From contig DF236973.1 in assembly GCA_000708835.1 (NCBI GenBank), positions 62,001-126,000 of the forward strand: a stretch of DNA of 64,000 nucleotides, written 5' to 3'. Both the position numbers and the translations under genes were made by a program. The DNA is from Klebsormidium nitens (taxonomy: Eukaryota > Plantae > Klebsormidiophyceae). The notes below the pieces were generated by a model. The model was not told the origin of the DNA and ran no database searches. It saw nothing but the letters and a program-made list of their open reading frames with translations. This document shows, piece after piece, positions 1 to 64,000 of the stretch (positions within the stretch are counted from its first letter, which is position 1; each line of letters opens with the position of its first letter).

Positions 1-1042
1 CGCTGCTATTTCAACAACGACCCTCAGGGCCGCTACGTGTGCTGCGACGGGCAGGGCTGCGACGGCTTCAACGCCGACAACCTGACGCCGCACTGCAAAA
101 ACTTCGGCTACGTGCCGCCCAACAACGGACTTAGCGGGCCGCCCCCCCCGAGCACTCCCCCGAGCGGTCCCCCGAGCGGCTCTCAAGGTAAGCCACGATT
201 CTTGCTTGGACAAAACTTGCATATCATCTGAGCACGACTCTCAGGCGGAACGCACAGGGACCTCGAAATGAGTGACGCTAGCCCTCCGGTCGACTTTTCG
301 GGCGACGTTCCGAGCCGCTCTTGACGTGAGAAGGGCGCGAGCGCTCTCCCGAGCACGTGGCAGCTCGGAGGCTGAACAAGGCGGCGTGACGCACTCCTTA
401 ATAGGAATGGGTTCAGCTCGTTCCTGGCGTTTCGTGCAGCGGCTCCATCTATCGGTGATTGACTGCTAATGTAGGAAAAGGTTGTCAAAGAGCTTGCAGA
501 GTGTCGGATCCTTGACCTTTTGACAGTTTGGAAATTCGCGATTGAATGCATCATGACAGCGATCAAATCTCAGAAGAGAGTAAGTTGCCGATTATGGCAT
601 ACTTGGGCGAGCATCTGTCTAGTCAGCACGACCATCAGACCAGTTTTTCTCGACGTGCATTGCCCAAACACTCATGGCGCAAGCTCAGGGTCGAAGTGCG
701 TAAAAGGTGAACGGCTCAAAAGCACATCAAATCCTAAAGCCCCGGAGCAAATGTGGGCTCCGGGGGCCCACATTTGTTGCTCCATGAATCGAGTCGGCTG
801 ATACCATACTTGGAAGTCAAGAGCGTGGGTCCCTTGAGCCCCAATCCCATGTATCTTACGGTGCAGGCGTCTGCGGCACGGGTGGTGCCACCGACTTCCC
901 GGTGCGCTGCTGGTTCAACAGCGACCCCCAGGGGCGTTACGTGTGCTGCGACAACGACGGATGCAACGGGTTCAACCCACCTGACTTCTCGTTCCCTCGC
1001 TGCAAGACCAACGGATATGTGCCCCCTGGGTTCGGTGTCTAG
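1..1042 (+). CDS. 3' part of a Cys-rich, probably secreted protein with tandem 6-Cys modules (5' end lies outside the window); exons <1-187 and 867-1042
   Basis: Frame 1 reads RCYFNNDPQGRYVCCDGQGCDGFN...HCKNFGYVPP, then a Pro/Ser linker. Donor G|GTAAG at 187/188 and acceptor GTGCAG|GC at 866/867 join in phase 1. The next exon reads GVCGTGGATDFPVRCWFNSDPQGRYVCCDNDGCNGFNPPDFSFPRCKTNGYVPPGFGV* (TAG 1040-1042). Confidence 0.8.
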
Positions 1043-2661
1043 TAACTGAGAGTCTATTTCGTAGACCAGATTCTTAGAAGTATGTCGCCCTTAGAACCGC
1101 GTGCAGATCAGAGAATATCGGCTATTTATTGCAATGGCCTTAATTCTGGCAAGCGTTTTTGGCATCCTGGTCCAAGTTAAGCAGGCTTCGAACTTCGTGG
1201 TCCTCAGGTACTAGGTTGAGGTGTTCAAGCAAAAGAACGAAAGCTACCGTAAATACACTGACCGAATCGTAGAACAGTAAGAGTCATTGCTTGGCATCAC
1301 GAAACCGGTAGACAAAGTCGGGCAGCTCACAATCCTTTTGATCAAGACACGCAGATATGCATGGACTCTCTCTGAAAGGAGGTGAGAGAGACCAAGTTTT
1401 GTAGTTCCAAGTGTCCCCGCAGCCTTTAGGTAGAACAGGGTCGATCAGCCCAAAGGTTGGCCATGACCCACTAACACGCGTGCATACTCGAGGTAACATT
1501 TGGTAGCTAGCCTGGCAAGGCGACCTTTAGTGAAGTTTCTTCAAATTACAAGTCGTCGGCCATCGCAAAGCCGTTTTGTCAATGTTGCATACTTCCTACG
1601 ACCTCCAAAAGTTGCCTGCGCAGCTCGGGCTTTCATGCAACTTGCAAAAGCCGTGACTGGATACGTGAGTCTTGCTTACCTGTCCCGTAGTTCCTGCTCC
1701 AAGACTTGGTGGGTATTCCATCAGCAAATCAGGATCATTTGAACGAATCAAAAATTACTCGTTCTGATATATGAAATGCCATGAGCGACTCTAGCTCTTA
1801 CTTTCTTCAGAGAACAATCGATTTGGATTGGGGAAATGTCGTCCGTGACTCGGAGCTTGATGGAACTAACGTCTTGCTCGATCCGACTAGGTATCAATCC
1901 TGCACTTGGGACCGCATGGATCATGCGGCTGCACGCACCTAGAGTGCACATGGGTCGATTCGAGGACTCTAGCTTCGAGCTATCCGCCATGTACAAGTTG
2001 AATAGCTTGCATGCCGCCATTGTTGTTAGCTCCGTGTGCAGTCTGACCTCCATTTGAACCGATCGAAACACGATTGGAGCTTTCTGACACTGAGGCGCGC
2101 ATAAGCATGGTTCGTTTCCTCCCAAACTCGGTCACTGAGTCATACACTGACAAAATCATGCATGTAAATTTTCGCCCATCATTATATGCATAATCGCACA
2201 GATCCTGAAATGGAATGACATACGAATGGCCCTCAAAAGACGTTTTGTGCTTTCGAATTGCGTTGAATTAAAGAGCTAGCAACGACACATCAGACGACCG
2301 GCTTCGGGCTTCGGGCAACGGACATTGATAAGAGCAGCCTAAGACCATGGAAAATCAGCTTAGCATGCCAATGTTTACCCTCAAAGTCACTTCTTGAGAG
2401 AAGACTCTCAGTCATGCAGTGAGTCGCTCCTTGCCGAATCAATGAAAGCTTTGAGTAGCAATTGATCTGGTCCAATACTCTATGCTATATATACACTGGC
2501 ATGCGACGGTGCGCTACCACGAAACAAGTGCGCAGAATGCAATGCAATCTGTAAAACGTCCTGACTCCATGACACGACGACTATCATGAACGCCAGACCC
2601 GCAACACATCGTGCGGCAGGGCCGCTTCCTGCTCAATGTCTTCTTAGATCTAAAGCTAGCT

Positions 2662-5600
2662 CTATATCCGGAAGCTCGACATTCTGTCAAGCAACATGGG
2701 CACCCACGAATTGATCCCCCGCGCCAGCATCGGCAGCAACTCGCTGAGTTGCTCGTCAGCAAAGTCAATCATCAACTCCCAAAAATACAGATCGGTCGCC
2801 AGCGCCAACGAAATCAGCAGCATGGCTGCGGTCTGGGACCGGTTGAGCGGCCAATTCGACAGCGCGCGCAAGTCAGATAGAATCTTTTCCAGGGGGTCGA
2901 TTCCGCTGGAAAGCGGGTCCGCCCGGTTGGTCATCCGCCATGCAGTCCGCCACTGCGTCTTGGTTCGCGTTAACCCAAACTCGGTTAGCAGGCGGTCCTC
3001 GATGTCGGGCAAGTGGGCGCTGCCGTAAAAGATGGCAATCCGCCGGTCGCCCCGAGCGATTGCTGCACAGGAAAATCGCGTAGCTTAGTTAATCACGTCC
3101 ACAAGCATCTGGACCTTGGTGTAACGGCTTTCCTGACATGTGAAGATCGACAGATCACTCGCTAGTCAGCCGATCTCATCCCAAGAGAATTGAGAATCTC
3201 TGAGATGCATCTGTCTTTTTCGCTACACTCGTTCCCGCAGTTGATGGTGAAGCAACTCCCTCTTCATCCGAACATGACGTAATGTCGTGTTGAAGGGGGA
3301 AGTTGACGCCTAGGGTGTAAGAGATTAGCACCATGCCTGAGGAAAAAATCATAGGCTAAAACCGCACACTACCAAAGTGCATCCAGTAATTTATTCTGAC
3401 AAATCACAAATCGGCGACGTCTCTTCCAAGTGACCCCTCTGCTGCCTGCTTTTACTCTTGGGGCCATCAGCCAAGTCCGCGCAGATCCCCCTTCATGTCT
3501 GGCTGCCGGATCGCTTCACCAATTCGGGCTTTAGCTAGGGCCAGGATCACTGCCCCCATCGCGCCCCAAGCCCTTCCCAGCAATGTACCGCTCAAGAACC
3601 TCAAGCGATTGCATGTCCTGCGAAAGACTTCGTTCAGATGTCGGTAATGAAAAGACTGGCAGGAACAGACTGGGCCTCTCACCTCGTTCCAACTCTTTCA
3701 ACGCAACGGCGTTTCGTTCGCCTATGATGACGGAGCTCCTGACGTCGTCGCTGGCGTCTTCGAACTGTTTGAACATGCTGGGAAAAGGAGGACGAAGCTT
3801 CAGACTGTGCGACAGGAAAAATCAGAAATATCTAGTCAAGTACATGTTTGCCAAGCGTCTCAAAAGTCCAACTACGCCGCAATGACTCTTGCAGGTTTTC
3901 CAACCCTTACGTGGTCGTTGGAGCCTGTGGCTTATTGCCTCCATCGTTCGACAATCGAAGGATTGTGCTCTCTTGTCACCGGACATATGCACAGGATTCG
4001 AGCCAATATCGGCAGCAACCAAGAGCTACTCACACAGTGAGGAAACACCCAGCACGATTGCGGTGTTCCCAATCAATGTTGACAGACTTTGTTGATGCCA
4101 TTTTGACAAGGAGAAAAGAGTAAACAACCTGATCGAGGCAAGCCGCTTCCCGGCAGACAATCTCCGAAACACGAACTAAAGAGGTGGGAGAAATTGGCCC
4201 GCCATAACCTGAGGCTCAAAGAGAATCTTTTGCGGGATGCTTTTGCTTTTGGGTTCGCCGATAAATTCCAGACCGAAGAAGTGCCACACGACCACGGAGA
4301 CAATCTCTTGACTAGAGAAACTGACGGAGTCGCTCACTCGTTGCTGAGCTGGCGCGCCAGCGTGACTTTCATCGCGGCCGCCAGGTCCAGGTCCAGGAGC
4401 GCTTTCACCTCCGGCGTTCCCCCGAGGCGCGCACTCTCAGGCGCGCACACGCCCTCGATCAGCAGCAGTCCGACGAGGGGCATCGGAAGGAACCGGGCGG
4501 TCATGAGCAGTTTAGACTTCCAGGCGGAAATGCCCTCGGGGAGGTTCCCCCAGGGCATCTTGCGGCTAGCGGCGCTGATGGTCTTGGCGAAGCTGAAGAG
4601 GCCCTCTTTGCGCTCCTTTTGCATCTTGATAAACCTGCGAAGGAGCCGGGAATTTTCAGGAGGATTGTTTGAAGGGCGCTCCTTTTNNNNNNNNNNNNNN
4701 NNNNNNNNNNNNNNNNNNNNNNNNNNNNNNNNNNNNNNNNNNNNNNNNNNNNNNNNNNNNNNNNNNNNNNNNNNNNNNNNNNNNNNNNNNNNNNNNNNNN
4801 NNNNNNNNNNNNNNNNNNNNNNNNNNNNNNNNNNNNNNNNNNNNNNNNNNNNNNNNNNNNNNNNNNNNNNNNNNNNNNNNNNNNAACTTTCAGGAGATTG
4901 TTTGAAGGGCGCTCCTTTTGCGTTTTGATGAACCTGCAAAGAATCCGAGAACTTTCACGAGGATGGTCGGAGGGAAGTTATGCCAGAATGCTTGGACGAT
5001 CTGGATGAAACTTGCAGTGAAAAGAAAGGATACACAAGCACAGTCCCAAGACGGCCGAGATACAGGTCGTGACGAGACGAATCGTGATGCAGACGACTAT
5101 CTTGTGACCATCCCAAATCCAGTATACGGCACACTCCTTTTAGGATCAATCGTGGAGTTGGAAGACCTAGAGCCTCCGAAAATTGACTGATGCCTCCGAA
5201 CAATTGACTAATGCCTTACTGGTTGTAGTCCATGTCTGCGTTCGTCCAATGCCGCTGCTCATAGTCCATCTCCGTCAGTTGGAAATCCAAGTTCAGCGCC
5301 CATGCCATCGTCTTCTGCAGGTACCCCACGATCAACACCTTCCAGCTTCGCCGCTGTCGCTGCTGGGCCCGTCGAATCTGCGCCTTGGTCACGATTCCGT
5401 ACTCGATCGCCCTTTTCCCGAGCTCCATCCCCGCTAGATCGTGGATCTTCAGACCTTTTTCTAGAGCGGCATGGTACTGCCGGAGGGTGGTCTCGAGAGA
5501 GGGGGATGTGCGCTGAACGGGCCGGTCGATGGCTTCGATCAACTCCTGCGTCTCTTTGTCGGTTACCATCTGCAAGCGGAGGAATGTTACAGGCTCCTTT

Positions 5601-7028
5601 AGTGCCCTGGAACGAGAGTTGGTAAAATTGAGCAGCAGCAGCCGCTTCAGGCTTGTCATATGCATGCCACCTTCTGGTTTTGGATTTGGATCAGATTTCA
5701 CTCTGCGTACGACCGAAGCAACTGAATGGACAACGACACAAAGGGAAAGGACACAAAAGTCAGTATCCGTAACAGGACATCAATTAGGATGAGGGCAAAG
5801 CAAGATGGGTCAAGGCAATGACGAAGGTGCAACAACTTTCTGTTATCTGACGTCTTTTCAAGAAAGCTTGCTTAGAAAGACTGTTCAAACATCAAGCATG
5901 CGAAGGTTGTACCATAACAGTGGATGGAGCTTCTGGTGAAAGTACCACTATGAGCCATTGATCCCATATGCCCCAACAGGGATGTTTCCAAGTACACCCT
6001 TGCTTTGACTTGGCAAGCCCGGCCTCATGCCTGCGGGCCCGAAAATTGTACAATTCTCGCGCATTAGCAAGCCGGCATCAGCAGACATTCTAAAGGACGG
6101 TGTACTTTTTTGCAACAATAAAGATCTGATTGTGCCATCATGAAATCCATTCGGTTGGGAAGAAGAAGCCCTACATGGCCCCTGTAAGGCAACTGTAGCT
6201 AGATCACATGCTGACAACTCGTGATGGTGGCAATTCAACCAGCTTTCTGGGTCTGGAGTGCTCTGTAAGGGTTGCATTTTGGACTGGCTCCAAAAAGGGT
6301 ACTGCAACGCCTCAGTGGCCTTAGGCTCACCCCCTCCAATGCTTGTGATAGGCATAGAATGCTTCTCTTGCCAGCCTTGAGAAGAAACCCTAGTCTGTGC
6401 AAAATGAAGGCAATGCAACTGTATGGAGCAAAGATTTCTTCCAAAAGATGGAATCCCTTGCACTTCAATGGTCATGCCAAAGCTCAAAAAGCTCGTATTT
6501 AAGCCTCTCAAATCTGTCTCTTACCTCGTAGAGCACTCTGTCGTAATTTTGAAACTCCTCCTGCAGGCCCTGGTAGTAGCTCTTGTCTGCAATGTGCACA
6601 CACGCAACCAGGTCCACCTCGAGCGGCCGCCTTCCAACAAGGCCCTCCCACCACTCCCCCTCTTTTGAGTATGTCACAATGGCCGTCTGGAGCTCAGTCC
6701 CTGCCTCCCCCATGTCTTTGAACCGCATAAAGTCCGTACTCTTGCCAGCTTTCGGCACCGACTCGCGCTTTGCTTTGGCCGCATGCTCCTGTATGCCGGC
6801 TGCATGAGAAAGCATTCGAGTGCCCGCGCTCTCGGCTTGTGCCCTTGCGCCTTTGGCCCCCACATTGCGACGAGACTCCTGACTGCTTTTCCGACCCAAA
6901 GGAACCTTTCTAGCGCTTGTAAAGAGAGAACCTTCAGAGAAGCCCGTGCGATCCAGACAACGCTGCCCCCGCGCGAAGGCGCAGGACAGGCAAATGCCAG
7001 CCGGAGCCCCAACCTGCGCTGTCGTCAT
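2662..7028 (-). CDS. Conserved plastid-type protein of unknown function (possibly TraB/GumN-like); exons 7028-6525, 5569-5220, 4634-4338, 3777-3683, 3062-2662
   Basis: Five exons join in consistent phases (0,2,2,1) with GT/AG ends. Motifs [44 protein letters not shown]...[27 protein letters not shown] and [17 protein letters not shown] match a family I recall from land plants and planctomycetes. The N-terminus is Ser/Ala/Arg-rich like a transit peptide; the start codon is uncertain. Confidence 0.75.
4640..4940 (-). repeat. Intronic tandem repeat whose unit includes a copy of the splice acceptor and exon start; interrupted by the assembly gap
   Basis: TTTCAGGAG(G)ATTGTTTGAAGGGCGCTCCTTTT occurs on both sides of the gap (~4654-4686 and ~4888-4919). 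On the minus strand TTTGCAG|GTTCATCAAAACGCAAAAGGAGCGC at 4933 copies the real junction TTCGCAG|GTTTATCAAGATGCAAAAGGAGCGC at 4634. Confidence 0.75.
4687..4884. other. Assembly gap (run of N)
   Basis: 198 N directly in the sequence, flanked by the same repeat unit on both sides. Confidence 0.99.
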
Positions 7029-7927
7029 CTGTGCTGCCTCTAGATGCCGCGGGCCAGCTAGCTTGCTCCAGGATCCTTGTGAGAAGATGGCAGACCTTAG
7101 GCTTCAGGATAAGAAGGCGACAGCTCGCCCAGCCGACGCTCGCGCCCTGCTGAAAATATTGCCTGGAAATTCTACACTTCGAAGCTTCAACTTCATGCAC
7201 TGATGCAGGGAGAGGGCCAAATTTGGGCGCGGATCTGCATTCCGGTCAACTTCCGGTCTGACGTTCCCTCCAAGGTCCGGCGGAATGCCTGCTGCCTTTC
7301 GACATCTACGTAGTCTTAGAAGATCCAAGCATGCGCTGTTCGTAGGCTAGTAAGGGACTCGGCAATTCATGCATCATTGCCATGATGTCCACCATGTAAG
7401 ACGTGGGCCGAATGCTTTGTTATACAGGCAACACGCCACGCAGTGGAACTCAATGAAGCCATACCATTATGTGCAGATCACCTAGATAATTCACAATATA
7501 CGGTATGCTTGGGCATATTGTCACGCAGCGTATCATGTTAGAGGTTCATGCACCTGACCGCTTGGTCGCAAGGCATCAAGAAAACCCCTTGCACATGGTC
7601 ATAGCTTTGGGGCAATTGATTCTGGCCAGATTGAGAAGCCCTGACCATGGCATCTGACAGAATTGATGCCTGAAAGCTCTTCAATGGCAAGTCACAAGTC
7701 AAAGGCTCAAACTTCGCGTAGAGGAAGCACATATGTTCAGAAGTCGGAAGCGAACGACGTAGAACTCGTCACACTCTCCCACAGTTGGCTATGTTAACAT
7801 GTCAACAAGAGCGTGTTACAGCACCAATGTATGGACTTATTACAAAATAGCGTTTCGCAACAGCACAACTTTGCAAACACAGGTACTTTATCGGAGGCCA
7901 CGAGGATTCCGCGAGATGGGGGTCCGT

Positions 7928-10900
7928 TTACATAGGCCCCAGAGCACCGTATCCGCCCTGCTCTAGTTCCTTTGCCAACTCTTTTCCGCCAGTCTTGACT
8001 ATCCGTCCGCTTTGCTGCAGAGGACCAAAAGTTCCACGTTAGCACAAGGTGAGGCACAGCTTTAGAGCAGTCAAACAAGGCGTAGTACCAGATACAAAGT
8101 GTCGTTCAGTCCCGTGACCAGTGTACGTTACGTCGTGATTGCTTTGCCTCTGAAATCACAAGGAACTGGCCGACAAACTTCATTACTGCCCGCAAATTAG
8201 CTTCCAAGCTGACAAGATCAGTCCGGCTCCTTGGACATCGAAAGAACTCAGTAGACGCTGTTCATTGCTGAAGCAGAGAAGTTGTCTCGTAGCCTTCTTT
8301 ACTGGAGGCTCAATGCAGAAACGAAGAGCCTGACGGACTCTGCGACTCTGAAATGCGCCCTCGGCTAAGTGCTTGAGCCCTTTCTTTAGCGCTTTTCTTG
8401 CAGCAGAAGACTCCGCCAAGTAGGAGGGCACGCAGACAAGTTTCTTGTGAAGCAAGGAAGAGGAGGCGATGGTGGCAGAGTCTGCACAGGAGGCATGCTC
8501 AGAGAAACCACTCCCTCGGATGGAGAAAATCCATTCCACGATGACGTGAGTACACAGGTCGAGCAGCGATGCCAGCACGAAAAGTTGCAGGCTGACTAGT
8601 CACCCGCACGGAAAGGGCTCCATTAGAGTTTGCATTTCACACGACGTGCTCACCATGATGTAAACGTACTCGTGCATGCTCTAGTTAAGAAAATGGGGAT
8701 GCGCACTTGGTAGCATGACATACCCCGAAAAGATTGAGGAAAGATGGATAAGCGCAAAAAAACTGTCCACCGAAACTTTAGAAGCAGGAGGTTGTTCTCA
8801 CCATGATGTGCACAAAGTCGGGCGTGATGTAGTCGAGCAGCCGCTGGTAGTGCGTGATGAGCAGAACCGCGTTGTTTGATTTACGGAGCCCGTTCACCGC
8901 CTCCGCGACGTCCCGCAGTGCGTCGATGTCCAGCCCGGAGTCAATCTCGTCTAGGATCGCGAGGTCGGCCTCCAAAACCTGAATATTGAGAAACAGGGTG
9001 TTGCATATTCTAACGTTTTCGAACCGAAATCGAAGAACCTCGTTCAGGATTGTCACGTTGGCCTCCAGGATCAGTACTCAGAGTCTTGCCTCAAGTTGTA
9101 ATCCAGATCTGAAATGAAACAATCATTCAAGGGTACAGGCGCTACTCGCTAAAAGTCCTCAAATTCAGCGAAACATGATGTAACGGCTACTGCAGTTGGA
9201 TGTCCGAGGGCAAGGCAAAAGCCCAGAAGCTTCAAGATGGTAGAGTTTCCAGAGACAAGCACTTACGGCGAGTTGCAGAATCTCGTTCCGCTTCTTTTCC
9301 CCCCCGCTGAAGCCCTCGTTGACGTTCCTTGAGAGGAAGCTGGCGTCCATTTTGAGCTGGTCCAGCTTGGGCGTCAGAAACGCATAAAACTGCAAGAAAG
9401 CAAGAGAGTGTATCAAACCTTGACCAGCCGGGACCAACATGGAAGAACGGATACCGTAGCAGGGTTCTCTGCGAGGACGTCTGGGTGCCGGGAACGTGTA
9501 TCAGAAGGAACAGCAATGGACAAGAAACGAAATCTCTAAGCAGCTCTAAACCAGCAAGTGAATTTCTGCAGTGCTTCCCTTGAAGACGAAGTTGTGCAAG
9601 ATCAAGACCACCAGACACAATTTCTTGAGATTCAGACGGAATGCATTCTTTGAGTTGTGTTGTCTCCTCTTGCGAAAACCATCAAAAACCGGTCAAAGTC
9701 GAACAGCGAAGCAGAAGCCTGAGCTGCTTAAGATGAACCATGCTGCGTTCTTCCCCAACATTTGCCACAAAGTACGACCTCATATGCTTTGGAAACGATC
9801 ACCGGTGCTTGCTTAGCACTTTCGCCTGCACGCATTGCAAACGCCACGAAATCTATTCCGCACAATAGGAGTGTCCATGCAGACCCGTTCATTTTCTGAA
9901 GAGGAGCTGCTTTCATTATGGGCTTGGTCATCTCCCTAAAGTCTGAAGTGGACAAGTTTCTGAAAGCCAGGCTGCCTCCTGCCTCACCTCTAACGGGTCC
10001 AGCTCTTTGAGCCCCTGCGCTTGCCGCCGCGCGTTGTGCGCCATGCGCAGGAAGTCCGTGTTGCTGACACCTGGCACCTCGACGGGCGACTGGAAGCTGA
10101 GGAACAGGCCCGCGTGGCTCCGCTCCTCCGGCTCCAACTCAAACAGGTCCTTGCCCTTGAACTTGGCGGAGCCCCCTGTCACGTCGTAGTCCGGGTGACC
10201 CACGAGCACCTAGGCGATATCGACAAGTGGTCTCATTGACGGGAAAGAATGTTTGCGAGGGAGGGGAGTGGACAGCTGATTAAGTTCTTGATTTTTGGAT
10301 CCATTGAACGACTTCTACAGGGGATATTTTCGACTACCAAAGTGGCATGAACTCCTCAAGCGGACTGGAAAGTATTTCCACCGTCCTACAGATAGGCAAA
10401 GCAGAAATTAACAGGCGCTTGCGACTATCAAAATGTTAAGGATGCTTTGCACTGCTAGAAACTATTACTTCGAACTCAGAGTTGATTGAGCTAGCCGATC
10501 GAAAAAACCCGGTACAAGAGGAGGTGCTCCGTCAATGACCTGAAGCACAGCGTACGTGAAGCACTCACCTTTGAGAGGGTGCTCTTTCCGGAGCCATTCT
10601 TCCCCATGATTGCATGGACCTCCCCCTCTCGGATTGTGATGTTTAACCCTTTTAGAATCTGCCGGCCCCCATCCGCAACTTCCGCTTCTAGCCCCTCAAC
10701 CTCCAACAACACCTGTGCCATCAGAAAATAGCCATTACAACAGGGAGTATTTGAGGCAACTGCATCTCTTTATTCAATCATGGAACCCTTGGACGTCAGA
10801 AGGACATACATTCTTTGAGAGGAGTGGCCGACCATATGTAGAACAGCTTGTGTCAACTCTTCTCGTAATGCAGAAGATACCAATTGCACCATTTGCAGGT

Positions 10901-11492
10901 AACGGCTTCTATAGCACACTTGTCAAGCAACCTTGATTGCTAGCATGCCCCTCTGGATTACACTTGCTCTTTGGTCACAATTGAAAGTGGGTAGCCACTC
11001 GACATTGCAGCGAGTGCAGTCGTTCTGACCCTCTGCTCGCACGGCATTATAATTGTGACACAGCCTCAGGCAACGCCACAGCAGACAATTTGAATTGCCA
11101 CCAAGAAACAGTACACCACGAGCATCGATGTAAACGATGACATGTATGTTTAACAGAGCGATACACGCTTTTTGCCAAACCAAATGCCCTTGACAACATC
11201 AGAGGGGAGCTTTTACCTTGCCCGGTTCTGTGCTTGTGCTAGTGGGAGCTTCTGACGTTGACACCGCCGCTTTCACACAGGTTGGCTGCCGGAACACAAC
11301 AGTTTTTCCTACCCTGGACACAGCTTTTCTACTTGCACCACATTTTAGACCAGAATGTACCACGTCTGCTTTGTGCAGAGGTGATTGCGGGAGCAGAGGA
11401 CACCTTGCGTTTGTTTCATATCGCGACTGTCTAGACGTCCCGCACGTCAGGTTGTGTATGGAGGCCGCTTTTGCCGCCGCACTTGTCGCCAT
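7928..11492 (-). CDS. sufC: Plastid Fe-S cluster assembly ATPase SufC (ABCI6/NAP7 ortholog); exons 11492-11217, 10712-10569, 10209-9988, 9389-9267, 8978-8802, 8014-7928
   Basis: Transit peptide, Walker [72 protein letters not shown] and C-terminal [18 protein letters not shown]; all introns GT-AG, phase 0. Confidence 0.96.
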
Positions 11493-11962
11493 TGTTCAGA
11501 ACCTTCTCAGAGCTGACAGGTCCAATCGTCTCACAACCTAAGAACAATGCTGGAGGCGCTCTAGTCGCAGCCAATGCTCTTCCGTGCGTCCTCCGTGTAT
11601 CTTCTGCGGCAAGCAGCAATGCTGCAGTCTGCCAGTCTGAGTACGCAGGGAAGCAGGGCTTAGAAGCTGAACTAGAAACGTGAGGTGTGGGAACGGTATT
11701 AGTTAGATTCATGTTTAAAGAAGCTCAAGATTGGTTCCGAGTTCGGCACGGTAAAGGTAGGGCGGACTTGCCAGCCTCGGCGGACGCAGGGCGGGCCAAG
11801 AACGCGCGCGGCCGCGCATTTCAGACTAGCCTGAGCCCATGAGGCTGAGCCTGCTGGAGGCTGGAGGTACAGTAGCTAGATTGAAGCACTAAAAGAAGTG
11901 AGGAGGGGCGCCTGAAAGGACATTATACTGCCAAGGGCTGGCCATACGAAAGGGTCGGAATC
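11493..11962. promoter_or_regulatory. Divergent (bidirectional) promoter between sufC and PPIL2
   Basis: 470 bp between head-to-head ATGs (11492 and 11963). It holds a CG-rich core ACGCGCGCGGCCGCGCAT (11802-11819) and a site-II-like AGCCCA. Confidence 0.6.
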
Positions 11963-14900
11963 ATGGGGAAGAATCAGCATTCAAAGGATCGGATGTATGT
12001 GACCGCAACGGAGTGGAAGACTGAAGGCGGGGGGAACAAAGATCGGGACCTGAGGACGCCGTTTAAACGGCTTCCATTCTATTGCTGCGCGTAAGCTTCT
12101 TAGAACAGCGATTGTGCAGTTGAAAAATGAATCTTTTTAAGGCTCTGGTTTGGTTGACGCATTCTGAGAAGCATGATGATCAGGACAATTGGTGGTATAG
12201 TCAGCTAGGGCGCGGGCGGTTGAAATCATTTGAAAGCCTAGGTATGTTTGAAGGGGTCCCCTTTCTGAAGGAAGGCCGCGACACGTACATCTCTGGAATT
12301 CATGATTATTGTGTGCCTCTAAGTCCACCGTTGCTGCTCTGTATGTCAAGGAGCCTGACTTATCCTCCAAAGTTTCGGCAAACTTTATAAAGGCCTGGAA
12401 GCAGCCATAGCTGGGCAACTAACACTCTCCCTTTTCGATTGCTGTGTGACACTATAATCACGTATGACCACCTTGATAATTGGTGAACGGAAAGGACATG
12501 TCTACAAGATGTCTGCGAGGAATCATACAGTTAATGGTGGTGAACCACCTGCACAGCTCCGATCACAAATTGCCACTCCGTCTGTCTGGGTGGTTCTTCT
12601 TTGTTTCTTCTTTGTTGGTTCAATCCCAAGGGAGATGATTGCAGTTGCTTCATGTGAAAAGTTCTCAGGAGCCATTGGGATGCAGAGTCCATCTTGATTC
12701 TACCACGTTGATCTTCAAAGCTTCACCACCTTCCCCACGTTCAAACGCATACACACCAGCAATTTCCCTCAAGCCCCCCTAGGCCCCCAGGGCATCGCAC
12801 GCCGCAACTTACAAGCTGTGCCTTGCTGTCTGATGCAGGCTTACATTTGTGCCATTCGAGGACCCAGTTTGCACTGCAGAGGGGCATGTCTTCGAAATCA
12901 TGTGAGTTCCATGGACAAGCCTCTTTCTTTTCGTTTTTGGGGAAAGGTCACAAGGGGATCTCCTAGAAATTGCCGATGATAGGTGTCAAGGTCAGCCGCC
13001 CATGCATCGCGATACCCAGTACTCAGAGGTGGAGACGGCGCAGCAATAGCCAGAACGGTTTTTCGTGTTGAACATTTTGTCTGGTGTCTGCTGAGTATGC
13101 TGCTCAAATTGCAGTGTTGGGACCCTTTTATCCCCTTGTGAGGTTGGCTATTGCTGGCAACTCCAACTCCGTCGTAGCCGTTTTGAGAGCGGAGGGTAGA
13201 TTAGAAGAATATCGGAGAGCTCAGCTGCTAGCAAGTCACATGAATGGATACTTCCAACTTTTGTCAAAAACGATTTATGCTTTTCAGTCCCCTCCCCCGA
13301 CCCTGGCAGTAACATCATCCAGTGACTATAGGAGTCTTATCTTAACCTCAAGTCTCAATCAGTTGTGAAGAGCTTACGAGAGGTACTTCCACCCCGAAGT
13401 CACATCATTCCTACAGTCCAACTCTTCTTGGCAGCTGAACAATACCACATGGAACATCCAAAATCCTGAAGCGTCAATCTGATCGTACGTGGCCCCTTCT
13501 GCAGCAACATCATTCCGTACCTCCAAAAGTTCCACCGCAACCCGGTGACGGGCAAGCCGCTGGAGGTGAAGGACTTGATCAAGCTGCAGTTTCACAAGAA
13601 CGGGGAGGGCGAGTACCAGTGCCCCGTGCTCGGCAAGGTCTTCACCGAGTTCACGCACATCGTCGCTGTCAAGCCCACCGGGCATGTCTACAGCTACGAG
13701 GTAAACGGCGCTGCTCTTAACTCCCCTTGTCCGTCTGGGTTTGTGTAATCTTCCTACTTTCAGCCGTTTTAGGTGAGAAAGAAGCTCCGGGCGCTGCATT
13801 GGTCTGATAGATCCCCATAAGGTGGTCGCTGCCGGCCCGGCGCCCCATTCCATCTCACTTGGTCGCCTTCTGATGTTGTTCGCGCGAGTAGTTTTGATTG
13901 GCGACGGGTGAGCGACTGGGAATCCCGATGATTTGAAACAATCAGGCTCATCAATCTCGTCGTGTGTCAGCTTTCAAGGGAAGGAGTGAGTCCAGTTCCG
14001 CTCTGGGACATCCTTTTTGGGTCGAAATATTCTGTGTTGAAGTTTTGACACCTTCTTTCTTGAGGCCGTTCGGAAGCTGAGCAGCAAGGCCGGGACTTGC
14101 CGGAATGTCATCGTTTCTGCTTAGAGCAGCATATACTTGAAGAGGGCGTCAGGGAACCGGTCCCCCCTGACATCAGCCGCATAGCGCGATTTTTGATGGC
14201 TCGGGCGATTCTACCCGTTTGAAGTCGAATTTCAAAATGGGTGTAGGCCCGACCTGCCCGGCGTACGGACAGATTGAAAAAAGTTGTTACGACCGAGTTT
14301 CGATTGCTTGATTTCGTAGTGCAATTTAAGCGCACTTCCCAGTTGTGCTAAAATGTTCCCTGTGCCCAAGTTTGTTCGAAATTCTACCGCTCGGGCCGGT
14401 GTTCGAAGTCTGACGCCTTCTTTAAGTTCGTATCGAAACCATTTTGGAAGCTGTCTTGGTGACTCTCTTTTGACGTAGAATTTACGCTCGAACTCTTATC
14501 TTACTCTTTCGCAGGCAGTCCGCGAGTTGAACATCAAGGCCAAGAACTGGAAGGACCTGCTGACGGACGAGCCATTCACGCGCGCTGACATCATCACGAT
14601 CCAGGACCCCAACAATGTTGCCGCCAGCAAGCTGCTGACGGAGTTTGACCACGTGAAGCAGAACCGGGCAGTGGTTGATGCGGATGCGCCGCCGGAAGAC
14701 CCAACGCAAGGGATCCGCATGAGCGAGGACCATAAGCGGGTGTTCCAATCGCTGGGCACAGATGAGGTGAGCCGTTGGACAGATGTGCAGTTATTTGCAT
14801 CACAAAGGTAGGAGCGCTGTTTAGTTTAAGTGAAAGTACGAAGCCTTCTGAAGTCGTTAAGTTGCCGGGAAAATAGACGACTGGTATCGTAGGATCAGCA

Positions 14901-17900
14901 CAATTCAGCACTTCGAGAGAAAGGAGACCATGACAGACTCTTCTGGGAAACGAAGTTCTTCACAACACGTACATTTACGGATTCGCTTAGATAATCTCAA
15001 TTTTCCGTTTTAAAGATTGATTTTGCGGCAATAGAGAAGCTTTTTTGAAATCTGTCTTTTCACTTCTGTCTCCCCATTTATTCCGCTATCACGACGACTG
15101 TTCTTGATTCCTTGTCTCTCTGCAAACTTTGTTTACGATGATATTTGTTCTTTCTCTGGTCAGGCTAAGAAGGCCATGGCTATGGGCGGAGGTGGGAGCA
15201 AAGCGCAGAGCGAGCGCGCGAAGGCGCTGGCAGCTTTAGAGGCCGCAAAGGCGCGGAAAGCTCTCGACAGCGACAAGAAGCCTGAGAAGCAAGCGCCGCT
15301 TAGTATCGTCGATGCTGCGTCCGCCAGCGTGGCCGGAAGGAGCGCTTCCGCTGCGAAGGCAGGGACAGCGGAACAGGTGCGAGCCCTATGTTGTGCGGTT
15401 TCACATTTGAAGCTTACCGCATGAAATAGTGTAGAAGTTGCGAGCGGAGGGCCTCGTAAGAACAAGAAGGTCGTCGCTTGTCAACTGGACACTGACGAAA
15501 GAAGCTTGACACGTTCTGCTTCCGCCGTATAAGGGTTGATTCACTCGATGGCTCTGAGAGAATTTAAGCTACATACTTTTGATCAAGAACTGCCAGACAC
15601 GTCCCGACCCCGCTTCGACGACATCTCAATGTTCATAAGCCTCACAACGGTCAGCACGGCTTAGAATTGACCATCTTTGATGGCTTGAGATCCTAAAATC
15701 CAAATGTAGAGTGTTTTTGCCATCTCAATCCATACGTGCCTGAGGTAGCTTTGTAACCACTCCAACGGCGATATCCCGAGCCAGATTGTCGCCGTTTCTA
15801 CACACCCTCTTCTTGCTCTGCCGACCCTTCTGAACAATCCCCTGACTCCGTTTTGCCCTGACTCCCTTCTCCCTTCGCTGATGACGTACCCGCCCGGAAA
15901 CCCAAAACAAACCCTGCCTGCTACTATCCAAAAGTACATCCAAAAGTTTAAACGGATTTTGAATTGTGTCATTTTTCGCAGACGGCGGCTCGAGTGGCTC
16001 TCCACGCGGCCGGCGCGCGCGTGCCGGTGCGCGCCAACGCCAAGACGGTGGTCAGCCGCTTCACGACGTCCAAAATGTCCGGCTCCTTCACATCCACGGC
16101 GCTCACGCCGTCGACCAAGCAGGAGTTCGCCATCGAGATTGTAAGTTTTGCGGTTTCGTTTGCGTCCTTAAGTTTTGCGGTTTCGTTTGCGTCCTTACAC
16201 TCCGTGATCGCTTCTATTCAATTTTGGTTCCAAAAAGGGTTGTATATGCCTGGCGTCGTCCCCGAAGCAGGAGGTCGCCATGTTATATGTTCGCTTTTCT
16301 TTCATCAAGTGGACTTTCTGTCCGACTGAACTCCAATTCTCACTTTGGTCAGAAACCTTGGGTTGAGAATCTGCTCAGCAACAAACGTGACTAGGTTACT
16401 GGTCTGCCGCTCATCTTCCGAAGCAGATCTTGTGGTTCATGGTGGAGGAGTGAAAAGGATTGGGAAAACCGCTACTGAATCCTGGTAATCAAGGTCAAGT
16501 CCTCAAGAGCTGCGTATTAGTCCATGCGCGCGCAGTCAGCTAAAAACCGTGCAGGTACCCTCTGTGAACAGTAAAATTTCACTTGCGTCTTTTTTGACGG
16601 CTCTCATCAGCGAGTTTTGGCCAGTCAGACGTAAGTGTGCAAAAAGACAAGCTTGCGCTTGCTTAATAAGTGCTTGTTTTCCACGACGTTTTGAGACAAT
16701 ATCAATAGCTAAAGCGCACTGCGGAAGCATTCTTTTCCTTTCTTTCGTCCGGGCAATTCACGAGATAGCCTCCTTCAATGAACCCTAGGTTTTCTGCCTC
16801 CGTTTTTCCAGGTGGAGCGCAACCCGAAGAAGAAGGGTTACGTGCGGATGCAGACGAATCTGGGCGACCTGAACATCGAGTTGCACTGCGACCTCGCGCC
16901 GCGGGCGTGCGAGAACTTTATCACGCACTGCGAAAGCGGCTACTACGATAACGTCATCTTCCATCGAAACATCAAAAACTTCATGATCCAGGTGGGCTTA
17001 TTCGCAGCTTTTTATACCAAGTCGTAAAATTTTGCTGCCCTCTCTATCAACTGACGTGTTCCAGTCGCATGCTCTTCCTCGCTTTCGCATGTTTCAGGGC
17101 CAGTCAGAAGACCAAGTCGCAGACACCCCTAGTAAGCAGATTGAGAGTGGCATTGCGAAAAGGACAGGCATATCTTTTTCAAGTCAGGAGAAACATCTGC
17201 CCGCTCACACTTTCTTTAGAAGCGGACCCCTTTTGTTGCCATTACTATGTCGGGCACGTGATTCTTTTCAGTTGGAAATCTGCTTGCTCGTTAACCCAGT
17301 CTTCTTGACGATGCCGGAAAATGCAGTCCAGAAGATTCGCTCGCAGAAGTTTTCAGTACCCCGTCGTTTCACCTGGGTTTGTTGAACCATCTTTCAAGCA
17401 TGCTGAGCAATTACCGGCAGCAGTTGCACACCCCATGTGGACGATTTCACGCGCAGGGGGGTGATCCAACGGGCAGCGGGAAAGGGGGGGAGAGCATATG
17501 GGGGAAGCCGTTCAAGGACGAGTTTACGTCACAACTTACGCACTCGGGGCGGGGCGTTTTGAGCATGGCGAATTCGGGGCCACATACGAACGGCTCGCAA
17601 TTCTTCATTCTGTACAAATCGGCGCAGCATCTGAATAACAAGCACACCGTCTTCGGCCAAGTGGTAAGTCCATCAAGGAATGTAGGGGTTTTAGAACAAA
17701 GACTTGACATGGTTCCTATTTTTCCAAGATGGTCCGGTTGGCGGGTGCGTGATTGGAGGTCGAGGTCATGAATGATCTTAAATGTGGCTCAGGGCTTGGT
17801 CCTTTTAATGACGCTCGCTTGCGTTATCGAGTGTTTTTCTGAAGTTGCATCAAGGTCAGAACGTAGATTGCGCTGTTTTGCGATCAAGGAGCAGGTAGAA

Positions 17901-19190
17901 TCTGAGCAAGAGCACAGGGGCATGGGTTGTAAACCGCTTGAAAAGGACTGAGTGTCTTGCTGTTGGGCCGTTCAAATATATTTTCTTTTGTCTGTATCGG
18001 TTTTCGTGTCGCAAGCGCCTTAGCGGCAATCTGTTCGCTCGCCTCGCCTTTTTATGTCTCGGCAAATGAGCACCAACTTTCATGGCGACCATCTGCATAC
18101 CGGACTTTGTTTGTGTCGTCTGCTTTGTGTCTCTCAGGCCAGATTAGAATAGAGTCCTTTAAGCTAATATTTGTTTACTCCTTGCTGCAAATGGTCCCAC
18201 ACATCTCACTGCATCGCTACAGACCAACTGTCGTAACAAGAACTCTTTGTTTCGTTACATGCAATTTCTTACAAAATCATCATGCAGATGGCAGATTCAT
18301 GCGGAGTCAGTTTCGCGTCTCTGAAAGCTTGAAAGAGTCGGATGAAGTCATGCGCTTCTTTGAACATGTCCAGGTGGGAGGAATGGAAACCCTCGCCGTA
18401 ATGGAGCGGATACCGGGAGACGAAGAAGACCGACCAAAGAAGGAAATCAAGATGTTGTCTTTCAAAATCTTCGTCAATCCGTACACGGAACCAGACGAAG
18501 AGGAGGTAAGCAGAGAAAGCATCCTGGTGTCCAAACTTGGTCGATCGGATCAATGTAGACTGAAGCAAGCTTTTCCAGTTTGCTGTGTCAGCCGAACCCT
18601 TCATAGACTGGCGAGGTTGCCTCATAAGCTTTGCGAGTACTGATGCAAATATTGCATCTAATATTTTGGGGCTTCTTCATAGGATTACAAGTCCGGATCA
18701 AAGGTCGGCTACCTGTCAAGAACCATTGTGATCTGATGGTAAATATCGTCTGTTCTGCCGGAAGTATGAGGTCCTTGATTCTGGTGACATCATTTGCTTT
18801 CGATCTTGCTTCGTATCAGATGATTTGTCAGCAGGAGTGAGTCCACATACATTCATCCAAAAAGTTGCGTCGCGCTTGGGACAGAGCCCATATGGTCTGA
18901 ACGAGCATCCTTCTTATCGGCAGGAGGCGGAACGGAAAAAGGCGGAAGAAAAGGCGGAGAAGGAGGCGAGACGAGACGAAGAAGAAACCGTGGGGCAATG
19001 GTTCAGCAATCCAACCGGAAACAGTGACCTAAAGCCGCTTAGGGCAGGTGTAGGCAAGTATATGAAATTACCGCCAGCTAGTTCAAGATTAGCAGTGAGC
19101 TCCAATGGTGGTCTAGAAGATGGCCCCCCTGCCAAGCAACGAAAAGTGGAGAAAAGCGGTGGCGGATTTGGCGACTTCTCGTCTTGGTAG
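11963..19190 (+). CDS. PPIL2: Cyclophilin with N-terminal U-box-like domain (PPIL2/CYP60/CYP65 ortholog); about 10 exons: 11963-12090, ~12838-12901, 13505-13700, ~14515-14766, ~15163-15377, ~15981-16140, 16812-16991, ~17456-17663, ~18373-18505, ~18923-19190
   Basis: [18 protein letters not shown]...[87 protein letters not shown]; cyclophilin core [61 protein letters not shown]; C-terminal FGDFSSW. Confidence 0.95.
16142..16197 (+). repeat. Perfect 27-bp tandem duplication directly after a splice donor
   Basis: TAAGTTTTGCGGTTTCGTTTGCGTCCT occurs twice, starting 1 nt into the intron (GT at 16141). Confidence 0.9.
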
Positions 19191-19614
19191 CGATCTTTGT
19201 GACGCTCTGAACCAATCATTTGTATATATGTAGAGAGGCTCTTGGTGTCGCGTCGGCATTAGCCATTTGAAAGGTATGGCCTTCGTGCTGGCCAATATTG
19301 ACAGCTAGGAATGCAAATCCATACATGGTCACATCTGGGCGTTCAATGAGCCTAATATCACCTGCACCTCTTGGCTGTCTGCAAGGCCTTCAATAATACA
19401 AGCAACCAAATGCGGCAGCTTTCAGACTCGATGAGGGCCTGATATCATCTGCCGACGCACCCACGATGATGCGGTCCGCGGAAGACGATGGGACGGCAGT
19501 GTACGTACTCTCTACCAATAACAAAAAGAAAAACAATGTCCTGATTCGATATACAGATTGTTATTCGGCTGCCAAATCAGGCTAGCCGCTGAGCGCTTTT
19601 AGGCATGTCATGCA

Positions 19615-19989
19615 CTACCCAGGAACCACGATCGGTCGCCGCCCGTTCCTGACCGCGTCGAGGGTGTCGACGCCCTCGCGCTCCCAGGGGCCGCGCGAGC
19701 CCCAAAGGAACACCGGGTTCGACCGCCGAAGCAGCGGAAACTCGGCCAGGATCTCGCCGGCCTTCCGCGCGACGCCCTCCGCGTTGGCGCGCTTGTCCAT
19801 CACTATGACGATCGACGGCCGCCGTATCGTGTGGGCGTACGCGCACATCGCGGTGATACCGACCGTCTTGTCCGTCTGCTCCGGCGCGTGCGCGACGTAC
19901 AGGCCGGGCCTGACGACAGCCAGAGGCAGGCCCGCGTCCTGCACAGGGATCAGGATCCCCTGCCATTCAATGATTGTGACTGCGGTCAC
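19615..19989 (-). CDS. Putative orphan ORF or terminal exon (124 aa) with strongly GC3-biased codons
   Basis: Codon usage resembles real exons (GTC/GCC/CGC/GAG). An in-frame ATG lies just upstream but is separated by TGA (ATG GCA CAA GTG TAC TGC TGA GTG ACC). No family recognised. Confidence 0.4.
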   Translation of the reverse strand: MTAVTIIEWQGILIPVQDAGLPLAVVRPGLYVAHAPEQTDKTVGITAMCAYAHTIRRPSIVIVMDKRANAEGVARKAGEILAEFPLLRRSNPVFLWGSRGPWEREGVDTLDAVRNGRRPIVVPG

Positions 19990-22669
19990 TCAGCAGTACA
20001 CTTGTGCCATGTGGGACTGCAGCCGGGATTTACGGAGCAGTCGAGTGACGACAACTGACGACAGTGACGAGTGGGCGGACCGGCCGGGACTGATTGTACG
20101 GCCGCCGCGCACTTATTGCATGACCGTACGGCTCAGCTGTGGCTGCTGGCAGGCAGAGGCGGCAGCAGCGAGGCTGACTACTAACTAGAACAAAGCTTAC
20201 CTTGAACCAAACCCTAACCTTAAAACCCCTAATTACGTACCACATATCGTACAAACTCTTTTCCGTACTGCTGATTCCGTTCCGCTTCACTCTTCGGAAT
20301 CCCCACCAGGACGGAACGAAACACCCCTGGAAAGCAAAGAACCGGAATACATCCCAAGCTGAGCGTCTTCTTCGTTTCAATGCAGAGCTACAGGTTACTA
20401 CGAAGAATCTCACTCAGGTCGAAGGAGTGACCACAAGGAACTCAGCCAGTAAGAACAAAGGGGCTTCAGGCGGAAAACCAAACCGCACCGAAAATGACCC
20501 AGAGAATTCCAAGCTCCCCGTAGGTATACCTCAACTAAGTCAAAGTTCTGGATCATTCCGCTCTAGAGAATGTCCTTGTATCCTTTTCCTATGCTGACGG
20601 AATGCTTCGCTGACTCGGACTGTCTCAATCCGACCGTTGGAAACCGCTTAAACCCTGGCCAGCCGTCGGCGAGCCAGCACGAAACCTGGTGGTTCGCACT
20701 TATGAACTGGAATCGCGCGAGTCGCAACAGGGGCTGCGCACTGAAATATTTAACCAGTCGACCGCGCGTCAGACTCAATGTGCGACTATCCGTTGTTTAC
20801 TCGCGCCGAAAACGGAAGAAGGCCATGTCGCATCGCGAGCGACGAGCGGTCGCTTTCAGGCGCGAGACAACTCCGCTCGTCAATGACTTGCAAAGAGCTA
20901 AGAGTTTGTTCAGAAAGACGTGAGAAGAGTAGGAGAAAGGTTGAAGAAGAGGAAGACCGCAGCGACAAGTGGGATGCTTCCACTTTTGTCATCAATCCAA
21001 GGGTTTAACATTTCTGTGCTCTCTACCTCACATCTCGACTACGCCCAAGCTTCAAGAACACCAGCCAAGACTGACAACAGCTCCTCTCCCTTCCCCTGTA
21101 CAGGTATGAACGGTTCCAACATCGTTTGGATCAACTATGAGGCAATGAAAGCCGCAGGGAATGCATGATTGCATGACGAAAGCTGAAGTGGGTTAAATGT
21201 TTGCTGCACGTTTGTTATTTCTGATTGTCCAGCAAGAGGTGTACACCTTTGCATCTGATCATTCATCCCCAGGCCCGGTACTTGGTCCCCAGGCAGATTA
21301 TATAGGTTAGTCAGTCAGTTTACTTGCATAGCTCCAACGGCAGCAGTTGCGGGTTCAATCCCAAGAACTGAGCAACAATAGAGCAGACCAGAACTGACTG
21401 GGATTGTGAATTAGCATCTTGGACAATCTATATTGCATGTGCAAGAGCGATAATTAAGTTGGAACTCCATATACAGACCTTTCAGAATCGGAAGGGTTTC
21501 GGTTGAATTCTATCAAGCCTTCTCTCTGGATCACTGATCCAACATAAGATATATCTGCTCTCAACATGCCTATGATTTAACGTTATCGTTGCTAGGGGAT
21601 CAGGATGCGGAGAGGGTTCTCTCGTGCCTATGAAACGAGAGACAAAACTGATCTTGCATTATGGCTTGGATGCATTTTCAGTCTTGTCGATTTTGTCAAT
21701 TTATACTCTGAGCACCCGCGAGGGGCCGCGACTTGGGCTGACCTGCCTCGCTCCGTGCATGTGCTTCAGCAGTCGTAAATGCTCTGCTGCAGTGGGAATC
21801 TGACATAATCGATTGTATGTTGAGTTAGGTTGACGTTTGAGTTTCAACCAGTTCCCCGGGCACTACATAAATCAAGAGTCAACATAGCCGTAACTCAACA
21901 TCGAATCGATACTACTGGCACCCACGGCTGCATGATTGCAGCCTTGACTTCCAGCATTAACACCGACAACTCCCGCTTTCGCTGCAACCTTCTGATTTGA
22001 GGCTTTGGAAGCACTCAGTGACACGTACTCAGGCCTGTGACACGGGTCTGAGGGTCTGTTACAAGACATTGACTAGAAGTTAGCCGACGCAAGCGACCAA
22101 TCAAAGTTTCAGGCTCAGAGCGCTGATTTTCAGCCAGTGTTGAAAGTCTGCAACTCCGGCGACTTGCACCTATTGGGGCGACCGATGTGACGTCAGCTTT
22201 CTGACCATCTAAATCCTGCTCAAGTCCAGCTACGACTTCCTGCTTGCCGGGCGCATATGACTTTAGTGTATGCCCAACAAGGGCCGACAGGGATGCAGCA
22301 GTAGTAAGTGCGTTCATGCGGTTTTCAAAGTTGGTACCTTCTGCCGGCCGGACAAGCAATCTCTGTGGGTATAAAAGCGAAGCCACACCTCGCACTTTCT
22401 TCAAAACAACTCCGGCGCTAGAGTTAGCAGTTCGCCTCAAAGCGCCCCCACTGCAAACCTCAAGGCAAGCACGCGCAAGAACCACTCGCCCTAAGCGCTC
22501 CAATACCAATTCCCTACTCACCCCTTTCCTCCCACTCCTCCTTCAAGCGGCTTTCAGGTCCCTTCTTCCACTGACGCCCCAATCACTGCCAGTTTGCTCA
22601 GACCCTACAAACAGTGCGAAGCAACCAAGCCAACGCAGGCCTTTCACTCTGACCACTTTTGCGGCGACC

Positions 22670-25600
22670 ATGGCCGCTCGATTCAGTAGCCCCCGGGCAG
22701 CGACCCTTCTCCTGGTCGCCGCGCTCTGCCTGGGCAGCGCCGCCGCTTTTGCGCCGCTGTTCAGCACGGGAAACCCGGACGGCAGGATCGCAGTCGCGAC
22801 GCGCCCGGATGGAGTGAATGGCAAGTTTGAGATCGAGGCCGGGGACGACTTTCTGGCCAAGGCGGGGCAGAGCGTCTCTAAGGTGGGCAGAGGTTTGCAG
22901 ACATTTTGAGTTCACATAATTTCTTGATTGGATCTTGCGTAGAATCTGAGCACAAGTTGGTATACTAAACTGACCCGAGAATTGAGAAAAGCTTGTGCAG
23001 AGTGAGATCAGAGGCCCTTGATTCTGCTGTTCGAGAAATATAGATGACTGAACTTGTTTCGACATCGACTCCTTGAAGCTGCAAGGCAAAGCAGAGTAGC
23101 GTATATGAAGTAAGAGGGTACTCTTGTGCATCGGTACTCTTGTACATCTCTACTTTCACTGCGCAGCCGACTCGTGACGAACACAGCTCTGCGTTTCCGG
23201 ATTGTTTTTCTGGCCGCTGGCGTCGTTCCGAAGTCTATCACAATATGCTGAAGGAGCAGCAGTATCAGTGATTGATAGGACCTCATTCCGATGCCTTTAC
23301 TACAGATTGAATTGAGCTCTTGAGATCGGAAGATAAGGTGGTGGCAAATCCTACGCGCTGCATCTTCTCGCGAAAGGGGTGCAAAACATCATGCATTTCT
23401 TCAAAGATAAATTCCTTTTTCAGATCAGATTTCGAACCAAAGGAGACAAAAACGACAAAAACACCTCTGACCTAACCTCGGTTTATCTAACCTCCGACCC
23501 CGCCTCCTCTCTGTTTCCCAGGTGACTTTCACCGGGCTTCTCCCCTCGGGCTTTTCCCTCGCCTCCGCCCAGGACTCTGTCGTCCAGCTGGAGCTGTACC
23601 GGGTGTTCTCCCGCGACAGTGACGTCAGCCGCTGCCAGGACGCCGACCCTCACACAGTCTGCCCCACGGAGAACGTCGTCACCCGGGCCAATTCCCCGAG
23701 CGACGAGGCGGCCCCCGAGTTCGACCGGTCAACCGAGGACGGGACGCTCTTCTGCGAGGTGTTTGGGGCGAACCCGAGCGATAACTTCAACTTCCTGGAT
23801 AACTCGGTGAGAGACTGGTGGGACTCGTTTCAGATCTGGAATGGTTTCGGGATAGTATGAGCGTATATGTACAGCTCGTTGACCTTGCGAGCTCTTGAAG
23901 AGGGGCCACTCCAAAAGCCTTATTACAGACGAAACAGGAACTCGGAGAAAACGGCTAAGGTTCTCAACTGCTTCTTATCTGAAGTGCCAAAGTCACGAGA
24001 TCCTTGGCAAACAGATCAACTTTTAGAACCGGCCCCTCTGGTCTTCCAGTCTTCGTTAAGAGCAAGACTTCAAGCCCTCTGCGTTCTGTCGGAATCATAA
24101 GCACTGTCCCGTCTCTTACTCTGCGCAGATAGTAGAATGCAATGGCCTGAACGAATTTCCACAACCGCATTCGATCAAGCACGCAGCTGCCTTGATGACC
24201 GAATTCCTGACCGACCTCCAGGATTGTACTTTTACCCCGTCTCCATTCACAGCTTTTTGCTGTTTCAGAAGAGCAAGAGCGAGCACTTTAATCAAAGCCA
24301 TCTTTCCCTCCCGCCAGGTGGTCGACTTCTATTCCGCCAACTCCGTTCTTCCGGGCGGCATCCACAAGAAGACGGAACTGCCCACCGGCGGAAACGGCGG
24401 CGTGACGGGCCCTGTCGTCACATTCGTGTGCGACTTCGCAGCGAACCACCCCTGGACCTTCTCCGCTGACGAGCACTTCTTCTTCGTGCCCAAGGTCAGC
24501 CGCCAAGAGATTTCTGCAAATATTCGCGCTGATCTTTGCGCTTTGCTTTAGGGCAACAAATCTTCAACCAATCGTTTGTTAGAGTCAGCTCCCATATGAT
24601 TTCTCGCAACACTTTGCAGCATGACAAAACACAGGATTCAGAGGGGCCGCTCGAATTCAGTTCAGTTGTTTTATCGTCCGGGTCGATCAGATTCTGAGGA
24701 GTTACGATATCAAGATTTCTGCATCTCGTCGCATGCTCCCTGCGTACCGTGACGCAATCGTGTTTCTCATTCCTGCTGACCTTCTTTGTTCCGGCTGCGT
24801 TCAACCGGTCTACAGACATTCCTCACACCTTCTGAATAAGACTCACAATTCTATACCGCCACATTCCAGTTGAGACCTTTTTTCTTCTCTGAAAGCACAT
24901 GACGCATTAGACATCGACTTCAAGCACCCTTTATAAGTTTGCTGTCTCTTTTTAAGCGATCTGATCCTTAGTTCTTATCAGAGACATCGTGTTTACATGT
25001 GTGCTAGGAAAAACTTCAACTTTCAGCATTGGAATCCGTAGTTTACCACTCTACCCATCCGAGCTCCGGAAACTAGTGTGGCTCGTCCGGCCGTTGGCGG
25101 ATCACCTCTTTCAGAGCACTTTCCCTAACCACTTGCGAAACCCGGCGGTTTTGAGGACGGCACGCGAGAAACGTCGGCACATCAGCTCCGGCAATCGCTT
25201 GTTGCCCTAATCCGACGAGTTTGACGATCAACGACGCTTAGCCAGAACCCCTTGTCACCCCCAAGGCGGCCCTTCCCTTGGGCAAGGTCCCGATGCTAAC
25301 CAGCACTTCGTTTGACGCTAACCAACATTTCGTTTCCCCTCAGATCGCCCTTCCCCTGGGCACGGACAACGCGGACCGCGGCGATTTCCTGTGGCTGTCC
25401 GCACCCAAGCCGCTTACGAACGGCTTCGCCTTCTCCCCCGACCTCCAGTCGTGGACCCGGGACTTCACCATCGACCCCGACTGGGTGCGCATCGGCACTG
25501 ACGTCGTCGGGGGATCCCCCGCGCCGACATTCAACCAGGTCTTCGCGCTGTACCCGACCGGAACCCCCGGGCCCAAGTTCTTGGCGCAGGGCGACTTCTG

Positions 25601-25730
25601 CGCGGCCGGTAACCCGTGCTTCAACGCCGTCGGCACGCGCCAGGTGTGCTGCCCCGGGAGCTGCGCCCCGGGCACTCCTCCCGCGGGGATCCCCACGTGC
25701 GAGGGTGGAGCCAGCCCTGTGTTCCCGTAG
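22670..25730 (+). CDS. Secreted protein resembling bacterial PEP-CTERM-family extracellular proteins, with a C-terminal 6-Cys module; exons 22670-22882, 23522-23806, 24318-24494, 25344-25730
   Basis: Signal peptide MAARFSSPRAATLLLVAALCLGSAAA. Core FSTGNPDGRIAVATRPD..FEIEAGDDF..TFTGLLP..VELYRVF..TRANSPSD..NSVLPGGIH..TGGNGGVTG..HFFFVPKI..FLWLSAPKP..DLQSWTRD..DPDWVRIGTDVVGGSPAPTFN. All three introns are GT-AG, phase 0. The exon 2 donor could instead be near 23758. Confidence 0.82.
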
Positions 25731-26908
25731 AGACTGACCGAAAGAACCATCTTCAGTGCAGAGTACTAAGAGCGAAGAGTGAGGAAGAGTTGACTTCAAG
25801 GATGCAGCCTTTGCCAGAAGTGTAATGGAATATGATATGCCTACTTTGAGAGAGTTCTATGATACCGTAGAGCGCTAACAGTTTCGAATGAAGAGAACCA
25901 TTGCATACGACTTGCTTGAGATTGACGTCCTCCGCCACGTTTTGTTTGAGAGAGCTTTTATGTAATCGGTACTGGTTAGAACATTTCAATATCTGGACGT
26001 TTTGTGTGACAGCTCAATAGATATCAACCCAACATGTAATAAGAACCGCAAAAGATGTTCCATAGTACCGGCCCGGGTATATGTAAAAAGGTTCGAATCA
26101 TGAACGAATCAAACGCAGATGCTGGTCTCTGCTGCGACGTCGGAGTATATGCTACACATTCATGCACATGTATACGATTTTGTCAGTGCAGCGCCAGCTG
26201 AGGATCGTATGCGGCCGCCATGCCCACTTGCCAGAGCATGCGCACGCGTTTACAACCATCTCTCGGATCATTGTCGGCGCGACGGCCGCCCGGAGATTCG
26301 TCATATATTCAGCACTTGAAGTAATTCTCAAGCGGCGGATGCGCTCCTTTATATGTGCATTAAGGGGATGCAGCGCATCGGGACATGCATGGAATTTTAT
26401 AACGTACGCGCAAATCATTGCATGATTGATCGGGGATTGGAACTGAAGACAGGGTACGTTATCATCATTCACCCTGACTGCATGACATGATTCAAGTATC
26501 TCGCGTCATAATTGTCGAAGCACGTATCACAGTGTATGGCACATGCATGTGCAAACCGACACAAGCAGAGTTGGAGCGCCACTATAGGCACCGGACAGGC
26601 TCCATTCGAGAAGCGGCGGAATCGTGAGCCGGATTATTATAATGATAACCGACTTTCAGGGGACAACGCGCATCAAGCATGCAACGTTCATTGTCAATGA
26701 GTCTCGGTCCGACTCGTACCACAAAAATCAGTAAAAGATCGATGGTGGATCTATAAGCTGTTCATCATATTCTTCGTTACATACCTTTCTCTGCAGCACA
26801 TACCTTTCTTTGCAGCAAAACGGACGGTCAAGTCCAAAAGCTTCCATGAAACAACGCGCGACGCGACCTGTGACTGTACCTACTCTACAAAATATGATCT
26901 CTGGCGTT

Positions 26909-29900
26909 TCAAGCACGTTTCGAGGATTGTTTATGCGGATACATGGAGTGAAGCAACACCCCGCCGGCCACCAAAGGCATGGCTACCACTACGGGCCCTG
27001 TCGGCCATTCCTGGTCGAGCACTAGTTGAATCACCGCCGTCACAAGAAGCGCCACAACAATCGCAAAGCCCTGGCAGCGCGAGACAGGGGGTTAAAGAGG
27101 AAAAGCGTCGAGGAAAACGAAGGGGCTGTGCTCCTTGATTCGTCCACTGACTCTATCCTCCCTTCAACGATAACAGCCGAATCAAGCTCAGGACGAAGCC
27201 AAACAAACAACCACCGTTCAATGGTGCTCTTAAAGGGTCGCTTTTTGCGTTAAGAAGGAACGCTGGACTGAGACTTCGCGTCTGATTCGAATTCGTTTAA
27301 ACGAATAACGCTTCTGTTGATTTGTGTACAAGGAATGGGCCGAGAAGTCGCTTGCCAAATTGGAGCAGCTGTATTGCTTCCGAGGATCAGTAACGCGAAA
27401 CGACACTCTACGGCAGACGTGGAACTCTGCTGGTAAGGGAAGCTAGCATTAGGGCTTCTGAAGGGTCACGCAAAGTGGTCAGTACTGGCAGGGGCTCACC
27501 TTTTTGAGGCCGCCGACATACTTGGTGACGAGGCCCACCAAAATGCCCCCCGCAGCGTACAACAGCACGGGATACTGCACACACACGCGTTTGCAATCCT
27601 CAGCGCTGACCGAAGCTCATTCCGGAACAGAGGCTACCAAGGGTTTCGCATGAGGGCTTTCTCACAGGGCCACTCCGATCATATCACTTAGGAGATGATA
27701 CGATTACAGGAAGGTCCGGATGCATCCTCACGAGACTGACGAGGCCGCTTGAACGTCAGAATGAATGCAGAGGGGAAAAGAATCATGGACCTAGCGTAAG
27801 CAGAGTCCGATCCTGGCTTAGTAAGTTAGAATCAATATCTTGTTTTGTAAACGTATCTTGTACACGCATCTTGTACACGTATCTTGTACACGTCACAGAG
27901 AATCATGTACTTCAACCGGGTCGCTTTCTGTGCTTCGATCCCGTTCCTTAAAAGGATAGGTCGATTAATCGGTCTAAGAAGCGCACGATTGATCACGATA
28001 TCCTTCTGTTTGTAAACGACGAAGCAGCAGACATGCGATCCGAGACACACTCGCTTGCTGTAGTACCAAGCACGGCATCCATGGTTGTGAGAACCGACGC
28101 GATGGTGTCTTCTTTCCTTTTCTCGGAAAGAAGTAAGCATTCGTCACAGGTCCTCAGTCCCGGGGCGCAGGTCGACATCGTATCTCGGGAACCGTCGGGA
28201 GAAGCGATCAGGAAAGCAGCGAAATATGCGAAGGGAGACAATTTGTTCTGATTGTACGCAGTCCCTCTGACCGCCCCAACGCAGCAGTAAGGGCCCTCAC
28301 CATAGTGGACAACTCCCAAGCATGGAAGAACCCTTTGCTCCGGATCCGCGCCCCATCGTCAGAGCCCGCCAACGTCAGCAACAGCACCGCAATGCCCAAT
28401 ACGCTCATCTCCATCGTCATCACATACGCGTCCCGCCGTCGTACCTGCATCACACGCAACGTCAGCATAATATTTTTAAGCACTCCGGTACTACACCAGT
28501 GGGTTAGTTTCCCCGCCAAGCAGGGCGAGACATGAACCGGGACCTAATGGTCGAAAAGGATCCTTAGGCCTTTCTATCAGGGAAAAGCGAGGGCGTTAAT
28601 GCTGAGCTCCATCCATTTGTCTGCCCCCCATTTGGGCTACTGCAGCCGTTAGTGTGAACCATAGCTGGTAAACATTTTCAGACCAGTTAGGGGCGTAAAA
28701 CACACATACGCAGATGTACCCTTCACCTCGCAAGAAGGACAAGGGCGTCCATAGTTCAAAATCATGAGCCCACTCGATATCAACAGACTTGTCTTCCGAG
28801 TAGAACATACCTCGTTCTAGATTCTTCAAGCCAGGAGGACTATCAATAGAGCCAATATCAAGAAGCCAAGCCTATTAACCGTACTCACGGACGAGACTCA
28901 ACCAAGTACGGACGAGACCCAACTGGACGTGGAATCGACTGTTCTCCAGCTTTGTGAAGGAAATTAGCCCATAGGTTCGGGCAAGGGGTCGACCTCGCAC
29001 CTTGGAACGAACAATAACAACGTTCAAATTGACGAGCACGTGCCTGGCCCTGTTACCCTATCGAGTTGGGCAAGGAGTCAAAGTCAGCATCTTAAAATCA
29101 AATACTAATGTCATCGACCTCAAAAAGCACGTGCCTGGAGGGTCCGCTGGCAGACGGTGGAAGCGAGGCCCGACAACACCGACGCCACGAGCATGGGCAG
29201 TACGCCCAGGAAAAACCGGCGGTCGGGCGGCGGCTGCTCTCCCGAGGGGGTCGGCGCAGCCGCAGGGTCCCAACTGAGAAGCACTGCGGCGACCAGCATG
29301 CACAGGAGCGCCACAACCTGGGGGCCGGATTGGCGCTGCCTGGGACGGGAAGAAAACGGGGGGGTGAATTTTGCAGCTTAGGGAGGGGGGGAGGGCGAAC
29401 TTCCGGCGACCAGCATGCACAGGAGCGCTGCCGAAGAGACGGGAGAGGAACGGGGGGGTGAGATTGGCAGGGCGCGGAGGGGGGTGAGATGGAGTTCCTT
29501 TTGGTCGTCGGCGCCCGCGCGAGCTTTTCGAGGTAGAGAAAGGTCGATGTTGTCTGGACCAGGAGGAGGACTAAGAAGTCCTGGGCCGAGCGAGGAGGAA
29601 AACCCCGTACGAGGTTCCCAGGCTGTGATGCTGAATGTCGAGTCTCGAAGGTGATGATTGTCGGCCACTTTTCTGAAGTGTGTGTCGGGTAACAAACTTC
29701 AGTGAGTTTTAACTGTTTGCCAAGACTAGGGGCTCGAAACTAACAATCTCTGGGTCAAAAGAGATGATATCAAGAGGCCAACCTTGGGTGAGCGGAAAGT
29801 TGGTGAGCGGATTTTATGTAACAGGTCCTTGGGGACGGTAAGAACCGCGTGTTGAAATTTCGGGTGAGAGCCAACAGCGTTTTCAAGGGGCATTTGGAGG

Positions 29901-31727
29901 CATGCGTAGACTGGTACAAACCCCGAACGACTAATGAGTTAGAGAATCAGGACGAGTTATAGGATGGAGATGCGCCCATCTCTTGCAGGTTCTGACATGA
30001 ACGGCCTTGAGCTATCCGTTGAACTCTCACTTCTCGTTCCATACTTTTCAGCTTCAACTGGTAAAAACGGATGGGGAAGCGTGACAAGAAAAGAGGCAAT
30101 CATAAGCCAAGTCAAGCAGCTAAAGGATTCAACGTTGAAGGTGCGGAGAGAGGTACCAGGTTTATCTGGTTTCAAAGACAAAAGCTTCTCAAGAGCCTCG
30201 AGACACTGCCAAGGAGGAACAAGCATTCCGCCACAACGAAATTTACGCACTGGCTTGGTGCCGCAAACGTCCCCCACCCCCGCTTGGTAAGAACAACGAA
30301 TGGTTGATCAGTCATTTCGAGGCGCTGGGCTGAAGCGCTTCATAGTACCCATATAATAGCAATCAACATATTCGTTCACACACCGCGGTTGGACAGCAAG
30401 GGCATCGCAGATATTGAAAGTACACTTCTCTTCAGCTAAAATGAGAATGCATGGTTGTGGCACGGGACTAGAAACAGGGCCCTTAGAAAGGGACAGGACA
30501 AAGTATATCCAAGAAAGAGGTTAAGTGAAGGGCGCGTCAAGAGGGCTTACCCAAGAAGCAGAGCGGTGAAGAGAGCAGTAAACAGCAGCTTGGTTTGGTT
30601 GAGCATGGAGAGCGTGAGAGGGTCTAGGTGGGGGTATGCACTCTGCACCAGCACGTTTTGTATTGCGTAGATGGCGGCCGGCAGGGCGGATGCAAGCAGT
30701 GCATCCCCCACGCTCCAGCCAGCAAAGCGCGGCGCGAGGGGGCCTTGCACCAGCAAGATGAGGAAGGCAAAGATGATCTGAGAGGGGACGAGGGGGATAG
30801 GCTGTGAGGCCTTGAAAAGGTCATAATTAGGTGGTATTAAGCTTCGTTTTTATCCAGGATTGAGGCCTTCAAGGAATATCTAGGCAGTACTAGGCTTCAT
30901 TGCTCCAACTACAATACAGAGCCATCAGTAGGAGGAAGCTTGATTCTTGATGGAAATAGCTAGAGCCATCAGGCCTCCAAGACACTGATCGGGCAGGAGT
31001 TGCTTGGCAGCGAAAGGGGGAGCCACAGGAATGAGTGAAACAGTACGGCTGAAATGCTATATACCAGACTATCTTGTGAGAGGCATCTGATGCTTGCAAC
31101 CACCTTGGGGCAAGTGCTGCCCTGTCCAGGACAATACTATCATCACAGGAGAAAGGCTGGGCTAGTGGGTCCCCTACCTTGCACAGCTCACAGACAAGCA
31201 CAACTGTGGTCTTGTTGACGGCAGGACTGCGAAGACACAAATCCAGATGATGCATAGTCAGCAGCTGGCGAATGGGGGAAGGATACGCAAGCCTCCTGAA
31301 GACACTTTTCTGGAAGAACCTTAGTATGGCCTCTATGTAATGAACTCAGCAGAATAGGATAGGGAACAGGCGGACAACAGGAGGAAGATGCTGAAAATTG
31401 GAAGGAGTTCACAAACCATACAGCGAACTGAAGGGTACTTGTTCAATTGACCAACTCTAAGAGTGAGGGAGCTCACTGAATAAACCTCTTGGACACCACT
31501 GGTTGTAGCGCATACTGAACGGCCAGCAAGGCCATGCAGATCAACCCTTTGAGCTCGTCCCCTGCTAACCAGGTTTGACTGCCTCCAGCTTTTGCTGACC
31601 CAGAAGCCGCCAGCTTCTCCCTGCCCTTTCCAGATGCTTCTGGAGTTGATTGATCATGAGGCTTTCTTTGCCGGATATGGGGCGCGGCAGCCGCTGCCGC
31701 TGCTGACTCTGATCCACGTGCGTCCAT
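26909..31727 (-). CDS. ROCK1: Nucleotide-sugar transporter, ROCK1/At5g65000-like (ER UDP-GlcNAc/UDP-GalNAc transporter); exons 31727-31477, ~31225-31177, ~30778-30551, ~29340-29135, 28444-28301, 27574-27500, 27070-26909
   Basis: LLAVQYALQPVVSKRFI, VVLVCELCKV, ASALPAAIYAIQN, LDPLTLSMLNQTKLLFTA, ASVLSGLASTVCQ, YVMTMEMS, GFFHAW, GGILVGLVTK..GG..KGFAIV.ALLVTA match the ROCK1 motif order as I recall it. Confidence 0.88.
27851..27893 (+). repeat. 13-bp minisatellite, 3+ copies, in a transporter intron
   Basis: ACGTATCTTGTAC ACGCATCTTGTAC ACGTATCTTGTAC ACGT. Confidence 0.9.
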
Positions 31728-32235
31728 CAGTTCGCACCAGAATATCTTGATGATATGGGGTCAATCGAACAAGTCAACACCGCAGTTCTGATCTTAGCTC
31801 TGATGGCTTGAGGTTGAAGAATTGCTTGCCGAGCTTAGTGTAAATCTGAAATGCTTCCTTGATTGATCCACTGAGCCCAAGAAACTCATGCAGGTGCACC
31901 TGTGATCAGGAGGATTACAAGAGTGGATGTTATGGAGCTGAAAACGTCTTACTGCTCATGATCAAATGCAACATCATCAGCACCAATCTGACAAATTCCT
32001 GCAGTTTCAATCTGATCCAAGAAAAGGAGACCCCCTAGCGAGCGCCTTCTGCAGAACTGTTCTCAGCAGTGCAGATCAACGCACTGATGTTGCGAGTACA
32101 AGCACAGCAGTTCAGAGCTGGCGCCAGCATTCTAAAAACAAATGCACCACCTTTCGACATGCTTTATACTTGCTCTGTCACTGTGGCGCTTCTCTTCACC
32201 CACTGTAAATATTTGAGGCAGTCAATAGCATATGG

Positions 32236-32406
32236 ATAAACTTTAATAGTAATAATAAGGAACACGAGTACGGGTGGGGTTAGTTTGGTGGTTAGGGTGG
32301 GTTCGGGTTTGGAGCAGGTCATTTTGTCCTTAGGGTTTTAGTGTTGGTTAAGCCGGAAGATGGAGTACTTTCAGTACCTAAGATCCTTATTACTATTAAA
32401 GTTTAT
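32236..32406. mobile_element. MITE-like element with AT-rich terminal inverted repeats
   Basis: ATAAACTTTAATAGTAATAATAAGG (32236-32260) versus CCTTATTACTATTAAAGTTTAT (32385-32406), identical apart from one extra TAA. The boundaries allow a TA target-site duplication. The interior is G/T-skewed and non-coding. Confidence 0.65.
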
Positions 32407-33324
32407 GGTTATGTCAATTTCGCTCAGTGTTTTATCGGTACCCCCCAATTCGGTTATCCAGATTAACTATGCCCGCGCCAAGAATTATTTAGCTGTCGGG
32501 ACAATCTAACCGATCATGAATCAGAGGCTTCGTTAAGTGTCGGGTAGGCTGACCCGGTACCTTGCCTGGTAGACTCTGTGCGCGCTCTATGATACACGGT
32601 TGCAGTAGGATCTATGCCCCAGGGGGGTAAAGATGCAGGCCGCTCAGAGCGGGGACAAGGAGAATCGGTACCGGACGGAAGCTAAGGCTGGGGCCTGTTG
32701 GATTTGCGGTTATTTCAAACCACAGTTAGACTTCTCTGGTTCTGAAGCGTCAGATCCAGAAGGAGTGGTTATCCGACGGCTGCGATGTGCATATTGCCTG
32801 TATCTCGAGTTAAGGTTTTAAACGCATTCTATGCCGTCGGATGCTGTGTAGCTGACCTTTGAACGGCCGATAGTCGACAAGAAGAACATAGCAACCTGAG
32901 GCTGACGTCATTGTTGAGGGTTCCAACAGCCCCTAGCCTTAGCTTCCGTCCGGTACCGATTCTCCTTGTCCCCGCTCGCTCAGCTTCCCTGTTCAGCATT
33001 CTTCCACGCATGCACAATTTGGGGCGCATTCATTGTTCAGGGTGTCTCTTTTGTTCTCCTGCACTCTGCCCGGTGGCAGTGCCCGCATCTAAGCCAGGTT
33101 CAGCCAAGCATTCTCTCAATTTAGGGGGACGTTCTTAGGCTTCGATAAGCCATGCTCGCGAGTTGAAGCAGGTACACAGGTCTTCAAACCCACTTGCACT
33201 CAGTGCCACCGCGGAGCATCACGAAAAAAGGACAGCGTATCTTGGGATCCTCATTAAGATCTTTTCTCCGCCAGCTTGTAAGAACCTAAACCCGTTTCAA
33301 AGTTGTTTCTTTACAGAAATAGTG

Positions 33325-34375
33325 ATGAGTTCAGACTTACATGGTGTCCTGGGCGTACGAAGGGGCGCAAGCAAAGATGAGATCAAGGCAGCGTACCGCA
33401 AGCTGGCGCTTCAGTGGTGAGACTAGTGTCAGCGTGCTCAGATTGCTTGCTTGATGCCTGGACTTCCCCCAATGAAAAGCGGAGCGCTGTTGATTGCATT
33501 AGTCAAACTGATCTCAAAGTTTATATCAGTGAGGTTGCCTGGTTTCTCAACAGTGTGGCCCAAAACTATTGTCTGGACAAAACACTGTACCTTGAAAAAC
33601 CATCTCCATTCTAGTCCAGAGAGATCGCTCAAAAGAGCAGTCAGCATAAGCCTGGAGATGTGGCTGCCACCTTTTGTGACCAACTGGAAGGTTTGATACG
33701 ACTGCAGAAACCTGATCCTAGGCCTGGATCCATCCCAAACTTCCTTTGAGGGTGATCGGCACAGGTGGACTGAGGAAGCCTCAGGTATCACAACCAAATG
33801 ATTTCTGTTCCCTGCGGACAGTTCTTTCGCCCCTTCCCCATCTAGTAGGCTGAGGTACAGTACGCCTGAGGCTTGTCATTTTGTCTTTCTTTCGCTTTCT
33901 CATTGTAACCCACCTGCACTTTGTCTTCTTGTGCAGTCACCCAGATGTTAATCCAGGAAAAGTAGAGGCCTTCAAAGAAATCACCCATGCTTACGAGGTC
34001 TTGAGTAGGGGGGAAGCCCAACCGATACGCTATGTAAGACCGGGTCCAACGGTCGCAGGCAGCATGTACAGTCAAAGATACCCATCCACGTCAATTCCGG
34101 TGGCAGCTTGGGGAATAGGTCTTATTGCAGGTTGTTTGCTGTTTGGAGGGGCCATAATTATCGGGAAGTCTGAGATGTTTAGTCACAACGTTGTTAAGAA
34201 CATGAGCGTCCGTCGAACAGTCGAGCCATCCCATAACATAGCTAAAAGGGAAATGATTCGCCAGATACTGTTAGAGAGGGCACAAGCGGGCAAAAGGACT
34301 CACAATGACCAAAAAGCGGAAGGTGATAGGAGTGACGGTGGTCAGGGCAACATTGACAATGATCACCGAACGTGA
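33325..34375 (+). CDS. Small type-III J-domain (DnaJ) protein with one predicted TM segment; exons 33325-33416 and 33937-34375 (an upstream exon is possible)
   Basis: DLHGVLGVRRGASKDEIKAAYRKLALQC|HPDVNPGKVEAFKEITHAYEVLS (phase-2 GT-AG intron); hydrophobic stretch AAWGIGLIAGCLLFGGAIIIG. An acceptor-like TTTCTTTACAG sits just before the ATG. Confidence 0.85.
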
Positions 34376-35788
34376 GGTGTGTTCGCACTGATATTTGCGT
34401 CTCGTCAAATTAGAGCTAGGTGATTGGTGTATTAATGTTGCAACGCAGATAATCTCCTCTTTCCCAAGGTCCAATTATGTATACCTGCAAGGGCGTTCAG
34501 TCATGCTTTGCAGGGTCGTACAGTTCACGTTTGAACTTGAGAAACGATAGGCAAAACACACTTCTCCTTATCCTTCCGCTAAATTGCACTGAGGCGGAGC
34601 GAAGTCAGGTTTCGGACAGGTGCCATTGCCTGCCGACGGCAGACGCTCGAACAGTCTTCTCAATCATGGACGTTCATAACTTCAGTCGGCACTGCCTGAG
34701 TTAGCAACTAGGTATCGGGTTCGACAGGTGCAGGAGGAGCTTGAAGGTGTCGACGAATAGGTCCCTAGAATTGACCGTCATCCCGGAAGGGGACTTTGGA
34801 TGCAAGCAGAGGAGTCTGGACGAAAGAAATCCGGGTTTGGAAGCAGAGAAAAGTTTTGGAAGCACAAGGACCGAAATTGTCGTATCTAGAAAGAGTTTCA
34901 GACGCAAAAGAGCCAGCGGATCCCTGGCCATGGACACGTGCTTTTGGGGATGAAGAGCACAGCACCGTTGGCATACTGAGCGGTGGGCGATTTGGAAAGA
35001 GCAGCACGGCAGGAAGGAGTTGGCTTATAGAAGGAGGGCGGATCGGACTTCGGATCCTGAGAACCGTGGGCCAGCTTTTCAAGGGTCCGCGGCCGCCTTA
35101 TCATCCATTGTAATTCTTAACCTAGTGATGCAAGACTGTGTACATGATCCTGCATCGAGACCCTTGCTCTTAGATTTGCAACCAGTCTGCGGCCGTCATA
35201 TGCAGTAGTGACCTAGCTTTATGTCATATACTAAAGGTGTTATACCTATAACGGCCATCCTATATGTTAGCTCCGGCGTGGCCGGCCCATGCAGCCCGGC
35301 CTGCGCGTGCGAGACTAATTGACTGACACCGTTCCATGTGGCGGCCTGGTCTTCAAGAAACCATGGGTAAGTTATGCACATGCATGTCGACGGATGCATT
35401 GCATTGTGACACCATTGCGAATGTATTGAATCAGGCTATATGGCCCGGATGGAATTTGCATGTGCTGCATAGGTGTACTGAAATCCACAATCGACTGTAT
35501 GCATAAATCACTGTAACTGGAACCCCCATGTACACCCAATCATTCAAACAAGCAACACACAGCTAGGCCGCTCGCCTTCTGACCCGCTGCGCTTTCAGGG
35601 GTGTGTCACAACCAGATGCCACACTCCCAAGCTCGCACATGCGGTTTCTATTCGCTGGTTGTGTGTCTGACTCGGTTCAATATGGAAAAGCAGCATGCAA
35701 TCATTCTCACCAGCTGTAAGTATGACAAAGTACTTCAAGATCGCTCGCGTGCAGATCACACACACGACTTGAACTCCGCAGTTGTTTG

Positions 35789-38386
35789 TCAATCGGCAAG
35801 TCGTCTCCCTGTTCCTGCAAACGCTCTGAACCCCGGCCGTGCCTCTGGCTGCGGCGGTGCAGCAGCATACGGCGGCCGGTTTCCTTGTCGGCCTGCCGCA
35901 GGTGGTACAGGCCGATACTCCCCAGGTTGAAGACCCCAGCTCCGCACCATGTCGTGTCTGTCGAAGTCTCGTGTCAAGGAATATTTCACTTCACAACATT
36001 ACCATCATAGACAGAGTCCCGCCTCCTATACAAGTCTCTTGGCTCCACAGCGTTTCAAACGTGGTTCCACCCACTGTGTCGAACACACGATTGGTGAGAT
36101 GAAAGCACAGAAGGAGGGCGCCATTTTTGAAAGCAAGCAGAAATAATAGCACATCCTTTTGAGAGCAACCGGACGAAAACTCGGACAAGCTATCATCATG
36201 CTGCATCGAAGTCGACATTTAGACGAGAACCAGAGGGCACACAGAGCCGAACGGAGGATACACGAATTTGGGCGTCCGGAGGAGCTCTGTCCCGTTCGAT
36301 AGCCGGGGGTAGACGGCCGTTAGGAAGTAGTAGGTGTGCCCCACCAGGATGCCCAGGAGCCCGGGAACAGGGCTGTTTCCGAAGATGACGTCCAGCGCCA
36401 GCATGGCCCAAGGTAAGTACAGGGCCTGTACAAACGACCCTTTCAACAGTTTGAGGAAAGTGAGCGACATTCTCGTCCTTTTTATGTGGCACAAAGCGCA
36501 GACCCCTATTGCCCTGCAACCCGAATCGGGACTGCCGGATTTGGGAGACTGAAAGCTTCACAACGTTGTTGGCTGACACAATTCTCTTAAGCCAGGTTCT
36601 GCATGGGCTTTCAAGGTTAGGTCTTGTGGTGTTGTAAGTAGGCATGCTGTGCAGAGGTGGACTACTGCTGGACAGAAGCTTGGGAAGCTGTTGCAACACA
36701 TGGGACGCTATGCAGATGGTGACCTGCAATATCCGGAGAAGCTGGTCACCGATTGAATTTTCCTTTGCTTATGTCCACCGTGAGGCGGCTCGCTGACTCG
36801 AAAGGCAGTGATGATCTTTGTTGACGGTGCAAGTAAGCTTGGTAAGAAAGCTTACCTGTACCGACACCATCCCCATGATGCTGACGTTTGCTGATGTGTT
36901 TGCACGAGACCAGAGGTAGATGAGCATGAAGATGAGGGGAGGGCCGAGCAGATACAGCCCCAGGAACGGAGCCAGAAAGGACACCAGCTGCAAGAAGGCT
37001 TCGCATTTAGTCAAAACGAGTCACAGCGCAGTGAAGCAACGACAGAGAAATACTGTGAACAACACCGTACTAACCTTGTTGTAACTCAAGAATTCAATTC
37101 CTATGTCTATGTCCGGGAAAAATCTGCTTGCAAACGACGAGATTTCCAAGATAACATAAAGCCTTCGACTATAAGCTGATCAAGCACCGGGAGAAGAACA
37201 AACAGGGCAAATGACGAAGGCCTCTGCTGACTGGCTCACCAGAAGAACAGCTGCCCCGAACATCATCAGGTAAACAAAGTCGGCCGTCCTATTTTGATAG
37301 TGGTGCTTCTCTAGTTGCACCGAGTACCTCGCACTGGAACAGCAAGGTATAGTTAGGAAATGAAAGAGACATTTGATGCTTTACTGCTGTGAAGTGCAGG
37401 ATAGCCGTAAAATTCCAGTCCTGATTCTGACTTGTCTTCGATGGCTTAGGAATCCTGTCAAGGAGAACACGCCTTCTGCTGATGTCCTGACGTCTTCTGA
37501 TAAACATAAGATGTTCCTGGCATGAGGACTGCTTACTTACATGTACATAAGGAACATGGCGAATGGAAAGCTAAATTTCCCCAGGAAGATGAAGTTTGTG
37601 ACGAGGCGCCATATCTGCAAGATGGAACTAAAGCTTCAAAACCATAGCATTCATCGAAACTCCTACGACGTGTACAGCAACTCTATCATGTAAGACTTCA
37701 GATAATCTGCCGCAAAAGCAGGAGTTTCTCTGACACGATTCTCAGAAGAAAGATCTTAGAAAAAACATTTGGAGTTGGCAGCATCATACCATCAATCAAC
37801 AAAGGCTTCAATTCGCCGCACGTGTGCCAAGGTGCTGAACTCAAGGTAACTCTTCATAAAGGAAGAAAGGGGCCTCTGACGAAAGAAATTGCCAATCCCT
37901 TACTTGGAATTTCTTGAAGATAAGATCCCAGCTGAGAATCAGCGACATAGGGGACACCAGACCAAGTGCATTCGCGACGGTCGCCCCAAAGCATAGTGTG
38001 CCAAATGTTCTGCTCACTGGTGGTAGAGAGTGATACCACCTGCAAAAGGAGCTATTTGAATGAGCGCTTTAATTGAAAGACCTTAGACATCTCGCTGGTG
38101 AGAGTGACTACCAGAAAACCACATAAATTAGGTACTCGTTTTCTTTGCAGCGATACTCTCAGGCAACGAAACACTGCTAAAGACATGGTACTCTTTCTAG
38201 GTGGCAGAGAAGAGTCAGAACCATCGTCACAATTGCTCAAGCTCGGCCTTGATGCCACCAAGGTGCAGCTAAGATCTCAGCAAGTCGCCATTCAATGTTG
38301 ATATAAAGGAACTTTCCAGCGCGATCAAGATGAGAACTGTCGATGTGTCGGAGAAGTGTGTCATCTTACTCTCCGGGGGTGGCCAT
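35789..38386 (-). CDS. DER1: Derlin (Der1-like ERAD membrane protein, Derlin-1 type); exons 38386-38370, 38039-37904, 37614-37541, 37333-37240, 36987-36856, 36425-36262, 35957-35789
   Basis: MATPGEWYHSLPPVSR, FQIWRLVTNFIFLG, ARYSVQLEK..ADFVYLMMFG, IYLWSR, YLPWAMLALD, GILVGHTYYFL..P..L.TP, C-terminal FRAFAGTGRRL (SHP-box-like). Exon phases are consistent. Confidence 0.93.
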
Positions 38387-38823
38387 GATGATTGTTCTTC
38401 TTGCTCCGGCGATGAAGCCCGATGCCTTCCGTTTCTGCGATTTCCTTGCTGCTATGTGCCTTCAATATACGATCCCCTTCGCTGACATCAGTAAAAGAGC
38501 CGCTACCTACCAACCTACCTTCAAGCAATCCAGGTTGCTCAAAGTTCTGAAATGGTCCATTGCAACAGATGGGCGGCGCACTTGCTCAACCACACGCGGC
38601 CGGCCGCCTCTCTCTGATGCGCGGCCGCGCGCGTGCCGCTTGGGCGGCCAGTCGGACCCGCTCCCGACCCGCTAACCTACCATGCACTGGCCTGAGCGCA
38701 CCAGTCCAATTTTCCCGGTCCAATTCCACAGACAACTGCTGCAGATTTCGGGCCTCGGTTCAGTCGTCTGGCATACCATACTCCCGGCCAAATGGCAGTC
38801 TGCTGCATCATGGTGCGTACAAT
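38387..38823. promoter_or_regulatory. Divergent promoter between Derlin and the DUF900 hydrolase gene
   Basis: CG-rich stretch upstream of the Derlin ATG containing ATGCGCGGCCGCGCGCGT (38617-38634), the exact reverse complement of the motif in the sufC/PPIL2 promoter. Confidence 0.5.
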
Positions 38824-41800
38824 ATGACGATCCAGATCAGGAAGCTTCGAAGCGAATTTGCGGGGGCGAACGTTGGACCTCAGATTGAGAGGTTCGAGGT
38901 TCGAGGTCGTCGGACCTGACATGAACATGCATCGCGGTTGTTTCTTCTGACGCAGACGTCTTTTCCCTTTTCACCTGAGAAGATGAGTCATCAAGCAATC
39001 AGAATGCAACTCGCGATACTAGAGTGTTCGAGAAATACCTCAGACAGTATGTCCGAAACTTTTACGGTACAATATTCATGTTGCTGAGGGGTCGAGAGTA
39101 GAAAATACTTTGCGCCTGGCAACAATTCCTGCTTTCCTGAAGTATTGTTCCGACGAGCCGACGAGCGCGCGGCACGGCGCAGGGAGTCGGAAGACCTGTT
39201 GTCAGGCATCTGTCTGCAGTCCTCGCTGACCCGGCCCCTGAGCATCATAGGTTACTTGCATCAGGAACATAAGAAGCGTTTCAAGAAAGAGCAGAGCTCC
39301 ACGAGCGATTGCACAAAAGTCAGATTCGAAGCGTCGTGACGAAAGCAATTGTGCGCAGCTTCAGCAAGCCGCTTTGTTGGTCCTGGTACGCTTGTGGGCC
39401 TCTGATTCAAGCTTGAAGGTTTCTAGATCAACATCCTAGGAGGATGCCATCTCGGATTGCCTTTCAGACATTGACGCTGCTCCGCTGCACCCTCGTTGTT
39501 GAACACACGGACACTTATTCATCCATCTGTCAGACCGCTCGCTCTAACTTTGAAAGCCTTGTACTAGCCGGAGGATTTAGGCCGGGCTTGCTTCCCGTCT
39601 AGAAGCCGCAGTCTAGGACCGACATCACGACCGATTCCGCAGGTCCGATTCTTCAACAAGCAACATGGTACTCTTTGGATGCTTGCGTTCCGCTAAGTCA
39701 CCCGGCGACCAGGCTTCTCTCGAAAAGCGGAAGCGCGTGCAGCTGCTTAGGGTTATGGTCGCCAATCTGGACGACCTCCGACAGCGTCTGGAGGACGACT
39801 GGAACAACTTCGCAAATGAGCTCCGTCATCGCATCCTGCCAGTCATGCGTGCACAGAATGACGGCATTGATGACGTCAGCGTGCTGCACAGCCTGGCTGA
39901 CGGCATCAAGGAGCAAATGCTGACGTGGCCTGGGAAGAACGGGAGGTTTCTGAAGCAGATGGCCGCACATGCTGCTAGGATTGCAACCGAGCTGATGCTG
40001 CCGAAGGGCTGGAAAGAGAAGCAAGAGCTGTTGAATCTTTTGCAGCTGATGTATGTAAAGTTGGAGAAAGATAGGGAGGAGCCAAGTGAAGATTTGCAGA
40101 CGATGCAGTCCGGGACCAGTAATGGTAAGTGAGAAGATTGCTGCACTAACATTCTGCATACAAGACCTTGAAAACAGTTTTGTCTGTGGGGCAAGTTAGC
40201 GAAATAAAACCTGCGGTTCGAAGCAGCGAGACTCTGAGTACTGCGCCGATAAGGATGTCGGTTATCAACCTTCTACTCTGAGCTACAAGGCCGTTTCTTT
40301 TCGGCTTCAAGCTAAGGAGAACAACTTGTAGAATCACAGATTTCGAGTTTTAGCCTTCATTCATTGAAACAGCCAGCTTCCGAAAACATGATTGGCTGCT
40401 TATTCGTCAAAGAGTCGACAGCGTGACGGTATTTCATATTCTGTTTCTCGTATTGATTGCTGCTGTTTCCCGTCAGGGTTCTTTGAAAGAAAGTGGTTCT
40501 AGACATAGTCAAAATTCTCCTGATCGGAAGTGGAAGGAATCCTCTACGAGGTAGGGGGCACCGTTTCTCCTGTAGTGTCGAGAAGCTACTGAGTTGGAGG
40601 CTAGCTTTGAAAGCGCTGGTTAGTATTTCTGTGGTATGAAAATTCACCGCCACCACGTGACGTGTCTCCGGTGTTTGAATGACTTCGCCTCCTCGCTCTC
40701 GAGCTAGCCTTTCCTCAGACAGCCCTGACCTGAAGTCTCCGCAGCGGCATCTAGAAAGTGTGCTCGAGACGAGTTGGCTTTCATTGCTCCATCTTCACCT
40801 CAACAACTGCTTCAGTCCATTTTGTCACCCGTTCTCAGGCGACTCCTCCAACGGGCGGGGCTACATGGAGGTCGCCCTCTTCTTCTGCTCCGTCCGCGCG
40901 CCCTCCGGCCGCCGCACGCCCGGCGACTTCTTCGGGAAAGCGCGCGCGCACGCGCCCTCCACGGGCTTCGTCCGCGTCTCCCTCCCCGACTTCGACGACG
41001 TCGCATCAAACGGCCCGGACCTGCCCTTCTTGTGGCGCTCGTATCGAAAGCGGCCAACCGGGAACACGAGCAAGAGCATCGAGATCGAGAGCTGCCTCGT
41101 GATGGACGTGGCGCACCTGGTCGGGCGGAACGGCGACCCCCGGGAGGCAATCGTTTACGTGCATGGTAGCTTTTATCTGTCTCATTTCTCGATTTAAAAC
41201 GCGTCCATTTTGTGCAAGGTGCTAAGTAATCGTATCAAATGTCTCTAGCTTTTCCAGATCCGCTCTCTGACTGTTCGTTTCCGTGCCTTCTTTCTGCGGC
41301 TGACTGACTGGTCTCCTTTATTTTGACCATCGGCTATTGCTCGAGAGTCTTTCAATTCACGGATCATCGGTCATTTCTATTCCCACAATTGGTCTTCGTT
41401 TTGGTACAGGTTTTAACTGCCGCTTCGCAACGGCGGCCAAGTACATGGCGCTGTACGCATACAAACTGCGGCGGGACGTTCCCATCTTTATCTTCAGCTG
41501 GCCCTCGTTCAAGGTACGACGTGGCAAATCAGATTATTATCCGAGTTTTCAAGTCTATCTGGTTTTGCAGGTCGAGTATTGTTCGGGCCCACTTGGTTGT
41601 TGCCACCACGTCACAGTCGTGGCGTTACGGTCTCGCTTCCGTTCATGCAGACGTAGTGTTTCCGATGGGAGGCCTTGTCAAAGAAGGAATCTCAATCCAA
41701 ACCAGGGGCTGAAGACCTGAAGACCAATGAGATAAAGAGCTCTCATTTCTGTGAGTGGAAAATTATTTTCCGCTCCAAATCTGACGAGGCCGAGATAATA

Positions 41801-43293
41801 CGAGCTTTTTACAGGCTGATGACATCCGTCTCGGTGAAGTGAACCATCAAGAGTACTTGAAAAACGCAATGCACGTCCAAAGATAACCCCTCAAACTTGC
41901 CCGTCGGTCCTTCTTCACTTCGCAGTCGGTCGACCTGTACGAAGGGGACCAAGCCAACGCCACGTGGTCCGTGCGTCACTTCGCCAGCTTCCTCGAGCGC
42001 ATGATGACGTCATACCGGCTGGACAAAGTGCACGTGTTCGCGCACAGCATGGGCAGTCAGGTGGCAATCAACGGCCTCCTGCGACTGACCGGTTGGAGGG
42101 CCCCGAGGGGCGCCGCGCGGCTGGGGCAGCTGGTGCTGGCCGCCCCGGACTTTGACACAGGGGAGTTCTTCGAAGCGCAAGCTGACTTGGAGAACCTGGT
42201 AAGAACAGATCCTCACCTGCCCATCTACCATTTGATTCAAGTGACGCACTCGGTTCTTTCATTTTTGTCTCCGACGCTGGAGTTTTCAAGCGTTCGGAGG
42301 CCGATTTGTAAGAGGTGGTGCAGGACGGGGTCCTGAGTTTCCATCTCTCTTCGGGGACCGAAAATTCCAGGAAAAAACTTGTCTCCTGGGCTCCCCAGCT
42401 TCTGAGCCGTTCAAATCTGTCTCTTTGCCTTGTGAGCTGGTGAGCGAATGGTCCTTAACGTCAGCCGTCCGTTTGGTTCTTCTCGAAACAGATGTGTCGG
42501 CCTGAGAGACAGGGCAGAGCTGTGACAATACCTCTGTTTTACCGACCCTTGCGTCACCTTCTGCTCAGCGTACGGAGCATCGCGAGAAGGAATCCAGCCG
42601 GTCCTATTCAGATCGGATTGCCGGAAGAATATTGTTTCGAGAATGGTCTGTTGGAGATTGAAGACCCGTTTCGACATCATTCCTTGACCTCGAATGCAGC
42701 GTTTCTGTCAAGCCGTCTACATGAACATTGGATCTGCGAGATGAAGTCCCTCTTTCTGGACCTCATTCTGACAAGCTTGAGACAGCAAATTCTTACACTA
42801 TATCGGGACGCGAACATGCAACGAATCATTTGTTTTAGACCTCTCATGATTCGTTCGTCAGCTTTTCCGACCGCAGGTCGATCGAGTATCCGTCTACTGC
42901 TCGGCCAACGACAAAGCGCTGCGCATGTCGGAGCGCTTGCACGGGGAGCTTCCCCGACTGGGCCATTTCCGGATTGGCTCCCTTCTTTCTGAGAGCCGCC
43001 ACGTGGCGCTCTCTGACAAGGTCGACGTCATCGACGCCAGCGGCTTCGACAAGAGCGTGGTCGGGCACGCCTACGCGTTCACCAGCACTGACGTCATCGA
43101 GGACGTTCTGAGGGTTTTGAGGGACGGGGTTACGGCGACGGCGCGGCCGGCCCTGCGCGCGGCGCGCACGGACAAACGCTTTTATTTCTGGCGGTTGGTG
43201 GGGTCCGGGAAGAAAGAGCCCAAGAAGGGGGAGGAAGAAATCGTGGAGTCGCAGCTTGGTGAAGGGATGGATGCGGAGGGGGATCCCGTATAG
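38824..43293 (+). CDS. DUF900/COG4782-type alpha/beta hydrolase with an extra helical N-terminal region; exons (38824-~38891, tentative), 39643-40124, 40839-41165, 41410-41513, 41926-42198, 42877-43293
   Basis: AIVYVHGFN (oxyanion), FIFSWPS, LYEGDQANATWS...FL, VHVFAHSMGS (nucleophile elbow), QLVLAAPDFD, VSVYCSANDKALRMSERLHG..PRLG, VIDAS..GHAY. Exons from 39643 onward join in phase; the first exon is only inferred. Confidence 0.82.
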
Positions 43294-44606
43294 TTTGAAA
43301 CATACAGCGTGCTCGACACGATCGCTCATGTCTTCTTCTGAGGTCGAAGCTGTGTCGAAGAGCTTCTTTTAAGGCACGCAGTTGACGCTACAAAAGGGCT
43401 TGCAGGGAGATGGATTCAAGGGCCAGGACCGCTTTCCAGTTGGCAGGCTGAGTTTCCAGATGCAACTTGCCCATTTCAGTATTGGCGTCCTGGGTATGGG
43501 GCTCTATCTTGTCCAAAGACTGTACTTATTAGGACATGTATCTTCGACAAGCACAAATTCAGTCCGCTTACGGTTGGCCTGGTGACTTGGAGAAGTTTAC
43601 TTGGATAAAAGGCTCAACTGATTGCCGGCTACCATTGTCATGTGCCAAACAGGCGTCAGCATACATGCATCTGTGATAAGTTCAAACGACGGTAACTGTA
43701 CGCAATCTTACATGCGTACGTACTGCCCTATGACATACTACTGAAAATGGATAAGTGCGAAGTTAACCGCCACGCAATCAACGAGCTCTCGTCGTGCTCT
43801 TTTTAATCTGAGATAGCTACGACTCCAAGATTCGAGGGAACCAATGATCATCGAGTCTGTGGGCCTAAAGTGAGCGTGATGATGGTTTCTAAGCGGTTTT
43901 TCCTGCAATCCGTGCAAGACTCATCATGGTACTGACGGTAGGCATGCAGTCTAGGCCAATCAAATCAGAGAGAAGGAGCAGATTACGTACGTGCCGCCGA
44001 TATATGAATAACTCATTAGCCAATGATCGTTCCCCTAAATTTCCCGGCGGGCCGTCCTTGCAAAATAATTGCATAAGCGCACATAGGTGCATGTGCTGCT
44101 TCGATCCGACGACACCGAAAGATTTATTCGATGCAGCTTCAATGGACAAACAGGTTTCAACTTACAACGTTTCGACCGGCCTGGCAATGTCTCAGCGAGA
44201 TGCTCGGGTTGGGGATCAACCGCTGCAAGTTCACTGCACCGTCTACTCAAGAGCTTCCTTCCATGACCCTCCAAGCCACAAAGCTTCCAGATCTTCTTGG
44301 AACCGCACATGTGTCCTTCGTGATACATACTTATTCTCTGCAAAATGCGCACGATCGAGGAAGCAATGACTTCGGTTGTCCACTTTGCATTCGCAGCCAA
44401 GTGTCTCCTTGCTTAATCCGATCACCGCAGTTACTATAGCTACTCACGGTACTGGACCGCGTTACTCTAAGCGTTTGCCACTTTCAGCCTCTCATATCAT
44501 ATCTACTATATGCGCTATGAAATGGTTTACAGCCTATCTTCACGAGAACGTGCTCATCTGTACCTATGCCACCGCTGCAACAAAAGTACGCGTTCGAACT
44601 CTCTTC

Positions 44607-47600
44607 TCACACCTCGTAACCCGGAAACTTCGCATTTTCCGGATCCGCCAAGTCCAGATACAGACACGCGGTCCCCGCCAAACCCTCAAACAGCGACCAC
44701 GGACGGTCGCCCCCGTGCATGTCGCCCGCCGCAATCAGGGCGTCCGCGTCCTCGTACAAGAAGCGTCCGAAAGCGCACGCGCGCTGAAGGTGCTTCGACT
44801 CGCCCGTCAGCTTATAGAGCGCGAGAAAGACGTACGCGTTTCCGGCGACGCCGTGGCAGAGGCCGACCTTGCGGAGGAGGCCGCGCTGCCAGACGACCTC
44901 TCCGGCCTCGAGAGCGGCCTGCACATGACAATCATTGCGCAAATCAAAACTAGAGTTACGTATCTTTTCCCCTCCATGTTCAGATTTGTTGAGAACGCGT
45001 GGCCCAGCGCCATCTGCCGTATGACAGGAAGCTTCGCTGCCAGACGGATTCTCCGGCCATCAAAGCGGGCCTGCAATCGAGACACGGGGACATTGATTGG
45101 AGCTCGTCACCGTCTTGGACAGATGATCGTCAACGGTAGTTCCTGGAGCGAGTGGAACGAAGAAAAGCGGCTTAACGTCGTACAAAAGCGCAAACTGATC
45201 CACGGAAGCCCCGGAAGAAGAGAAGCTGATTCTGCGTTGAGCATCTCAACGTAGACATAGACGAACATTTGTCAACGGTCCTACGCAGACGACTGCCGCA
45301 GACTCTTATAATGCATATTGAGAGGTCAACAGGCGATTCAGACGTAGTGGCACTTTTCCGACCATCCCCTAGACAGAAGCAGACGTGTATAATGAGCCCA
45401 CCTGTCCGAAAGGACGTCAGCCTCCTCTCATCGTCGCGCACAGCATCAATGCCACAGATGCTTGCTCCGTCACTCAGAGAAACGACTCCCATGATTCGAG
45501 CCACCCAGTCTGCCGCCGTCTTCTAACCCACTGATGAATGGGAAGAGCTTGCCGTCTTCGTCTGAGAACCGCCGTGTTGCGGTGCAGAGCGTAAGCGCCC
45601 TGCCCATTTCTTTGGCCCAATGAAACAGGTCAAATAATCGCGACTGCTACCTCGATGTTGCTCAGACAGACATGTTTGGAAACAAGCTCAGTTACTCAAT
45701 TGTTAAGAATGAGCAATCAAGCCTACCTGCAAGAACACTTTGCCGTCTTCGTCGTTTCGGAACCGCCGCGCGGCGGTGCAGAGGGTGAGCGCCACCCCCG
45801 CCGCCCCGTGGCACCATTGGACGCGGACGTCCGACGTTTCGCCGACGACGGTCGGGTAGTTCCCGCTTGGCAAGCGCGTCCGGAGCAGCTGGTGGAGCGT
45901 CTTGCGGACGTCGGAGAGATCCGTATCAGACAGGGGGAAGTGCAGTAGAACCTGCAAGAGCAGAAGAATGTTGTCATGAACCGAAGCGTTAAACTGCCTT
46001 CTCTCTTGCAAGCGTTGAAAAGGTCCGCATCGGACAGGAGCAAGAGCAGTAGAACCTGCACAATCAGCATAAGTTGTCGTCAAGTTGTCGTCAGCTACAG
46101 GCAGTCCGGAGTTGCCAAAGTCTAATGAGGTGCTGGCAAACAATCCAGGAGATTGGTCGGGAGGTAAGCGCGTCAGAATCAGCTGGTGGAGCGTCTTGCG
46201 GACGTCGGAGAGGTTCGATTCGGACAGGGGGAAGTGCAGTAGAACCTGCGAGAGCAGAAGAATGTTGCCTTTGACCAAAGTGTAAAACTGCCTCAGGCAG
46301 AAGAATGTTGCCGTTAACCGAAGTGTAAAAGTGCCTTTTGCTGGCGAAGCCTCTTGCGGACGTTGGAAAGATCCGAGTCGGACAGGGGGAAGTGTAGTAG
46401 GACTTGCAAGAGCAGTGAAAAGCTGGTGTCAAAAGCAGGAACTCCGGCAATTTGCGGGTCCGGAGCAGCTGGTGGAGCTTTTTGCGGACGTTGGAAAGGT
46501 CCGTATCGGACAGGTGAAGTGCAGTAGAACCTGCAAGAGCAGAAGAATGTTGCCGTTGACCGAAGTGAAAACTGCCTTTTGCTGGCGAAGCGTCTTGCGG
46601 GCGTTGTAAAGATCCGAACCGGACAGAGGGCAATGCAGCAGAACCTGCAAGAGAATCAAAAGCTGCTGTCAACTTGAGGAGTTCCGGCACTTTGCGGGTC
46701 CGGCTCAGCTGGTGGAGCATCTTGCGGACGTCGGAGAGGTCCGAATTGGTCTGGGGGCAGTGCAGTAGAACCTGCACGAGCAGTAAAAGGCTGCTGTCAA
46801 CTGGAGGTAAGTCCGGCAGATTGCGGGTCCGGCTCAGCTGGTGGAGCGTCTTGCGGACGTCGACGTCCGAGTCGGACAGAAGAAGGTGCATGAGAAATCT
46901 GCACAAGCTGGCCGTCAGCTGCTGTCAGTCTGAATTTGCTCGAAGTTCGGAAGAGGAGCTGACGAGGGATCTGGCAACTTCGTGTGGCGACGACTTTGAC
47001 AAAGACAAGGATCATTGACGAGCCAAAGCAGCGGCTGAGTCGAGGTCTTTCAGACATCCAAGAGTGCCTCGTCATTATCAGGAGAATGCAGCAGGACCCG
47101 TTCAGAGGACGCGACGATAAAAATCTGGGTCGCACCAATGATGCCGAAGGCCTCCGGACACGGTCTTGTAGAATCTTTTGTCTTAATCGAACCAGTGACA
47201 AACGGGGAGGAAAGCGTCCGGATCCGGAGAGACTAGGCTCCGTAAGTGGATCGGCAGGTGGAGTGTTTTCGGGATGTCCAACAATGCTTTGTCAGACCTC
47301 GCAAAAATGCATCACGATCTGAACAGAGGACCTCAAGCAATGTGCCATTCAGATTATCAATGATCCTGAAGGACAATGCACGGGGTTTAGCGGAATTTGA
47401 TGGAGTAGATTAGCGGGGTGCAAACGGAAAATCATTCAGGCGGACCATATTAATTGTGTGTCTGATCAGCTCGTAAGGGCTCCCAAGATGTCCGGGAGCT
47501 CCTTGGCAGACAGCAAAAGCGCAGTTTGGGAAGGGAAAGTCAGAAAGATAAAACAAAGGAAGTCGGAAGACTCTGCTAGCCGACCAAGCGAGAAGACAGC

Positions 47601-49261
47601 TGTCAAAAGGCTGTCGTCTACTTGTCAATCTTATTCAGAAAATCCAATCAGTAGTAAGATTGCCTCAGAACCAGGCTCTTTGGCTTGATAGGACATCCTC
47701 GTATTAGTAAAGATGACATTCCTGGGCCAGTATGCACACTACAGTAGCGCATGGTTTTCTGGGAGCAGCAAGAAAATATTATCCAAGAATCAAACGAGAA
47801 GGCTAGAGGAAGGGGGTAAAGGGAGATGGAACAAGTGCTCCAAGTCAGCACCCCACAACAATTGGAGTGTAGTTACTGAAAAGATTGCATTTTGTTTGCC
47901 CAAGGGCCTAGCTCAAATGCTGATATTGTTAAAACGGGAAATTTTAGCTAGCTGCAAAGGAGACCACGAATAGCGACAATTTCTCAACCCACGATAACAT
48001 CCTGAAATCAAGCAACGTGCTCTTCGCTCTTCAAAAACTTAAGCAGCATCGTCGAACAGTAGACCAGCGGCACTCACATGCATGATCCCAGCCACGCCGT
48101 GTGCCGCGCCCAGGTAGCGCTTCCCATGCCACTTGTACATCAGAGGCCACTCGGAGCCCCTCGCGCATGCCCTCCCGTCCGCCAGAATGCTTGACACTAT
48201 TGGTTGAGTCACACTCTCTGGAATGGTTCCTTGCCCTAGGTGAGTGTTAAGGAACAGGGCGGACCATAGGAAGCCCGCTCTGCCATACAGCAGCTCGTCT
48301 GGGGGGTCGGAGTTGCACAGCAGGGACGGCGTTGCGAGGTTGGGCATGTGTCCAGCCTGCAAGCAAGGGAATATTTTATGTCACGGCTGGAATACATGAG
48401 ATTCCTTCTGCTTGCACAGATTTGTCAGGACGACATAGACATTGCAGAGGCTTTGAGTTGAATCAATAGTTTGTAATTCTTGTAATTGTCATGCACCAAT
48501 ACGCCTCCAAATGAATCGGCCGCATGAGATGCAGGCACCCTCCAAACCACCGTGACTGCATGTTCTGTCGTCCGTGCTGGCTGCTCACGAGTATTCTGAA
48601 ACGGCTTGAAGTACGGGCTGCGCTTGCATTTCAGATTGCATGACGTCTTCAAGCACGCATGCTTCTCTCAAGAACCTGAGCACATATATCGTAGATGTAC
48701 CTAGTGAAGAACATCTTCAGCCCTCAAGTATATAATGGCCAAGAGATAGTCATGTTTCCGTAGTGACGATGAAGGTGGTGGTTGAAGAAGTGTACACCTT
48801 CCCCGTCTCTTGTAATTGAGATTACTCATGCCACAACTCACCTGCAGAAGCATCCTGAGGTAGACGTTCTGAGCGTCTCGCTTGCCCGCATGGAACGCCG
48901 CCACCGCGCCGAGCGCATATACCCCCGGCTGCCCCAGCAGGAACGACGGGTGCTCTCTGATCATCCCCGCCACTTTGGCGCACTCCTCAACAATCTCCAT
49001 ACACGTCTCTAAATCGTTCGGGTGTGTGGCCGCAAGCGTCGATTTGAGCAGCAGAAAGGCTGTTCCCCCGCTGCCAGTGTACACATAAGGGTCTCTGACG
49101 CGTCCCGCGTCCCCGTGCGCTCCAGTCCAGGTTTCGGAGACGATCCTGTCGATGAGCGCACATGCATGCTTCGTGAATGCTCTCCGGGCCAGAACGTCCA
49201 GTGCTGCGGATGCATAGCGGTTGAGCAGAGAGGTGCTGAAGTGACGAAAATCGCCCGCCAT
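44607..49261 (-). CDS. LANCL: LanC-like protein, GCR2/GCL type (LanCL copy 1, intact); exons 49261-48842, 48356-48078, 45951-45727, 44918-44607
   Basis: YVYTGSGGTA, SFLLGQPGVYAL, DELLYGRAGFLW, KRYLGAAHGVAGI, LPSGNYP, VQWCHGAAG, GEVVWQRGLLRKVGLCHGVAGNAYVFL, PWSLFEGLAG, FPGYEV; Zn-ligand motifs WCHG and CHG present; all introns phase 0. Confidence 0.93.
45952..47110 (-). repeat. Array of about 8 degenerate copies of the exon-3 acceptor and exon start inside LanCL copy 1 intron 2
   Basis: Units of CTGCTCTTGCAG|GTTCTACTGCACTTCCCCCTGTCC..GACGTCCGCAAGACGCTCCACCAGCTG have junctions at about 46055, 46245, 46403, 46530, 46644, 46771, 46898 and 47097; the real junction is 45951. Confidence 0.88.
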
Positions 49262-50063
49262 GGCGCTTTTATGGCGACTGCATCTCTCCTTCTCAGCCAC
49301 TGATCGATGATGCTGAATACAGACCTGAGATGTAGCCTTGTAGGCTCTGAGCATCGCTGCCTCCCCCTGCATTTCAATGTTTTGAACCATGTTTGCTTTT
49401 GCAGGGCCCGTGTTTGAAGGGGTCCCCCTCAAAAGCATGCAGCCTGCGTGCCGACGATTTGGATGCGGAATTTTGAAATTTCATGAGGGTCACGAACTCA
49501 TGAAAACCAAATTCGATCACCCGGTGTCAAACCCGGTTGATCTATCAAGCTAACCGACTGCTATGACACCCGCAAGAACTGGTTAAACATCCCGGTAGCT
49601 AAGCTCGGAACTTCGCTCCACGCTTCCGGCAACCTTGGTTCCCGTCGGCGTCGATGGTTTCTTTCCCTGGCGAAGTCCACTAAGCTTAGTGCAGTGTTCA
49701 GCCACATCGACAATATTCTTTTCCGTGGTCGAATGAAGCCTCGGAGTCAGGGGCGAGGGAGGAGCAGCAAGGAAGCGCAATGCGCAGTTCTACGGAATGT
49801 TCTTTCTTGACAGCAGCGAACCACCGATACAGTACTTACAATGTGTTGGCAATTGAACCGAGTCCAACCGAGTCCTGTTGACATCAGATCTTCTTGCTGT
49901 TTTTGGTGCGCCGGCCTGTAGAGTGTAGTTGCTGCAGATGCTGACAAGATGAGGTCCTTTATTTTCTGTACTTTCCTTTGTGGTCGGGTTGTGGTCATTT
50001 AGTTCATTGCTAAGTGGTCATCAGGGCAAAGCATAGAAACATTTACCAGGAAGAGTTAGAGAA

Positions 50064-52807
50064 ATGGCATCTACTGTCAGAGCTCCCTCAGCACTCCCTT
50101 CATCACCAATGGCTGCATCAGCACAGGCATCACCACGGTCTCGCATTGTTCCCAGGGGTTTCCATATACCTCCCCCTTACAGCTGCACTGTAGTGGGTTT
50201 GAGCAATCGAAGTTGCAACTGTACTGCAGTGGAAATGTGGAGAGAGAACGCTGAAAGGAGGTCAGAACTCGGGGGCCGCGGCAGTCAGCACATGATGCAA
50301 AAGCATGGAGTTACTGCCATAGGCTTAGCGACGGCCAAGGGAACAGCACAAAGGCAGATTGCGATTCGAAGGAGGCCACGTGTGGTTACGGTCGTGCAAG
50401 CATTGATGCAGGTACAATCATTTGGAGATCAATCCCTCATTTGCTAGAAAATCAATATGCATTCTGTGATTCGCTCAGAATTGACCATTTCATTGAGGTC
50501 CGAATCAATCTAAGAATGAATCTTCCTTGACAAGAAACGGCACATTCGATGTGTGCCCCTTCATTTTGCCAGGCCTAGAGACGGTGTCCTTGATACTTAT
50601 GCTTGTACTGATTCAGTTACGAATTGTTACAAGGTGTGCTGACGTTCAAGTTGCTTTTGTTTGATCAAGCATGGTCTTTGAGAAGGTTCAACTAAGAATG
50701 GCTGCAAATCGGTTGGACCTCATCATGGATTACAACACTGATCGATCTACTGGAAGCCCTCACCATGAGTTTTTTTTATTGCAGCCGGTTTTTGAGAAAG
50801 ATACTCAAGACCGCGGCCGCCAGACCTTCGAGCTGAAGGTGTGTCCACCGTTCTATATGATACATCTTTTCAGATTCTGTACTTGACTTCAAATTCAAGC
50901 AGGTAGTAGGTAACAGGCTGAAGTTAATCTGAGCAGATGAATAAGGCTGGCATGATCAAAGTTGCAGTGTCATTCACATTTGCTGATACTCTGCCATACT
51001 TATCCAAGTTGCAGGTCTTGGACGACTTCCCGGTTCTGCATGTTGCAACAACTCTGGACCAACTCTTGAAGGAGTACGACCTGTCACTAGATCCACGCTC
51101 TCTCAGTCAAACTTGCCTCGACGTAAGTGCAATCTTAAGTGCTACTACGAGTGTTTGTCAATTCTTAAAACAAGAACCAACTGTTGCAAAAAGTCTGTTC
51201 TAAGCTCTGTAAAAATGTCTTCAGCATGATGCCACTGGTGTCGTCACATGAGGATGGAAAGTGACATGCGGAAGCTCACCCGTTCCAATGCAAAGTCAGG
51301 TATTCCCTTGGGTTTGCAGGTGCAAAAAGTTGCGGTTGCAGATGGATACCCAATCTGCGAGGTCGGATACATGGCCAACGCATTGGAGGGCGCAGGAGTA
51401 CCAGAGGGGCTGGCCCTGCTAATGGCAGTAGAGATTGCGGATGCGTTTTCATCGTTTACAGGGGACTGCCATGATCCGGGGGTGGTGCTTTTGGGACGGG
51501 AAGGTGCTTCATTTCCATCCATCAAAAAGGTGGGAATCTTGGTACTTTGGAATTATGAGGTTTCTTCTAGTTACTGCTTAGCATACATCTCACACATGGA
51601 ACCTGTAAGAAGGTCCTCACCGTTGGAAAGCATTCTGCAAATTTGTGTTGCAGCTGTTCTTCCCTCTCGTCGCGACACTGTGATTGGTGTTGTTGATGAA
51701 TTGCTAATCTGATTCTTTTACAGGGCGTGCTACTGTGGGGCAGTCTTCTCGCTGCTGTGTCAGCAGTGCTCATCTTCCATGTAAGTCCAATGAAAGTCGA
51801 GCAGACTTTGGTTGAGTAGCTCTAATGATCGTGCACAAAAAAACCTCGCGAATCAGGTCGCACAAATCGATCTTGTGTACTTGCAATATGAGTTGCTTGC
51901 GCAAGTTGGTGCAAGTATGCGACAAGCTGAGACTTAGACGAGCAAAACCGTTTGTTACTAGATACGTATTTCTCACGAGCAGATGTTGTCTTTTGTTTTG
52001 CAGGGCTCGTCTAGCCCTGGTGCAAGTGGCTTCGGCTTGCTACCTCTTGCTCACAGGGACCTCTTCCTTCCATCTATGCTCCAGCTTCTGGTGAGTGTCT
52101 CTATCTTACTCGAAGTTGCGGCTTTCCATTACCTTGTGTTCTTTTCCTACGGCGAAGTGCATCTGTCTTCTCAGGTTGGTTCGACACCGTTTTGATTCCC
52201 GAATCCAAGGTCCTGAAAGGCCAATTTATTGCAGATTCTGGACAGATATGGCCTGAGCTACAAAGAGATTGTCACTCAGCACAACATCCATCAGATCGCC
52301 AAGATCTCAGAAACTCTTCGGAAAGCCTTGTCGGGCCCAAAGATGCAAAGGGTGTTGAACGGCATGTTGCGGGACGGATTTTGGAGCAAACTGAGCAACT
52401 CAGCAAGCCCGAGCAGAAGACAGATATTCATCGCTTTGGACAAGCACGTGCAAGCTGGTCTTCTGCAGCTTGGTCAAAGCAGTGTCCCGCAAGTCCAACA
52501 TAGAGCAGGCGATCCTCCTGAGCAGACAGCAGCGAAGTTCTTGGCGGCAGCGTTCTTGCACCCTTCCAATGCAGTCTTTACAAGCAACCTGAGAAACATG
52601 TTCCGCAATCTAGCCACTTGTAACTGGACGGCGCCACAGGAACGCTTTCTGCTGAGTGCGTACTTACAAGCGCTGCGAAACCCAATCTGTCATGCCACGG
52701 CGGAAGAGGGGACCGTTGAACACTTGCGATTCTCTGCCGTCGTCAAAATGCTTTTCCAGAAACCAGGCCCAACCAGCGAGCTCGGAGAAAAACTGATCAA
52801 ATTCTGA
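50064..52807 (+). CDS. Hypothetical multi-exon protein with transit-peptide-like N-terminus and one TM helix; tentative exons 50064-50260, ~50574-50633, ~50785-50838, ~51014-51123, ~51320-51529, ~51724-51780, ~52003-52090, ~52235-52807
   Basis: A phase-consistent GT-AG chain gives MASTVRAPSALPSS...RPRDGVLDTYAC..PVFEKDTQDRGRQTFELK VLDDFPVLHV.. VQKVAVADGYPICEVG.. GVLLWGSLLAAVSAVLIFH GSSSPG.. ILDRYGLSYKEIV..LIKF*. No family recognised; the first exon is the least certain. Confidence 0.6.
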
Positions 52808-55093
52808 GATCGACATTTTCCAAATACAGTAAGGTTCTAGCATTTCTCGCATAAATGGATACTTGATATGCTTTCTTCAAGGCTTCAATAAATATTCATT
52901 GCTCCATCTCTTCCAGGCCGACTCCGGATGCCATGAGATATATGCACTTGTACCTGCTCTCCTTCTGCGACAATCGTTTGATACCCTTGGTGATTGCAGG
53001 TTGACTTATGTTGCTGAAGACGGTCACCGCATGCAGTAACGCTCGAGGGAACACAAATCGGAGCTGCGGAAGTCTGTAGGATGGTCGTTGAAAGTGAAGT
53101 GGCCACGTCGCGATGCGCCGCAAGATATTGTTTCTATTTCTCGTGAGAATCGTTCAATTCTTATATGTTGTACATAGTTGTCATCTTGTCAATCTGGAGT
53201 CCTTGGGTCTAGGGGCTGTGTAGACTTCGGAAAGACCTTGATCATTTTTGGCTGTGTACAAAGTTAATTGACATCTACAGCCATTTGGATAAGTTTCCTT
53301 TGAGCAATATAGCACTTCGAAGATGCAGTAAGTCAATGTTGAGGCAGTGGGCGACATATGTGGTGTCATCATTGCAAACACTTTGCGATTGACTCGCTAC
53401 AGTTGTGTAGATGTGTTAGAGTGCCGGCCGCCCTTATTACTTTCCACCAAGCGGCTCGTTGTTGAGAGCATTGCACATGCGCACGTACGATAGGCTCAGT
53501 GAGCGGATCGACGCATTCCAGTTTTAGGCCATGCGGGCTGCATCGATACTACAAATATAATCTGCAATTATCCAATTGCAAACTCTCATGATGATTCTGA
53601 ATTGTAGACTGATTGCAGTCAACCGTGCAGTGATTGGGTTGCGAATCCACCCCGCTCTATGCGCAGCTAGATGACCAACTGAGCTGCACCAGACGGTGCT
53701 TCGAACCTCTCAATATTGAGCTTCCATACATCATATGACCATATATACATACCCATCCAAGCCATACAGCTTCTATACAAAGTCTTATGGTTGACACCGT
53801 GCATGTGTTGTTAAGAAAACATAGATACTCTCTGCCAAGTGCGCACGAGGAAGCAAAGGCTTCTGAATTGTAGCGAACAATTCGGGGGGCGCCAAGTACG
53901 GTGGTCATTCTTCTTGCACTCGTTCCGAAAATTAAGCGCAGCTACTATAGCTGCTCATGGTACTGGATCGTGTTAGCCAACGCTTTTGGCACTTTCAGCC
54001 TCTCATTTATATAATTACCTTGCCGCGCTACACAACCATGAACAGCCTACTCTTCAAAGAACGTGCTCATCTGTACCTTTGCCACCGTTGCAACAAAGAT
54101 ACACACTCGAACTCCTATCTCACACCGAGTCGTAGCCCGGAAACTTTGCGTTTTGGGGGTTCGTCAGATCTAGGTACAGACACGGAGTCCCCGCCAGACC
54201 CTCGAACAATGACCACTGACGGTCGCCCCCGTGCATTTCGCCCGCCTCGATCAGGGCGTCCGCTTCCTCAGACCGGAAGCGTCCGAATGCGTGCGCGCGC
54301 TGGAGGTGCTTCGCGTCGCCCGTCAGCTTGTAGAGCGCGAGGAAGACGTACGCGTTTCCGGCGACGCCGTGGCACAGGCCGACCTTGCGGAGGAGGCCGC
54401 GCTGCCAGACGACCTCTCCGGCCTCTGTTGCGGCCTGCACCCGAGAAAAGGTGTGATGTGAGACAAAACCGACGTCTCTCTCTCCAGTATCAAGGAGCTT
54501 TGAGAAAAGGCGTGACCCAGCGCTATAACTCGCGAACTGACAGGAGGCTGCCAGACGATTCCCCGGGCCATCACAACGGCCCGCAACCGAGAGACGTCGG
54601 CCTTAGCGGTCGGAGCTCACGGCACCGGGCGAGGCCGAAAGATGTTCGACAACAATTCCTGGACCGACTGTGCCGCAGTCAGAACTCATTCTTCAATCCA
54701 CCTGCAAGAACGCCTTGCCGTCTTCGTTGTTCCGGAGCCGCCGCTCAGCGGTACAAAGCGCGAGCGCGATGAAGAACATGATCGCAGCTGCCAGCTCGAT
54801 GTTGCTTGAACAGACATGTCCAAAAGGAGCCTGGTTATAAAAGAATCAAGATTGAGGCGTCAATCTTACCTGCAAGAACACCTTGCCGTCTTCGTCGTTT
54901 CGAAACCGCCGCGCGGCAGTGCACAGCGTGAGCGCCACCCCCGCCGCCCCGTGGCACCACTGAACGCGGACGTCCGCGTGTCCCCGACGACGGTCGGGTA
55001 GTTCCCGCTCGGCAAGCTCGTCCGGAGCAGCTGGTGGAGCGTCTTGCGGACGTCAGAGAGGTCCGTATCGGACAGGGGGAAGTGCAGTAGAAT

Positions 55094-55545
55094 CTGCGAG
55101 ACAGAACATTTTGCCGTCAACGGAACTTTTAAATGGCCTTCTTCTTGCGAAGCCTCTTGCGGGCGTTGGAAAGATCCGAATCGGACAGGGGAAAGTGCAT
55201 CAGGACCCGCAAGAGCAGTGCAAAGCTGCTGTCAAGTGGAAGAACTCCGGCAGTTTGCGGGTCCTGCCCAGCTGGTGAAGCATCTTGCGGACGTTGAAGA
55301 GGTCCCAATCGGACAGGGGGAAGTGCAGTAAAACCTGCATGAGCAGCAAAATGTTGCTGTCCAGCGGCAGGAAATCTGAGGATCGCTGGAAGTCTGGAGG
55401 TAGGTTCTGGCGAAACGCAAGTTGAGAAGACTTGTACATGGGGAAAAGCCAACCGAGTCCAAGCAGCGGCTGGAACGTCCTCAGCATGTCCAACAATGTC
55501 TCGTCAAGAATGGGAACGAGCAGCAGAGTCTTGCGGAGGACGCAG
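55094..55545 (-). repeat. Three degenerate copies of the exon-3 acceptor and exon start inside LanCL copy 2 intron 2
   Basis: Junction copies at about 55206, 55334 and 55529 translate to VLMHFPLSDSDL, VLLHFPLSDWDLFNVRKMLHQL and TLLLVPILDETLLDMLRTFQPLL; the real junction is 55093. Confidence 0.82.
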
Positions 55546-56108
55546 TGAAAAGATATCTGGGCCGTACAATTCATGATGCCGAGAAGCGTTGAACGGGCTC
55601 TGGTGATGTTCGTTATGCGGGGTCTAGTTTGTGTCTTGGTTCAGCAGCTTGGATTGTTGTCTAGATGTTCGGCAATGATTTGTCAGACTGGCAAGAAAGG
55701 ATCATAACTTGTACAGAGGGACATTTCGTTGGACTCGTCCATGAATCCAAAGACAATGCACAAGTTTTAACGGATATCAATGAACCAAGAAGAAGGGTGC
55801 AAAGGAAGGGGCTTCCAAGCGGACTAGTTTTCAGGCCCGATCAGCTCATACAACTTATTATTAAGATGTTAAACATGTCCTCGGCCGACAGCATTCAGCA
55901 CAGATGAAGATGAAGGGAAAGTCAAAAAGTTGAAAACGAACGAAGTTAAACACCCCAAATTTTGTTAGCGGATCAAACGAGAAGACAGCTATCAAAAGGC
56001 GTTCGTCTACTTGTCAGTCTGTCACACACATCATCAAGGTGAAAACAGTATTGCCCCTCCACTGGAACCAGGCTCTAGCTCAAAGGAATCCTGTATCTAC
56101 AACTGACA

Positions 56109-56321
56109 GAGCGGGGGCAAGAAGAATTTCTGGTCCGGGGCCGGGGACGCTGTTGGAAGGCATGACGTTGCGAGGTTTAGGTCTTTGACCGGGGCCTCCT
56201 CATCATGATTGGCTGAAAGGAGCCTAGCCCAGGGTTTTGGCCCTAAACCTCGCCACGTCACACCTTCTAACAGCGCCCCCGGCCCCGGTCCTGAAATTAC
56301 TGATTCTCCTTGACCCCGCTC
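56109..56321. mobile_element. 213-bp foldback/MITE insertion in LanCL copy 2 intron 2
   Basis: Termini GAGCGGGGGCAAGAAGAAT ... ATTCTCCTTGACCCCGCTC; inner ~57-bp arms 56125-56181 and 56242-56298; flanking TGACA duplicated (56104-56108, 56322-56326). The paralogous intron has a single TGACA at 47714-47718. Confidence 0.85.
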
Positions 56322-58357
56322 TGACATTTCCGGACCAGTATGCAGATAACTGTAGCACAAGATTCTTGTCACAAGATTCTGCGGAAACCAAGAAACCTAG
56401 CATTCAAGAATTTGACGAGAAGGCTAGGCGTGGGCAGCTAAGGGGGAGAGGACAAATGCTCTTAGTTGGTAACCCACAAAAAAAAGAATCTATCTCTTAA
56501 GAAGATCAACAAATGAATCAACATGCCCAAGTTGGCGGTTGCTGCTATCACATGAAACTTGGAGGCGCAGTCAGCCGCACTTGAGACGCCGTATCCTCAA
56601 TTAAAAGACAATCTCTCAGCTCACAATAACATCCCTAAATCAAGAATCGTGCGTTTCGGTCTTGACACACTGCTTAAGCAGATCAACAAAACAGAAAACC
56701 AACGGCACTCACATGCATAACCCCAGCCACGCCGTGTGCCGCCCCCAGGTAGCGCTTCCCATGCCATTCATACATCAGGGGCCATTGGGAGCCCCTCGCG
56801 CATGCCCTCCCGTCCGCCAGGATGGTTGACACTATTGGTTGAGTCACACTCTCTGGAATGATTCCTTGCCCTAAGTGAGTGTTAAGAAACAGGGCAGACC
56901 ACAGGAAGCCCGCCCTGCCGTACAGCAGCTCGTTGGGGGGATCGGAGTTGCATTGTAGGGACGGCGTCGCAAGGTTGGGCATGTGTCCAGCCTGCAAGCA
57001 AGGGGCTAATCTATGTCAAGGCTGAAATACATAAAATTGCTTCTGCTTGCACAGACTGGTCAGGACGACATAGACATTGCAGAGGCTCTGAGTTGGATTA
57101 ATGCTTGGTATCTTTGGTGATTGTCATGCACCAATACGCCGCCGAAAGAATCGGGCGCCTTAGATGCAGACACCCTCTGAAGTACATGACTGCATGTTCT
57201 ATCATCCATGCTGGTCACTCATGAGTACCTATTCTGGAACAGCTTGAAGTACGGACTGCGCTTGCAATTAGAGGGTTGCATGACGTCTCTAAGAGTACTT
57301 GCTTCTCTCAAGGGAGAAGCAAGTATATCACAAACCTGTTGATCAATTGGAAATCTTCAGCCCTCAACTATTTACGGGCCAAGAGGTAGTCATGCTTCAC
57401 TAGTGACGATGAAGGTGGTGGTTGGATGGGTGTAAACTTTCCCCGTCTCATGCAATTGAGATCACTCATGCCGCAACTCACCTGCAGGAACATCCTGAGG
57501 TAGACATTCTGAGCGTCTCGCTTGCCCGCATGGAATGCCGCCACTGCACCGAGCGCATACACCCCTGGCTGCCCCAGCAGGAACGACGGGTGCTCTCTCA
57601 TCATCCCCGCCACTTTGGCGCACTCCTCAACGATCTCCATACATGTCTCTAGATTATTTGGATGCGTGGCTGCAAGCGTCAATTTGAGCAGCAGAAAGGC
57701 TGTTCCTCCGCTGCCAGTGTACACATAAGGGTCTCTTACACGTCCCGCGGCCCCTCGGGGTTCAATCCATGTTTCAGAGATGATCCTGTCGATGAGAGCA
57801 CATGCATGCTTTGTGAATGCTCTCTGGGCCGCCTCATCCAGTGTTGCGGAAGCGTAGCGATTCAGCAAGGAGGTGCTGAAGTGACGAGATTCGCCTGCCA
57901 TGGCGCTGTCATTGAGATTGCATTTCTCCTTTTGAGCCAATGAAGCCAATTGACTTTCACTGTCAAAGTAGCCAGGCTTGCCTCCTCCTGCATTTGAACA
58001 TGCATGCTTTTGCAGGGCTCGTGTTCGAAGGGGTCCCCCTCAAAGCATGCAGCCTGCTTGCCGTCGATTCGGATACAGGGCCATCGGACGGTCTATAAAC
58101 GCTCAAATAATAGGAAACTAGCTACGGCCCCAGCCACTTTGTCTTGCATGGTCTTCAGTCTTCGATCAGAGCAGGACACACACCTGCCCATGCAACTCCA
58201 TGGCAAGAGCAGGTGCTGCCTGCACTCCTGAGTTTCATCGTCAAGTTTTGACAGGCTTCTGATTTGGTAGCATCTGATTTTCAATTGGGCATTTTCTCTG
58301 CTCACGATGCTTTTTGCTCAAGCAGGTTTCTGACGGGGTTGCGTGGCGTCCCCCGCA

Positions 58358-61300
58358 ATGGACGACGCAGACTTGAGTGCCCTGCTGGACGAGCTGGGGA
58401 GCGACGGCAGCGAAGATGAGAGCGCGTTTGAGAGGACGCTGGACGATATCCTGGGAGAAGACGGGGACAGCGAGGATCTTTGGACAATTGACCCCCAGCC
58501 AACAAAGGAGGTCAGCAAGGTGGTCAAGGTCCAGCCGATCAAGGAGTTGACACCAAGGCACAGCGGCGAAGAGTTGGAAAGAGCGGCGAGGAGTCCAGCT
58601 AAAAGTGCATCCGATGGGGGCAGTGTCAAAAGTGGGAGAGGTATCATGCCGGTACAATCAATCAGTCCGCCAAAGCATGTGCCATTGGCGAGCCCTCCAG
58701 GGAAGAAACTGGCCTCCAGTGTGCCTGAGACGAAGCGGGCCGCAGAGAAGAGCTCGCCGGAATTGCCGGTCGCTGATCAGCGGAGCACCCAGCAATTAGC
58801 GCAGGAGACTGGCGAGGGGTTTGGTTTGCGGCCTTCGGTACTGGCAGAAGCAAGCCATTCGGAAGCTTCAGTGAAAACTGCGGCCGTGAGGGGTCAGGAA
58901 GCCTTTCCAAAGTCGCCCCCGTCCGAGGTTAAGAAGAGGGACAGTTCGAATGAAAGGGTGGTGCAAAATGGGGTTGAGTCATCGTCAAAGCCGCAGGTTC
59001 TGGCAAAGCAGCGGTCGGATGCTGGGAAGCGGTCCGAGGCTGCTGTTAGAGAAGAGGGGGAAAAGGGGGCAGTTCCGGGTCCAGCACCGAAGGTTGCGGT
59101 TAACCATGAGGAACCACAGCAAAACGAAGTCTTGGAACCTCACCGTGTGCAAGAAAGCCACTCGGCAGCACCTCAACCGAATGGGGCTGAGAATACGGAC
59201 TTGGCAAGGGCTGAAGTGGAAGCAAAACTGAAGCTGCGGGAACGCGACTTGGAGCGGCTTTTGGAGGACAGCGTTCAGGAGGTGGGGGCGGGGGCGCCTG
59301 TGGACGAGAAAAGTGCGGGTGAGGCGAGCGAGGGGGAGACGAAGGGGCTTGAAAACAGCGAAGTTGCGCCAGAGGAGCACCTGGACCGTCAGCCAAGCGC
59401 CTTACAGATCGTGAGGCCGCTAAGATCATCCATTTTTCCAATTTGTGCATTTATACGTGCACCAGTGTCGAAAGGTATGCGACACTGGCTCCGACTACAA
59501 AGTTTGGAGAGTGTCTGAGGCATCCTTGTCTTCCCAAAATCTTTTTTTGTTGTTTCTATATGCCACAAATTTCTACCCACAGGATTTGCCTCCTGAGTAT
59601 GGGAAAAATACGGCGATGGCGGTTACTTGAAGATAAGTTTTTCCTCTCACACCACCATCTGAACTTTCCTGGAATGTCGAGGGCCAATTGTTAGGCGAGC
59701 GCTCCATTGGTTCATCCTGAAGAGACAAATAGCTTCAGCTTTTTCTATATTTGTCAGCTTGTTCATTCCACCATCCATTCAATGACTGGAAGACTTGGTC
59801 CATCATTCTCCCCATGCATTGTGAAAAGGCTCCAATACCTTTGTTAATCTGGTGCTATCTCGTGTGCAAACCTGGCCGCTTGCAGTATTGTGATGCATTG
59901 GTCGCTGTTTGAACTTGAGCATATGTCCTCCCCAACTTGGAGCGATGCCGATGGTTGATGTAAAGGAAGGGACACCACTAAAAGACAAAATCGTTCATGT
60001 TCAGGCTGAGGAACTAGAGCGGCTGCGCTCGTCTTCCGGGGCTCATCTGGAGGAGGGCGCGGCCGCACAGCCGATGCAACTGGAGGGCGCCTGGGCTGGG
60101 CCCCCCGCAATTGGAGTTCTTCGGGTGGAAGAAGTGGAGGCGCTCTCTGCCGCACTCGGAACACCCACCATGAAAAGAGACCATGGCGAACCGCAGGTGA
60201 GGCCTGAGGCGGGACTGTTTCTATACTTGTTGCCGTGGCAGTCCGAGATACAATCAAATCTCGCTGCTGGAGTTGACGTTTTCAGATCTTTTTGTTCTTT
60301 GTCGTATTTATATGGGCTTTTAAGGTGTGGTAAGAATGTCATCTCATCGACCTCCCCTGACTTGCGGATCGCTGCTGAGAGATTGTCTGAAGCTTTCCCT
60401 GCAGCTGAAAATGATCGTTAGCGAGTGCAGAAAAGTCGAAGGGTCGCTACGACGCCTCTTCAGTCGCAAGCTCTTCCCGGCCTCCACCTTCTTCATGAGA
60501 GCCTCCCTTGACAACAAGAATGTATTAATGGGGCAAATGGGGCGTTCCAATTTGAGAACATGCTTGACAAGCGCAAGGGGCGATCTCAAACTCCTTCAAA
60601 TTAAAGTCTTGTCAGAAGCGCACACTTAGGACACGATTGGGAAGCCCCCCCCGAAAAGAAACTCACTCTTGTCACACTGCAGGCCCTCGCCCTCCACCCC
60701 AGCTTCATTGCCGTCGGTCTCTCCCGAGGGGGGGTCCTCATGGCTCCTGGGAAGCCCAGCAAAGACAGCGCTCACCAGAACCAGTCCAAGGCGTTCGTGC
60801 TCGGAGGGGGGGGACACGTGGCATGCTGTGCGCTGGACGTGCACCTGTCGGGGGAACTGCTGCTGGCGGGGTATGCGGACGGGACGCTCATCCTGTGGGA
60901 CGTCCAACGTGCGACGCCAGCGAGGTATGGCGGCTCGCTCAGAGCCGAATAATAGATTTTTTTGAACCTTGACAACGCGGTTTGAGCTTCCGGGACAATC
61001 TCAACTGCAGTCTTTCTCACGTTTACCTTCTTTCTGGCCCCGTTTCGTACTCTTGAAACGCAGCCCACTGAGAACTTTTAGATCCCCACTGGCTTTTCTT
61101 CTCTTTTGTCCAACGCCTGTTCCAGTCGAGCCGTCCCCCTCTGTTCTGCTTAGCAACGTCCTTTCCACCACCTCGCCTTCAGTTTTCAGAGACTTAAAGT
61201 AGCATAGTGGTTTTGCCAACAGATCTTCCTGGGATTTCTTTTTGGCGTTCTGTTTCTCTTGCTTTTACCGATTCCCTCTTAGCCAACTCAGTTGGCAGAC

Positions 61301-64000
61301 AAGTGGGCGGCCAGCACTAATCCGGACCCGCCCTCGTTGGGCAACGATTGGCGTCCCACTTCCATTTCCCCGCACCGGGAAGGTCTACGTGAGCCCAGTT
61401 GCGCGGTTCAAGATAGCTGCCTAACGTCAGCCGCTTTCTCTGACGGTGTCACGATGTGAAAGATCAGTTCGGCCACCCGTTTGAAGTCTGTGGATTTCTG
61501 CTTTTGAGTGCAGGGCTAGCTTCGGCGTCGGCCCCGACGAGCACGCGGCCGGCTGCCCGATCACGCACGTTCGATTCCTGGCCGCATTACCGGACCAGCC
61601 GCGCATCAGCCGCGCAGTGACGGCGGATGCCAAGGGGATCGTCATGCTGCACATCTTCAGCTCGGTATGCTGCGCCCCACCTTTTTCGGGCCCACATCAT
61701 CGTCCTTCAGATCAGCGATAGATGTCATCCAGAGAAATGACGATGGGGCTCGGCCCCTACATTGAGAAATCGATAGACGCCTGGGTCTCCGATTAGTCGT
61801 GTGAGTAGATTCTGCATGCACAAGCAGCGATTCTGTCTTCGTGCATTTCCGCGTCCCTGTATGCATTTCTTGAAGTCGGCTGTGTCCAAAATCCCAAGTG
61901 CTCCTCCGAGCCCGGGGTGCTCTTTGCTTTGCAGAAACCAATTCACTATCGCTCGAGGACAACTTCTGCCTCTTCAAACCCTTCATGGTTTGAAAGATAT
62001 CGTTGTTTTTGGGTAACGATTTTCACGCACCTTTGCCCGCCCAGGTACCTATTCTCCGCCGCTACACGGTGACCAGTCAGCGCCTCCTCGACGGCTCTCA
62101 AGCGATCGGCCCGGTCCTCGATCTCAAACCCCTCATCACTTCTGAGCCCTCCCACCCCCCTCCCACCCTCTCCCTTCCCGCTGGTGTGAACGCCCACCAA
62201 AACGAGCCGAGGGGCGTGTTAACACCGAGGACGTCCTACTCGGAAGTAGGCGCGCCGTCGCCAAAACCTGCGGGGACCCCCCCGGGGGAGAGGTCGGTGG
62301 GAAGGTTTGATAAGGGGCTCGATATGGGGCGGAAGGTGCTGGTGGATGCCGGACTGGACAAGAGCTTGGACATGGGCAGGTGAGCAAGGTTCCAGAAGGT
62401 TATGATAAAGATGGCGTCAAAGAGTCAATAAATTGTCCAGGTTGGGTGGCAAAAAAGCCAAGGTTACAGTAAAGGTTCAGGAGTTGCTGCAAACTTACCG
62501 TATGTGCAAGTGGTGGCAAACGGATGTGCGGCCGACGAGCTTCCCGGTCACTGGAGGAGGACCACGCTTTCAATGCCCTCTTAGACTTCGTGAAACCCCC
62601 AAGGTCTCGAAAGGCCTTGCACGTCCAATCCTTTGTGGAAGGCTTGATTCCTTGACGGTGTGAATGGCGGGTTTGGCGAGTTCAGATTCTTCCGAGGCAA
62701 AGAGACGGCAAAGTCGTGTGTCGTGCCTTTCCTTTGCATCAAGACAAAAAGGCTTGACTTACAAATTAAGGCGGGAAAACTCACTTTGTGATTGTTGTCA
62801 AGCTTCCTCCCACAATGTCACCACGCGCGTTGCGTTGCCAACACGAGCATCAGCAAGAATTTCTAACTCTGATGGCCGCTTTTTCGCTGTCAGGAAGTTT
62901 TTGTTCGACGCTGTGAACACGGCTGCCGACGCGGGCAAGGTGATTGCGGGGGCGGGTTCCGTGAAGGGCGTGGCGGAAGACCTGATCGAGAAGGGCCTGG
63001 TGGCCATGCTCACGGGATCCACCATTCTAGTTGCGCTGCTGGCCGAGAAAATGCAGGTGAGCAGTTTTCAGGGCCTTGTAAAGCTCGATATGCTGCACAT
63101 AAGCTGCATCTAATCGAACTTTTTCAAGGAGTGCTTTGTCGCCGCTCGAGACTGCGCGACCATCTATGTACATAGCTGCACCAAGGTTGTACAGTGTGAT
63201 TGCGCTCATCCCATCGGCTTGCAATATGCTTGGAAAGCCTGTTTATAACAACGAACACTCTTGACAAAGTAAGCCCAGACATAGTGGGTCTTCTTTTCGG
63301 CCGTCCTGACGCTCGCTTGTACTGCAACCCTGACGTGCGATATCACGGCTTATACGCGTCCGCCGTTCAGCCACAAATGCAACCGTTTCAGTTTCTGAAA
63401 TAAACACCATGTTTCTGCAGGTTCTCGTCCGCATGCCCCGTCCCGAGAGCGTCCGCGACGGCGCCGTCCCTTACTGCGCGTGGCGCAAGCCCCACCACTG
63501 GCCCGCGTTCCAAACCCCCGACACCCCGCCGCGCGTTTCCGAGTCCTCTTCCGACCCCGCGACTTCCCCCGCCCCTGAAGCTCCAAAAGTCTCCACGCTC
63601 GAAGAGGACCGCCTCCGGCGGCCTCCGCTGCTGGCCGTCGGATGGGATCGGACGGTCCTGATCTGCCGGCTCGGGCGGGGGGGGCTGAGGATCCTGTCCA
63701 GGTGGCAGCTGCAAGGGGATGCTGACGTCACGGGGATCACGTGGCTTGGGGATGACGTACTTGGGGTGCTGACGGGGCGCGAGGAGATGTGCGTGTACTG
63801 GGTGACGACGGGAGAGGAGATCGAACGGTTCATGATTGGGGTGACGGGGGGTGAAGAGGCAGCGGTCTCTCATTCGCACTACACAAGCAGCGCTGGCAGG
63901 TGAGAGGGAATTTCGTTCAGTACAGCTTCAATGATGAAAATATCCTCGTTGTATAGCTTTCGACATATTCATTGCCTGACCGTGATCCATACGCGGTAGC
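58358..64000 (+). CDS. VPS8: Vacuolar protein sorting 8 (CORVET subunit), 5' part; runs off the window end
   Basis: Acidic low-complexity first exon MDDADLSALLDELGSD..; then PQ|ALALHPSFIAVGLSRGGVL, LLLAGYADGTLILWDV, PITHVRFL..AVTADAKGIV, VPILRRYTVTSQRLLDG, GLVAML, PRPESVRDGAVPYCAWR, LLAVGWDR, VTGITWLGDDVLGVLT, all typical of the Vps8 WD40 region. Confidence 0.88.

Follow-up and report, generated by a model that had tools for sequence, protein, structure and literature searches.

A Klebsormidium nitens gene related to the cargo domain of bacterial PEP-CTERM proteins: very probable bacterial origin, intron gain and loss of the sorting anchor

The gene and its transcripts

The window analysed here is a stretch of 64,000 nucleotides from the streptophyte alga Klebsormidium nitens, which contains the gene KFL_000240120 (Table 1). 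Four exons, each with a length divisible by three, encode a protein of 353 residues, and exon 4 in full (25344-25730) comprises the end of the core, TPGP and the tail. The translations of the four exons were recovered in order, with no gap and no overlap, in the public protein P0019, which corresponds to KFL_000240120. The predicted product is identical to this K. nitens record, whose public annotation reads "hypothetical protein". All three introns contain a polypyrimidine tract in addition to their GT..AG borders. The N-terminus resembles a signal peptide, with a basic start that is followed by a hydrophobic core and AAAFA. It could be aligned with bacterial signal peptides, and the AF2 model contains a helix in this N-terminal signal region (residues 8-20). 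The most conspicuous motifs are located at residues 31-38 (FSTGNPDG), 125-132 (TRANSPSD), 240-248 (FLWLSAPKP), 258-265 (DLQSWTRD), 269-278 (DPDWVRIGTD) and 285-289 (APTFN).

Table 1. Features of the KFL_000240120 locus (positions are counted from the first nucleotide of the window)
Feature	Position	Strand	Evidence or remark
Coding gene KFL_000240120	22670-25730	+	ATG at 22670, stop codon at 25728-25730
Mature transcript, minimum extent	22400-26000	+	Contigs of 1654 and 1722 nt
Exon 1 (coding), residues 1-71: signal peptide, first portion of the core (FSTGNPDG, FEIEAGDDF)	22670-22882	+	Transcript contigs; tblastn match of bacterial P0138
Predicted signal peptide, residues 1-28, putative cleavage near AAAFA/P	22670-22753	+	Read from the sequence; aligns with the signal peptide of P0138
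Intron 1, 639 nt, GT..AG, phase 0	22883-23521	+	Transcript contigs from K. nitens in two studies and from related organism B
Exon 2, residues 72-166: TRANSPSD, alga-specific C109, C118 and C149	23522-23806	+	
Intron 2, 511 nt, GT..AG, phase 0	23807-24317	+	Transcript runs X1, X5, X9 and X13
Exon 3, residues 167-225: PGGIH, TGGNGGVTG, EHFFFVP, alga-specific C204	24318-24494	+	
Intron 3, 849 nt, GT..AG, phase 0	24495-25343	+	Transcript runs X1, X5 and X13; loose ends of X9 fit the joint
Exon 4, end of the core, residues 226-298: FLWLSAPKP, DLQSWTRD, DPDWVRIGTD, APTFN	25344-25562	+	
TPGP, residues 299-302, likely relic of the PEP-CTERM signal	25563-25574	+	Aligned to bacterial VPEP
Tail, residues 303-353, and stop codon	25575-25730	+	Six cysteines at 25599-25700; neither membrane helix nor hydrophobic C-terminus

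The three predicted splice joints were reproduced exactly in transcript contigs from three K. nitens studies and from the related organism B, the RNA label of the transcript runs being presumed. The two longest-reaching contigs span the 5' UTR, the four exons and the 3' UTR, and they extend past positions 22400 and 26000. The initial annotation had placed introns in this gene, with junctions that RNA-seq should confirm, and these introns are genuine: they are supported by transcripts and split a sequence that bacteria have in one piece. Moreover, the contig L001 from a related genome has retained the four exons with 85-93% identity, while the introns are not alignable, and the upstream neighbour including a cyclophilin exon is also kept in synteny on L001. 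The codon differences comprise 58 synonymous and 23 non-synonymous changes with respect to L001, and 31 synonymous and 6 non-synonymous changes with respect to organism B. None of the listed organism B differences alters a cysteine codon of the tail. The GC content amounts to 62-70% in the exons, whose composition was computed on the concatenated exons, and to 46-49% in the introns, with a GC3 value of 86%. A scan of the locus for sigma-70 promoters and terminators gave no more matches than chance would produce, which fits a eukaryotic gene. KFL_000240120 belongs to the nuclear genome of K. nitens, and it is spliced and expressed. A contamination of the algal genome by bacterial DNA or an assembly error, to which the exclusively bacterial origin of the nearest protein relatives might point, is refuted by splicing and synteny and retains practically no probability, because three spliceosomal GT..AG introns are spliced out in contigs of several studies, an independent related assembly has a matching exon-intron layout next to the same eukaryotic gene, the base composition of exons and introns is typical for the 64-kb window and the public contig bearing the gene has a size of 366 kb.

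The bacterial family of the core domain and the origin of the gene

The algal residues 29-298 are collinear with bacterial proteins of about 300 residues (48% identity, E 1e-72, 298 columns; BLASTP of P0019 against P0138). The alignment of P0019 with P0138 extends from the signal peptide through TPGP/VPEP and crosses all three exon junctions, and P0138 matches the four algal exons in order (tblastn). Exon 4 alone retrieves proteins that are 58-72% identical and end with VPEP, a membrane helix and RR. A word search with P0019 yielded 1855 matches, and among the 120 listed none besides P0019 itself has a eukaryotic name. By using phmmer, 875 representatives of 50% identity clusters were found with P0019 at E <= 1e-3. 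Among the phmmer matches listed, an identity above 80% was reached only by the exon-sized fragments P0001, P0286 and P0291. The related contig L001 encodes P0001, and its exon translations match P0286 and P0291. Thus, Klebsormidium is the only eukaryote among the matches listed in the word search and with phmmer.

In bacterial species genomes, 258 loci were found that belong to at least eight phyla (Pseudomonadota, Acidobacteriota, Verrucomicrobiota, Planctomycetota, Armatimonadota, Myxococcota, Nitrospirota and Methylomirabilota) and mostly to soil metagenome bins. One cultured carrier is Plasticicumulans acidivorans DSM 23606 (locus L068). The single-domain form prevails in bacteria; tandem forms with two or three domains were also observed (P0134-P0137, P0223). 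Across 91 sequences including P0019, 42 columns are invariant, indicating that the invariant residues of the family have been retained in the alga. The invariant charged and aromatic residues are R45, E54, E56, D59, D60, R98, D132, W242, D258, W262, R264, D265, D271, W272, R274 and D278, and His182 and His219 are nearly invariant. The mean column identity of the family is 48-55%, and its members share 60-80% identity across bacterial phyla. Neither the single exons nor the full protein matched anything above noise in Pfam and NCBIfam, and a PDB sequence search of the core with the 91-sequence profile gave zero matches even at E 10. Furthermore, conserved gene neighbours are absent in 80 bacterial loci, the commonest neighbour being an ABC ATPase in eight of them, so that the genomic context offers no hint at the function. 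The family constitutes a large and very conserved bacterial group (875 clusters, at least eight phyla) that lacks a Pfam or NCBIfam model and a solved structure.

PEP-CTERM tails serve for attachment to the cell surface in exopolysaccharide-producing bacteria that possess an exosortase. The bacterial exosortase substrates with such tails are represented by the models TIGR02595 and PF07589 (Haft et al. 2006, as cited in PMC11878542). PEP-CTERM models matched 68-73 of the 90 sampled bacterial members. This agrees with the initial annotation, which had ascribed the motif series to bacterial extracellular proteins ending with VPEP, a membrane helix and a basic cluster; the bacterial homologues indeed bear PEP-CTERM tails. 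Alternative ends among the same 90 members are of the VPLPA-CTERM (13), VPDSG-CTERM (5) and MYXO-CTERM (2) types, and the bacterial member P0134 has a dockerin-like end.

KFL_000240120 is very probably of bacterial origin, with soil bacteria as the likely source, has gained introns and has lost an anchor. The transfer, the intron gain and the anchor loss are well supported because the bacterial family is collinear with the algal protein, its members carry sorting ends and no other eukaryote is listed. The suggestion of a horizontal acquisition has thus stood up, with a broad bacterial family, eukaryotic matches from Klebsormidium only (among those listed) and eukaryotic synteny. In a quick maximum-likelihood phylogeny, the algal branch has a length of 1.54 compared to a median of 0.35, and the algal sequence was placed weakly beside a Verrucomicrobiota sequence (support 73), without falling inside any supported clade of bacteria. 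The direction of the transfer is deduced from the distribution and not from the tree topology. The un-nested algal sequence near the midpoint root would also agree with a gene that dates back to early eukaryotes and disappeared from nearly all of them, or that moved from the alga to the bacteria. However, the midpoint position is caused by the long branch, hundreds of bacterial clusters from at least eight phyla stand against one eukaryotic genus, and the family has bacteria-specific sorting signals of which the alga holds a decayed copy with TPGP instead of VPEP. We therefore regard both of these histories as very improbable. The expectation of an undescribed algal surface protein family went too far, since the matches listed contain one gene from one genus, for which a record as a hypothetical protein already exists. 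In the literature, no paper with the locus tag or combining 'Klebsormidium' and 'PEP-CTERM' was found.

The lost sorting signal and the cysteine-containing tail

The algal TPGP occupies exactly the position that VPEP has after APTFN in bacteria, and a VPGP variant is present in the bacterial member P0323. PEP-CTERM models gave zero matches with P0019 and with exon 4. The algal C-terminus has neither VPEP nor a hydrophobic membrane helix nor an Arg/Lys cluster, and its final residues are GGASPVFP. Besides the six cysteines, the residues 303-353 include D, Q, N and K. As noted in the initial annotation, APTFN is followed by C-x5-C-x9-CC-x3-C-x11-C and not by VPEP and a TM helix. The proposed loss of the bacterial anchor is also borne out by TPGP at the VPEP site and by the missing membrane helix and basic cluster. 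A GPI anchor or a C-terminal membrane helix was considered and rejected, as there is no hydrophobic C-terminus. The algal protein resembles the PEP-CTERM/exosortase substrates by its collinear core with about 45-50% identity, the same position of the signal peptide and TPGP at the place of VPEP, whereas it differs by the missing VPEP, helix and basic cluster, by its introns and by ten cysteines. Judged by its sequence, it is related to the cargo domain but is not itself a PEP-CTERM protein. To our knowledge, an exosortase is not expected in a eukaryote.

The mature algal protein has ten cysteines, six in the tail and four in the core, versus a median of one in bacteria, and 43 of the 90 bacterial proteins have none. 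The four core cysteines C109, C118, C149 and C204 lie at positions that are occupied by T, F, a gap and V in the bacterial sequences. The added cysteines fit the oxidising secretory pathway. In the tail, 34 residues extend from the first to the last cysteine. The single-sequence AF2 model of the tail has a pLDDT of 56 and contains one hairpin, and in the model of the full protein the tail remains below 50. The best match of the tail alone in the PDB was sclerostin at E 0.54, which is noise, and no relatives of the tail were found in Pfam or, by features, in the ESM Atlas. A match to the JGI metagenome contig L082 was discarded as an out-of-frame artefact over a phosphatase-like gene. The tail is similar to knottins or inhibitor cystine knots with respect to the six cysteines in the order C-C-CC-C-C and to loop lengths within the usual ranges, but it has no sequence match to them. 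The earlier label 'knottin-like' therefore could not be upheld, as the cysteine order is its sole basis, the model is of low confidence and PDB and Pfam contain no sequence relative. Likewise, the description of the tail as a 'eukaryotic' module is not substantiated, since one exon encodes both the end of the core and the tail, TPGP lies at the VPEP site and, with the cysteines fixed, the similarities to the neighbouring algal six-cysteine module and to the cysteine-rich tail of the bacterial protein P0240 are no better than those of shuffled sequences.

The gene at positions 1-1041 of the window encodes modules with the same C-C-CC-C-C order as the tail of KFL_000240120.

Three sources of the tail can be envisaged. 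It is tentatively conceivable that K. nitens attaches a six-cysteine tag to several unrelated secreted proteins, that the tail was copied from this host tag and that the anchor was thereby swapped for a wall-anchoring tag. The cysteine order shared with the modules of the neighbouring gene speaks for such a copy; however, BLASTP did not align the tail with the neighbouring module of about 45 residues, and in shuffles with fixed cysteines the similarity had a p value of 0.18; a value of 0.04 was obtained only when the alignment was out of register. Moreover, the tail is not set apart from the core by an intron, and searches of the ESM Atlas and of metagenome contigs yielded no relative. Alternatively, the tail might have developed on the spot from the remains of the PEP-CTERM coding region, together with read-through into the former 3' sequence, and then have been fixed by new disulfides. 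TPGP, which aligns with VPEP and has the appropriate spacing from APTFN, the exon shared with the end of the core and the lack of a detectable relative in the PDB, Pfam, the ESM Atlas and the metagenome contigs argue for this origin. It is nevertheless rather unlikely, as no PEP-CTERM model gives the algal tail any score and the tail exceeds the length of a PEP-CTERM end by about 20 residues. Finally, the donor protein could already have contained a module rich in cysteines, situated between its core and its sorting signal. Such an arrangement occurs in the bacterial protein P0240, which has C-x5-C-x9-CC-x3-C after the core, with one extra cysteine within x9, and then an IPTL-CTERM-like end; a pairwise BLASTP comparison yielded an E value of 0.009. 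However, only one of the 319 family members examined has a tail of this kind, the similarity is at chance level when the cysteines are fixed (p 0.31), the core of P0240 is no nearer to the alga than other members (44% identity; tree), and TPGP right after the core argues for a sorting motif without a spacer, all of which makes such a donor improbable. Whether the sorting-signal region itself turned into a disulfide-rich, wall-holding tail or was replaced by a lineage-specific six-cysteine tag, an exchange of the bacterial anchor for a wall-holding tail must be considered doubtful.

Predicted fold, possible role and comparable transfers

The AF2 model of the full protein is all-beta (pLDDT 67, pTM 0.65). 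With this model as a query, VIA-align retrieved the jelly-roll domains of the PBCV-1 capsid protein, the phi812 baseplate protein and the lectin-like domain of Cwp84 (Z 9.3-9.6 over 144-152 residues), followed by carbohydrate-binding modules and PHR domains, although matches with Z values around 9 to a pLDDT 67 model reflect a very common fold. Foldseek against the PDB gave nothing at E <= 0.001. In the ESM Atlas, TM scores of 0.58-0.78 were obtained with bacterial PEP-CTERM/VPDSG-CTERM clusters. For the core, a jelly-roll beta sandwich of the lectin or carbohydrate-binding-module type is thus predicted. It is similar to these proteins in its predicted fold class (Z 9.3 for 4ci7, Cwp84; Z 4-6 for CBM22/27/35/36 and PHR), but its sequence is unrelated to them, and such a common fold indicates no specific function. 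By shape, the nearest named family is DUF7901 (PF25470; TM 0.48/0.66 in the ESM Atlas), which is likewise often PEP-CTERM anchored, but P0019 has no Pfam match to it even at E 10.

The modelled fold would suit an extracellular binding role, for which the chances are nearly even at best. The core might instead be an enzyme whose substrate is an extracellular polymer, for instance a lyase, an esterase or a peptidase-like protein, that was kept by the alga for this activity. The very high conservation of the family, with many invariant charged and aromatic residues and His182/His219, its occurrence as a stand-alone single domain in most bacteria and an identity across phyla that is unusually high for a mere binding module are in line with catalysis. 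However, no catalytic family was matched by sequence or fold, the structural neighbours are all non-catalytic beta-sandwich modules, and the tandem forms are more typical of binding or adhesive repeats, so that an enzyme seems unlikely.

In the reading that we prefer, the product of the donor gene would have had a beta-sandwich domain of about 270 residues, preceded by a signal peptide and followed by a sorting tail of the PEP-CTERM or a related type. The alga presumably reuses the Sec-type signal peptide as an ER signal, and the collinear alignment shows that three phase-0 introns were inserted into a once-continuous reading frame. VPEP probably decayed to TPGP, the membrane helix and the basic cluster are gone, and ten cysteines were gained, four in the core and six in the tail of 51 residues, which would be consistent with disulfide stabilisation in the eukaryotic secretory pathway. 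The product is predicted from its sequence to be soluble and secreted. Its lectin- or CBM-like core may bind a polymer of the algal wall, of mucilage or of the surrounding biofilm, and the cysteine tail may hold or stabilise the protein at that polymer. As a whole, the acquisition from bacteria, the loss of the anchor and a soluble, secreted, polymer-binding product with a cysteine tail form a likely explanation of the gene. If, in addition, the doubtful exchange of the anchor for a wall-holding tail took place, a bacterial protein binding to biofilms or exopolysaccharides would have been re-tethered, across domains of life, to a streptophyte cell wall, where it could help a land-dwelling alga to stick in soil crusts and bacterial biofilms. 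The Klebsormidium lineage serves as a model of how plants came to live on land, a transition for which contact with soil bacteria is regarded as a source of genes.

The DUF3494 ice-binding proteins represent another transfer of an anchored bacterial surface domain into eukaryotes. KFL_000240120 would be a streptophyte addition to the few known transfers of this kind, which also include Trailins and MSP130. The diatom Trailins contain a choice-of-anchor A domain that was acquired from bacteria (bioRxiv 10.1101/2023.03.06.531300). In both cases, a bacterial surface domain with alternative bacterial anchors was acquired by an alga, the anchor was lost and the protein is secreted, which for the K. 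nitens protein is a prediction. By contrast, the Trailin domain is a CAA domain (PF20597, beta-helix type) from another algal lineage, and the localisation in adhesive trails has been demonstrated for Trailins. The metazoan MSP130 proteins have a choice-of-anchor I domain of bacterial origin (PMC11878542) and thus also contain a PEP-CTERM- or LPXTG-linked bacterial surface domain that moved into a eukaryote, but the domain and the host are unrelated to those described here. None of the 91 family members matched the NCBIfam choice-of-anchor models at E <= 0.01; the bacterial family likewise pairs one domain with alternative anchors, which is a shared behaviour and not a membership. In KFL_000240120, the presumed steps of domestication, namely the reuse of the Sec signal, three phase-0 introns, the relic of the sorting signal and the added cysteines, are visible in one gene.

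Bacterial relatives of a predicted secreted protein of an alga

The Klebsormidium nitens protein P0019 (KFL_000240120; 353 residues), which a word search returned under the public label 'hypothetical protein', is a member of a nameless cargo-domain family. No Pfam or NCBIfam model matches the whole protein or any single exon. Exon 4, when used as the query, retrieved short proteins that are 58-72% identical and end with VPEP, a hydrophobic helix and arginines, and many of these matches carry PF07589. Thus, the initial annotation had correctly linked the motif series to bacterial proteins ending with VPEP, and every motif that it listed was found at the expected position. The word search with P0019 gave 1855 matches, and the 120 listed contain no eukaryotic name except P0019 itself. 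An exhaustive phmmer search of 1.84 billion representatives yielded 875 matches at E <= 1e-3, of which 62 reach E <= 1e-30. Just three exceed 80% identity, all of them exon-sized fragments: P0001 is encoded on L001, a genomic contig from a related Klebsormidium-like sample, and P0286 and P0291 match L001 exon translations. Moreover, relatives are encoded at 258 loci of bacterial and archaeal genomes (one per species), and most of the 80 loci that were fetched derive from metagenome bins of soil and peat. The tree rows from the fetched loci cover Pseudomonadota, Acidobacteriota, Verrucomicrobiota, Planctomycetota, Armatimonadota, Myxococcota, Nitrospirota and Methylomirabilota. The sole cultured, named strain among the 80 is Plasticicumulans acidivorans DSM 23606 (locus L068), the rest being metagenome bins.

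Full-length bacterial members, about 295-305 residues in length, begin with a signal peptide, which is followed by the core and then by a sorting tail. PEP-CTERM models are matched by 68-73 of the 90 sampled members, VPLPA-CTERM by 13, VPDSG-CTERM by five and MYXO-CTERM by two. In other family members the domain is repeated two or three times in tandem, or the protein closes with a dockerin-like segment or Ig-like extensions. With such varied tails and ends, the core resembles in its behaviour the 'choice-of-anchor' domains known from bacterial surface proteins, in which one domain is combined with varied C-terminal ends. No named choice-of-anchor model matches the sampled members or P0019. 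In the bacterial proteins P0134-P0137 and P0223 the core occurs two or three times in tandem; one of this set ends with a dockerin-like repeat and the others with a short DGF/DGL motif, not PEP-CTERM. P0019 itself is not a PEP-CTERM protein since every sequence feature of the sorting signal was tested and none was found.

Intron gain, anchor loss and probable direction of transfer

In a scripted comparison, the four exon translations tile P0019 completely, without gap or overlap, and the four-exon model is therefore the annotated gene model. All exon lengths are divisible by three, and each of the three introns has GT at the start, AG at the end and a pyrimidine-rich tract. The public record P0019 served as the query in full-length searches, the exons were queried individually, and they were concatenated solely for calculating base composition.

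Features of KFL_000240120 and of neighbouring genes in the window
Feature	Position	Strand	Remark
Exon 1 (coding)	22670-22882	+	P0019 residues 1-71
Exon 2	23522-23806	+	P0019 residues 72-166
Exon 3	24318-24494	+	P0019 residues 167-225
Exon 4	25344-25730	+	P0019 residues 226-353
Tail cysteines	25599-25700	+	six Cys, C-x5-C-x9-CC-x3-C-x11-C
Upstream neighbour gene	13499-19204	+	at least 8 exon-like blocks, 88-94% conserved with L001
Neighbour gene, last two coding exons	1-1041	+	stop codon 1039-1041

BLASTP aligned P0019 with the bacterial member P0138 over 298 columns (48% identity, E 1e-72). The alignment begins within the signal peptides, crosses the three exon junctions and ends where the algal TPGP stands opposite the bacterial VPEP. 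Moreover, tblastn with P0138 alone detected all four algal exons in order. Thus, the introns split a reading frame that runs uninterrupted in bacteria, the signature of intron gain after the transfer. Inspection of the translated sequence downstream of APTFN revealed neither VPEP nor a hydrophobic helix, and the 51 residues beyond TPGP contain no membrane helix, basic cluster or hydrophobic C-terminus. We infer that the algal protein is soluble and secreted, and not membrane- or GPI-anchored. The intron gain and the anchor loss put forward in the initial annotation are both borne out by this alignment and by the composition of the algal C-terminus. Furthermore, the mature algal protein has ten cysteines, four in the core and six in the tail, and bacterial members have a median of one (zero in 43 of 90). 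At the four core cysteines the bacterial columns show T, F, a gap and V; the L001 relative keeps all four cysteines.

A transfer from bacteria to the alga, as initially proposed, appears to be right because hundreds of bacterial clusters in at least eight phyla stand against one algal genus, because the sorting signals are bacteria-specific and a relic of one is kept in the alga, and because introns were gained. The donor phylum is not assigned by the quick maximum-likelihood tree, in which the algal branch has a length of 1.54 against a median of 0.35, the alga weakly adjoins a Verrucomicrobiota sequence and no starred clade surrounds it. The uptake by a eukaryote of a bacterial surface domain with alternative anchors, followed by loss of the anchor, is a known pattern. 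It has been described for the CAA domain of the diatom Trailins (bioRxiv 10.1101/2023.03.06.531300), for the metazoan MSP130 (COA-I; PMC11878542) and for the DUF3494 ice-binding proteins (PMC7783341, PMC11645318). KFL_000240120 adds to this type of event, its particular twist being a cysteine tail where the anchor was. In a literature search, neither the locus tag nor the combination of Klebsormidium and PEP-CTERM turned up in any paper.

Splicing, expression and algal provenance

Transcript-sized contigs from public runs were mapped to 22400-26000. Individual contigs, 1654 and 1722 nt long, span the UTRs and all four exons, and the transcript contigs omit exactly 639, 511 and 849 nt at GT..AG boundaries. 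All three predicted splice joints are confirmed in single contigs from two studies of K. nitens (organism A) and from organism B, a related organism known from transcript contigs that is about 93% identical; a third K. nitens study gave fragmentary contigs only, one of which spans the second joint. The run type 'RNA' is an assumed label, but intron-less contigs, in runs holding 30-40 Mb of contigs, are the usual output of transcriptomes. Within intron 3, one 245-nt contig of sequencing run X1 (24937-25181; depth 2.2 versus 106 for the mRNA) may represent an unspliced precursor or a minor separate transcript.

On the genomic contig L001 the four exons are conserved (85-93% identity) and the introns are unalignable. 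This contig also retains the neighbour gene upstream, with a cyclophilin exon; the block at 16808-16996 matches the cyclophilin (Pro_isomerase) call on L001. The codon differences are 58 synonymous and 23 non-synonymous relative to L001, and 31 and 6 relative to organism B, an excess that indicates purifying selection, and no cysteine codon is affected by the differences listed. The GC content is 62-70% in exons and 46-49% in introns. Contamination or misassembly is excluded by the intron-skipping transcripts, the exons and neighbour kept on L001 and the exon/intron GC. At L001 10352-10434, corresponding to the window after 25649, the match ceases right after the third tail cysteine and the contig ends 80 nt further on, which is either a contig-end artefact or a genuine tail difference in the relative. 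The whole tail is retained in the organism B transcript.

Predicted fold of the core and the six-cysteine tail

In the AlphaFold2 model from a 91-sequence alignment (pLDDT 67, pTM 0.65), the core is all-beta and the tail looks disordered. A Foldseek search of the PDB with this model gave no significant match. In a wide VIA-align search, the model aligned with jelly-roll sandwiches (Z 9.3-9.6 over 144-152 residues), the top folds being a PBCV-1 capsid protein, a phage phi812 baseplate protein and the lectin-like domain of Cwp84, followed at lower ranks by PHR domains, carbohydrate-binding modules and Cry-toxin domain III. The ESM Atlas gave members of the bacterial family (TM 0.58-0.78) and then DUF7901, which is the closest family that bears a name. 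No gene neighbours are conserved across the bacterial loci compared. The core is best read as a putative extracellular module that would bind a polymer of wall, mucilage or biofilm. The very high conservation of the core, in which many acidic, basic and aromatic residues are invariant, keeps an enzymatic role as a possible rival reading.

The initial annotation had proposed that the tail is a knottin-like eukaryotic module that may bind the cell wall or matrix, and the nature and origin of the tail, like the surface binding, are unproven. The order of its cysteines is compatible with a knottin, but a single-sequence model was poor (pLDDT 56), and searches of Pfam, the PDB, the ESM Atlas and JGI metagenome contigs yielded no relative. 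Two candidate relatives were compared with the tail. The last two coding exons of the neighbour gene at the window start each encode a six-cysteine module of about 45 residues (C-x11-C-x11-CC-x4-C-x12-C, with DPQGRYVCC and GYVPP), separated by a Pro/Ser-rich linker; the module at 869-1039 gave no BLASTP alignment with the tail and did not beat cysteine-fixed shuffles. In the bacterial member P0240 (363 aa), the core is followed by a Thr/Pro linker, a module with eight cysteines and an IPTL-CTERM-like end, and a cysteine-rich spacer occurs in no other of the 319 members examined; pairwise BLASTP with the tail gave E 0.009, yet cysteine-fixed shuffles were not beaten. The tail shares its exon with the end of the core and lies directly 3' of the VPEP relic TPGP, a position that would fit either in-place evolution from the decayed anchor region or an intron-less fusion.
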